From positions 1-33,620 of IMG/VR virus record IMGVR_UViG_3300043449_000866: a stretch of DNA of 33,620 nucleotides. One strand, written 5' to 3'. The stretch comes from a virus. The position numbers and the translations under genes are program-made. This document shows positions 1 through 33,620 of this stretch, in pieces. Under the pieces are notes generated by a model, which worked only from the letters and a program-made list of their open reading frames with translations, searched no databases and was not told where the DNA came from. The number at the start of each line of letters is the position of its first letter. The stretch's first letter is position 1.

Positions 1-127
1 CAGACAGAATCATCTGGGCTTTACAAGGTAGGTTCGAGCATGGCAGAATTGTGTTAAATTCGGAAGAAGATTGGGATGAGTTTGTAGACCAGTTAATCCT
101 GTTCCCTGCTCAAGGAGTCCATGATGA
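1..127. repeat. Terminal direct repeat copy 1, identical to 33494-33620; an assembly overlap showing the contig is circular
   Basis: Bases 1-127 (cagacagaatcatctgggc...gtccatgatga) read identically at 33494-33620. The reading frame of the large terminase is continuous across the join. Confidence 0.95.
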
Positions 128-1121
128 TTTGTGCTTTATTGCCAACACGCAAATATCAACTCCTACTGGATTAAAAAGCATTGCCCAACTAAAGGTTGGC
201 GACCTTGTTGACACCCCTGAAGGCCCAAGAAAAGTTATTGCTCAGTCAATGACCAATGCAAACGCAGAGGTTTATTCTTTGCGTGGAAAACTTATAGGCA
301 CTGGCAATCATCCAATCATGACGAAACGTGGATGGATAGACTTGTGCAAAGTAACAAATGATGATATGCTTGTGTATCAACACAAAGGAGTTTCATCATG
401 GGTTTTCCAAGTAAAGTTGGCATTGTCAAAGAGTCTGTTTACTTTAACGGATACAAATACAACCGCTATCCAGAATCTAAAAAACTGGCTCACCGTAGAT
501 ACTTTACCAAAGCAGGAGGTGGCTTATTGCACCGCCATGTCTGGGAATTTCATAACGGAGAAATACAAAAGGGGCATCACATCCACCACAAGGATGGGAA
601 CTTTCTCAACAATGACATCTCAAATTTGGAGTGTCTTGAGTCAAAAGCTCACTTTGCCGAACACAAGGAAGATAGAAGTAAAAACGCCAAAAGACCAGAA
701 CAATTGGCACATTTGGACAAAGCTAGGGAAAAAGCGTCAGAGTGGCATGGCTCACCAGAAGGGCTTGAGTGGCATAGCAAGAACTCCAAAACCGCTTGGG
801 CTAATAGAGGGTTTGTTACGCACACTTGCCAAGAATGTAAAAACGAGTTTCAATCTCGCAAAACAACAAAGGTCTATTTTTGCTCTGGGAAATGCTCTGC
901 TACTGCTTGGAGAAAAAAATATCCCGACTACTATAGCCCTGAAGCAAAGGCAAAGCGTTTACAATTTGACAATTGAGGGTGCACATTGTTATTATGCTAA
1001 CGGAGTTTTAGTTCATAACTGTGACTCCCTCAGTTACATTGACCAACTGGCTGTTACGTCTTATATGGAAGAAGATGATAGCGAGGATTGGCAACCTGTA
1101 GATATTATTAGTGGGGTATAA
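3..1121 (+). CDS. terL: Terminase large subunit, C-terminal part: end of the N-extein (to 131), intein (132-1019) and 33-aa C-extein (1020-1118) plus stop
   Basis: Same frame as 32467.. after the 33493-bp circular shift. The track ORF 51-1121 is its GTG-initiated subset. The extein junctions read GVHDDL|C...VHN|CDSLSY. Confidence 0.9.
   Translation, partial: DRIIWALQGRFEHGRIVLNSEEDWDEFVDQLILFPAQGVHDDLCFIANTQISTPTGLKSIAQLKVGDLVDTPEGPRKVIAQSMTNANAEVYSLRGKLIGTGNHPIMTKRGWIDLCKVTNDDMLVYQHKGVSSWVFQVKLALSKSLFTLTDTNTTAIQNLKNWLTVDTLPKQEVAYCTAMSGNFITEKYKRGITSTTRMGTFSTMTSQIWSVLSQKLTLPNTRKIEVKTPKDQNNWHIWTKLGKKRQSGMAHQKGLSGIARTPKPLGLIEGLLRTLAKNVKTSFNLAKQQRSIFALGNALLLLGEKNIPTTIALKQRQSVYNLTIEGAHCYYANGVLVHNCDSLSYIDQLAVTSYMEEDDSEDWQPVDIISGV
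132..1019 (+). mobile_element. Intein (296 codons) in the terminase large subunit
   Basis: Cys1 starts block A (CFIANTQISTPTG). Block B reads GTGNHPIMTKRGW (TxxH). Blocks F and G read VYNLTIEGAHCYYANGVLVHN, followed by a +1 Cys (tgt 1020-1022). The insertion interrupts the HDD motif of the nuclease domain. Confidence 0.85.
398..976 (+). CDS. HNH homing endonuclease, nested inside the intein but in a different reading frame
   Basis: 192-aa ORF with the HNH motif HRHVWEFHNGEIQKGHHIHHKDGNFLNNDISNLECLESKAHFAEH and a C4 zinc ribbon (CQEC...CSGKC). AAAGGAG at 384-390 lies 7 nt before the ATG at 398. Its frame (398 mod 3 = 2) differs from the intein frame (132 mod 3 = 0). Confidence 0.8.
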   Translation: MGFPSKVGIVKESVYFNGYKYNRYPESKKLAHRRYFTKAGGGLLHRHVWEFHNGEIQKGHHIHHKDGNFLNNDISNLECLESKAHFAEHKEDRSKNAKRPEQLAHLDKAREKASEWHGSPEGLEWHSKNSKTAWANRGFVTHTCQECKNEFQSRKTTKVYFCSGKCSATAWRKKYPDYYSPEAKAKRLQFDN

Positions 1122-1123
1122 GA

Positions 1124-3094
1124 ATGGAATTCCAAGAACCTAGCGACTCAGACAAAGAACTTGTTGATTTCGTAGTAAATCATTGTGATCGTTGGAGAGA
1201 CTACCGAGACACAAACTATCTGTCTGATTGGCTAGAGTATGAGCGTATCTTCAATGGTGAGTGGGATGTCCAAGACAAAACCCGTGAGTCTGAGCGTTCA
1301 AGAATCGTTACCCCCGCTACCCAACAAGCCGTAGAGACACGCCATGCCGAGATCATGGAAGCCATCTTTGGTCAGGGTGAGTTCTTTGACATTCAAGACG
1401 ATATTCGTGATGTCAACAACAATCCCCTAGACGTTGAGGCTATCAAAGCACAACTCATGGAAGACTTCAAAGTCGATAAGATTCGCAAATCTATTGACCA
1501 AATTGAACTTCTTGCTGAACTGTATGGTACTGGAATCGGTGAGATTGTTGTCAAAACAGAGAAAGTCTTTGTTCCTAGTACGCAAGCAATACCTGGTCAA
1601 ACAGGACAAGCCGCTATCGGAGTCGTAGAACAAGACCGCATTGCAGTCAAGATTGTTCCAGTTAACCCCCGCAACTTCTTGTTTGACCCCAATGGAACAT
1701 CTATTGATGACTGTATGGGTGTGGCTGTTGAAAAGTATGTATCCATCCACAAGGTCGTCAAAGGTCAAGAAGATGGCATTTATCGCAAGGTAAAAGTCGG
1801 CACAGACTCTATGGACTCTGACTTAGAACCTACCCAAGAGGTTACTCAGTACGAAGACGATAAAGTTAAATTATTGACCTATTATGGTTTAGTACCTAGA
1901 GAGTACATTGAAGAACTAGAAGCGGATGGTGCTGAAGTAGAAGACCTATTCCCTGAAGACAGTATTCAGGATGAGTATTCCGATTTGGTTGAGGCTATCG
2001 TAGTGATTGCCAATGATGGGACTCTTCTCAAAGCTGAAAAGAACCCATACATGATGAAGGATCGCCCAATCCTTGCTTATCAGGACGATACAGTTCCTAA
2101 TCGCTTATTGGGTCGTGGTACTGTCGAGAAGGCTTATAACTCACAAAAGGCTATTGATGCCCAAGTGCGTAGCCACTTAGATTCACTAGCTCTGACAACT
2201 AGCCCAATGATGGCTATGGATGCCACTCGCCTCCCAAGGGGTGCTAAGTTTGAAGTAAAGCCAGGAAAGGCAATCCTGACAAACGGCAATCCCAATGAGA
2301 TTCTGTTCCCGTTCAAGTTTGGCAATACTGATGGTTCTAATCTGACAACTGCCAAAGAGTTTGAGCGTATGCTTTTGATGGCAACAGGCACTCTTGACTC
2401 TCAGGGCATGGTTACTGCCGTTGCCAGAGATGGCGGTCAGGGTGGTATATCGATGGCAGTAGCTTCGATTATCAAGAAATACAAGCGTACCTTGGTGAAC
2501 TTTCAAGAGGATTTTATGATCCCCTTCATCACCAAAGCCGCCTATCGCTATATGCAGTTCGATCCAGAGCGTTATCCTACTGTGGACATGAAATTCATTC
2601 CTACGGCAGCACTCGGAATCATTGCCCGTGAGCATGAACAACAGCAAATGATTGGTTTATTGCAGACTCTTGGCCCGAATACCCCTGTTTTGCCTATCAT
2701 TTTGAAGGGCATTATGGCTAATTCTTCTCTGTCAAACCGATATGAGTTGATTGCCATGCTTGACAAGATGTCTCAGGCTGACCCACAGGCCCAGCAAGCG
2801 GCTCAGATGCAACAACAATTGGCTATGCAACTGGCTCAAGCACAGATTGCTGTCCAAACTACACAAGCAGAGCAGAACAAGGCTGAAGCGCAAAAGTTAT
2901 TGACTGAAGCGCAATTGATGCCTATTGAGTTGCAAGCTAAGAGCATGGCGGCTAACACCAAGAACCTACCTACTGATGATGCTTTGGCTTCAAAAGAGTT
3001 TGATAAGCGTGTCAAAGTTGCTGAATTGATGCTTAAAGAGGCGGATATTCAGAACAAGGCTAAGATTGTTGAAAAACAGATGACTAGACAATGA
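1124..3094 (+). CDS. Portal protein
   Basis: 656 aa, immediately downstream of terL, with a Gln/Ala-rich coiled C-terminal tail. Size and position are typical of a portal. Confidence 0.75.
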   Translation: MEFQEPSDSDKELVDFVVNHCDRWRDYRDTNYLSDWLEYERIFNGEWDVQDKTRESERSRIVTPATQQAVETRHAEIMEAIFGQGEFFDIQDDIRDVNNNPLDVEAIKAQLMEDFKVDKIRKSIDQIELLAELYGTGIGEIVVKTEKVFVPSTQAIPGQTGQAAIGVVEQDRIAVKIVPVNPRNFLFDPNGTSIDDCMGVAVEKYVSIHKVVKGQEDGIYRKVKVGTDSMDSDLEPTQEVTQYEDDKVKLLTYYGLVPREYIEELEADGAEVEDLFPEDSIQDEYSDLVEAIVVIANDGTLLKAEKNPYMMKDRPILAYQDDTVPNRLLGRGTVEKAYNSQKAIDAQVRSHLDSLALTTSPMMAMDATRLPRGAKFEVKPGKAILTNGNPNEILFPFKFGNTDGSNLTTAKEFERMLLMATGTLDSQGMVTAVARDGGQGGISMAVASIIKKYKRTLVNFQEDFMIPFITKAAYRYMQFDPERYPTVDMKFIPTAALGIIAREHEQQQMIGLLQTLGPNTPVLPIILKGIMANSSLSNRYELIAMLDKMSQADPQAQQAAQMQQQLAMQLAQAQIAVQTTQAEQNKAEAQKLLTEAQLMPIELQAKSMAANTKNLPTDDALASKEFDKRVKVAELMLKEADIQNKAKIVEKQMTRQ

Positions 3095-3330
3095 ATCAGG
3101 AACTCCAGAAGTATTACGAAGAGCGTTTTTCCATGATGTCCACTCAAGGGTGGAGAGAATTGATGGAAGATGTTGACAAAATGATTGAACCTTTGAATAA
3201 TATTTCAACAATTGCAGATGAAAAAAGTCTACAATTCAGAAAAGGTGAGTTATCAATCCTTATTTGGCTGAAAAACTTGAAACAAGTCAGCGAAAGAGCA
3301 TTTGAGGACTTAAATGAAAAGAATGTATGA
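3091..3330 (+). CDS. Hypothetical protein (79 aa)
   Basis: ATGA overlap with the portal stop; protein-like composition. Confidence 0.6.
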   Translation: MNQELQKYYEERFSMMSTQGWRELMEDVDKMIEPLNNISTIADEKSLQFRKGELSILIWLKNLKQVSERAFEDLNEKNV

Positions 3331-3541
3331 ATTTGCCTGTGTAAATGGGCATAAAACTTCGAGACTTACTGTTTATGAGACAACGAGTCTTGTGTGTGAG
3401 TGTGGTGAGGAATCTCATCGCACTTTATCTGCGCCTTATTTTAGGCTTGAAGGATGGTCTGGTTCATTCCCAACGGCTCACGCCAAGTTTGATAAAAGCC
3501 ATAACGACAAGTTGAAATCTGAGCGCAAACTCAACTCATAA
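3314..3541 (+). CDS. Small zinc-ribbon protein
   Basis: 75 aa with CVNGH...CECGEESH. An alternative ATG lies at 3323. Confidence 0.55.
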   Translation: MKRMYEFACVNGHKTSRLTVYETTSLVCECGEESHRTLSAPYFRLEGWSGSFPTAHAKFDKSHNDKLKSERKLNS

Positions 3542-3599
3542 GCAATTATGCCGAGTTGAATCTCCTACAACCGATAGACGGCAGGAAAAGGAAAGAAGT

Positions 3600-4343
3600 A
3601 TGTTAGTTGACAACGACAAAGAAGAGTTTGGTGAGTTAGAGATCGAACAACAGAAGATTGAGCAAAAGGCTGAACTTCCTGAGAAATACAGGGACAAAAG
3701 TTTAGACGATATTGTGAGGATGCACCAAGAGGCTGAAAAGCTAATTGGAAAGCAAGCACAAGAAGTAGGCGAAGTCCGTAAGTTAGCCGATGAACTTATT
3801 AAGCAGAACCTTGGGTCACGACAGCAACAGACTAGACAGGAAGAGCCTGAAGTAGATTTCTTTGAGAATCCACAGAGGGCAGTTCAAAGGACAGTTGATA
3901 GTCACCCAGACATCATAGCGGCACGTCAAGTAACGCTAGAAATGAAAAGGTCACAGATTCAGCAAAGGTTAGCGCAAGAACATCCCGACTTTGGAGACAT
4001 CGCCAAGGATCAGGATTTTGCAAATTGGGTGAAGTCTAGCCCTGTTCGCATTAAGATTTTTGAGCAAGCCGATTCTGGATATGATTTCGACTCAGCCAAT
4101 GAATTGCTATCTACCTACAAGCAACTTCGTGGCGTTAAGAATAAGCAAGTAAGTGATGCGGGAGAAGCATCAAGAAAGCAAACTCTTAAAGCTGTTGGAG
4201 TTGATACGGGTGGTTCTGGTGAATCATCAAAGAAAGTATATCGTAGGGCTGACCTTATTCGGCTGAAAATGCAAGACCCTAACCGCTATGAAGCGTTATC
4301 TGATGAAATCATGGTAGCGTATCAAGAAGGTCGGGTCAGGTAA
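3600..4343 (+). CDS. Scaffolding protein (putative)
   Basis: 247 aa, highly charged and helical, lying between the portal and the major capsid gene. Confidence 0.6.
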   Translation: MLVDNDKEEFGELEIEQQKIEQKAELPEKYRDKSLDDIVRMHQEAEKLIGKQAQEVGEVRKLADELIKQNLGSRQQQTRQEEPEVDFFENPQRAVQRTVDSHPDIIAARQVTLEMKRSQIQQRLAQEHPDFGDIAKDQDFANWVKSSPVRIKIFEQADSGYDFDSANELLSTYKQLRGVKNKQVSDAGEASRKQTLKAVGVDTGGSGESSKKVYRRADLIRLKMQDPNRYEALSDEIMVAYQEGRVR

Positions 4344-4368
4344 AATTTAACTATTTGGAGATTTAATT

Positions 4369-5358
4369 ATGGCTAATACAGCATTCGCACCTAACAATGC
4401 AACCACAGTAACCACAGCGGCTAACTTCATTCCTGAAATTTGGAGTGATGAAATTGTTGCCAGTTACAAGAAGAACCTTGTTCTAGCGAACTTGGTTATG
4501 AAGATGAACTTCAAGGGCAAGAAGGGTGACACAGTTCACATTCCAGCCCCTGGTCGTGGCAACGCTTCAGCAAAGACTAAAACAGACGCAGTTACCTTAA
4601 TTGTTGACACGGCTGATGAAGTTCAAGTTCTGATTAACAAGCACTATGAATATAGCCGCTTGATCGAGGACATCGCAGAAGCACAAGCATTGAACTCAAT
4701 GCGTAACTTCTACACCTCTGACGCAGGTTATGCCTTGGCTAAACAAGTCGATACAGACTTGATTCAGTTGGGTCGTTCTGCCAATGGCGGTACTGCTGAT
4801 AGCGCACGTTACACAGCTGGTTTTGTTGGTGGCGATGGTACAACAACCTTTGACTACACAGCTAACACCAACACTGGTAACGCTTCTGCTCTGACTGATT
4901 CGGCTATTCGTCGTACTATTCAGCGTTTGGATGACAACGACACTCCTATGGATGGTCGCTTCTTCATCATTCCTCCTTCAAGCCGTAATACGTTGATGGG
5001 TCTTGCCCGTTACACAGAACAGGCTTTTGTGGGTGATGGTAATGCTATCCGCAATGGTGAAATCGGTAACCTTTATGGTATCCCCGTGTTCACTTCTAGC
5101 AATGCTGACCATGCTTCTGCAACTGCCGCTTATCCAGCTAGCGGTACTTCTATTGGTCGTGTCTGCTTGATGGGTCACAAGGACTCTATGGTTCTGGTTG
5201 AGCAAGTTGGTATCCGTTCACAAGTTCAGTACAAACAAGAGTACCTCGCTACTCTGTTTACTTCTGACACTTTGTATGGTGTTGCCGCTTTGCGTAAAGC
5301 AGCTACTTCTGGTGCGGCTACGTCCTCATCTATGTTTGCCTTGGTTGTTCCTTCTTAA
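4369..5358 (+). CDS. Major capsid protein
   Basis: 329 aa. The N-terminus reads ...AANFIPEIWSDEIV..., typical of HK97-fold capsid proteins of small podoviruses. A GGAG RBS precedes it and a strong terminator follows. Confidence 0.85.
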   Translation: MANTAFAPNNATTVTTAANFIPEIWSDEIVASYKKNLVLANLVMKMNFKGKKGDTVHIPAPGRGNASAKTKTDAVTLIVDTADEVQVLINKHYEYSRLIEDIAEAQALNSMRNFYTSDAGYALAKQVDTDLIQLGRSANGGTADSARYTAGFVGGDGTTTFDYTANTNTGNASALTDSAIRRTIQRLDDNDTPMDGRFFIIPPSSRNTLMGLARYTEQAFVGDGNAIRNGEIGNLYGIPVFTSSNADHASATAAYPASGTSIGRVCLMGHKDSMVLVEQVGIRSQVQYKQEYLATLFTSDTLYGVAALRKAATSGAATSSSMFALVVPS

Positions 5359-5372
5359 TTGATACAACCTTT

Positions 5373-5399
5373 CCCTCACCTTCGGGTGGGGGATTTTTT
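5373..5399 (+). terminator. Rho-independent terminator after the capsid gene
   Basis: ccctcacc-ttcg-ggtggggg forms an 8-bp stem with one G-U pair, followed by atttttt. Confidence 0.75.
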
Positions 5400-5417
5400 A
5401 CATTAAGGAGATTTATT

Positions 5418-5744
5418 ATGGCAGCAGCAACAGCAGTTGTTTCCCGCAGAGGAAATGACCAGTTCCGTGGTTTGTTTACAGACACTTGGGACGTTTCTTG
5501 TACTCTTGATAGCGCATCAGTATCTAATGGAGCTACCGCTACAGATACAGTCGCAGTTCCAGGCGTTTTGTTGGGTGACATGGTTATTGGTATGTCAATT
5601 GGTGTGTCTGAGGCTGGTCTTATGCGTAGAGCATACGTTTCAGCCTCTGGTACTGTGACTATCGTTACTATTAACCCTACAGCAGCACCTATTGATATTG
5701 CAGCTACAACACTGCAACTTATCATTGGTCGTCCAGTAAACTAA
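5418..5744 (+). CDS. Small virion protein, possibly capsid decoration (108 aa)
   Basis: AAGGAG lies 7 nt before the ATG. The gene is bracketed by two terminators directly after the capsid gene, and its composition is beta-rich. The antisense ORF 5330-5725 was rejected. Confidence 0.6.
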   Translation: MAAATAVVSRRGNDQFRGLFTDTWDVSCTLDSASVSNGATATDTVAVPGVLLGDMVIGMSIGVSEAGLMRRAYVSASGTVTIVTINPTAAPIDIAATTLQLIIGRPVN

Positions 5745-5745
5745 T

Positions 5746-5776
5746 AAAAGGGGGCTTGTACCCCCCTTTTTTTTTG
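5746..5776 (+). terminator. Rho-independent terminator
   Basis: aaaaggggg-cttgta-cccccctttttttttt: a G/C stem followed by a long T tract. Confidence 0.75.
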
Positions 5777-5784
5777 GAACTATT

Positions 5785-5976
5785 ATGGCTACATTCAAGT
5801 GCTTACAAAGTGGAAACACAGTATCTTTTACCTATCAACACGATATTGATAGCATGAAAAGACATGAAGGATATGTCAGAATTGATGAAGTTGAAACTTC
5901 TAAAAAGCCTTTAATATCATCTGAAACAAAGCCTGTTAAGAAGATGGGTCGTCCAAGGAAGGTCGAAAATGTCTGA
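5785..5976 (+). CDS. Hypothetical protein (63 aa)
   Basis: ORF with a basic C-terminus (KKMGRPRK); overlaps the next gene by 8 nt. Confidence 0.5.
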   Translation: MATFKCLQSGNTVSFTYQHDIDSMKRHEGYVRIDEVETSKKPLISSETKPVKKMGRPRKVENV

Positions 5977-6175
5977 GATTGATCCACGAGAATTTGGTAA
6001 GCTAGAAGCCCAAGTTGAGGCTTTACAAGCAGAAGTCCATGCACTTCGCCAAGATATTAAAACGCTTTTGGAGATGGCAAACAAGTCCAAAGGCGGTATG
6101 TTTGTTGGTATGGCTATCGCCTCTTTTATTGGTGGTCTTATCACTTTTATTGCTGACAGAGTGTTTACAAAATGA
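5969..6175 (+). CDS. Coiled-coil protein with a C-terminal transmembrane helix (68 aa)
   Basis: LEAQVEALQAEVHALRQDIK followed by the hydrophobic stretch GGMFVGMAIASFIGGLITFIA. Confidence 0.55.
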   Translation: MSEIDPREFGKLEAQVEALQAEVHALRQDIKTLLEMANKSKGGMFVGMAIASFIGGLITFIADRVFTK

Positions 6176-6582
6176 AACTCTTATCTGGCCTTACTTGTCC
6201 GATAGCCACTCAGGATGTGTCTGTCAACCTGAAGAATCGCAACAATGCGTTCAAGAAGTTTGGCTATGGCCCACCTAATCCTGAAGAATCTAATGATTCG
6301 TTTTGGCTAAAGAAGGCCAAGATGTACAACGCTCCCACAGAAAATATCAAAGGTATGCGCTGTGGAAACTGTGCCGCCTTTATCCAAACACCAAATATGA
6401 TGGCTTGCATCACGGGTGGATTGGAAAAAGACGAGGGAGAGAATGAGTTGTCCTATGACGAAGAATTTGTCAAAGCGGCTGATTTAGGATATTGTGATTT
6501 GTTTCAGTTTACCTGTGCTGCGGCAAGAACTTGTGATGCTTGGAAATCAGGTGGCCCAATAACCAAGGAGAAATCGAAATGA
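6172..6582 (+). CDS. Hypothetical Cys-containing protein (136 aa)
   Basis: ATGA coupling to the upstream gene. Motifs FGYGPPNPEE and CGNCAAF. Confidence 0.6.
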   Translation: MKLLSGLTCPIATQDVSVNLKNRNNAFKKFGYGPPNPEESNDSFWLKKAKMYNAPTENIKGMRCGNCAAFIQTPNMMACITGGLEKDEGENELSYDEEFVKAADLGYCDLFQFTCAAARTCDAWKSGGPITKEKSK

Positions 6583-6746
6583 TGTATGGAAAAACCAAGA
6601 CTTCTAGCCCTAAAGCGGCTAAAAAAGATACCAAAAAAGGTATGCCATTGGCAATTATGATTGCTGTTGGTAAGCCAAGAGCTATGCCTACCCGTGGTGG
6701 TCGCACAGCTACTAACATGATGAAAAAGTCTGGACGAGGTAAATAA
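6579..6746 (+). CDS. Small basic protein (55 aa)
   Basis: AAGGAG at 6565-6570 and ATG at 6579, which overlaps the upstream stop (ATGA). Lys/Arg/Gly-rich. The track ORF 6540-6746 was trimmed to this start. Confidence 0.55.
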   Translation: MMYGKTKTSSPKAAKKDTKKGMPLAIMIAVGKPRAMPTRGGRTATNMMKKSGRGK

Positions 6747-7030
6747 TGTCTTCTTTAACTTCTCCCGTTACGCTCCTGAGTGCCGTTGTTGCAACTGGTG
6801 CTTCTAAAGCAGTTCAAGCCGATGCTGGTCAACCCGCATTCCTTCAGGTTGTAGGCATTACGAATGCTACTGTTGCTTTTCAGGGCAGTTTGGATGGCAC
6901 AACTTACGCAACTATTGGTACTGCTTTGACTGCTGATGGCATTATTACTATTGCCAATGCGCCTAAGTATTTGCGAGCTAATTGCACCGCCTATACATCT
7001 GGAACTATCACTGCAAAGGTTTTGTACTGA
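6746..7030 (+). CDS. Small beta-rich virion protein (94 aa)
   Basis: TAATG coupling; Ala/Thr/Gly-rich sequence ending TSGTITAKVLY. Confidence 0.55.
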   Translation: MSSLTSPVTLLSAVVATGASKAVQADAGQPAFLQVVGITNATVAFQGSLDGTTYATIGTALTADGIITIANAPKYLRANCTAYTSGTITAKVLY

Positions 7031-7031
7031 T

Positions 7032-7202
7032 ATGAAAAAGACTAAAGCAGAAGCCAAAATCAGCAAAGTTATGAAAGAGTATGGTGCGGGTAAACTGCAC
7101 TCTGGGTCTAAGAAAGGCCCTGCCGTAACTTCTAAGAAACAAGCCATTGCTATCGCTTTATCTGAAGCTGGTATGACTAAAAAGATGCCTAAGAAGAAAT
7201 GA
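7032..7202 (+). CDS. Small basic protein (56 aa) with the KVMKEY..GKLHSG...KKQAIAIALSEAG motif
   Basis: ATG at 7032, within track ORF 6936-7202. The motif is a widespread small conserved domain of unknown function. Confidence 0.6.
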   Translation: MKKTKAEAKISKVMKEYGAGKLHSGSKKGPAVTSKKQAIAIALSEAGMTKKMPKKK

Positions 7203-7372
7203 AGTCTAAGGTCAACCAAGCAAAGGTTTACACCAAGCCTACCATGCGTAAAGCCTTGTTTGAGAAGATTAAGGCGGGTGGCTCAGGAGGTGATCCTGGT
7301 GAATGGTCTGCCCGTAAAGCACAACTTCTTGCTAAAGAATACAAGAAAAAAGGTGGCGGTTATCGTGACTAA
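7199..7372 (+). CDS. Small basic protein (57 aa), not in the ORF track
   Basis: ATGA overlap at 7199-7202. Translates MKSKVNQAKVYTKPTMRKALFEKIKAGGSGGDPGEWSARKAQLLAKEYKKKGGGYRD. The WSARKAQ...GGGY motif recurs in small phage and bacterial proteins. Confidence 0.55.
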   Translation: MKSKVNQAKVYTKPTMRKALFEKIKAGGSGGDPGEWSARKAQLLAKEYKKKGGGYRD

Positions 7373-7793
7373 GGTATGTAAATTGTGCGAACAAGAAAAG
7401 CCTGTTACAGATTTTTATTTGTTTCATGATAAGTGGAGCAATAAAAAATACAGTAGTTCCCGTTGCAAGCCTTGCCATCAACAACATAAGCGTGATAGTG
7501 AAACAACGCCAAAAAATAGAAAAACAGAAAAACTACAGTTGCGTTATGGTTTGACCTATGAACAATGGGAGCAAATGCGAGAGGCAGAGAATTTTTCTTG
7601 CATGATTTGTGGCATTTCTGAAGAAGAACTAGGGAAAAGGCTTGATGTTGACCACTGCCATCTGTCTGGTAAAGTGAGGGGTGTGTTATGCAATCCATGC
7701 AATACAACTCTTGGTCATGCAAGGGACAATATTAAAATACTTGAAGCAGCAGCACAATACTTAAAAGATAATTTTGGTGGGTACAAGACATGA
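7365..7793 (+). CDS. Recombination endonuclease VII family protein (HNH-type junction-resolving nuclease)
   Basis: CKLC...CKPC followed by LDVDHCHLSGKVRGVLCNPCNTTLGHA, the endonuclease VII signature. The proposed GTG start at 7365 overlaps the upstream stop; the track ORF begins at 7260 inside the upstream gene. Confidence 0.8.
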   Translation: MTKVCKLCEQEKPVTDFYLFHDKWSNKKYSSSRCKPCHQQHKRDSETTPKNRKTEKLQLRYGLTYEQWEQMREAENFSCMICGISEEELGKRLDVDHCHLSGKVRGVLCNPCNTTLGHARDNIKILEAAAQYLKDNFGGYKT

Positions 7794-8023
7794 AAAATCC
7801 TCAACAGTCCCTGAAAGATTGGTCTAAACAGAATTGGCGAACCAAGTCTGGTAAACCTTCATCTGTTACGGGTGAGAGGTATTTGCCAGAGGCGGCTATC
7901 AAGTCTTTGTCGGCTAAAGAGTATGCGGCAACCACCAAAGCCAAACGTGAAGGCACAAAGGCTGGTAAACAGTTTGTTGCCCAACCTAAAGCAATTGCAA
8001 AGAAAACAGCAAAATATAGATGA
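7790..8023 (+). CDS. Small basic protein (77 aa)
   Basis: ATGA coupling. Motif LKDWSKQNWRTKSGKPS...GERYLP. Confidence 0.6.
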   Translation: MKNPQQSLKDWSKQNWRTKSGKPSSVTGERYLPEAAIKSLSAKEYAATTKAKREGTKAGKQFVAQPKAIAKKTAKYR

Positions 8024-8030
8024 GGTAGAT

Positions 8031-8324
8031 ATGAAGAGTCCTGCTTGGCAAACAAAAGAAGGAAAAAACCCCAAGGGGGGCTTGAATGCCAAAGGTAGAG
8101 CATCGTATAATGCAGAAACAGGTGGCAATTTAAAACCACCAGTCAAGTCGGGAGATAACCCTCGTAGGGCATCCTTTTTAGCACGAATGGGCAATATGCC
8201 TGGCGCTGAGATGAAAGATGGAAAGCCTACCCGACTTTTACTTTCTCTTAGAGCTTGGGGCGCAACGTCCAAGGAAGACGCTAAAGCTAAAGCTAAAGCG
8301 ATCTCTAAGAGGAATATGAAGTGA
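8031..8324 (+). CDS. Small basic protein (97 aa)
   Basis: GAGGT RBS and ATG at 8031. Motif AWQTKEGKNPKGGLNAKGRASY...RRASFLARM...KPTRLLLSLRAW. The track ORF 7872-8324 was trimmed to this start. Confidence 0.6.
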   Translation: MKSPAWQTKEGKNPKGGLNAKGRASYNAETGGNLKPPVKSGDNPRRASFLARMGNMPGAEMKDGKPTRLLLSLRAWGATSKEDAKAKAKAISKRNMK

Positions 8325-8656
8325 GACCAGTATCTGTTGGAGTTAGCCCTGCTGCGGCAACATTGACTACTGTTTACACAGTACCAACGGGTTACTACGC
8401 CAAATTTACTGTCATGTATATCCACAATACTGGTGGATCGACAAAGCACATCACAGTTCAATGGTATGACGCTAGTTCAGCAACTACTTATGACATTCTT
8501 GTTCAATACGACTTTACTGCTAAAGCCTATCTTCAGTTTGATGGCAATGCTTATATCGTTTTAGAAGAAGGCGATAAGATTCAAATTACGACTCAAAGTG
8601 CAAGTACATTCAGTTTTATTGCCACATTTGAGGTTCAAGGAGCACAACGAACATGA
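8321..8656 (+). CDS. Virion structural protein (111 aa), function unknown
   Basis: GTGA coupling; beta-rich sequence within the morphogenesis block. Confidence 0.55.
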   Translation: MRPVSVGVSPAAATLTTVYTVPTGYYAKFTVMYIHNTGGSTKHITVQWYDASSATTYDILVQYDFTAKAYLQFDGNAYIVLEEGDKIQITTQSASTFSFIATFEVQGAQRT

Positions 8657-9297
8657 CCTACTTAGAACTTGTTAACGATGTGTTAGTTCGCTTGCGTGAA
8701 AGCACAGTATCTACTGTTGGCGAAACAATCTACTCCTCTTTGATTGGCAAGTTTGTCAATGATGCCAAGCGTCAGATTGAAGATACATACACTTGGAATG
8801 TCTTAAATCAGACAGTTACAGTTACGACTGCTGCCAATACAAGTTCATACTCTTTAACTGGTACTGGTCAGAAGTTTCGTATTGCTGAAGCCCTTAATAC
8901 TACAAGCAATATTGTATTGAGCAACATTGCAGTTTCAGACATGAACCGCAAGTTGAGTTTTGGCACACCAGCTACAGGCATTCCTGCACAATATTGCTTC
9001 AATGGCGCAGATTCTAGTGGTGACACAAAAGTTGATTTGTATCCTATTCCTTCTGGCGTATTTACTTTAAAGTTTGAAGTGACTATTCCACAAGCTAATT
9101 TGACTGCTGATGGTACTTCAGTCAAAGTTTTAGACTACTTGGTGACTCAAAGTGCCTATGCTCGTGCTTTGATTGAGCGTGGCGAAGATGGTGGAACAAA
9201 CTCTACCGAGGCTTATGCTCTGTTTAAAGGAATGCTCTCTGACGCTATTGCGATGGAAAGCACTCGTTATCCTGAAGACAACTTTGTGGCAATCTAA
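8653..9297 (+). CDS. Putative head-to-tail adaptor or tail tubular A-like protein
   Basis: 214 aa. The N-terminal helix YLELVNDVLVRLRE...DAKRQIEDTYTWNVL resembles adaptor proteins. Assigned mainly from position before the large nozzle-like protein. Confidence 0.4.
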   Translation: MTYLELVNDVLVRLRESTVSTVGETIYSSLIGKFVNDAKRQIEDTYTWNVLNQTVTVTTAANTSSYSLTGTGQKFRIAEALNTTSNIVLSNIAVSDMNRKLSFGTPATGIPAQYCFNGADSSGDTKVDLYPIPSGVFTLKFEVTIPQANLTADGTSVKVLDYLVTQSAYARALIERGEDGGTNSTEAYALFKGMLSDAIAMESTRYPEDNFVAI

Positions 9298-10841
9298 TGG
9301 CATCACAACTTCAAAGCTACAGTCTCTCAGCACCAGGCTTTTATGGTCTGAATACTGAAGATTCTCCCCTCGATTTAGGGGCGGGATTTGCTTTGGTTGC
9401 GACTAACTGCATCTTGGATCAGTATGGTCGTATTGGTGCTAGAAAAGGTTGGTCAAGAGTTAACTCATCAACTGGTGCTTTGGGTGCTAATGACGTTGGT
9501 GTTATCCATGAATTAGTCCAGACTGACGGGACTCTTACAGTTCTGTTTGCTGGCAACAATAAGCTATTCAAACTTGGCACTTCTAATGCGGTGACTGAGT
9601 TGACCTATGGTGGGGGGGGTACTGCTCCTACCATTACTGCATCCAACTGGCAAACTGCCTCCTTGAATGGGATTGCATACTTCTTTCAAACAGGTCACGA
9701 TCCTTTGATTTATGACCCCGCAGTAAGTACAACTACTTATCGCAGAATATCTGAGAAGTCAGGTTATGTTGCGACTGTTCCACAAGCCAACATCTGCATC
9801 TCAGCATTTGGTCGTCTGTGGGTGGCTAATACTGCTACTGACAAAACAACTATCACCTTCTCTGATCTGATTGCAGGTCATGTATGGGGGGGTGGTACTT
9901 CAGGCTCATTAGATGTCTCTCGTGTATGGCCTAATGGTGCTGATGAAGTGATGGGCTTGGCAGCTCACAATGACTTCTTGTTTATCTTTGGTAAACGACA
10001 GATTCTTGTCTATTCTGGTGCTTCTACCCCCGCATCTCTTGTTCTAAGCGACACAGTAGGTTCTATTGGGTGCATAGCAAGGGATACCATACAAAGTATT
10101 GGTACTGACGTAGTTTTCTTGTCAGATTCAGGTGTTCGCTCATTGATGAGGACTATCCAAGAGAAGTCTGCTCCCCTGAGAGACCTATCTAAGAATGTTC
10201 GTTTTGACCTAAATTCATCTTTAGCAAGCGAAACATTGGCTAATTTGAAGTCTGTTTACTCAGAAAAAGAAGCCTTTTATCTGCTTGTTTTACCCGCATC
10301 TTTCCAAGTTTACTGCTTTGATACCAAGCAAACATTGCAAGATGGTGCTTCCCGTGTAACCAAGTGGGACTCAATTGCTCCTACTGCTTTACGTTCATTG
10401 CGTAATGGCGACTTGTATATTGGTAAGAATGGCTATATCGGCAAGTATGGAACTTATCTTGATGACACCAATACGTACCGATTTGCGTACTACACGAATA
10501 ATGCAGACTTGGGCAACCCTAACCAGATTTCTATTCTGAAGTCTGTTACTGCCATTGTGATTGGTGGCTCAGATCAGTTCTTATCTATCAATTGGGGCTT
10601 TGATTATTCAGGTGCTTATCGTGCCGAGAACGTCTATATTCCTTCACAGACAAGTTATGAATATGGAACTGCTGAATACAACATTGCTGAATACACAAGC
10701 GGTGTGCCAATTAAGACTCTTTCTGCCAATGCTTCAGGTGCAGGAAAGATTGTTCAAACAGGGTATGAAACAACCATTAAAGGTGTTTCTTTTTCATTGC
10801 AAAAGATTGAAATTCAAGCCAAAGATGGCAAAATGGGCTAA
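9297..10841 (+). CDS. Putative tail nozzle or tubular B-like (beta-propeller-like) protein
   Basis: 514 aa, TAATG coupling, and lies between the adaptor-like gene and the tail fibre. Confidence 0.4.
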   Translation: MASQLQSYSLSAPGFYGLNTEDSPLDLGAGFALVATNCILDQYGRIGARKGWSRVNSSTGALGANDVGVIHELVQTDGTLTVLFAGNNKLFKLGTSNAVTELTYGGGGTAPTITASNWQTASLNGIAYFFQTGHDPLIYDPAVSTTTYRRISEKSGYVATVPQANICISAFGRLWVANTATDKTTITFSDLIAGHVWGGGTSGSLDVSRVWPNGADEVMGLAAHNDFLFIFGKRQILVYSGASTPASLVLSDTVGSIGCIARDTIQSIGTDVVFLSDSGVRSLMRTIQEKSAPLRDLSKNVRFDLNSSLASETLANLKSVYSEKEAFYLLVLPASFQVYCFDTKQTLQDGASRVTKWDSIAPTALRSLRNGDLYIGKNGYIGKYGTYLDDTNTYRFAYYTNNADLGNPNQISILKSVTAIVIGGSDQFLSINWGFDYSGAYRAENVYIPSQTSYEYGTAEYNIAEYTSGVPIKTLSANASGAGKIVQTGYETTIKGVSFSLQKIEIQAKDGKMG

Positions 10842-10852
10842 GGAGAAATACT

Positions 10853-13438
10853 GTGAGCCAATACACCAAGACCACCAATTTCGCCAGTAAAGATAATCTA
10901 TCACCTGGCAATCCATTAAAGATTGTTAAGGGTACTGAGATTGATACTGAGTTCAACAACATTCAGACTGCTGTTGGCACTAAAACAGACAATGCTTCTG
11001 CCGCAATTACTGGTGGTTCAATTACTGGTATTACTGATCTAGCGGTGGTTGATGGCGGTACTGGTGCTTCTACGGCTACTGCTGCTTTGAACAACCTATT
11101 GCCTAGCCAAACAAGCAACGCAAACAAGTATCTCCAAACTGATGGCACTAACGCATCATGGGATGCAGTAAGCCTTTCTACTTCCGACATTACTGGCACT
11201 TTGCCCGTTGCGAATGGTGGTACTGGTGTAACTAGCTCAACAGGTACAGGCAATGTTGTTCTGTCAAACAGTCCTACTTTGGTGACTCCCGCATTGGGAA
11301 CTCCCTCTGCACTTGTCGGCACAAATATCACAGGAACTGCCTCTGGCTTAACTGCTGGCAATGTTACGACAAATGCTAATCTGACAGGTGGCGTAACTTC
11401 AGTTGGTAATGCCACTACAGTTGTGACAAACGCCAATTTAACAGGCGCAGTAACCTCAGTTGGCAATGCAACGTCTTTAGGATCATTTAGTTCTGCAAAC
11501 TTACTTGCGGCTTTGACTGACGAAACTGGTACTGGTTCTGCTGTATTTGCAACATCACCAACGTTAGTTACACCCGCTTTAGGAACTCCCTCTAGTGCAA
11601 CTCTGACCAACGCTACTGGCTTGCCTATCAGCACTGGTGTTTCGGGTCTTGGAACAGGCGTAGCAACCTTTCTAGGTACTCCATCAAGTGCTAACTTGCT
11701 TGCGGCTGTTTCTGATGAGACAGGTACAGGTGCTTTAGTCTTTGCAACAAGTCCTACCCTAGTTACACCCGCCCTTGGAACTCCAAGCGCATTGGTTGGC
11801 ACAAACATTACGGGTACTGCTTCAGGTCTGACAGCGGGTAACGTCACCACTAATGCAAACCTTACTGGTGCTATTACATCTACTGGTAATGCAACATCTC
11901 TTGGTTCATTTAGTTCTGCCAACCTTTTAGCGGCTTTGACAGATGAGACAGGTACTGGTGCTAACGTATTTGCTACTTCTCCCACTTTGGTGACTCCTAT
12001 TCTTGGAACACCAACAAGTGCAACCTTGACCAATGCAACTGGTTTGCCATTGACCACAGGCGTAACAGGTCAACTCCCTGTTGCCAATGGTGGTACAGGA
12101 ACAGCAACTCCTAGTATTGTTGCGGGAACAAACGTAACTGTTACTGGAACATGGCCTAACCAAACCATTGCGGCTTCTGGAGGTGGTGGTTCTGGAACTG
12201 TAACTAGCGTTGCGGCAACAGTACCAAGTCTCTTTAGTATTTCTGGTTCACCGATTACTACATCTGGCACATTGGCAATGACCTACTCAGGTACTGCTTT
12301 GCCAGTAGCCAATGGCGGTACGGGGGTTACAACCTCGACAGGAACAGGCAACAATGTTTTGTCAGCATCACCTACCTTAACAGGTGATGTGACTCTTAAT
12401 GCTCAAGGTGATTTGAGATTTGCTGATGCTGACTCATCAAATTGGGTAGCTTTTCAAGCACCTGCAACAGTTGCCGCAAATGTGACTTGGACACTTCCTG
12501 CTACTGATGGAACAAGCGCACAAGTATTGTCAACCAATGGCTCTGGAACTTTGTCTTGGGCTACTGCATCTGGTGGCTCAAGCCAATGGACAACTAGCGG
12601 TTCAAACATTTATTACACAACAGGCCTTGTTTCAATTGGAACAACTACCACAGCCGCTTCAGATGCGATGCTGACACTTTACAACCCGTCTGCTGCTACT
12701 TCTCAAATCTATTTGCAAAACACAGGAACTGGAACAGGCTCAACAAATGGGTCTAGATTCTTGATGAGTGCAACCGAGTTGTCTTTGACCAACAAAGAAA
12801 ACGGCCCAATAATTTTTGCGACTAACGACACAGAACGAGCTAGATTTACTAATACAGGTTACTTAAAAGCAAGTGATACTGGTACTTATACAAATAGCAC
12901 CTCTACCACAAATGAATTTAATAACAGTGCTAACAATACAGGCTTAGAGATTAGAAGTTCTAATGCTAGTTTTACAGGCTATTCATTTGCCATAAACGCT
13001 GATAGAAATACAACTGATAACTCATATTACTTTATTGGTGCAGCTTGTTTTGGTGTCGCTTTTAGGTTTAGGGTTGCTGATTCAGGAAATGTAACAAACA
13101 CCAATAATAGTTATGGCGCAATTTCTGATGTTAAGTTAAAAGAAAACATTGTTGACGCATCACCAAAACTTGCTGACCTAATGCAAGTCAAGGTGCGTAA
13201 CTACAACATGATTGGCGACACAAACAAGCAACTTGGTGTTGTTGCTCAAGAGTTGGAAACAGTTTTCCCATCAATGATTGATGAGTCTCCTGACAAAGAC
13301 GCAGAAGGAAATCACCTTGGCACAACTACAAAGGCTGTGAAATACAGCGTGTTTGTTCCAATGCTTATAAAAGCTATCCAAGAACAACAAACAATTATTG
13401 AGTCGCTTAAATCACGACTTGATGCTGCCAATCTGTAA
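10853..13438 (+). CDS. Tail fibre with a C-terminal S74 intramolecular chaperone (autoproteolytic) domain
   Basis: GTG start preceded by AAGGAG. Contains repeated LPVANGGTG and SPTLVTPALGTPS modules. The C-terminal SDVKLKENI...GVVAQELETVFP...AVKYSVFVPMLIKAIQEQQ matches the endosialidase/tail-fibre chaperone signature. Confidence 0.85.
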   Translation: MSQYTKTTNFASKDNLSPGNPLKIVKGTEIDTEFNNIQTAVGTKTDNASAAITGGSITGITDLAVVDGGTGASTATAALNNLLPSQTSNANKYLQTDGTNASWDAVSLSTSDITGTLPVANGGTGVTSSTGTGNVVLSNSPTLVTPALGTPSALVGTNITGTASGLTAGNVTTNANLTGGVTSVGNATTVVTNANLTGAVTSVGNATSLGSFSSANLLAALTDETGTGSAVFATSPTLVTPALGTPSSATLTNATGLPISTGVSGLGTGVATFLGTPSSANLLAAVSDETGTGALVFATSPTLVTPALGTPSALVGTNITGTASGLTAGNVTTNANLTGAITSTGNATSLGSFSSANLLAALTDETGTGANVFATSPTLVTPILGTPTSATLTNATGLPLTTGVTGQLPVANGGTGTATPSIVAGTNVTVTGTWPNQTIAASGGGGSGTVTSVAATVPSLFSISGSPITTSGTLAMTYSGTALPVANGGTGVTTSTGTGNNVLSASPTLTGDVTLNAQGDLRFADADSSNWVAFQAPATVAANVTWTLPATDGTSAQVLSTNGSGTLSWATASGGSSQWTTSGSNIYYTTGLVSIGTTTTAASDAMLTLYNPSAATSQIYLQNTGTGTGSTNGSRFLMSATELSLTNKENGPIIFATNDTERARFTNTGYLKASDTGTYTNSTSTTNEFNNSANNTGLEIRSSNASFTGYSFAINADRNTTDNSYYFIGAACFGVAFRFRVADSGNVTNTNNSYGAISDVKLKENIVDASPKLADLMQVKVRNYNMIGDTNKQLGVVAQELETVFPSMIDESPDKDAEGNHLGTTTKAVKYSVFVPMLIKAIQEQQTIIESLKSRLDAANL
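11200..12360 (+). repeat. Protein-level tandem and nested repeats inside the tail fibre gene
   Basis: The modules SPTLVTP(A/I)LGTP, GSFSSANLLAALTDETGTG and LPVANGGTG each occur several times. The nucleotide copies have diverged strongly. Confidence 0.8.
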
Positions 13439-13449
13439 AGGAAAATATC

Positions 13450-15555
13450 ATGGCTACACAAGCAGAAATCAATGCGGCTCTAGCGGCTGAGTTGGCGGCA
13501 AGACCAGGCACGTCAAGAGAGGCTTTGTCTGCTTATGCCCAAAGCACCTATGGACTGACTCCAGATCAAATCAATGCGGCTTATTCCTCGTTGGGTTCAG
13601 GAGGAACCACTGTTGCTACCCCAGTAATTACTACTCCAACAACAAATACAGGTCTACTTACTCAAGGTCAGAACTTATCTTTGACCAACCAAGTAAAGAC
13701 GTATTCAGATGCCGAAGTTCAGAAGGCGTTAAAAGACCTAAGTTATCTTGATCCTTATGCTTCTATTCGGGATATTGTTTCTGCGGCTCAAGCCTATGGA
13801 ATCAGTAGAGATAGAGTTATCAAGAACATTAGTGCTTTTACATATAACTCTACCAATGTTGATAAACTAGCAAAACAAATCCTAGCCCAGAACACAACTG
13901 GTACTTGGAAGGGTGATGTTAAGCCTGAAACTGCCGCCCGTTATATGGCTGATGACTTAGCTAAGAGTGGCGTTACCGACATTTCACAAGTGGGTAAAAG
14001 TTTTCTTGGCGTGATTAACAAAGAAACTGGTGAGAAACTTGTTTCTGGTTATGGCGAAAGAACCAAGGGAAATCTCTGGTCTGGCTCTTACGAAGGTGCT
14101 GGTAATACTGGTTTTGGTGTTCAGTTTACTGAAGCTGGTAAACCAATATTCTATACAGAAGGTGCGTCTTCAAGCACTCTGAAAAAAGACTTAGTTAAAG
14201 CCGCTATTGTTGCGGGTGCGGCACTCGGAATTGCTGGCCCTGAAGCACTCTCAGGAATATTTGGTTCTGGATCAGCGGCTCTTACTGCTACTGAGGCGGC
14301 AGGTCTAGGCTTAACTGCAACAGAAGCGGCAGGACTTGGGTTTACGTCTTCACAATTGGCGGCAGCGGGTTACACAGCGGCAGAGGTAGGTGCTGTTACT
14401 GCGGCTACTGGTGCAACTACTGGTCTTTTGACAGGCAATGCGGCTACCACTGCGGCAACGGCACTTACTGCCTCACAGATTGCTGATGCGGCTAAATTAG
14501 GTCTAACTGCGGCTCAATATGCGGGTTTGCTTACAACAGGAGCACAAACTGCGGCAGGTCTTCTCCAACAGCAGACTTCTAAAGAAGCGGCTGATAAAGC
14601 AAGGGCAATGATTGATACTGAGACTGCTGCCGCTAAACAAGCTGCGGCTTTTCGTCCAGTAGGAATGACCACTCGCTTTGGTACGTCTGAATTTAAACTT
14701 GATCCAGTAACAGGTCAGTTGATAAGCGCAGGATATACGGCAAGCCCAGGTGTTTTAGAAGCACAGAATCGTTTGGTTGCTTTAGGTAATCAAGGTTTGG
14801 CACAAGCTGAAGGCGCACAGGCACAATTTGCTCCTTTGCAAACAGGCGCACAGAGTTTGTTTGGTTTGGGCAATAAGTACCTTGCTCAGAATCCTCAAGA
14901 TGTTGCTCAGAACTATCTCAATCAACAGATGCAATTGTTACAACCAGGCAGAGAGTTGGAGTTAGCTAATCTGCAAAACAAACTGCAACAACAAGGTCGT
15001 GGTGGTTTGGCGGTTGCTCAAGGTGGTACTTTGGGTAATACAACTCCTGAACTGCAGGCTTTGTATAACGCTCGTGCTACTCAAGAGGCTCAATTGGCGG
15101 CTGGTGCTCAACAAGCAGGTCAACAACAGGTTGCATTTGGTGCGGGATTGCTTAATACTGGCGCACAGACTATGGGTCAGTATTACGCAGGTCAACAAGC
15201 GGCTTATGCTCCTTACACTACTGCTTTGGGACAATTCCAGAACCTAGAGACTTTGGCACAACAACCATTGACAATGGGTGCAAACCTTGCTCAACAATCT
15301 GCTACCGCAGGTGCTAATGTGGCTCGTTTTGGTTTATTGGGTGCGGGTCAAAGCGTAGACTTGGCTACTGGTGCAGCGGCAACCAGAAACCCATACGCTT
15401 CTGCTTTATATGGTGCGGCTTCCAACCCCTTGGTTGGAGAGGCTTTAACAGGCGCATTGTCTGGTGTACCACCAACTACGGCCTTGAGTGCGCCAGCAAC
15501 AACATTTGGAACTGGTAACTATTATGGTAGCCAAGACCTCGGTTTATATTTGTAA
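13450..15555 (+). CDS. Large Ala/Gly/Thr/Gln-rich virion protein (putative internal/ejection protein)
   Basis: 701 aa, the first of three large genes after the fibre. Contains the tandem decapeptide LTATEAAGLG x2 (about 14281-14340). Confidence 0.45.
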   Translation: MATQAEINAALAAELAARPGTSREALSAYAQSTYGLTPDQINAAYSSLGSGGTTVATPVITTPTTNTGLLTQGQNLSLTNQVKTYSDAEVQKALKDLSYLDPYASIRDIVSAAQAYGISRDRVIKNISAFTYNSTNVDKLAKQILAQNTTGTWKGDVKPETAARYMADDLAKSGVTDISQVGKSFLGVINKETGEKLVSGYGERTKGNLWSGSYEGAGNTGFGVQFTEAGKPIFYTEGASSSTLKKDLVKAAIVAGAALGIAGPEALSGIFGSGSAALTATEAAGLGLTATEAAGLGFTSSQLAAAGYTAAEVGAVTAATGATTGLLTGNAATTAATALTASQIADAAKLGLTAAQYAGLLTTGAQTAAGLLQQQTSKEAADKARAMIDTETAAAKQAAAFRPVGMTTRFGTSEFKLDPVTGQLISAGYTASPGVLEAQNRLVALGNQGLAQAEGAQAQFAPLQTGAQSLFGLGNKYLAQNPQDVAQNYLNQQMQLLQPGRELELANLQNKLQQQGRGGLAVAQGGTLGNTTPELQALYNARATQEAQLAAGAQQAGQQQVAFGAGLLNTGAQTMGQYYAGQQAAYAPYTTALGQFQNLETLAQQPLTMGANLAQQSATAGANVARFGLLGAGQSVDLATGAAATRNPYASALYGAASNPLVGEALTGALSGVPPTTALSAPATTFGTGNYYGSQDLGLYL

Positions 15556-15564
15556 GGATTCATC

Positions 15565-17028
15565 ATGGCAGAAAATATCGTAGCGGGTCTGTTTGGCATA
15601 ACCCCACAAATGTATGGTGAGCAACAAAGAACAAGTGCTTTAGCAGAAGGCATTAGATTAGCCCAATTAAGCCCAGAGGCGGCAGGTGCGGCAATGACCT
15701 ATGCGGGTGCTAGAGGGCTTGGTGGTGCTATTGCAGGTGCTATGGGTGTACAAGACCCTGCTCTTATGCGTATGACGCAACGTAATCAGTTACTACAAGA
15801 GATGGATATTAGTAATCCACAATCTTTAATTGAAGTAGCAAAGAAAGCCGCTAGTATTGGAGATAATGAGTTTGCTATGGCTTTGGTTGATAAGGCTCGC
15901 AATACAGAAAGTTTAATAGCACAAACACAACAAAGAAAATCGGCTGCATTAGCATCTGAGGCTCAGGCTTCTCGTGAACGTCAACAAGCAACTCCTAATG
16001 ATATTCAGATTGCAAACAAAATTGCAAGTTTGAAAGATGGAATTACACAATTAGAAGCCGCAGAGCAAACTCCTGAAAACAATCGAACAAAGAATATATT
16101 GACGTATCAGTTAGCTGAGTTAGAGCGTATAACAGATAAGACTAAACAAACCGCACCTAATGTTAAAACTGTTGGCGTTGCAGAAGGAACTAAAAAAGCA
16201 GTTTTCTTGGATGTTAATTCTGACCAACAATTTACTTATGAAATTGGAGATGATGGCAAACAATATCGTAAGCCTTATGCTGGTCAAGTTAATAGAGTTA
16301 CATCAACTACAACAGTTGGAGTAAAGTTGCCAGAGCAAGAAAAAGAAGAAAAAGGTGCTCGTGGGAAAATGTTGGTTAAACAATATGAGGGCGTTTCAGA
16401 TCAAGCCCGTATTGCTGTTAGAACATTGCCAAGTTTAGAGTCAAACTTATCTATACTAGATAAAGGTTTTGATACTGGATTTGGTACTGAAGTTGTTGCC
16501 GCAGGAGCAAAAGTATTAGCGGCTTTAGGTGTTCCAGAAGCTGAACGTCTTGCTACAAATGCTCAAACATTCTTAGCCAATGCAAATGCCGCTGTTTTAC
16601 AACGTCAGTTAGAACAAAAAGGCCCACAGACAGAATCTGATGCTCAACGGATTACTACTACTGGCGCACAATTTGGTAATACTAAAGAAGCAAATAGATT
16701 CTTGATTGGTGTTGCAAAAGCTCAATTGAAGAGAGACATTGACCAACGTAATTTTTACGACAAATGGTGGAAAACAAATTCAACCTATGATGGTGCAGAA
16801 GATGCATGGTTTAGCGGTGAGGGTGGCAAATCTTTATTTGATAGACCTGAACTGAAAGCCTATAGAGTTAAAGAATCTGCAGCATCACAAATACCAAGTC
16901 AAATGCAAAATGCTACAAATATTCCTCAAACCGCAATTGATGCTCTCAAACGTGGTGCTGGTACTGATGCACAATTTGATGCTTTATTTGGGGCGGGTGC
17001 GGCACAACGAGTAAAAGGAGCAAAATAA
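15565..17028 (+). CDS. Putative internal virion protein (487 aa)
   Basis: AAGGA RBS, tight packing, and a position analogous to podovirus core proteins. Confidence 0.4.
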   Translation: MAENIVAGLFGITPQMYGEQQRTSALAEGIRLAQLSPEAAGAAMTYAGARGLGGAIAGAMGVQDPALMRMTQRNQLLQEMDISNPQSLIEVAKKAASIGDNEFAMALVDKARNTESLIAQTQQRKSAALASEAQASRERQQATPNDIQIANKIASLKDGITQLEAAEQTPENNRTKNILTYQLAELERITDKTKQTAPNVKTVGVAEGTKKAVFLDVNSDQQFTYEIGDDGKQYRKPYAGQVNRVTSTTTVGVKLPEQEKEEKGARGKMLVKQYEGVSDQARIAVRTLPSLESNLSILDKGFDTGFGTEVVAAGAKVLAALGVPEAERLATNAQTFLANANAAVLQRQLEQKGPQTESDAQRITTTGAQFGNTKEANRFLIGVAKAQLKRDIDQRNFYDKWWKTNSTYDGAEDAWFSGEGGKSLFDRPELKAYRVKESAASQIPSQMQNATNIPQTAIDALKRGAGTDAQFDALFGAGAAQRVKGAK

Positions 17029-19611
17029 ATGGCTACTAATCCATTTGCTGAGTTTGTTGCTGAACCAGAGCAAGAGAATCCTTTTGCTACTTTTGTTACA
17101 CAACAACCATTAACTGCACCTAAAGGAGAAAAAACATCTTTAGGTCAATTGCTTCAATCTGCAATATCTCTTGGTCGATCTACTGCTTCTCTTGCTGACG
17201 TAACAGTTGGTGGAGTATTACCTGCTGCGGCACAAATGGTTGGGTATCCTTTGGCACGTTTAGGACGTTCTCCTGAAGAAGCACAAGCGGCCACACAAAG
17301 GATTGTTTCTGCTGTTGACAAGCCATTTGGAAAGATGGCTGGCGTTACTGAGACTCCAGAATATCAGGGTGAGGCTGTTCGTCAACTTATGGACTATATT
17401 GGAGAAAACTTCCAACAGGGTGCTAAGGTTATTGCTGAAAAAACAGGTTTACCCGTAGCTGATATAGAAAATTACATGGGAACATTAACCCTTGCTTTAC
17501 CTGGTATTGCAAGACCAGTCGCCAGAACAGCACGAGAGTTAGCCGCCCCCGCATTAGAAAAGGCTGTTATTGGGGCAAAGATGCCTTTTGAGCCAATGGT
17601 TCAAGCTAGACGTGAAAGAATGTCTTTAGAAGACTATGCTCGTGGGCCACAAATTGATGCCGCCAAAGAAGCGCAACGATTGGGTATTGCTTTAAGTCCA
17701 GAGCAAATTCAACCAACATTAATCCCTAAAACTTTATCTGCTGTTGCGGGTCAGCGTGGTACTGATGCTATTGCTAATGCAAACAAAAATCAAATACGCA
17801 AAATTGCGATAAATGAATTGGGTTTGCCAGAAACTACTGAATTTAATAGCAAAGCACCATTTAATGAAGCAAGAATGCGTGTTGCAGAACCTTACAGTCG
17901 AGTAAAAAAACTGCCAACAATGGTGGCTGATGACAATTTAATCTCTTCTCTTAATAATTTAAGGCCAGATCAGGCGGTAATTGGTGCTAATCAAAAAACA
18001 AAAGCAATAAATGCAATTATTGATGACGCAATAAGCAAAACAAGTACTGGATTAGATGGTGCTCAAATTCTTAAAAATGTTCAAACTCTTCGTCAAGAAG
18101 CAAGAAAAACATACAATAATAAAAGTGCCGATTTACAGGCTCTTGATCTTGCCGACACACGATTGGCAATTGCTAATTCTTTAGAAGCAATGATTGAATC
18201 TAACATTTCCAATCCTAAATTGTTATCTGATTTTAGACAAGCTCGTCAAAAGATGGCCAAGACTTATGCTTATGAAGATGCAACTGACTTCAATACAGGC
18301 ATGATTGATGTTAATAAACTAAGTCGTATTACCGAAAAAGATAATGCGATGACTGGTGACATTGCGGCTCTTGGTAAAATTGCTGGCAACTTCCCTGACG
18401 CATTTACTACCAAAGCAACAGAGTCTATTTTAAGTGCGCCTCGAATTACTCGATCTGGGATTGGTGGCACAGCGGGTGCTACTCTTGGCTATCAACTAGG
18501 CGGTGTAACTGGCTCTGTTCTTGGTACTGCTGCTGGTGTACTTGCGGGTGAAGGTGCGGGTATGCTTGCGTCTAACATCATGTCCTCACCAAAGTATCAA
18601 GCTGGCTTAAGTTTGCGTGATGCCCGTATCCCTGTTAGTCAGGTAGCAACAGCGGCACAACCTATTCCACAGAGTCAGGCTATTGTTCCTTATCAAGCAC
18701 CCGTAGAGGTTTTGGGTCAAGGACAAGGCCCATATCAGCCAAACTTTGTGATTCAACCTAATGAGTATGGCCCAAGAGTAACGACACCTGGCTTTGCTCC
18801 CACTCCTCCTCAACTTCCTTCACCAAGCGCACAAGGCACTCTTTCTGGCTTGCGAACAGAAGATACTCGTAGAGCAGAAATGTCTCGCACACTTGGTCAA
18901 CAAACAGAAATTCAGCAAGCCGCTGTGGAGGCTTCTAATCGTCAACCAGCAAGAGGTGGTCTTGAGTTTACATTTGATGCTGCTGGCAATCTTGTTCCAG
19001 TAACTACATCTGGTGTTGGTGGTGTATTACCTACCGCTTTAGAGTCAGCTATACAGAAAATGTCTGGTCAGGTTATTGAACAACCTAGCACTAGCTATAG
19101 AACTCAAACAATCTCCCCTAAAACTGGTGCTAAACCATACACACGTATTGTAAAAACTGAAGGCGAAACTACTTTTGAACGTGGTGTTTCTCAAGCATTT
19201 GCAATGACTGCCGAAGAGAAGATTGCATGGAGCAAGGTCAAAGCTGATTTGGCTGAAGTTGTTCCAGGCATGAAAACTCTTTCTAATGAAAGCATTCTTA
19301 ATAGACTGCAAGACGTAGAGTGGGCAACAAATGCCGTGCAAAAAGCCCGTGATAAAGCTGTTGCTTTTGAGCAAATTGCGGCTCGTGCAAAGACTAGAGA
19401 TGCACAACAACAAGCCATTGCCAACAGAGAACGAATGTTAGACCTTGCTGAACAAATGGAAAATACATTGCGGGTGGCAAGACCTGATTTAAGTGGAAAG
19501 ACACAAGGGCCAAAGACTCGTGCCGCTTTCCGTGAAGGCTTGTTAACAAACCCACAACCACCATTTAAGATGGAAATTCGTGGTACTAACAAACTTTTGT
19601 CGGGCGACTAA
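17029..19611 (+). CDS. Putative internal virion/ejection protein (860 aa)
   Basis: AAGGAG lies within the end of the upstream gene. It is the largest ORF of the three-gene block, with Gly-rich hydrophobic stretches (GIGGTAGATLGYQLGGVTGSVLGTAAGVLAGEGAG). Confidence 0.4.
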   Translation: MATNPFAEFVAEPEQENPFATFVTQQPLTAPKGEKTSLGQLLQSAISLGRSTASLADVTVGGVLPAAAQMVGYPLARLGRSPEEAQAATQRIVSAVDKPFGKMAGVTETPEYQGEAVRQLMDYIGENFQQGAKVIAEKTGLPVADIENYMGTLTLALPGIARPVARTARELAAPALEKAVIGAKMPFEPMVQARRERMSLEDYARGPQIDAAKEAQRLGIALSPEQIQPTLIPKTLSAVAGQRGTDAIANANKNQIRKIAINELGLPETTEFNSKAPFNEARMRVAEPYSRVKKLPTMVADDNLISSLNNLRPDQAVIGANQKTKAINAIIDDAISKTSTGLDGAQILKNVQTLRQEARKTYNNKSADLQALDLADTRLAIANSLEAMIESNISNPKLLSDFRQARQKMAKTYAYEDATDFNTGMIDVNKLSRITEKDNAMTGDIAALGKIAGNFPDAFTTKATESILSAPRITRSGIGGTAGATLGYQLGGVTGSVLGTAAGVLAGEGAGMLASNIMSSPKYQAGLSLRDARIPVSQVATAAQPIPQSQAIVPYQAPVEVLGQGQGPYQPNFVIQPNEYGPRVTTPGFAPTPPQLPSPSAQGTLSGLRTEDTRRAEMSRTLGQQTEIQQAAVEASNRQPARGGLEFTFDAAGNLVPVTTSGVGGVLPTALESAIQKMSGQVIEQPSTSYRTQTISPKTGAKPYTRIVKTEGETTFERGVSQAFAMTAEEKIAWSKVKADLAEVVPGMKTLSNESILNRLQDVEWATNAVQKARDKAVAFEQIAARAKTRDAQQQAIANRERMLDLAEQMENTLRVARPDLSGKTQGPKTRAAFREGLLTNPQPPFKMEIRGTNKLLSGD

Positions 19612-19704
19612 GTGAAAGACTATGCCGAAGCTCTTATCGCTGCGGTATGTATTAGTGCTTTTGTCATTTTTTGTAGTTTCATCATTCTTTGGGCGTACCC
19701 GTGA
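19612..19704 (+). CDS. Possible 30-aa transmembrane micro-ORF
   Basis: GTG directly after the stop of the 860-aa gene. Encodes VKDYAEALIAAVCISAFVIFCSFIILWAYP and has a GTGA overlap with the next gene. No clear SD. Confidence 0.25.
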   Translation: MKDYAEALIAAVCISAFVIFCSFIILWAYP

Positions 19705-19988
19705 AATGGCTAGTAGCACTTGTTTTAGTTCTAGCACTTCAATCTACAGGCAAAGACCTATGTAGTGTGCGTGAGTTTTACTCAATTGCTTGGGGCATCC
19801 ATGACCCAACTGAGCGACATAGACAGATGGCTGAGTGGCTTACAAAACATCAGCACTTATGCAAAAGTACCGACTTTTTAGTAATTTGGAATAATTTAGC
19901 TGAATGGGGTGGAACTTCTGATTCGCACAACTTGAGAGCATTGGTGATTAGTGGGTATAAGACTGCACTTGAGAGGGAAAAGAAGTGA
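19701..19988 (+). CDS. Secreted or membrane-anchored small protein (95 aa)
   Basis: From the GTG start it reads (M)KWLVALVLVLALQSTG, a signal-peptide-like segment. The track ORF 19689-19988 was trimmed to this start. Confidence 0.5.
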   Translation: MKWLVALVLVLALQSTGKDLCSVREFYSIAWGIHDPTERHRQMAEWLTKHQHLCKSTDFLVIWNNLAEWGGTSDSHNLRALVISGYKTALEREKK

Positions 19989-20224
19989 TACCGCCCTTGT
20001 ATAAATGGTATCCAATGGTGCAACCAGAGGGTTATCCAACTAAAACAGATGCGCTTGAGAGAAGGACTGAACGTCTTAATGAAGAGTACAAACAGGCTCT
20101 GAAGATGCAAAAGATGGATATTAAAATTGATGAACTTGAGTTTGAGTTGTACGTTAAAAAGGCAGAACGCAATCAACTTAGTCTTGAGATTTTTACTAAT
20201 CGTAAATTGGATATATATGTATGA
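19985..20224 (+). CDS. Coiled-coil protein (79 aa)
   Basis: GTGA coupling; charged heptad-like sequence ERRTERLNEEYKQALKMQKMDIKIDELEFELY. Confidence 0.5.
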   Translation: MIPPLYKWYPMVQPEGYPTKTDALERRTERLNEEYKQALKMQKMDIKIDELEFELYVKKAERNQLSLEIFTNRKLDIYV

Positions 20225-20487
20225 CCAAGAATCCAACAAAACCACAGATAGAAGTGAAAGACAAGTTAACCCTGTGGGTGACACTCATGGTAAGCGCAAC
20301 ATTGTGCATCTCCGTATTGGCTATGGTAATCAGCTTTATGTTGGGTCTGTGGGCAAAGGAAGTGGACAACGCAGAGATATTCAAAATGATTTCACCCGCT
20401 TTTTCTACTCTTATCGGAGGCATGATTGGATTCCTGAGTGGTATCAAGCTAATGCAAAATGACGAAAAATCTAAATGTAAGGACTAA
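20221..20487 (+). CDS. Holin/antiholin-like membrane protein (88 aa)
   Basis: Two hydrophobic segments (LTLWVTLMVSATLCISVLAMVISFMLGLWA and MISPAFSTLIGGMIGFLSGI) and a charged C-terminus. Lies upstream of the holin and endolysin. Confidence 0.5.
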   Translation: MTKNPTKPQIEVKDKLTLWVTLMVSATLCISVLAMVISFMLGLWAKEVDNAEIFKMISPAFSTLIGGMIGFLSGIKLMQNDEKSKCKD

Positions 20488-20489
20488 TA

Positions 20490-20993
20490 ATGCTTTCTCT
20501 ATTCTCAACACTTGGTGGTTTACTTATCTCTGGTCTACCAAAACTACTAGACTTCTTTCAGAACAAAGCAGATCAAAAGCATGAATTAGCCTTGGCTAAC
20601 ATTCAAGTTCAAATGCAACTTCAGATGATGGCTCAAGGCTTTGCTGCCCAAGAGCGTATGGAGGAGATCAGGACAGACCAAGTTGCCATGCAGTCTGAAG
20701 CACAGATGACTGAGGCGGCCCTAAAACACGATGAGAAGGTCTTAGAGAGGGCTTCTCAATGGGTTGCCAACTATGTCGGTACTGTTAGACCTACAGTGAC
20801 CTATATCTTTGTATTTGAGTTGGTTGGAATCAATGCTTGGATTGCCTACTACATCTACTCTCGCCCTAGTTTAGTAACTAGCATAGATGACCTAATTCGT
20901 TTGTCAGACATCATTTTCTCTACCGATGAGATGGCAATGTTGGGTGGAATTATTGGGTTTTGGTTCGGATCAAGAGGTTGGAGCAAGAAATGA
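20490..20993 (+). CDS. Holin, 3-TM type
   Basis: N-terminal LFSTLGGLLISGLPKLLDFF, a central coiled region and two C-terminal TM segments, as in 3TM holins. ATGA-coupled to the endolysin. Confidence 0.6.
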   Translation: MLSLFSTLGGLLISGLPKLLDFFQNKADQKHELALANIQVQMQLQMMAQGFAAQERMEEIRTDQVAMQSEAQMTEAALKHDEKVLERASQWVANYVGTVRPTVTYIFVFELVGINAWIAYYIYSRPSLVTSIDDLIRLSDIIFSTDEMAMLGGIIGFWFGSRGWSKK

Positions 20994-21493
20994 AGATCAG
21001 CAAAGCTGGTGAGGACTTGATGCACTTCTTTGAAGGCTACAGGAACAAGCCATACCGCTGTTCTGCTGCTATTTGGACTGTTGGGTGGGGTCACGCTATG
21101 TACGCTGACCAATTAAACCTCCCAAACGTCCGTAAAGAGGGTTATGCAGGGCTTATCAGGTCTGATTACCAACTCAAGGGGGAAGATAATCGTGTATGGT
21201 CAAAAGAGGAACTGGTCGATTTATTCAAGGTGGACATCAATAGTTTTGAACGTGGTGTTCTTCGACTTTCTCCTAATCTGGTTAATCATCAAAGTAAATT
21301 TGACGCTGTTACCAGTTTTGCTTACAACGCAGGGCTAGGGAACTACCAACGCTCCACAATCCGCATGAAGGTTAATCGTGAGGATTGGGAGGGGGCAGCA
21401 GAAGCCTTTATGTCGTGGACTAAGGCGGGTGGGAAAGAAGTCTCTGGGCTTGTCAAACGTAGAGTAGCCGAGAAAAAGCTATTTCTTAGTTAA
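20990..21493 (+). CDS. Endolysin, GH24 phage lysozyme family
   Basis: ATG at 20990. The sequence AGEDLMHFFEGYRNKPYRCSAAIWTVGWGH fits the E...EG....Y.D..G..T.G.GH lysozyme signature. FDAVTSFAYNAG is also present. Confidence 0.8.
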   Translation: MKISKAGEDLMHFFEGYRNKPYRCSAAIWTVGWGHAMYADQLNLPNVRKEGYAGLIRSDYQLKGEDNRVWSKEELVDLFKVDINSFERGVLRLSPNLVNHQSKFDAVTSFAYNAGLGNYQRSTIRMKVNREDWEGAAEAFMSWTKAGGKEVSGLVKRRVAEKKLFLS

Positions 21494-21664
21494 CCTAGCG
21501 GGGCAAGTTCTGCCTTGGTTGCAGTTCCCATGACAAGGCGGGCAGACTTTCATATTCCTTACAAAAGTAGCAAAACTCTGTGCTGTGTCACCAAAGGGTT
21601 TCATTTTGTCAAACTCTTGGGCTATTTCTTCAAGAGTATCGTTTCTGGTTTGGGTTTCATTCAT
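21479..21664 (-). CDS. Small Cys-rich protein (61 aa) ending in the CPPCHGNCNQGRTCP motif
   Basis: ATG at 21664 overlaps the upstream micro-ORF stop (ATGA). The CxxCxGxCxQGRxCP tail recurs in small phage proteins. The 3' end overlaps the endolysin 3' end by 15 nt. Confidence 0.55.
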   Translation of the reverse strand: MNETQTRNDTLEEIAQEFDKMKPFGDTAQSFATFVRNMKVCPPCHGNCNQGRTCPARLTKK

Positions 21665-21750
21665 AAATGACTCCACACTAGCCAACTGACCCATGACCAA
21701 AATAGAACCAAACACAAGAAAAATGTTAAGTAAACTGTTCTTGTACTCAT
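21661..21750 (-). CDS. 29-aa hydrophobic micro-ORF, not in the track
   Basis: AAGGAG lies 6 nt before the ATG at 21750 on the minus strand. Encodes MSTRTVYLTFFLCLVLFWSWVSWLVWSHL, with ATGA overlaps at both ends. Confidence 0.45.
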   Translation of the reverse strand: MSTRTVYLTFFLCLVLFWSWVSWLVWSHL

Positions 21751-21932
21751 CTCACTCTCCTTAAAGGAACTTCTACTCTCTCAGGAGGTGGTGGTGGGGT
21801 CATAGTCTCTGAGGGTGGTGTCCAGCCATGTTTTCTCCACAGGGTTTGAACGTCTGATCCAGACTCCCATTTGAAGTCTTTTAGGGGAACTGAAGGGTAG
21901 CTAATCTTGGAATGTGGTGGTAGTTCTATCAT
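21747..21932 (-). CDS. Pro-rich small protein (61 aa)
   Basis: ATG at 21932 overlaps the stop of the winged-helix gene (ATGA). The longer track ORF 21747-22088 overlaps that gene and was trimmed. Confidence 0.45.
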   Translation of the reverse strand: MIELPPHSKISYPSVPLKDFKWESGSDVQTLWRKHGWTPPSETMTPPPPPERVEVPLRRVR

Positions 21933-22261
21933 TTTGTTGCCCTCATAACCCGTTGATTTCTGCCAAACTTGCCACGTTTGACACCCGTGACTTCGATAAA
22001 TCCCTTGTCTAACAAAGCACGATACCTTGCCGTTATTGAGGAATATGGGTAGTTTGGGAACATACCAAGGATGTCGTCTGAAATACATCCCTCTGGATGG
22101 CTCTTAATGGCCTCGTAGACCATTTGTTCTAGCTTGGTGCTATCAACTGCTTGAGCCGCCTGATGGCTTGTTGTAGGATCTTCTCTTCTAGCCAGTTTAA
22201 ACGCTGGTGAACCAAAGAATCTGTCCATTGACTGCTTCATGTTGCCAAAAATATCATTCAT
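21929..22261 (-). CDS. Winged-helix DNA-binding protein
   Basis: The pattern ARREDPTTSHQAAQAV...MVYEAIKSHPEGCISDDI...ITARYRALLDKGFIEVTG is typical of MarR-like phage winged-helix proteins. Confidence 0.65.
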   Translation of the reverse strand: MNDIFGNMKQSMDRFFGSPAFKLARREDPTTSHQAAQAVDSTKLEQMVYEAIKSHPEGCISDDILGMFPNYPYSSITARYRALLDKGFIEVTGVKRGKFGRNQRVMRATK

Positions 22262-22349
22262 TATTAACTCCTATTGGGTGAGGGGAAAACTGCTCGTCTG
22301 CAAGCTAGGAAAATCCTTTGCACAGCTCTCCCCTCGGGTTTATATTAAC

Positions 22350-22586
22350 TTAAAAAGGCAAAGATTCGTCATCAAAACTTGCCTTCTTAGGGGCTTGTTT
22401 AGGCTGATAGTCTTCTTTAGGTGATACTGCTAAACCCATGAATTTGCCTGACTTTCCCTCTTTAATCCATGCAGATAGCCAGTAATCCTGACCACCCACT
22501 GTAATATTTCCTTTGTAATCAGGATGTTTCTCTGATTCCTTTTTGTCGTTTTTGAACAAAACGCCACTGTTATCTTTCTTTTCCAT
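22350..22586 (-). CDS. Short single-stranded-DNA-binding-like protein with an SSB-type acidic C-terminal tip
   Basis: 78 aa ending FDDESLPF (compare the bacterial SSB tip DDDIPF). The core reads HPDYKGNITVGG.DYWLSAWIKEGKSGKFMGLAV. It lies immediately downstream of the annealing protein gene. Confidence 0.5.
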   Translation of the reverse strand: MEKKDNSGVLFKNDKKESEKHPDYKGNITVGGQDYWLSAWIKEGKSGKFMGLAVSPKEDYQPKQAPKKASFDDESLPF

Positions 22587-23248
22587 TACATTTCCTTCGC
22601 TTTCTTTAACGCACTTCTTACTTTACTGGGTAGGAGTGTCCACAGAGCAATCTTTTGTTGATCGTCTAGGTTCTCTCCCTCTAACTTAACCCAAGCTGCC
22701 TTGGGATCACCCTGTTCGCAAGTAGCAATCAATTCAATTGCTAATTCCTCTAGGTATCGTAATTCCTCCATAGGAATATTATCCATTGCACCCTGAGTAG
22801 GCGTAATCACTACTGATCTGCCCTCTTCTGGCAAGTCTTCACCGCCATACAAATACATCCCGAGTCCATGTAGGGCTAGAGCTTTGGTCATGCACCTCAT
22901 AATGGCTGTATTGACTGCAAAAGCATCTGGATTGGGGATTGCCTTGTTCCGATAGTCCATCACAGGCAATTGGCAAGTCATGGGCTTTTTAAACATGGTC
23001 ACTGTAACGAACACCATTGCTGTGCCGTTGATGTCCATGAAGCACTTGCCATCAAACATCTCTACCTTGTAAGTAGCGTCTGCGTCAGCTTTAAGGGCTT
23101 CTGCCCATGCCCAAGCCCATGATAGGTAGGATAGGCCATTCTTTTTCTCAACGTGCTCATTGACGTTCTTTGCCAACATCTTCGCAATGAGGTCTTTGCG
23201 TTCAACCAATAAGCCTGGTTGGTTGGGATCATTTGTGTAAGTACTCAT
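22586..23248 (-). CDS. Rad52/Sak-family single-strand annealing protein
   Basis: GLSYLSWAWAWAEALK...TAIMRCMTKALALHGLGMYLY matches the Sak/DUF1071 signature. AAAGGAG lies 5 nt before the ATG at 23248. Confidence 0.8.
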   Translation of the reverse strand: MSTYTNDPNQPGLLVERKDLIAKMLAKNVNEHVEKKNGLSYLSWAWAWAEALKADADATYKVEMFDGKCFMDINGTAMVFVTVTMFKKPMTCQLPVMDYRNKAIPNPDAFAVNTAIMRCMTKALALHGLGMYLYGGEDLPEEGRSVVITPTQGAMDNIPMEELRYLEELAIELIATCEQGDPKAAWVKLEGENLDDQQKIALWTLLPSKVRSALKKAKEM

Positions 23249-23249
23249 A

Positions 23250-23438
23250 TTAACTCCTTTGATTCTCATCTAACTCTTGTTGAATAATCTCTTTTTGTTG
23301 TTCAGGATATAAATCCTTGAACTCGATAAAGTCTGCCTCTTGGCAACAAACTATTTTATCCCCTTTGATTGTCAAACAATAGGGGCAGTAGTGTATGTCT
23401 GAGAACTCTGACACATAGGTTTGGAATAGTGTTTTCAA
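23250..23438 (-). CDS. Small Cys-containing protein (62 aa)
   Basis: CPYC...CC motif; tightly packed in the operon. Confidence 0.5.
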   Translation of the reverse strand: MKTLFQTYVSEFSDIHYCPYCLTIKGDKIVCCQEADFIEFKDLYPEQQKEIIQQELDENQRS

Positions 23439-23635
23439 TGGAAACTTTCATAAGCCATTGTCCACAGAACATCACCCGCCAGATCGGTGAGCTTATTCAA
23501 CTCATCTTCTGTTAGTGGTGTTCCATCTTCATAGCATCCACCTGAAAAGTAGGCATCACAGAAGTCTGGGAAGTCTCTGCTATCTACTCCATCTATCTCT
23601 AGGTCTACAACCTTTTTTCCATTAAGAATTGGCAT
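23435..23635 (-). CDS. Small acidic protein (66 aa), first gene of the leftward operon
   Basis: AGGAG lies 5 nt before the ATG at 23635. Motif IDGVDSRDFPDFCDAYF...GTPLTEDELNKL. The track ORF was trimmed from 23674. Confidence 0.55.
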   Translation of the reverse strand: MPILNGKKVVDLEIDGVDSRDFPDFCDAYFSGGCYEDGTPLTEDELNKLTDLAGDVLWTMAYESFH

Positions 23636-23757
23636 ATTTACTCCTGTTAAACGTGGGTTACTGTTTGCCCACACCGATAATGTGCCACACCTTTTTATCT
23701 TTTTATACTAGGATAAACCCTAATAGACAGACTAAAAAACAACACTACTATTTGCGT
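23636..23757. promoter_or_regulatory. Divergent intergenic control region between the leftward and rightward operons
   Basis: 122-bp non-coding gap between divergent first genes. Contains one AGG-ATAAA-CCCT palindrome (23710-23721). No convincing sigma70 hexamers could be assigned. Confidence 0.4.
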
Positions 23758-23937
23758 ATGAACATCGAACAAATTGAACAAACTTGTGCGGAAACCCTAC
23801 AAGGCTACGCTAATCGAATGGCTAGTGTCTATGTAGACGAACCAGAGGACTTTAATGCCTCTGTAACAGCTTTACTTGCTAGAACGCTAGAGATACATCT
23901 AAACCGCCCAATCAACCTGGAGAACCTTTACAAATGA
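23758..23937 (+). CDS. Hypothetical protein (59 aa)
   Basis: First ATG of the ORF that does not overlap the divergent gene. Weak or absent SD. Confidence 0.4.
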   Translation: MNIEQIEQTCAETLQGYANRMASVYVDEPEDFNASVTALLARTLEIHLNRPINLENLYK

Positions 23938-24308
23938 CCCAACAAGCAATTATCAGAGCTTTACAGAATGGATCGCTTACTGCCTATCAGATGGAGAATC
24001 TAACTGGCATCCCAAGAACTTCAATAGTGGCTGCTTGCAAGAAGATGTTTCGCAAGAAAGAGCTTACTGTTGAGAAAATCAAGGTGCATCGTGCTTGGAT
24101 CTGTAGATATACCCTAGAACCACACATGATTGAGGCTCAAAAAGCCGCCAATGATGAGCCTTATGACAAGCTAAACCCCTTTGATGTACGCAATGCAAAG
24201 GGTATTTTTACCAAATCTGAGTATGCCGTGATGAACAATCAGGCTAGAAACTTCTACAAGGGAAATCCTAATTTCACCAAAGAAATCACAAATAATCAAT
24301 TTATTTGA
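23934..24308 (+). CDS. Winged-helix DNA-binding protein (124 aa)
   Basis: ATGA coupling. IRALQNGSLTAYQMENLTGIPRTSIVAACKKMFRKKEL looks like a helix-turn-helix/winged-helix segment. Confidence 0.55.
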   Translation: MTQQAIIRALQNGSLTAYQMENLTGIPRTSIVAACKKMFRKKELTVEKIKVHRAWICRYTLEPHMIEAQKAANDEPYDKLNPFDVRNAKGIFTKSEYAVMNNQARNFYKGNPNFTKEITNNQFI

Positions 24309-24318
24309 AAAAAACCTC

Positions 24319-24345
24319 TTGACACAATAAAAAGTTGTGTACAAT
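24319..24345 (+). promoter_or_regulatory. Sigma70-like promoter candidate
   Basis: TTGACA at 24319-24324 and TACAAT at 24340-24345. Both hexamers are consensus-like, but the 15-nt spacer is short. Confidence 0.4.
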
Positions 24346-24378
24346 GAAATTGTTGCTGTGAAGGGTAACAATGTTAAG

Positions 24379-24472
24379 GCCGTTTGCACATGCTCTCTGT
24401 CTTTCGCAAGCACCAGTAGTAGTGTGTTTACGAAAGACCTTCACCAGAGAGCAGTTGCAAGCGGCTTTTTTA
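24379..24472 (+). terminator. Long compound hairpin followed by a U tract: terminator, or the 3' end of a candidate sRNA of about 120 nt
   Basis: The outer arms 24379-24399 (gccgtttgcacatgctctctg) and 24445-24465 (cagagagcagttgcaagcggc) pair at 18 Watson-Crick positions plus one G-U, out of 21. An inner stem pairs tctttcg (24400-24406) with cgaaaga (24431-24437). TTTTTTA follows at 24466-24472. Confidence 0.55.
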
Positions 24473-24694
24473 TTTCTTTCATGGCTTCCGTACTCCACAC
24501 GAAAGTAGTGCATCTGCATGGATGGCTTGGAAGAAAACACCGACATCAGGAAACACCCCCTGTTTGCCGACCAGCGTTGGTTAAGCGACTGGTAAAGCAT
24601 TTGGTACATGGTGGAACAAGGCCAAATGTATAAGCGAATTAACTCGTCATGCGCACTTGGGGCGTTTTGTATTTTAGTTAACAGGAGTCAATAT

Positions 24695-25141
24695 ATGAAT
24701 ACCATAATGCTTGGAGAAGGTCGGATAGAAACCCCTCTATCCACCCTTGGAGAACCTATGTCTAAAGAAAACAACATGGATAACTTTGACAGATTCTGGG
24801 AGACTTGGCCTAAATCATTTAGAAAAGGCGGTAAGTCTGCCTGTAGAGTGAAATGGAAGAAGTTTTACTGTGATACCTGTGCAGATCAGGTCATCAAACA
24901 TATTGAGTGGATGAAAACAACCGATGCTTGGAGAAAAGACGATGGTGCTTTCATTCCCGCACCTTTGGTCTATCTGAATCAACAGAGATGGGATGGGGCT
25001 GAGATTCCTGAATCGTTCGGGATCAAAAAAGAAACTGGAATTGATCCTGCATTGGCAAAGATTGAGGCTGACAACAAAAAAGCCGTTCCTATGCCTGAAC
25101 ACATTAGGCAAGCAATGGCTCAATTAAGGAGCAAAGCATGA
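24695..25141 (+). CDS. Conserved phage protein (148 aa), function unknown
   Basis: AGGAG lies 7 nt before the ATG at 24695. The motifs FDRFWETWPK...GGKSACRVKW and FIPAPLVYLNQQRWDG recur in phage early regions. ATGA-coupled to the next gene. Confidence 0.55.
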   Translation: MNTIMLGEGRIETPLSTLGEPMSKENNMDNFDRFWETWPKSFRKGGKSACRVKWKKFYCDTCADQVIKHIEWMKTTDAWRKDDGAFIPAPLVYLNQQRWDGAEIPESFGIKKETGIDPALAKIEADNKKAVPMPEHIRQAMAQLRSKA

Positions 25142-25878
25142 TCCACTATCACGGCTTGCCAATAACTCCATCTACAGCCGCTGTCAAAGCAATTGAAAAT
25201 GGTCATGCGTTTGTTTCGTTTGCTCACTCTGACCAGCTTTCAACAGCAATTGAGGTGTGTCAGTCTTTCGCCATAGATAATGGAGCATTCTCTGCCTGGC
25301 GATCTGGCAATCCAATCCAAGATTGGCAATCTTTCTACGATTGGTCACTTAATCTCAAAAAAGTACCTTCTTGCGACTTTGCAGTAATTCCTGACGTTAT
25401 TAATGGAACTGAAGCAGACAACGATGCTTTGCTGAAAGATTGCCCGCTGCCGACATGGTTTGGCGCACCAGTTTGGCATATGCATGAATCTTTAGAGAGA
25501 CTTGAACAACTTGCAAATACTTATGTTCGGGTCTGCATTGGTAGTTCTGGGGAGTTTTCTACAGTAGGAACGTCAAACTGGTGGGTCAAGATGAGTCAAG
25601 CCATGAGAGTCATTTGTGATGACATGGGAAGACCTGCTTGCAAACTGCATGGTTTAAGGATGCTAGACCCTGCAATCTTTACCAAATTACCATTTTCATC
25701 AGCAGATAGCACCAATATTGGCAGAAATGTTGGCATTGATGTGCATTGGAAGCATGGCAATTATTTACCTCCTACCAAAGAGGCAAGAGCGCAAGTCATG
25801 CGTTCTAGGATCGAGGCATTTAATGCACCTTCACAATGGAATTTTTATCAACCAATGGAGCAAGAAACACTTTTATGA
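25138..25878 (+). CDS. dpdA: DpdA-like (tRNA-guanine transglycosylase superfamily) DNA 7-deazaguanine transglycosylase, putative
   Basis: 246 aa with AIDNGAFSAW (compare the TGT DSGGFQ motif), VWHMHE, CIGSSGE, KLHGLRML and PFSSADSTN. Its context, next to a YhhQ-like precursor transporter, supports the call. Recognised by eye only. Confidence 0.55.
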   Translation: MIHYHGLPITPSTAAVKAIENGHAFVSFAHSDQLSTAIEVCQSFAIDNGAFSAWRSGNPIQDWQSFYDWSLNLKKVPSCDFAVIPDVINGTEADNDALLKDCPLPTWFGAPVWHMHESLERLEQLANTYVRVCIGSSGEFSTVGTSNWWVKMSQAMRVICDDMGRPACKLHGLRMLDPAIFTKLPFSSADSTNIGRNVGIDVHWKHGNYLPPTKEARAQVMRSRIEAFNAPSQWNFYQPMEQETLL

Positions 25879-26117
25879 ACAAATACACAACTAAGTTTAT
25901 TGCGTTATGCCCAATAAACAACAAACAAATAGTTTATCAATTGGAAATTAAACATTCTGAGCAAATAATGATTGAGAAAATCCTAGAAGAAGTAGGCAAA
26001 TACACATCAGCATTCCATGAGCGAATAGCAGATGAATTGTTTACATTGTTTGGTGGTGAGCAGACTTTGACTGCCAATCATCATGGCGTTGTTATTCAAA
26101 CAGAAAGAAAATTATGA
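25875..26117 (+). CDS. Small QueF-like single-domain protein (80 aa, possible T-fold), putative
   Basis: ATGA overlap with the dpdA-like stop. FIALCP...(29 aa)...FHERIADELF parallels the QueF pattern FTSLCP...FHEDCMN, though spaced 5 residues closer. The QueF NADPH motif is not evident. Confidence 0.35.
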   Translation: MNKYTTKFIALCPINNKQIVYQLEIKHSEQIMIEKILEEVGKYTSAFHERIADELFTLFGGEQTLTANHHGVVIQTERKL

Positions 26118-26596
26118 TTTTTGCTTTAATTGCTTATGCCGTGGCAATGATTGCCGCAAACCTTTTGGTGGCGACATTCGGCCCATCAGTAACTGCAATC
26201 AATGCCTTTTTACTAATTGGACTTGATCTGACTTTAAGAGATTGGCTTCATTTCAGGCTCAAAACTTGGCAAATGGGTGGCTTGATTGTTGGAACTGGCT
26301 TAATCACCTACGCTTTAAACCCTGCTTCGGGAATGATTGCAGTAGCTTCTGCGGTGTCATTCTTGGCGGCTTCCATAGTTGATTGGGCTATTTTTGTAAA
26401 AACCACAGGCTCATGGATTAAACGAGCAAATGTTTCAAATACTGCTGGTGCTGCCGTTGACTCGTTACTTTTCCCAACGATTGCATTTGGTGCTTTGATG
26501 CCTGAGATTGTTGCGCTTCAATTTGTAGCCAAGGTTTCAGGCGGTGCGGTTTGGTCTTATGTACTCGAAAAGAAACTAAAAAATGTCCCATTATGA
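26114..26596 (+). CDS. yhhQ: YhhQ/VUT-family (DUF165) membrane protein, putative preQ0/preQ1 transporter
   Basis: 160 aa and polytopic. FLLIGLDLTLRDWL, ASAVSFLAASIVDWAIF and SNTAGAAVDSLLFPTIAF parallel conserved YhhQ segments (ATDLTVR; ASFMAY..QILDV.VF; SN..D...FF.IAF). Confidence 0.7.
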   Translation: MIFALIAYAVAMIAANLLVATFGPSVTAINAFLLIGLDLTLRDWLHFRLKTWQMGGLIVGTGLITYALNPASGMIAVASAVSFLAASIVDWAIFVKTTGSWIKRANVSNTAGAAVDSLLFPTIAFGALMPEIVALQFVAKVSGGAVWSYVLEKKLKNVPL

Positions 26597-26690
26597 AGCC
26601 CACATCCTGTTAGACAAAGTAAAAGAGGGAGTCCCCTTTCCGCTTCATCTGATAAACCAAGCACTGGAGCTTACTGGTGATCTGGAGTAG
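26583..26690 (+). CDS. 35-aa conserved-looking micro-protein, not in the track
   Basis: Encodes MSHYEAHILLDKVKEGVPFPLHLINQALELTGDLE. The ...LL..V..G....I..AL..TGDL pattern is seen in small phage proteins. No clear SD. Confidence 0.35.
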   Translation: MSHYEAHILLDKVKEGVPFPLHLINQALELTGDLE

Positions 26691-26889
26691 GCGCAATAAA
26701 GAAAACCCTGGTGACAGAGTAATCCTCGAACAAGCAGAGGCAAGGGAACTCTACCGCACTTGGGAAACAAACAAAGATAGAGACTTTGTGCGTGGCAGAT
26801 TGGAGAGAGCCGAAAGAATCTATGGTACGGGTGCTAGAGACAGAATCCGAGAGTTTATGAACAGAATTAAAGATGGGACACTTCTATGA
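26677..26889 (+). CDS. Hypothetical Arg-rich protein (70 aa)
   Basis: ORF with a GTG start, ATGA-coupled to rusA. Confidence 0.45.
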   Translation: MIWSRRNKENPGDRVILEQAEARELYRTWETNKDRDFVRGRLERAERIYGTGARDRIREFMNRIKDGTLL

Positions 26890-27314
26890 GCTTCATGGTG
26901 ACTTTTATGGTTGAAGGAACACCAGTACCCAAGGGCAGACCAAGGTTTGCTAGAAGGGGCAAATTTGTATCAACTTACAGTCCTAAGACTACTGTTGACT
27001 ACGAAACCAAGGTCAGCGAGGCGGCACAAGTGGCAATGGGTAGTAGCGAACCCCTTGAAACCCCTGTGGGAGCGTACATCTACATCACATTGCCGATTCC
27101 CGCCAGTTACAGTAAAAAGCGAACGCAAGCCTGTTTATCAGGAGAGGAACGCCCAATAAAGAAAAGCGACATAGACAATTATTGCAAAGCGGTATTTGAT
27201 GGGATGAACGGGATTGTTTTCCTAGATGACAGTCAGATTGTTTCACTGCATTCAACAAAGGTCTACGGGACTGTTGGCATGGTTGAAGTAATGGTGAAAG
27301 AAGAGCTTATCTAA
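26886..27314 (+). CDS. rusA: RusA-family Holliday junction resolvase
   Basis: GTPVPKGRPRFARRG...YSPKTTVDYE...KKSDIDNYCKAVFDGMNGIVFLDDSQIVSLHSTKVY matches the RusA signature. Confidence 0.85.
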   Translation: MSFMVTFMVEGTPVPKGRPRFARRGKFVSTYSPKTTVDYETKVSEAAQVAMGSSEPLETPVGAYIYITLPIPASYSKKRTQACLSGEERPIKKSDIDNYCKAVFDGMNGIVFLDDSQIVSLHSTKVYGTVGMVEVMVKEELI

Positions 27315-27381
27315 GGGTAAATCCCTATTCAAAACATTCCAAAACAGGAATAACATTTAATTTTTAACAAGGGTGAATATT

Positions 27382-27615
27382 ATGAACACATGGGAATTTG
27401 ACACAACAGTAGGTGCGGGTAGCGAAGTGGTTACTATCATTTATGAGTACGAGCAAGACCTAGATTCCACCTTCAATGAGTCCGTACGGGAAGTTTGGTT
27501 CGAGGGGCGTAATTGCATCGGGTTGCTGAGTGACGAGGCTTTTAAAGAACTAGAGTGCGAGGCAGCAATGCGTTTTCAGCACCATAAACTCAACTACAAG
27601 ATGGAAGATGTATGA
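27382..27615 (+). CDS. Hypothetical acidic protein (77 aa)
   Basis: AAGGGTG RBS and ATG at 27382. Confidence 0.5.
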   Translation: MNTWEFDTTVGAGSEVVTIIYEYEQDLDSTFNESVREVWFEGRNCIGLLSDEAFKELECEAAMRFQHHKLNYKMEDV

Positions 27616-27818
27616 CACAAGATGAGGTTTTATCTGCATTGCACAAAGTAGTGGCAGAAAATAATCAATACACAACATGGACTGTATCAACACCGCACTT
27701 GGTCGCCTTGGTCAACTTAGCCATTGATCGGGAGCGTGAAGCGTGTGCAAAAGAGGCAGAAACAACTTTTTATTCAATCCAAGCTGCCAAAAAAATCCGA
27801 GCAAGGGAGGATGTATGA
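27612..27818 (+). CDS. Small protein, paralog 1 of the ERE.CAK...IR.R family
   Basis: LVALVNLAIDREREACAKEAE...IQAAKKIRARE; ATGA coupling. Confidence 0.55.
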   Translation: MTQDEVLSALHKVVAENNQYTTWTVSTPHLVALVNLAIDREREACAKEAETTFYSIQAAKKIRAREDV

Positions 27819-28051
27819 AGCTAAATGAACTCGAAAAGATGGCGCAACAGACTGCCGCCTTTGGTGTTCATCCAAGTGGTGAATACATTTATTCGTTTTA
27901 CACTGAGCAACTACAAGCCTTTGCCAAACTGGTAACAGAATACGAACGTGAGCAATGCAAGAAACTTTGCACATGGAAAACAGGAAACAAATTTGTAGAT
28001 GAAGCGGTTGCTGTTTGCTATCGGGCAATAGACCAAAGGGGGCAAGCATGA
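27815..28051 (+). CDS. Small protein, paralog 2
   Basis: ATG at 27815. LQAFAKLVTEYEREQCKKLC...AVAVCYRAIDQRG. Confidence 0.55.
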   Translation: MKLNELEKMAQQTAAFGVHPSGEYIYSFYTEQLQAFAKLVTEYEREQCKKLCTWKTGNKFVDEAVAVCYRAIDQRGQA

Positions 28052-28290
28052 CCAAAGACGACATTATTAAGTTGGCAATAGAACACACTGTAAGCGGTTT
28101 AAAGTTTGATGAAGATGGGCTTGTGCGCTTTGCTATTCTAGTTGCTAAACAACAGAGAGAGGAAGACGCAAAGCTGGTCGAAAGCATGACCCTAGAGTGG
28201 CCCGATCAACCTGAATTTGCCCAAGTAGAGAGAACAACCATTCAAGATTGCGCCACAATTATCCGACAAAGGGTCGTTACCTATGATTGA
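28048..28290 (+). CDS. Small protein, paralog 3
   Basis: ATG at 28048. LVRFAILVAKQQREEDAKLVE...IQDCATIIRQR. Confidence 0.55.
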   Translation: MTKDDIIKLAIEHTVSGLKFDEDGLVRFAILVAKQQREEDAKLVESMTLEWPDQPEFAQVERTTIQDCATIIRQRVVTYD

Positions 28291-28447
28291 ACAAAAGAAA
28301 GACGCATCAGGCAGCCCGCCTTATTACGTTTGTACCAACTGCAAATGGGCTTTTCAGGCTTTGCAAGAGGCTAACGAGCATGGTAGGCGATGCGGGAGAG
28401 ATGAACTAGCCCCAACTTACCGACGCTATGAAGGGTTTATCAAATGA
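28283..28447 (+). CDS. 54-aa zinc-finger-like protein, not in the track
   Basis: Encodes MIEQKKDASGSPPYYVCTNCKWAFQALQEANEHGRRCGRDELAPTYRRYEGFIK (C..C...H...C). Overlaps both neighbours at start and stop. Confidence 0.45.
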   Translation: MIEQKKDASGSPPYYVCTNCKWAFQALQEANEHGRRCGRDELAPTYRRYEGFIK

Positions 28448-28767
28448 ACGAACCTACACTTGCGATAGAGTTCATCATAAAAACAGCCCCTTTGTACGCC
28501 AAGGCTAAATCTGATCGTATGTACTTAGAAGAATTCAGGCGATCAAAACACGCACAACTGAAAAGCCTTGCAGGGACTGAAGTGCTTGGAAAACAGGACA
28601 CATTTGCTTATGCTCACCCTGAATATGTGGAAATACTCGAAGGCATCAGGGCAGCCGTTGAAATAGAAGAACGCTATCGCTGGCTAATGACAGCCGCCCA
28701 AGCTAAGGTCGAGTGCTGGAGAACCGCCCAATATTCGGCACGCATGGAATTAAAGGCCACCACTTGA
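28444..28767 (+). CDS. Hypothetical helical protein (107 aa)
   Basis: ATGA coupling; helical, charged sequence. Confidence 0.55.
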   Translation: MNEPTLAIEFIIKTAPLYAKAKSDRMYLEEFRRSKHAQLKSLAGTEVLGKQDTFAYAHPEYVEILEGIRAAVEIEERYRWLMTAAQAKVECWRTAQYSARMELKATT

Positions 28768-29042
28768 ACAACAAATTAAGCGCAAAGCATAGATTACATA
28801 TTGGAAAAGTTAAACTATTGCCATGCTCAGTGTGTGACGCACATGGGCCAAGTGATGCCCACCATATCGAGCAAAAACTGCAATATTGCGTGATTGCTTT
28901 GTGCAGGGATTGCCACAATAATTGGCATGGTACTAAGGCGATATGGAGAGTAAGAAAAATGGATGAACTAGCAGCCCTTGACGTTACCATTCGCAGATTG
29001 ACGCAGGAAATGCCCCTAGAAGGCGATTTAAGCCCCTTTTAA
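28713..29042 (+). CDS. Ref-like (RecA-dependent) HNH-type nuclease, putative; start uncertain (GTG 28713 or TTG 28764)
   Basis: KHRLHIGKVKLLPCSVCDAHGPSDAHHIEQ...VIALCRDCHNNWHG follows the recombination-enhancement nuclease pattern C..C....HHI...iPLC..CH...H. Confidence 0.5.
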   Translation: MLENRPIFGTHGIKGHHLNNKLSAKHRLHIGKVKLLPCSVCDAHGPSDAHHIEQKLQYCVIALCRDCHNNWHGTKAIWRVRKMDELAALDVTIRRLTQEMPLEGDLSPF

Positions 29043-29090
29043 GCCGTTTTCAGGCAATAGGGAATAGCGTGATGAGGTAAAATGCCTTAA

Positions 29091-29549
29091 ATGGCAATTA
29101 AACGCACTTCAAAAGCACATAGAAATGAACTGCTCAAACTATATGGGCATAGATACGAACGCCATTGGAGTAGTAGGGCTGGCTGCTTTTATTGTGGTGA
29201 TAAGTGGTCAGAGCTAGATCATTGTCCGCCATTGTCGTGGTGCGATGCAAAAGACCTAAAATGGTTTAAAGAGAGAAAAATCGGGTTTTACCTTGCAAAC
29301 TCATGCAAGGACTGTAACCGAGCACTAGACAATAAGCCGTTTTTTACCCTTCAAGAACGTGCCGATTACATACGAAAACGCCTAGAAGCAAAATCAGAAA
29401 AAATTGTTTTGTGGAACAAGCAAGAAATTGCAGAAATGAGCGACCGATTTCAAAAGACCATAGAAGCACGACAAGCCTTGCAAAACATCATGCTAGAACG
29501 CCTATGGTTCGCTCAGGAACTGCAATTCAAGGCTGAGGACTTCCCATAG
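29091..29549 (+). CDS. HNH-motif protein (152 aa)
   Basis: CFYCGDKWSELDHCPPLS ... CKDCNRAL. It is the last gene of the rightward block. Confidence 0.55.
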   Translation: MAIKRTSKAHRNELLKLYGHRYERHWSSRAGCFYCGDKWSELDHCPPLSWCDAKDLKWFKERKIGFYLANSCKDCNRALDNKPFFTLQERADYIRKRLEAKSEKIVLWNKQEIAEMSDRFQKTIEARQALQNIMLERLWFAQELQFKAEDFP

Positions 29550-29606
29550 TACCGACTGGAAGGGTTTAGACGCTTAGAGCCTTAAATATAGGCTTTTTGT
29601 AGACGT

Positions 29607-29629
29607 AAAAAAACCCTCCGAAGAGGGCT
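29607..29629 (-). terminator. Rho-independent terminator for the leftward cassette
   Basis: The minus strand reads gccctc-ttcg-gagggt followed by TTTTTT. It lies 70 nt downstream of the last cassette gene. Confidence 0.65.
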
Positions 29630-29699
29630 TGAGGGTTTAGCGTTTCCCGCTAAGTATTCGCAGAATTAGGGCTATCGTCGCATATATCATTCAAGCCCC

Positions 29700-30347
29700 T
29701 TAAATTTGCTTTAACTTGATCACACGGGCCATTTTTTGGCCATGGGCAGGGTATGCAATCAACGGTACATCCTTAGACCAGCAAGCGCGGCAGCCGTTAC
29801 AGTTACCGCCGTGCGCGTAAGCTTCGCATAATTGAACCCCTTCACGCGCTTGAAATGTGGCCACATCGGGGCCAATAACCGAACCGTGCAGCCCTTCGAT
29901 GTATTCCCCTTGAATAGAATCACTGGAAAACCTGACCTTTACATTAGGCAAAGCTTCCATTTGTGCGAATACATGGGCAAATTTTGGGAATTTGTGCATA
30001 CGGGTAGGCAGCCAATGATTGCACCATGGGGTTCGGATCATCACTTCTAGGATTTTTTCAGCTAATCCAAGGGTATAAACGTCACCAGAATCGAACCAGC
30101 GGAAGTATCGATCTTGATCTAATTCGGCCACCATATCGGCCACCCAGTCTAAGCGCTGCCAATCTTCGCGGTTCGAGATTCTAGGGGCTTTCACATTAGG
30201 GTAATTGTAATTACCCGTAGTGGCATAGCAGCCCTTACATGCGTCGACCAATTCACCAGGCGCGGCCCAAGATCCAGGACACGTGTCTAAAGCTTGCAAG
30301 CTCCAAGATCTAGCATTTAATTTTGAAGTATTTGATATTTTGATCAT
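29700..30347 (-). CDS. Cys-rich GP88-like phage protein (215 aa), function unknown
   Basis: WSLQALDTCPG...ACKGCYATTGNYNYPNV, FRWFDSGDVY and a C-terminal CEAYAHGGNCNGCRACW cluster. AGGTG lies 6 nt before the ATG at 30347. Confidence 0.5.
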   Translation of the reverse strand: MIKISNTSKLNARSWSLQALDTCPGSWAAPGELVDACKGCYATTGNYNYPNVKAPRISNREDWQRLDWVADMVAELDQDRYFRWFDSGDVYTLGLAEKILEVMIRTPWCNHWLPTRMHKFPKFAHVFAQMEALPNVKVRFSSDSIQGEYIEGLHGSVIGPDVATFQAREGVQLCEAYAHGGNCNGCRACWSKDVPLIAYPAHGQKMARVIKLKQI

Positions 30348-30419
30348 TATTAACACCTATTTACAGTTAAAAAATACAATTCTAGGGGCATAAAACCCCT
30401 AGTAAATTAGTGAAAACCC

Positions 30420-30860
30420 TTAAGCTGCTTCAGTTTCAGCGCTTAGTTCTTTGCTTTCATTTAAAGCTTCAACGTATAAAGCGCACAATTGTGAAATTTC
30501 ACCTATATCAGCGTGTACGTTTTCGCTATAGCCATTGCAGCATTCAGCCCAAACCCCGTCAGCATCATCATGCATAAGGGTAATGGTTTGGTGCAATTTC
30601 CAGCGCTTATTCACCCCAGCAAGTGAGTGCAAAGCTTTTTTATAGTCTTTTAACGCGGGTTTGGTTTTAAGGTTTTCATTTTGACGGTTTACGGCTTTTT
30701 CGTAAGCAAATACCGGATCTATACCGTCTTTTACTTTTGCGTGTAATTTCCAGCCAAACCCGATATTTTTTAGAATTTTGCCGTCGCTAAAATAAGCTTT
30801 TACGCTAGTCAGCGCGGTAATTCGACCGATTTCTTGACCGTGTACGGATAATTTTGCCAT
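30420..30860 (-). CDS. Hypothetical protein (146 aa)
   Basis: AGGTG lies 6 nt before the ATG at 30860. No recognisable motif. Confidence 0.55.
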   Translation of the reverse strand: MAKLSVHGQEIGRITALTSVKAYFSDGKILKNIGFGWKLHAKVKDGIDPVFAYEKAVNRQNENLKTKPALKDYKKALHSLAGVNKRWKLHQTITLMHDDADGVWAECCNGYSENVHADIGEISQLCALYVEALNESKELSAETEAA

Positions 30861-30882
30861 TGTGAACACCTATTAAAAAAAA

Positions 30883-30981
30883 TTATTTAACCAAAACGTC
30901 GAAGTAAGACAGTAGGCCCATGCAAAGCATAAGACCGATTGCAATAGCCGTGAGATAGTCTAAAAAAGTGTTTTTCATCAT
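30883..30981 (-). CDS. 32-aa transmembrane micro-ORF, not in the track
   Basis: Encodes MMKNTFLDYLTAIAIGLMLCMGLLSYFDVLVK. ATGA overlap with the upstream 56-aa ORF. Confidence 0.4.
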   Translation of the reverse strand: MMKNTFLDYLTAIAIGLMLCMGLLSYFDVLVK

Positions 30982-31148
30982 GCGACCTTGATTGTGAAGC
31001 TGTCAGCCGTCAAGGTCTTATCCATAAAATAACCCTTGCGGACGTATTCAGGAGCTTTCCGGTCGATCCAATGCTGCGCGATATCGAGCGTGTCGCAAAT
31101 AGCGTGAACGGCTAACCGGTTTTGCTTTTCAATAACTAAAAATTTCAT
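30978..31148 (-). CDS. 56-aa hypothetical protein, not in the track
   Basis: Encodes MKFLVIEKQNRLAVHAICDTLDIAQHWIDRKAPEYVRKGYFMDKTLTADSFTIKVA. Starts 1 nt after the upstream stop. Confidence 0.45.
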   Translation of the reverse strand: MKFLVIEKQNRLAVHAICDTLDIAQHWIDRKAPEYVRKGYFMDKTLTADSFTIKVA

Positions 31149-31149
31149 T

Positions 31150-31419
31150 TTATACCCCAGCTTTATATTGTGAATAAGACCGGATAGGGCTTCGACGGTT
31201 AGTATGCTTAGTCTTAAGGGTTAAATTGATCCCGTTAGCGTCGCAAACCCGATAAAGTGTTCCAAGATCACAATCTTCTTCCAGGTAAGCACTATTACCG
31301 CGCATATAAGAGTAGTGGCTAATTTTATCGGCTATGCCAAGATTTTTTAGCGTGTCAATTTTGACGGAAACCCAGCCGTGACCTGGATCAGTGAAATATG
31401 AGAGAGATAAGCTTTTCAT
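31150..31419 (-). CDS. Conserved small phage protein (89 aa), first gene of the leftward cassette
   Basis: The motif YFTDPGHGWVSV...ISHYSYMRGNSAYLEEDCD recurs in phage hypothetical proteins. AGGTG lies 8 nt before the ATG at 31419. Confidence 0.6.
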   Translation of the reverse strand: MKSLSLSYFTDPGHGWVSVKIDTLKNLGIADKISHYSYMRGNSAYLEEDCDLGTLYRVCDANGINLTLKTKHTNRRSPIRSYSQYKAGV

Positions 31420-31554
31420 TTTATTTACACCTATTTAACCCTAGAACCCGCTAGGACGGTATAGATAGAGTAACGACAAAAAAATAAAAAAATATAGGGA
31501 TAAACCCTTAGATGATAGAATTATTTTAATTTAATTATTTGTAAGGTTAGGACA

Positions 31555-31794
31555 ATGACCCGCCCGCCCAAAGTGGATACAGTGCAATTCAGACGCAAGC
31601 TGGATAACCCAAAGCTGCAGATACTATTGTCAGCTGGTGAAGGGAATATTAGCCACGGGTTCGAAAACCTATTAGCCTTGTACCAGTACTTGCATGGTAT
31701 CGGATATAGAACCGATAGCCCACTAGAGACAATAGGGTTAGTAACTAACCTAGACGAAAAGAAAAGGGATAGCCCTTGCCATGTCAATCAATAG
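31555..31794 (+). CDS. Possible ribbon-helix-helix-like DNA-binding protein (79 aa)
   Basis: N-terminal MTRPPKVDTVQFRRKLDNPKLQILLSAGEGNISHGFENLLALY resembles RHH regulators. The SD is weak and the ORF itself contains palindromes and repeat motifs, so it may not be coding. Confidence 0.35.
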   Translation: MTRPPKVDTVQFRRKLDNPKLQILLSAGEGNISHGFENLLALYQYLHGIGYRTDSPLETIGLVTNLDEKKRDSPCHVNQ

Positions 31795-32105
31795 GGTAAA
31801 CACTAAGGGATAGATAGAGTAGACGGATAGACGGGAATAATTCAAGTACATCAAAAAAGGTGCATCCACTACTTACACCTGCATGAAACGTTAATGAGAA
31901 TCATTCGCATCTAGCTGCTTACCTGGTTATTTGTACAGTAGGGAAAACCCTGATCTGTATGCATAGCCAGTACTGTATAAAAAGACATGAGGGTAAACCC
32001 TAGGTGTGTGGTTGTATGGGGGGGAGGGGGTAGGTTGGGTTGTGAGATATTTGTGGTACACCCCACCCTCAGAAAAAGCTAAATTGACAATTCCAAGGAG
32101 AACCA
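31795..32105. promoter_or_regulatory. Repeat-rich non-coding leader upstream of the terminase genes (candidate late control and/or packaging-recognition region)
   Basis: 311 bp without a credible ORF. Contains TAGACGG x2, ATAGATAGAGTA, two AGGG-N4-CCCT palindromes and a G-rich tract at 32018-32039. Confidence 0.45.
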
Positions 32106-32474
32106 ATGGAACAATTGAAAAGAGGAAGAGGAAGACCAAAGGGGTCAGTCAAGATGACCATACAGAGGTTTGCTGACAATCCGCCTCTTGTACTACCTAA
32201 GACAGACCATCAACGTCTCAAGGAGCTTAAGGAGCTGATGATCAGGAGTGGTGGTAAGGATGTGGCTCAGAAGGTTATTGAGATAGCCCTTAATGATGAC
32301 CATCCACACCAGTTGGTAGCACTAAAGATGTGTCTTGATAGGACTCTACCTGTTTCTTTGTTTGAAAAGGATAAGAGTCAGAGAAGTGCCGTAACCATCA
32401 ATATCACTGGTTTGGGACAAGAACCGACCATAATTGATGAACAACCTGAAGACGTAGAGGCTAAATATGGCTGA
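32106..32474 (+). CDS. terS: Terminase small subunit (putative)
   Basis: 122 aa, AAGGAG RBS, N-terminal basic RGRGRPKGS DNA-binding-like arm, and a stop overlapping the terL start. Confidence 0.55.
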   Translation: MEQLKRGRGRPKGSVKMTIQRFADNPPLVLPKTDHQRLKELKELMIRSGGKDVAQKVIEIALNDDHPHQLVALKMCLDRTLPVSLFEKDKSQRSAVTINITGLGQEPTIIDEQPEDVEAKYG

Positions 32475-33620
32475 TCTGAACTTCTCTCTGCTTCCTTGGC
32501 AACAAGAGGTATTTAAGGATACGACTAGGTTCAAGGTTGTGGCTGCTGGTCGTAGGTGTGGTAAGTCACGGATGGCGGCAGTTACCCTACTGATTGAAGG
32601 ACTCAAGTGTCCACAAGGCTCTGCAGTTCTTTACGTCTCCCCCACTATGGGGCAGAGTCGTCAAATCATTTGGGATTTATTGCTAGACCTTGGAAGAGAG
32701 GTTATTCAGAGCAGTCATGTGAACAACCTAGACATTACCCTGATAAACGGGGCTAGGATATACGTCCGTGGTGCTGATAGACCAGATACCCTTCGTGGCG
32801 TTAGCTTGACCTATGCCGTTCTAGATGAGGTTGCCGACATTAAGCCCGAGGCATGGGAACAGGTCATCAGGGCCAGTTTGTCTGATAAACGGGGTAGAGC
32901 ACTCTTTATTGGCACTCCAAAGGGTAGAAATTGGTTCTACGATACCTTCAAACTTGGTGAGTCAGAGGATGATCCTGATTGGAAGTCTTGGCACTTTACC
33001 ACTGCTGATAACCCCTTGATTGACCAAAAAGAGATAGATTCCGCTAAAAAGACCCTAAGTTCCTTCGCTTTTAAGCAAGAGTTTATGGCTTCTTTCACCA
33101 ATGCGGGTTCTGACATCTTCAAGGAAGAGTGGATCAAATACGGGGTAGAGCCTAGTTATGGAAGCTACTTCATCGCTGTTGACCTTGCGGGATTCGAGGA
33201 AGTTGCCAAACAAGCCGCTAATTCTAAGAAGCGTCTTGACGAATCTGCTATCTCAATAGTTAAGGTCACAGATGATGGAAAGTGGTTTGTTAAGAAAATT
33301 GAACACGGCAGATGGGACATTCGAGAGACTGCTGCCAAGATTCTGATGGCTATTAGGGACTACCGCCCTTTAAGCGTGGGAATAGAGAGGGGGGCGTTAA
33401 AGAACGCTGTTTTGCCTTATCTGAGTGACCTTATGAGAAAGAACAACACCTTTGCTCATATCGTAGATTTGACTCATGGGAATAGAAAAAAAGCAGACAG
33501 AATCATCTGGGCTTTACAAGGTAGGTTCGAGCATGGCAGAATTGTGTTAAATTCGGAAGAAGATTGGGATGAGTTTGTAGACCAGTTAATCCTGTTCCCT
33601 GCTCAAGGAGTCCATGATGA
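32467..33620 (+). CDS. terL: Terminase large subunit, N-terminal part (ATPase domain and most of the nuclease domain); runs off the window end and continues at base 128
   Basis: ATG at 32467 overlaps the stop of the upstream ORF (ATGGCTGA). I translated the frame by hand with no stop up to 33620. Walker A-like VVAAGRRCGKS, Walker B-like LTYAVLDEV, and nuclease-domain FIAVDLAG. The track omits it because no stop lies inside the window. Confidence 0.9.
   Translation, partial: MADLNFSLLPWQQEVFKDTTRFKVVAAGRRCGKSRMAAVTLLIEGLKCPQGSAVLYVSPTMGQSRQIIWDLLLDLGREVIQSSHVNNLDITLINGARIYVRGADRPDTLRGVSLTYAVLDEVADIKPEAWEQVIRASLSDKRGRALFIGTPKGRNWFYDTFKLGESEDDPDWKSWHFTTADNPLIDQKEIDSAKKTLSSFAFKQEFMASFTNAGSDIFKEEWIKYGVEPSYGSYFIAVDLAGFEEVAKQAANSKKRLDESAISIVKVTDDGKWFVKKIEHGRWDIRETAAKILMAIRDYRPLSVGIERGALKNAVLPYLSDLMRKNNTFAHIVDLTHGNRKKADRIIWALQGRFEHGRIVLNSEEDWDEFVDQLILFPAQGVHD
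33494..33620. repeat. Terminal direct repeat copy 2, identical to 1-127
   Basis: Same 127-nt string as the window start. Position p at the left end equals p+33493. Confidence 0.95.

Follow-up and report, generated by a model that had tools for sequence, protein, structure and literature searches.

The terminase large-subunit gene (terL) of a circular viral contig carries what is probably a composite selfish element, a class-1 intein with an I-HmuI-like HNH homing-endonuclease gene overprinted on it in the +2 frame. The window analyzed here is the whole 33,620-nt stretch of IMG/VR record IMGVR_UViG_3300043449_000866, and all features described lie on its plus strand. An earlier note, made from the sequence alone, had described a contiguous intein with a separate, frame-shifted endonuclease gene nested inside it. 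Each of its sequence statements holds, including the two frames, the 192-codon open reading frame (ORF), the HNH motif, the C4 zinc ribbon, the Shine-Dalgarno (SD) sequence, and the TGA stop within block F. Moreover, of 123 loci that carry HNH homologs, 100 show this nesting, with the two frames offset identically and the intein frame open.

The intein in terL and its empty alleles

The frame in which position mod 3 = 0 stays open over 3-1121 and reads ...GVHDDL|CFIANT...GTGNHPIMT...VYNLTIEGAHCYYANGVLVHN|CDSLSY, with bars at the intein borders. The contig is circular, and its last 127 nt directly repeat window positions 1 to 127; terL therefore resumes at 128. A tblastn search with the spliced TerL of a relative (L007) aligned its residues 1 to 384 to 32467-33618, which places 386 codons of the N-extein at 32467-33620. 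The end of the N-extein (...FPAQGVHDDL), within the RNase H-like nuclease domain, occupies 3-131, and the C-extein (CDSLSYIDQLAVTSY...), including the stop codon, occupies 1020-1121. The spliced TerL matches Pfam Terminase_6N and Terminase_6C.

The class-1 intein itself spans 132-1019, in the TerL nuclease domain. Its N-terminal splicing lobe (residues 1 to 84, 132-383) begins with Cys1 (codon TGC, 132-134) in the block A motif CFIANT and contains the block B signature T57-x-x-H60, here T57-G-N-H60 in GTGNHPIMT. A linker without stop codons follows (residues 85 to 263, 384-920), and then the C-terminal splicing lobe (residues 264 to 296, 921-1019), in which blocks F and G (VYNLTIEGAHCYYANGVLVHN) end in His-Asn before the +1 Cys; the same blocks are found in all nested loci. 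T57, N59, and H60 are invariant in 15 relatives; V276, L279, A289, N290, G291, L293, H295, and N296 are likewise invariant, with Y277 and N278 nearly so. Profile searches over the reading frames bear out the division made in the earlier note, with Hint matches at both ends of the intein frame and an HNH_3 match on 398-976. The Pfam Hint models match only residues 44 to 122 (N part) and 303 to 339 (C part) of the intein-frame protein. Vint scores above its cut-off (28.9 versus 27 bits), whereas Intein_splicing (25 to 26 versus 35.8) and Hint_2 (26.4 versus 28.4) stay under their curated cut-offs because the linker divides the match. AlphaFold2 models the N lobe with pLDDT values of 78 to 90 and the C lobe with values of 85 to 88. 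The linker is predicted to be unfolded (pLDDT < 50), and the splicing domain appears to tolerate a disordered insert of ~180 residues.

Empty alleles confirm these borders and define the insertion site exactly. From 80 close relatives fetched, the junction motif was found in 72 TerL proteins (85 to 99% amino acid identity). GVHDDL-P-DSLSY is uninterrupted in 70 of these 72, and only 2 contain the intein, so that the element is sporadically distributed. Compared with an empty allele, the intein-bearing allele has gained 888 nt, a multiple of 3, and has undergone a Pro-to-Cys codon change: the +1 Cys codon TGT (1020-1022) stands where intein-less alleles have the Pro codon CCT. In the empty terL allele of L087, the DNA of the site reads ...CATGATGACTTGCCTGACTCCCTCAGTTAC..., around CATGATGACTTGCCTGACTCC. 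The insertion point coincides with a conserved motif of the TerL nuclease domain, ...HDDx|xD(S/A)xxY. Given that TerL is essential and that the catalytic residues of the intein are intact, the TerL precursor is probably spliced.

The nested HNH gene and selection in two frames

The nested gene occupies 398-976 in the frame where position mod 3 = 2, which is +2 relative to the intein frame [(398 - 132) mod 3 = 2]. It consists of 192 codons, starting with ATG, and a TGA stop (974-976) that falls within block F, 43 nt short of the intein end. Nucleotides 921-976 double as code for the C lobe and as HNH codons 175 to 192 with the HNH stop. The predicted protein scores 54.1 bits with Pfam HNH_3 (PF13392), for which the cut-off is 24.8; this is its sole Pfam match at E ≤ 1, with no match to Endonuclease_7. 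We found 147 protein homologs. Across 49 homologs, the HNH residues and the four zinc-ribbon cysteines (C144, C147, C162, and C166) are invariant or nearly so; H63, H64, N76, and H85 are invariant, and conservation is 90% or higher at D66, N71, N72, and H89. The AlphaFold2 model has a mean pLDDT of 93.4. Its top and sole probable fold match in the PDB is I-HmuI (1u3e), an intron-encoded HNH nicking homing endonuclease, and this match is weak (Foldseek E = 0.044, probability 0.82; TM 0.24 to 0.26; 17% identity). A profile of the HNH alignment retrieved no PDB sequence at E ≤ 0.01.

Every free-standing homolog examined adjoins terminase genes. In five IMG/VR contigs it lies directly downstream of an intein-less terL (L023, L060, L065, L072, and L081), and in Acinetobacter phage BP10 it lies upstream of terS. 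HNH genes beside terminase genes have a known association with packaging (PMC3592412), and this position fits a packaging role as well as a homing enzyme parked by its target. The nested HNH protein might accordingly be a packaging accessory that works with the terminase like HK97 gp74 and is kept in terL for co-expression. We consider this improbable. A packaging HNH protein of the gp74 type is expected to be constant in a lineage, whereas the intein and the HNH gene are both absent from the 70 close relatives with an empty site, indicating that the HNH protein is dispensable for packaging in that phage group. The element is also more conserved than its host gene, a sign of mobility: between the window and L009 or L010, the exteins are 72 to 78% identical, the intein N lobe is 85 to 89% identical, and the HNH gene is 90% identical. 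Further, decayed and HNH-less forms exist, namely L076, whose HNH frame is broken by a TAG while the intein frame is intact, and the mini-inteins P0128, P0129, and P0132, which lack the HNH region; together with the free-standing homologs, these forms fit a homing cycle. The Pfam family (HNH_3) and the best fold match (I-HmuI) likewise point to a homing enzyme.

For the composite element, a first question is why the intein frame is open. In its +1 frame, that of the intein, the HNH ORF has no stop codon; its +2 frame has 18. The 17 other long ORFs of the window have 357 stops in the 6,453 codons of their +1 frame. About 10.6 stops are thus expected over the HNH ORF, and none is observed (Poisson P of zero, ~2.5e-5). 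Shuffling synonymous codons within the HNH ORF, a deliberately conservative test of stop avoidance, gave a mean of 2.2 stops (P = 0.017). Both results strengthen the earlier suggestion that the openness is selected, as TerL needs read-through and splicing.

The pattern of substitution separates the two frames. In close relatives, variable columns at intein codon positions 1, 2, and 3 number 14, 9, and 37 in the N lobe and 10, 4, and 28 in the C-extein. Within the overlap the counts are 20, 66, and 12, and the peak at intein position 2 is a peak on HNH position 3. Third positions of the HNH gene therefore vary inside the overlap and those of the intein outside it, the frame-specific conservation that the earlier note had put forward as a check. 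Amino acid identity on the same DNA is higher for the HNH protein than for the linker frame, at 96 versus 88%, 95 versus 76%, and 92 versus 75%, and in further pairs at 81 versus 65% and about 50 versus 28%. Both frames are under selection, the HNH frame for its protein, with purifying selection, and the linker for the absence of stops. To judge from these comparisons, the protein sequence of the linker is unconstrained, with only its freedom from stops selected. The locus is a clean case of overlapping genes, with selection on protein sequence in one frame and on nothing but freedom from stops in the other, and since the codon-position signal flips sharply at the borders, it makes a useful test case for methods that detect overlapping genes.

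The same data bear on whether the HNH ORF could be an inactive relic, with selection on the TerL frame only and the HNH frame open by inertia. L076 is in exactly that state, and endonuclease decay is predicted by the homing-cycle model. For the window a relic is very unlikely: substitutions in the overlap gather at HNH third positions (66 versus 20 and 12), the catalytic and zinc-binding residues are conserved in the 49 homologs, the protein is modeled with high confidence, and 99 of the 100 nested loci have an unbroken HNH frame. The window's own copy contains neither active-site substitutions nor premature stops.

Ribosome initiation internal to a translated gene is usually inefficient. Here the ATG is preceded at 7 nt by a perfect SD sequence, AAAGGAG (384-390), and the last stop in the HNH frame lies at 362-364, 11 codons upstream. 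GGAG is found at unchanged spacing in L007 to L011. An ATG is conserved at the homologous position, often with an SD at 4 to 8 nt; many distant nested loci have an SD-like motif ahead of an ATG, and many others lack a recognizable SD. A promoter and terminator scan of 1-1300 yielded no more than chance would, and it placed no promoter-like site ahead of the HNH start. The HNH frame is -1 relative to the intein frame, and SD-like sequences internal to genes can promote frameshifting, dnaX being an example; programmed -1 ribosomal frameshifting could then yield the HNH protein as a fusion to TerL-N and the intein N lobe, without use of its own start. We consider this very unlikely, since the interval from the stop at 362-364 to the ATG at 398 contains no X XXY YYZ slippery heptamer, RNA structure in the region is unremarkable, and the ATG is conserved, often with its SD. 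We rejected -1 frameshifting as the main explanation, and similarly a packaging role and a functional linker peptide.

Synonymous change is nearly absent from HNH codons 1 to 28, where 2 of 28 codons vary, compared with 77 of 146 elsewhere (p = 5e-6). The RNA at 365-490, which includes the internal start, folds with the stability of shuffled sequences (z = -0.12), and the conserved synonymous sites thus have no structural explanation. An Rfam scan of the whole window returned no match, and the insert accordingly gives no hint of any known RNA, group I introns included.

Distribution of the nested layout

The nested layout with an open intein frame is present in 74 of the 80 best IMG/VR relatives (the best of roughly 600 matches), in four GenBank phages (of Tetrasphaera, Clostridium, Acinetobacter, and Rhodobacteraceae), and at 20 of 37 loci from genomes or metagenome-assembled genomes. 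These loci belong to phages or prophages of Actinobacteria, Firmicutes, Proteobacteria, Bacteroidota, and CPR bacteria and to some archaeal bins. That assembly or sequencing error moved an in-frame HNH domain out of the intein frame by two compensating indels is a reading that we regard as refuted by comparison: the window is a single metagenome contig, and among relatives the N lobe of L011 really is short by a 2-nt deletion and the frame of phiCD119 (L006) is broken several times, but L007 to L010 have no indel over 1-1121, the 100 loci share one relative frame although they come from unrelated samples that include isolate phages and a complete Corynebacterium chromosome, the ORF has its own SD, ATG, and upstream stop, and in none of the fetched loci is the HNH frame continuous with the extein.

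The layout is kept down to 29 to 40% HNH identity and spans 54 clusters at 70% identity. In the corresponding frame, non-nested homologs have 1 to 12 stops and free-standing ones 2 to 12. No in-frame version of the nested HNH family occurs among the 123 loci examined. By nearest-neighbor comparison, free-standing and nested HNH proteins are intermixed at about 50% identity. Persistence at such divergence and across many bacterial and some archaeal bins indicates a stable architecture rather than a transitional state, and the proposal in the earlier note that the locus is a snapshot of mini-inteins acquiring endonucleases does not survive it. A layout recently called rare is common, old, and stable for one HNH family, which bears on how inteins and homing endonucleases unite ("splicing first, nuclease later").

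Comparison with known systems and proposed mechanism

Although the earlier note knew of no such nested gene, the architecture has a precedent. Gosselin, Arsenault, and Gogarten (bioRxiv 2025) described inteins with a frame-3, endonuclease VII-like endonuclease, only in actinophages; their survey covered PhagesDB only and called the layout rare. As in the window, theirs are contiguous inteins with a same-strand endonuclease ORF in frame 3 (+2) between the splicing blocks, the intein frame is stop-free and unstructured over the ORF, TerL is among the host genes, and the origin proposed is invasion by a free-standing endonuclease gene. We checked the frame of their example Keitabear on its sequence and found the same +2 offset. 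The nucleases differ, theirs being ~130 aa and endonuclease VII-like (IPR004211) with a CVDHDH motif and the window's being 192 aa with HNH_3 and a zinc ribbon. The Keitabear endonuclease sequence is unrelated in layout to the window's HNH protein, and a tblastn search of the phage collection with the latter returned none of their actinophages. The window thus shares the architecture reported by Gosselin et al., with a different nuclease family and a far wider distribution, of at least 100 nested loci over many phyla.

Fractured genes (Dassa et al. 2009, PMC2677866) also have a separate endonuclease gene in place of the intein endonuclease domain, in phage or environmental host genes. There, however, the host gene is in two ORFs whose halves trans-splice, whereas the window and 99 other loci have one open frame, and the continuous host frame would call for cis-splicing. 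Canonical inteins that carry an HNH domain in frame (Dalgaard et al. 1997, via the 2025 preprint) similarly combine an intein with a homing nuclease of the HNH superfamily, but in the window the nuclease is a separate product of another frame and not an intein domain.

Methylase genes of phages can carry "hidden" HNH insertions of the ShiLan type (Arsenault et al. 2025, PMC11855218), which are out of frame in an open host frame. The ShiLan insert has no splicing domain, is thought to be retained in the host protein, and has no ribosome binding site that was found, whereas the window's HNH gene is enclosed by a complete intein and preceded by a strong SD. I-HmuI of Bacillus phage SPO1 (1u3e) resembles the window's enzyme in being an HNH_3 protein, free and monomeric, encoded within a self-splicing element. 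Its carrier is a group I intron instead of an intein, the two proteins are only weakly similar (17% identity, TM about 0.25), and its C-terminal DNA-binding part differs from the zinc ribbon of the window's HNH protein. In I-HmuI that part is a helix-turn-helix.

The HNH gene overprints the part of the intein that would normally hold an in-frame endonuclease domain. In the mechanism that we propose, ribosomes from the terL ATG would translate straight through all 296 intein codons, and the two lobes (residues 1 to 84 and 264 to 296) would build the Hint fold around the disordered linker, of which nothing would be required except that it contain no stop codon. Self-excision of the intein would yield a 419-aa TerL, and an independent start on the same mRNA at the internal SD and ATG (384-400) would yield a free 192-aa HNH enzyme. 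During mixed infection, this enzyme would nick or cut an intein-less terL near the insertion site, and repair off the intein-bearing allele would transfer the intein with its nested gene, along with the neighboring +1 Cys codon, to the allele that lacked them. Because empty alleles have Pro and the intein allele needs Cys at this position, viable homing would require co-conversion of that codon.

It is possible, if doubtful, that overprinting is a settled arrangement, favored by selection in a large and ancient class of composite mobile elements, rather than an accident en route to an in-frame endonuclease domain. If so, out-of-frame placement would weld nuclease and intein into one inseparable unit, the nuclease would act as a free protein, and ribosomes translating terL would throttle its expression by competition. 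On this view, the scarcity of synonymous change in HNH codons 1 to 28 would point to a segment, dual-coding or regulatory, through which the two products are coupled.

A megablast search of window positions 1 to 3000 against GenBank phages returned nothing, and we found no published link of TJE1, phiCDHM19, phiCD119, or Highwayman to inteins in the literature. Gene callers miss the nested gene: in GenBank, TJE1, phiCDHM19, Highwayman, and LS06-2018-MD07 are annotated with a "terminase" of 680 to 800 aa alone, and domain scans of such proteins would show an intein with a large unexplained insert. The family may also offer many candidate site-specific HNH enzymes, for each of which a candidate target site is known.

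The nested HNH gene and its intein

The gene for the terminase large subunit (TerL) runs across the junction of the circular contig, with the first 386 codons of terL at 32467-33620 and an open reading frame from 3 to 1121 in the frame where position mod 3 = 0. The translation of this frame reads ...FPAQGVHDDL / CFIANTQISTPTG...GTGNHPIMT...VYNLTIEGAHCYYANGVLVHN / CDSLSYIDQL...*, and the Pfam profiles Vint, Hint_2, Intein_splicing, and PT-HINT match only the first ~80 and last ~40 residues of its 296-codon insert. Between these Hint-matching parts lies a 192-codon ORF (398-976, ATG to TGA) in the frame where position mod 3 = 2, which matches Pfam HNH_3 at 54.1 bits (cut-off, 24.8) and has an AAAGGAG (384-390) 7 nt 5' of its ATG. 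The observation of an out-of-frame HNH gene in the terL intein, made in the earlier note, is therefore confirmed. The contig itself is circularly assembled and probably represents a complete phage genome of ~33.5 kb; its terminal direct repeat is 127 nt long (1-127 and 33494-33620).

Spliced TerL is predicted to be 419 aa long, with Terminase_6N and Terminase_6C domains, and the intein insertion point is close to the end of its RNase H-like nuclease domain. This site differs from those of mycobacteriophage TerL inteins, which are confined to the ATPase domain (Kelley et al. 2016, PMC5050341). The window's own TerL fragment is JGI protein P0121, with the database label "hypothetical protein."

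Frame-specific selection across the overlap

The HNH ORF contains 18 stops in its +2 frame and none in the +1 frame, the one that encodes the intein. Given 357 stops in 6453 +1-frame codons, summed over the 17 other long ORFs of the window, ~10.6 are expected in the HNH ORF (Poisson P(0) ~2.5e-5), close to the rough chance estimate that had been offered before any database search. In a conservative test, synonymous codons were shuffled with the protein unchanged and only codons that the ORF already uses, a biased pool in itself; the shuffled HNH ORF has a mean of 2.2 stops (P = 0.017), and the median P(open) is 0.028 across the 78 nested loci analyzed. The equivalent frame of non-nested homologs holds 1 to 12 stops (2 to 12 in free-standing ones). 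The openness of the intein frame thus exceeds chance. In the window's genes, the +1 frame has roughly half the stops of the +2 frame, and this lower load may be why the +1 frame can be held open.

We aligned window 1-1121 with four close relatives (L007 to L010; HNH protein 92 to 96% identical), found no indels, and counted variable columns by intein codon position, where HNH position 3 equals intein position 2. The counts at intein positions 1, 2, and 3 are 9, 1, and 24 in the N-extein, 14, 9, and 37 in the intein N lobe, and 10, 4, and 28 in the C-extein, versus 20, 66, and 12 in the overlap (398-973); coding periodicity follows the HNH frame within the overlap and reverts outside it. Identities of the HNH and linker frames over the same DNA are 96 versus 88%, 95 versus 76%, 92 versus 75%, and 81 versus 65%, falling to ~50 versus 28% in distant relatives. 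AlphaFold2 models the HNH protein with a mean pLDDT of 93.4 and the intein frame with a pLDDT of 78 to 90 for residues 1-84 and 264-296 and <50 for residues 85-263. Together, the substitution pattern, the identity contrast, and the models indicate that the linker (nt 384-920) is selected only against stops, supporting the proposal of a separately encoded, frame-shifted nuclease gene in a contiguous intein whose frame is held open by selection.

The last 18 HNH codons (921-973), which overlap the C-terminal splicing lobe, are truly dual-coding. At the other end, third positions in six close relatives vary in only 2/28 of HNH codons 1-28 (398-481) versus 77/146 of codons 29-174 (Fisher p = 5e-6). 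The RNA around this stretch shows no unusual stability, and the intein-frame translation of 398-481 (SSWVFQ.KLA.SKS.FTLT) is kept in more distant proteins too; a dual-coding constraint and a translation-initiation constraint are both possible explanations for the scarce synonymous change.

Spread of the nested layout and its relatives

A tblastn search of GenBank phages with the HNH protein finds homologs within the annotated terL of Tetrasphaera phage TJE1, Clostridium phage phiCDHM19, Acinetobacter phage Highwayman, and Rhodobacteraceae phage LS06-2018-MD07. Each of the four terL CDSs is uninterrupted, and the HNH frame is +2 to it. The public records of loci L001, L002, L003, and L005 (HQ225832, LK985322, OZ038341, and OP947163) annotate only a terminase large subunit of 680 to 800 aa, leaving both the intein and the nested HNH gene unannotated. 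Among the best 80 of at least 579 IMG/VR relatives, 74 have an intein frame open over the entire HNH match, within an ORF of 600 to 1190 codons. Blocks F and G (VY[ND]LTVE..H.Y[YF]ANG[IV]LVHN / C) are present in the intein frame of all nested loci but L076, where a TAG interrupts the HNH frame (2965-3270) with the TerL frame intact; this early TAG moved the reading window of the scan, which accounts for the missing blocks. The HNH stop always falls in the C-terminal splicing blocks, 1 to 79 nt before the intein end (modes, 43 and 55 nt), and from the sequences is usually built from block F codons, e.g., TAT/GAY or GTT/GAR.

The same nesting occurs at 20/37 loci in bacterial and archaeal genomes and MAGs, including a complete Corynebacterium chromosome, bins of Bacteroides, Chloroflexota, Nitrospiraceae, Planctomycetales, Chlamydiae, and Desulfovibrio, CPR bacteria, and three archaeal bins. 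In total, 100 loci are nested, 22 free-standing, and 1 broken. This breadth rules out a sequence artifact and, with the lack of indels in the four close relatives, excludes the paired compensating indels considered in the earlier note. The 78 nested loci analyzed fall into 54 clusters when grouped at 70% HNH identity; the nested layout has persisted through long divergence. Its breadth and age contradict the suggestion that it is a "snapshot" of a mini-intein acquiring its endonuclease.

Relatives in other states also exist. The five non-nested IMG/VR homologs (L023, L060, L065, L072, and L081; about 2900-3650 in each locus) are free-standing, each placed directly 3' of the stop codon of a terL that lacks the intein, and Acinetobacter phage BP10 has one (L004, 2513-3154) just 5' of terS. 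In locus L011 (about 365), terL is broken by the loss of 2 nt within the intein N lobe, and phiCD119 (L006, 1815-2600), compared with phiCDHM19, shows several frame breaks, its terL being annotated as two ORFs; each of the two is either an error or a dead copy. Proteins P0128, P0129, and P0132 lack the HNH and linker region altogether, being mini-inteins of this family that occupy the same position in the TerL nuclease domain. The free-standing, decayed, and mini-intein relatives together look like stages of a homing cycle, with change between these states and the nested one possible in either direction.

A 2025 preprint (Gosselin et al., bioRxiv 10.1101/2025.01.02.630785) takes precedence over the claim of novelty, since it describes inteins whose endonuclease, an endonuclease VII-like one seen only in actinophages, lies in frame 3. 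It also reports antisense LAGLIDADG and VSR-like cases and proposes invasion by free-standing endonuclease genes as the origin. One of its examples, the Keitabear intein, translated here from the supplement, has the same +2 offset (intein frame +1 to the nuclease), but its unrelated endonuclease VII-like nuclease is different and smaller. Out-of-frame HNH inserts that lack a splicing domain are described in methylases by the same laboratory (PMC11855218), and the title of a 2026 preprint refers to a cyanobacterial dnaX intein with an out-of-frame endonuclease. We found no description in the literature of the present HNH_3 family nested in inteins; what is new here is that this recently described kind takes in a large, phylogenetically wide, and stable HNH_3 family.

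Empty sites and a proposed route of homing

Using spliced TerL built from L007 as the query, we fetched 80 IMG/VR relatives (85 to 99% identical), 72 of which have the junction motif. The junction is uninterrupted (GVHDDL-P-DSLSY) in 70 of these and only 2 carry the intein, indicating that TerL functions without the element, whose presence in its own phage population is sporadic. Comparison with the empty alleles fixes the insert precisely at 132-1019 (888 nt). The first C-extein codon (1020-1022) is TGT (Cys) here and CCT (Pro) in 70/70 intein-less alleles. Splicing requires the +1 extein residue, here Cys, so a viable homing event must co-convert this codon.

Nucleotide identity of L009 and L010 to the window is 72 to 78% in the exteins, 85 to 89% in the intein N lobe, and 90% in the HNH gene, which speaks for mobility of the element. 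Just 3' of terL, the portal gene (1124-1400) is essentially unalignable in L007, L008, and L010 (42 to 46% nucleotide identity) despite 79 to 98% identity at the 3' end of terL, so a recombination boundary adjoins the endonuclease-bearing gene.

Most likely, terL would be read through the intein and TerL spliced in cis around the disordered linker, with the same mRNA probably yielding the HNH enzyme as a separate product that starts at the internal SD and ATG. A promoter scan of 1-1300 finds no promoter-like site 5' of the HNH start, and the window contains no Rfam element. The enzyme, for which the nearest relative of solved structure is I-HmuI, a homing enzyme that nicks DNA (Foldseek probability 0.82, E = 0.044), would most likely attack empty terL alleles during mixed infections, and repair would then copy the intein with its HNH gene, along with the +1 Cys codon, into the empty allele.

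A near-consensus sigma-70-like site (TTGACA, 18 nt, TATTAT with TG) lies in intein block F at 966-995; overall, sites of this kind are no more numerous in 1-1300 than chance predicts. Elsewhere in the genome, a queuine tRNA-ribosyltransferase-like ORF (25138-25875; phrog_887, E = 2e-69) lies near an ORF for a Vut_1/YhhQ-like transporter (26114-26593), and gene pairs of this sort suggest that the phage DNA carries 7-deazaguanine modifications.

Follow-up and report, generated by a model that had tools for sequence, protein, structure and literature searches.

Modification of DNA with 7-deazaguanines is a major counter-defence of phages, against which bacterial glycosylases and type IV enzymes have evolved. 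To our knowledge, phages that encode a DpdA without a precursor pathway form the largest group of DpdA phages, and they have been functionally unexplained since 2019. Part of the DpdA-only group carries a linked 80-residue T-fold protein resembling QueF-Like (QueF-L), often together with a miniature VUT transporter, and the locus described here provides a concrete model of how these phages may obtain and process the base.

Layout of the locus

The window analysed is the whole IMG/VR virus record IMGVR_UViG_3300043449_000866 (33,620 nucleotides). Its first 127 bases are identical to its last 127, a signature of circular assembly, so the genome of this 33.5-kb phage (unique length 33,493 bp) is taken as complete, as a sequence-only reading of the DNA had assumed. 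The same reading had described three translationally coupled genes, and the ATGA start/stop overlaps at 25138, 25875 and 26114 can indeed be read in the sequence. The overlap at 25138 ties gene 1 to an upstream ORF resembling replication initiators, so that four genes are chained:

24608..25141, + strand: replication-initiator-like ORF, 177 aa (PHROG 9474/270 'replication initiation protein', E 1.3e-15)
25138..25878, + strand: gene 1, predicted DpdA-family DNA guanine transglycosylase, 246 aa (PHROG 887, homology to CAjan)
25875..26117, + strand: gene 2, predicted minimal QueF-Like-like T-fold protein, 80 aa (AF2 fold, Foldseek)
26114..26596, + strand: gene 3, predicted miniature VUT/YhhQ-family membrane protein, 160 aa (Pfam Vut_1)

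The replication-initiator-like ORF belongs to the context of the locus and has no part in the chemistry. Gene 2 is read from the ATG at 25875, which gives 80 aa; started from another ATG upstream, at 25836, it would have 93 aa. A scan of 23.4-27.5 kb for promoters and terminators yielded no signal above shuffled expectation, and tRNA genes, sought as a sign of a tRNA-directed role, do not occur in the phage.

The complete genome contains no genes for de novo preQ0 synthesis. FolE, QueD, QueE and QueC are absent from a Pfam scan of 48 further ORFs, the corresponding CAjan proteins reach a best E of only 1.5 in tblastn against the window, and there is no QueF gene either. The lack of the four synthesis enzymes, reported earlier from the letters alone, has therefore withstood both searches.

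The predicted transglycosylase and the membrane protein

By its sequence, the product of gene 1 is assigned to the DpdA family, within the 'singleton DpdA' group, which is found in temperate and gammaproteobacterial phages. It matches PHROG 887 'queuine tRNA-ribosyltransferase' (E 2e-69) and the experimentally validated DpdA of CAjan (BLASTP E 2e-10, 26% identity over 152 aa). An HMM of its clade matches CAjan DpdA with E 7.6e-14 and the DpdA of phage 7-11 with E 7e-70; homologues number 6407 at E<=1e-5, and identity to the DpdAs of BTP1 and SPN3UB is 49-51%. The two TGT/DpdA-like motifs that had been noticed from the letters are both present:

25276..25290, + strand: DNGAF motif, residues 47-51, with the proposed acid/base Asp47 and base-stacking Phe51
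25696..25710, + strand: SSADS motif, residues 187-191, aligned to CAjan 'SCDSS', with D190 as the proposed nucleophile

In an alignment of 13 diverse members including CAjan, residues D47, G49, A50, F51, H114, H171, S188, D190 and S191 are invariant and D86 is nearly so. Asp95 (acid/base), Phe99 (stacking) and Asp256 (nucleophile) of bacterial DpdA are invariant in both families, TGT and DpdA (PMC10164549). Judged by motif and spacing, D47 and F51 would correspond to Asp95 and Phe99, and D190 to Asp256. Base recognition in bacterial DpdA involves Asp130 and His181 (PMC10164549), to which no direct alignment of D86, H114 or H171 was obtained.

The AF2 model of gene 1, of moderate pLDDT (76), displays an alternating beta/alpha pattern. 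In BFVD, Foldseek retrieves phage proteins annotated as 'queuine tRNA-ribosyltransferase' or DpdA (probability 1.0, TM 0.5-0.62). In the PDB it retrieves generic TIM barrels only, at TM about 0.4 and with no TGT among them, and these matches were set aside as evidence for a TGT fold. Neither phmmer nor a 13-sequence profile finds a match to gene 1 among PDB sequences, and the Pfam TGT domain (PF01702) is not matched. Validated CAjan DpdA likewise matches no PDB sequence and no Pfam TGT model, so the first route is uninformative and the second criterion non-discriminating for phage DpdAs.

Gene 3 encodes, to judge from its profile matches, a member of the VUT/YhhQ family that is not a YhhQ equivalog. 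It matches Pfam Vut_1 (PF02592; E 8e-9, 36.5 bits against a cutoff of 27.2, model positions 5-140/152) and PHROG 4899 (E 8e-34), and it resembles the CAjan 'preQ0 transporter' gp41 (E 2e-7). The hhalign comparison with E. coli YhhQ gives a probability of 80% and E 1.3e-5, over YhhQ residues 21-164 only. The Arg-Asp after TM2 and the Ala-Ser...Asp and Ser...Asp-Ser...Phe segments are conserved in both proteins, but gene 3 has 160 aa against 221, with a loop insert missing and roughly 55 residues fewer at the C-terminus. By hydropathy, about six segments are hydrophobic, which bears out the polytopic YhhQ-like protein expected from the letters. The loops at 41-54 and 95-110 are rich in K/R and the C-terminus is basic, a charge pattern that fits an N-in/C-in topology, with the basic C-terminus predicted to be cytoplasmic.

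E. coli YhhQ (COG1738/VUT) was reportedly identified by Zallot et al. in 2017 as an importer of preQ0 and preQ1, and the substrates of the VUT family are not confined to preQ0. Against the YhhQ equivalog model NF008406, gene 3 scores 15.7 bits for a cutoff of 252; the cutoff is missed by far, so the substrate is read from context only, and gene 3 is a putative importer of a 7-deazaguanine base. In CAjan, deletion of the phage yhhQ leaves modification unaffected (PMC7544227).

Both proteins bear on the idea that DpdAs of the singleton clade have diverged towards another base, an RNA or tRNA target, or a glycosylase-type anti-defence function. Bulk DNA would then carry no 7-deazaguanine, and the T-fold and VUT proteins would handle another purine- or pterin-like metabolite. 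Hutinet et al. flagged functional divergence as possible for singleton DpdAs, and of the two DpdA-only phages assayed so far, 7-11, whose enzyme is of the same family as gene 1, has a mere trace of dADG (about 0.02% of G) and Orion has none (PMC6884629). Enzymes of the gene 1 clade may therefore modify DNA weakly or at highly specific sites, or they may have diverged in function. The lack of a Pfam TGT match or of a specific TGT structural match in the PDB would agree with divergence, as would the breadth of VUT substrates and the YhhQ equivalog score of gene 3. Against it stand the Asp/Phe/Asp catalytic set, invariant and common to validated CAjan DpdA, and the absence of phage tRNAs; moreover, the low modification of 7-11 matches a missing precursor-supply partner in that phage, of which the first 50 kb, scanned for a T-fold or VUT gene, contain neither. 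Divergence is, in our estimate, quite improbable.

A minimal T-fold protein and its genomic partners

The boldest guess made from the letters, that the small protein is QueF-like, is upheld by structure prediction. The AF2 model of gene 2 (pLDDT 95.6) follows the order beta-beta-alpha-alpha-beta-beta, with strands at residues 2-11, 18-27, 62-69 and 72-78 and helices at 33-40 and 48-59. Its closest PDB matches in Foldseek are the QueF-Like structures 5jyx/5k0p (probability 1.0, TM 0.65-0.72); all of the top 18 are T-folds (QueF-L, GTP cyclohydrolase I, QueF and GCYH-IB), and PTPS appears at rank 20. The protein is, as modelled, a T-fold, QueF-like protein.

The tie to QueF and QueF-L appears in the predicted structure, and sequence-level scores are weak. 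No Pfam or NCBIfam model is matched, a gene 2 profile against PDB sequences gives chance Nup54 matches only, and hhalign with B. subtilis QueF, which sets C12 on C55 and FHE on FHE96-97, has an alignment probability of just 12%. The profile searches suggested along with the sequence-only reading were thus positive for gene 1 (PHROG 887) and gene 3 (Vut_1); for gene 2 they were negative, the protein being recognised by structure instead. It belongs to a distinct family, PHROG 37496 of 'unknown function', which is unannotated and counts 339 representative clusters.

The residues of interest are strongly conserved in this family. Among 67 diverse homologues, Cys12 (nt 25908-25910) is invariant, and in the pair His48-Glu49 (nt 26016-26021) E49 is invariant and H48 is kept in at least 90%. 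Of 150 family representatives, 144 have a C[PVI] motif, and in most of them the Cys and the His lie 35-39 residues apart. His96-Glu97 of B. subtilis QueF, at the start of helix 2, presumably anchors the substrate. The catalytic Cys that forms the thioimide is Cys55 in B. subtilis QueF and Cys21 in P. calidifontis QueF-L (PMC5485725). Gene 2 represents a new family of small proteins in which a Cys is predicted to act in covalent catalysis. That it keeps the very Cys and His-Glu with which QueF and QueF-L act on the nitrile of preQ0 is hard to explain if the singleton clade has diverged to other substrates.

A role of gene 2 as NADPH-dependent preQ0 reductase was rejected. The NADPH-binding QueF motif E(S/L)K(S/A)hK(L/Y)(Y/F/W) is absent from gene 2 and from all 150 family representatives (0/150), and the protein is therefore not to be classed as a QueF reductase. 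Acidic members predominate in the family (median pI 6.2, net charge -2), which argues weakly against direct DNA binding. Our search of the literature found no description of a mini QueF-L-like T-fold partner, and the protein is a previously unreported element.

The T-fold protein is widespread and occurs as a near-obligate companion of DpdA-family enzymes. A DpdA gene adjoins it on the same strand in 78 of the 80 IMG/VR viral loci with a gene 2 homologue, and L060 is the sole evaluable locus without one. Four gene orders occur in these loci (DpdA>T>VUT, DpdA>T, T>DpdA and T>VUT>DpdA), a VUT gene is found in 44 of the 80, and CAjan-like FolE, QueD, QueE and QueC were found within 6 kb in none. 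Carriers of the T-fold include prophages in isolate genomes of Acidovorax, Variovorax, Pseudomonas, Comamonas, Janthinobacterium and Massilia. Pairs are also encountered in unrelated cultured phages, namely Pseudomonas phage Epa33 (T>DpdA) and Microcystis phage Mae-JY30 (DpdA>T), while the cultured phages PEAT2 and AB3P2 have VUT together with DpdA; the whole annotated genome of AB3P2 contains no Que synthesis genes. In bacterial-genome loci gathered with a DpdA query (n=62), T stands beside DpdA in 14 and VUT in 18. About half of the related prophage DpdA genes have neither a T-fold nor a VUT partner, so neither is essential to the enzyme. A scan of a genome collection by small-protein alignment, with one narrow pattern, found no relative.

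Two gene fusions add to this linkage. In P0206, Vut_1 is fused to a C-terminal T-fold and the DpdA gene comes directly after; in P0183, seen in two samples, Nuc_deoxyrib_tr is fused to the T-fold and a DpdA gene adjoins. Both fusion partners have base-supplying functions, which places the T-fold at the free-base stage.

Adjacency of this kind could in principle be incidental, the three genes being unrelated morons in a variable early region. The early/nin-like regions of temperate phages are mosaic, and the many related DpdA genes without both partners would accord with such an origin. It is effectively refuted, and retains hardly any probability, given that DpdA adjoins the T-fold gene in 78/80 loci with several gene orders, in Pseudomonas, Microcystis and uncultured freshwater-host phages, that a single evaluable locus is the exception, and that two independent domain fusions adjoin DpdA genes. 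Recurrent adjacency and fusions support the view, already put forward from the sequence, that the three genes form one functional module.

Possible roles and comparison with known systems

The three genes probably constitute a compact, precursor-dependent module for 7-deazaguanine modification of DNA, expressed with the replication genes and using an imported or host-made precursor. The mini-VUT would lie in the host inner membrane and import a 7-deazaguanine base, most likely preQ0, adding to the host supply. The T-fold protein, presumably a homo-oligomer like other T-fold proteins, would bind preQ0, with Glu49 holding its 2-amino-4-oxo edge; an attack of Cys12 on the nitrile would then yield a covalent thioimide, as it is known from QueF and QueF-L. 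Two continuations can be envisaged: the protein may hold and hand over preQ0, shielded from host QueF, or it may convert the nitrile around the insertion step, ammonia giving the amidine G+ or water the amide ADG. By homology, DpdA would exchange G in phage DNA for the base through a TGT-type double displacement, with Asp190 as nucleophile and Asp47 as acid/base. DNA modification by the module is what its sequences lead us to infer; G would be expected to be replaced in part and at particular motifs, with the effect of blunting restriction enzymes.

More tentatively, the 80-aa protein may found a new class of minimal T-fold 'preQ0 handlers' for DNA transglycosylases, acting as carrier or as enzyme. 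The observations fit a carrier in which imported or host preQ0 is caught at the membrane, bound as thioimide, withheld from host QueF and channelled to DpdA. They also fit an enzyme that makes G+, ADG or an unseen base independently of ArcS, Gat-QueC, QueF-L and DpdC. Either possibility, if true, would explain what 'singleton DpdA' phages and prophages do: a T-fold that makes G+, ADG or a new base would be a new enzyme in the deazapurine toolbox, and with a carrier, a virus would be tapping the host's metabolite pool in a new manner. Cultured carriers of T-fold and DpdA are at hand in Pseudomonas phage Epa33, Microcystis phage Mae-JY30 and the prophages of isolate genomes.

Another order of events, which seems unlikely to us, is tailoring after insertion. 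DpdA would insert preQ0, whether made by the host or imported, and the T-fold protein would convert dPreQ0 in DNA to dG+ with free ammonia, in parallel with QueF-L on preQ0-tRNA; the final product would be of archaeosine type as in phage 9g, and the transporter an optional booster. The nearest solved structures of gene 2 are indeed those of the amidinotransferase QueF-L, which equally lacks the NADPH motif. QueF-L forms a stable thioimide with free preQ0, and its turnover is confined to the thioimide bound to a polynucleotide and does not extend to the adduct with the free base (PMC5485725). Since EcoRI is blocked by dG+ and not by dPreQ0 (PMC6884629), selection for a tailoring step would be explained, and the adjacency of T-fold and DpdA is independent of VUT (78/80 versus 44/80 loci). 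On the other side, the family is mostly acidic, and gene 2, about 25 residues shorter than QueF-L, has little surface to spare for binding DNA or flipping a base. It would also be odd to find a DNA-tailoring enzyme joined to a membrane transporter at the latter's C-terminus, or attached to a nucleoside-deoxyribosyltransferase-like domain. Finally, the phage QueF homologues described earlier, among them those of phiSM and VH7D, are all true reductases, none of which aligned with QueF-L (PMC10516641).

Among known T-fold proteins, archaeal QueF-L (Pyrobaculum calidifontis, 5jyx/5k0p) shares with gene 2 a unimodular T-fold, a Cys ending strand 1 and the absence of the NADPH motif. It is larger (about 110 aa versus 80), with an identity of 15-18% and no significant sequence-profile match. 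It acts on tRNA, whereas gene 2, an acidic protein, has the gene of a DNA transglycosylase as its neighbour and occurs in its family fused to a transporter or a deoxyribosyltransferase-like domain. Bacterial QueF (B. subtilis YkvM, 4f8b; V. cholerae, 4iqi, the latter among the Foldseek matches) is also a T-fold whose 'F..(L)CP' Cys and 'FHE' align with gene 2, but gene 2 is half the size of unimodular QueF and is devoid of its NADPH motif.

The Escherichia phages CAjan and 9g, with DpdA1, possess a homologous transglycosylase with the same DxGxF and xxDS motifs as gene 1, and the CAjan cluster contains a roughly 159-aa VUT/YhhQ-like gene homologous to gene 3. The presumed purpose, anti-restriction modification of G, is shared with the present locus. 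In contrast to the phage described here, which encodes none of these enzymes, CAjan and 9g encode FolE, QueD, QueE and QueC (or Gat-QueC) and have 25-30% of G modified (Hutinet et al. 2019, Kot et al. 2020). Formation of dPreQ0 in CAjan requires DpdA, and when folE or queC is deleted, host-derived preQ0 still yields modification, at a level about 12-fold lower (PMC7544227). CAjan has no convincing homologue of the gene 2 T-fold; a relation to its gp43, the ORF between queC and queE, was considered and is probably due to chance (tblastn E 0.005, hhalign probability 17%).

The DpdA-only phages (among them Salmonella phage 7-11, BTP1, SPN3UB and SfI; Hutinet et al. 2019, their group 3) have a DpdA of the gene 1 clade and no preQ0 pathway. 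Their reliance on host preQ0 or uptake has already been proposed, and some carry YhhQ (PMC6884629). As DpdA-only phages and phage YhhQ have both been reported (PMC6884629, PMC7544227), the transporter is not the novel part of the locus. BTP1 and 7-11 have DpdA alone, whereas here it is coupled to a T-fold and a VUT protein.

The Dpd system of bacteria is a host restriction-modification island and not a phage system. Its DpdA depends on the ATPase DpdB; homologues of DpdB or DpdC are not recognised in the phage described here. In Salmonella Montevideo, DpdA inserts preQ0 and DpdC then turns the nitrile in DNA into an amide (PMC10164549), a succession that DpdA and the T-fold protein could parallel.

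Genomic setting of the gene trio

The first and last 127 bases of the window are identical (1-127 and 33494-33620, an exact direct repeat), leaving 33,493 unique bp with a G+C content of 43%. A repeat of this kind arises in assembly and marks a complete genome, circular or terminally redundant; it is not a biological repeat. The window is the whole genome of a phage, assembled as a circle, and the sequence-only reading was right to call it complete. No nucleotide-level match to it was found among 50,697 phage records, and no integrase was detected among its scanned ORFs. The genes under study and their neighbors are as follows.

22586-23269, minus strand: Sak-type single-strand annealing protein, on the other flank of the module from RusA
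24608-25141, plus strand: replication-initiator-like ORF (PHROG 9474), in ATGA overlap with gene 1 downstream
25138-25878, plus strand: gene 1, ORF of 246 aa
25875-26117, plus strand: gene 2, ORF of 80 aa
26114-26596, plus strand: gene 3, ORF of 160 aa
26886-27314, plus strand: RusA resolvase, downstream of the trio

The ATGA start of each trio gene overlaps the stop codon of the preceding gene, so the coupling first read from the sequence is indeed present. The replication-initiator-like ORF upstream and RusA downstream place the trio in an early replication-and-recombination block. The lack of a de novo precursor pathway, also proposed from the sequence, holds in both searches made: a Pfam scan of the 48 other ORFs returned no GTP cyclohydrolase I, PTPS/QueD, QueE, QueC or QueF, and tblastn of the window with the preQ0-synthesis enzymes of Escherichia phage CAjan found nothing.

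Elsewhere in the genome, the large terminase subunit spans the circular junction (32458-33620 into 1-1118; 718 aa read across) and holds an intein of ~300 residues, inserted at a conserved nuclease motif between GVHDD and CDSL. The intein starts with CFIANT and ends with VLVHN followed by Cys, and the ORF at 51-1121 in this region matches Pfam Hint, Vint and Intein_splicing. Among the structural genes, a 177-aa ORF (7260-7793, plus strand) whose C-terminal part matches the Endonuclease VII domain (PF02945, E 2e-23), possibly a free-standing homing endonuclease, lies upstream of a SU10-type adaptor gene (8653-9297, plus strand). Together with a DUF6321 match (7872-8324, plus strand; E 6e-24) and a SU10/P22-like portal match elsewhere in the first 19.6 kb (1-19.6 kb), the adaptor suggests a podovirus-like virion module.

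The three encoded proteins

Gene 1 encodes a DpdA-family protein, in agreement with the transglycosylase first proposed from its motifs DNGAF (residues 47-51) and SSADS (residues 187-191), both of which are present. It matches PHROG 887 ('queuine tRNA-ribosyltransferase') with E 2e-69 and aligns with the experimentally validated DpdA of CAjan (BLASTP E 2e-10); no Pfam or NCBIfam model matched. Homologues number 6407 at E<=1e-5 in a large protein collection, and 105 phage records match. The closest cultured relative is in Acinetobacter phage AB3P2 (63% identity), and BTP1, SPN3UB and SfI, temperate phages of the lambdoid and P22-like kinds, share 48-51% identity. The family includes the DpdA of Salmonella phage 7-11 (HMM E 7e-70), a phage listed by Hutinet et al. 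2019 in the 'DpdA-only' group (PMC6884629), which places the gene 1 clade within that group. Thirteen diverse members, CAjan included, share invariant D47, G49, A50, F51, P111, H114, G135, H171, P185, S188, D190 and S191. Judged by motif and spacing, D47 and F51 would correspond to Asp95 and Phe99 of bacterial DpdA (acid/base and stacking) and D190 to Asp256 (nucleophile), residues on which TGT and DpdA enzymes depend and which do not vary among them (PMC10164549). The AlphaFold2 model is of moderate quality (pLDDT 76) and retrieves only generic TIM barrels from the PDB; from BFVD it retrieves phage proteins that carry the annotation queuine tRNA-ribosyltransferase (probability 1.0, TM 0.5-0.62).

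Gene 2 has no Pfam or NCBIfam match and falls in PHROG 37496, of 'unknown function'. At E<=1e-3 an exhaustive profile search gathers a family of 339 representative clusters, defined at 50% identity, with members mostly of ~80-85 aa. The AlphaFold2 model, of very high confidence (pLDDT 95.6), has a beta-beta-alpha-alpha-beta-beta topology. Archaeosine synthase QueF-Like (QueF-L; 5jyx, 5k0p) takes the first 13 places among its Foldseek matches in the PDB (probability 1.0, TMq 0.65-0.72); GTP cyclohydrolase I, V. cholerae QueF and GCYH-IB come next, and PTPS appears at rank 20. Taken together, the matches to this predicted structure span the T-fold superfamily. C12 and E49 never vary among 67 diverse homologues, in which P13, H48, E34 and D53 are nearly invariant too. 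An hhalign comparison with B. subtilis QueF pairs C12 with Cys55 and F-H48-E49 with F-His96-Glu97, at a low probability that reflects the use of a single-sequence template. The thioimide nucleophile of this QueF is Cys55, the equivalent of QueF-L Cys21 (PMC5485725). The NADPH motif, which defines QueF reductases and is kept by all known phage QueFs (PMC10516641), is absent from all 150 of the 150 family representatives. The initial description as a small QueF-like protein therefore holds for the fold and the active site; gene 2 is closer to QueF-L than to QueF and forms a separate, smaller family.

CAjan gp43, a 62-aa unknown ORF in the queC-queE interval (CAjan locus L011, 5909-6097), weakly resembles the T-fold protein in its N-terminal half (window 25902-25994); at tblastn E 0.005 and hhalign probability 17%, this resemblance is probably due to chance.

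Gene 3 encodes a miniature member of the VUT/YhhQ family, as had been recognized. It scores 36.5 bits against Pfam Vut_1 (cutoff 27.2) over nearly the full model, contains ~six hydrophobic segments and resembles the 159-aa 'preQ0 transporter' of CAjan. When its phage homologues are built into a small profile, hhalign matches this to residues 21-164 of E. coli YhhQ (probability 80%). Basic loops and a basic C-terminus predict an N-in/C-in topology. The substrate is deduced from context, since the score is far from the YhhQ equivalog threshold.

Recurrence and natural fusions of the module

The proposal of a three-gene module is supported by gene neighborhoods in 80 IMG/VR loci carrying a gene 2 homologue (42-98% identity). 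A DpdA-family gene is directly adjacent on the same strand in 78 of them and a VUT gene is also present in 44, in four orders: DpdA>T>VUT, DpdA>T, T>DpdA and T>VUT>DpdA (T, the T-fold gene). One of the two exceptions is cut off by the end of its contig. The only true absence, and the sole such evaluable viral locus, is L060 (IMGVR_UViG_3300045972_000372, 5809-6237), with no DpdA-family gene within 6 kb.

The gene pairs recur in cultured, unrelated phages: Microcystis phage Mae-JY30 (DpdA>T), Pectobacterium phage PEAT2 (VUT>DpdA), AB3P2 (DpdA>VUT, with no Que synthesis genes in its full annotation) and Pseudomonas phage Epa33 (T>DpdA). In Epa33 a 696-aa C-5 cytosine DNA methylase follows directly (locus L004, 4985-7075), so that two different DNA-modification functions are clustered. 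In close relatives of gene 1 (73% identity) the order is DpdA>VUT, and the small gene is missing. Of 62 DpdA loci from bacterial genomes, T-fold is present in 14, VUT in 18 and both in 2; these come from prophages of Acidovorax, Variovorax, Pseudomonas, Achromobacter, Comamonas, Janthinobacterium and Solirubrobacterales and from freshwater MAGs. The module thus has DpdA as its core, with T-fold and VUT as optional partners.

A link between the T-fold and base supply comes from two naturally fused proteins. Protein P0206 joins Vut_1 to the T-fold, with a DpdA gene next via an ATGA overlap; P0183, found in two samples, joins a nucleoside 2-deoxyribosyltransferase domain to the T-fold and adjoins a DpdA gene. 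A contig carrying the latter type of fusion (L156, Logan SRR29078251; 1178-1675, 5677-6696) also encodes a protein with a Mom domain (PF25680), a DNA adenine modification family, and a Gad2-like protein adjoining the DpdA/T-fold pair.

Proposed function and comparison with known systems

The best-supported model is a precursor-dependent module, in which the precursor would be imported, preQ0 would be captured or processed through a Cys12 thioimide, and DpdA would insert the base into DNA. The main rival is that the T-fold protein converts dPreQ0 to dG+ after insertion, a reading kept alive by its structural kinship to QueF-L. We favor action on the free base because both fusion partners, the transporter and the nucleoside-deoxyribosyltransferase-like domain, serve base supply, and because the proteins of the T-fold family are acidic (median pI 6.2). 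The chief caveat is empirical: both DpdA-only phages assayed to date show trace modification or none (PMC6884629). Deletion of the phage transporter had no effect in CAjan, because CAjan makes its own preQ0 (PMC7544227).

Earlier publications already describe DpdA-only phages and YhhQ homologues encoded by phages, and already put forward that the precursor could come from the host or from an exogenous source (PMC6884629, PMC7544227). RefSeq labels the two PEAT2 genes 'VUT family protein' and 'queuine tRNA-ribosyltransferase'. No account of the mini T-fold protein was found in the literature, and in a 2023 survey no phage QueF sequence aligned with QueF-L (PMC10516641). The main value of the present locus is that it allows the long-standing question of the 'singleton DpdA' to be put to a direct test in cultured systems.
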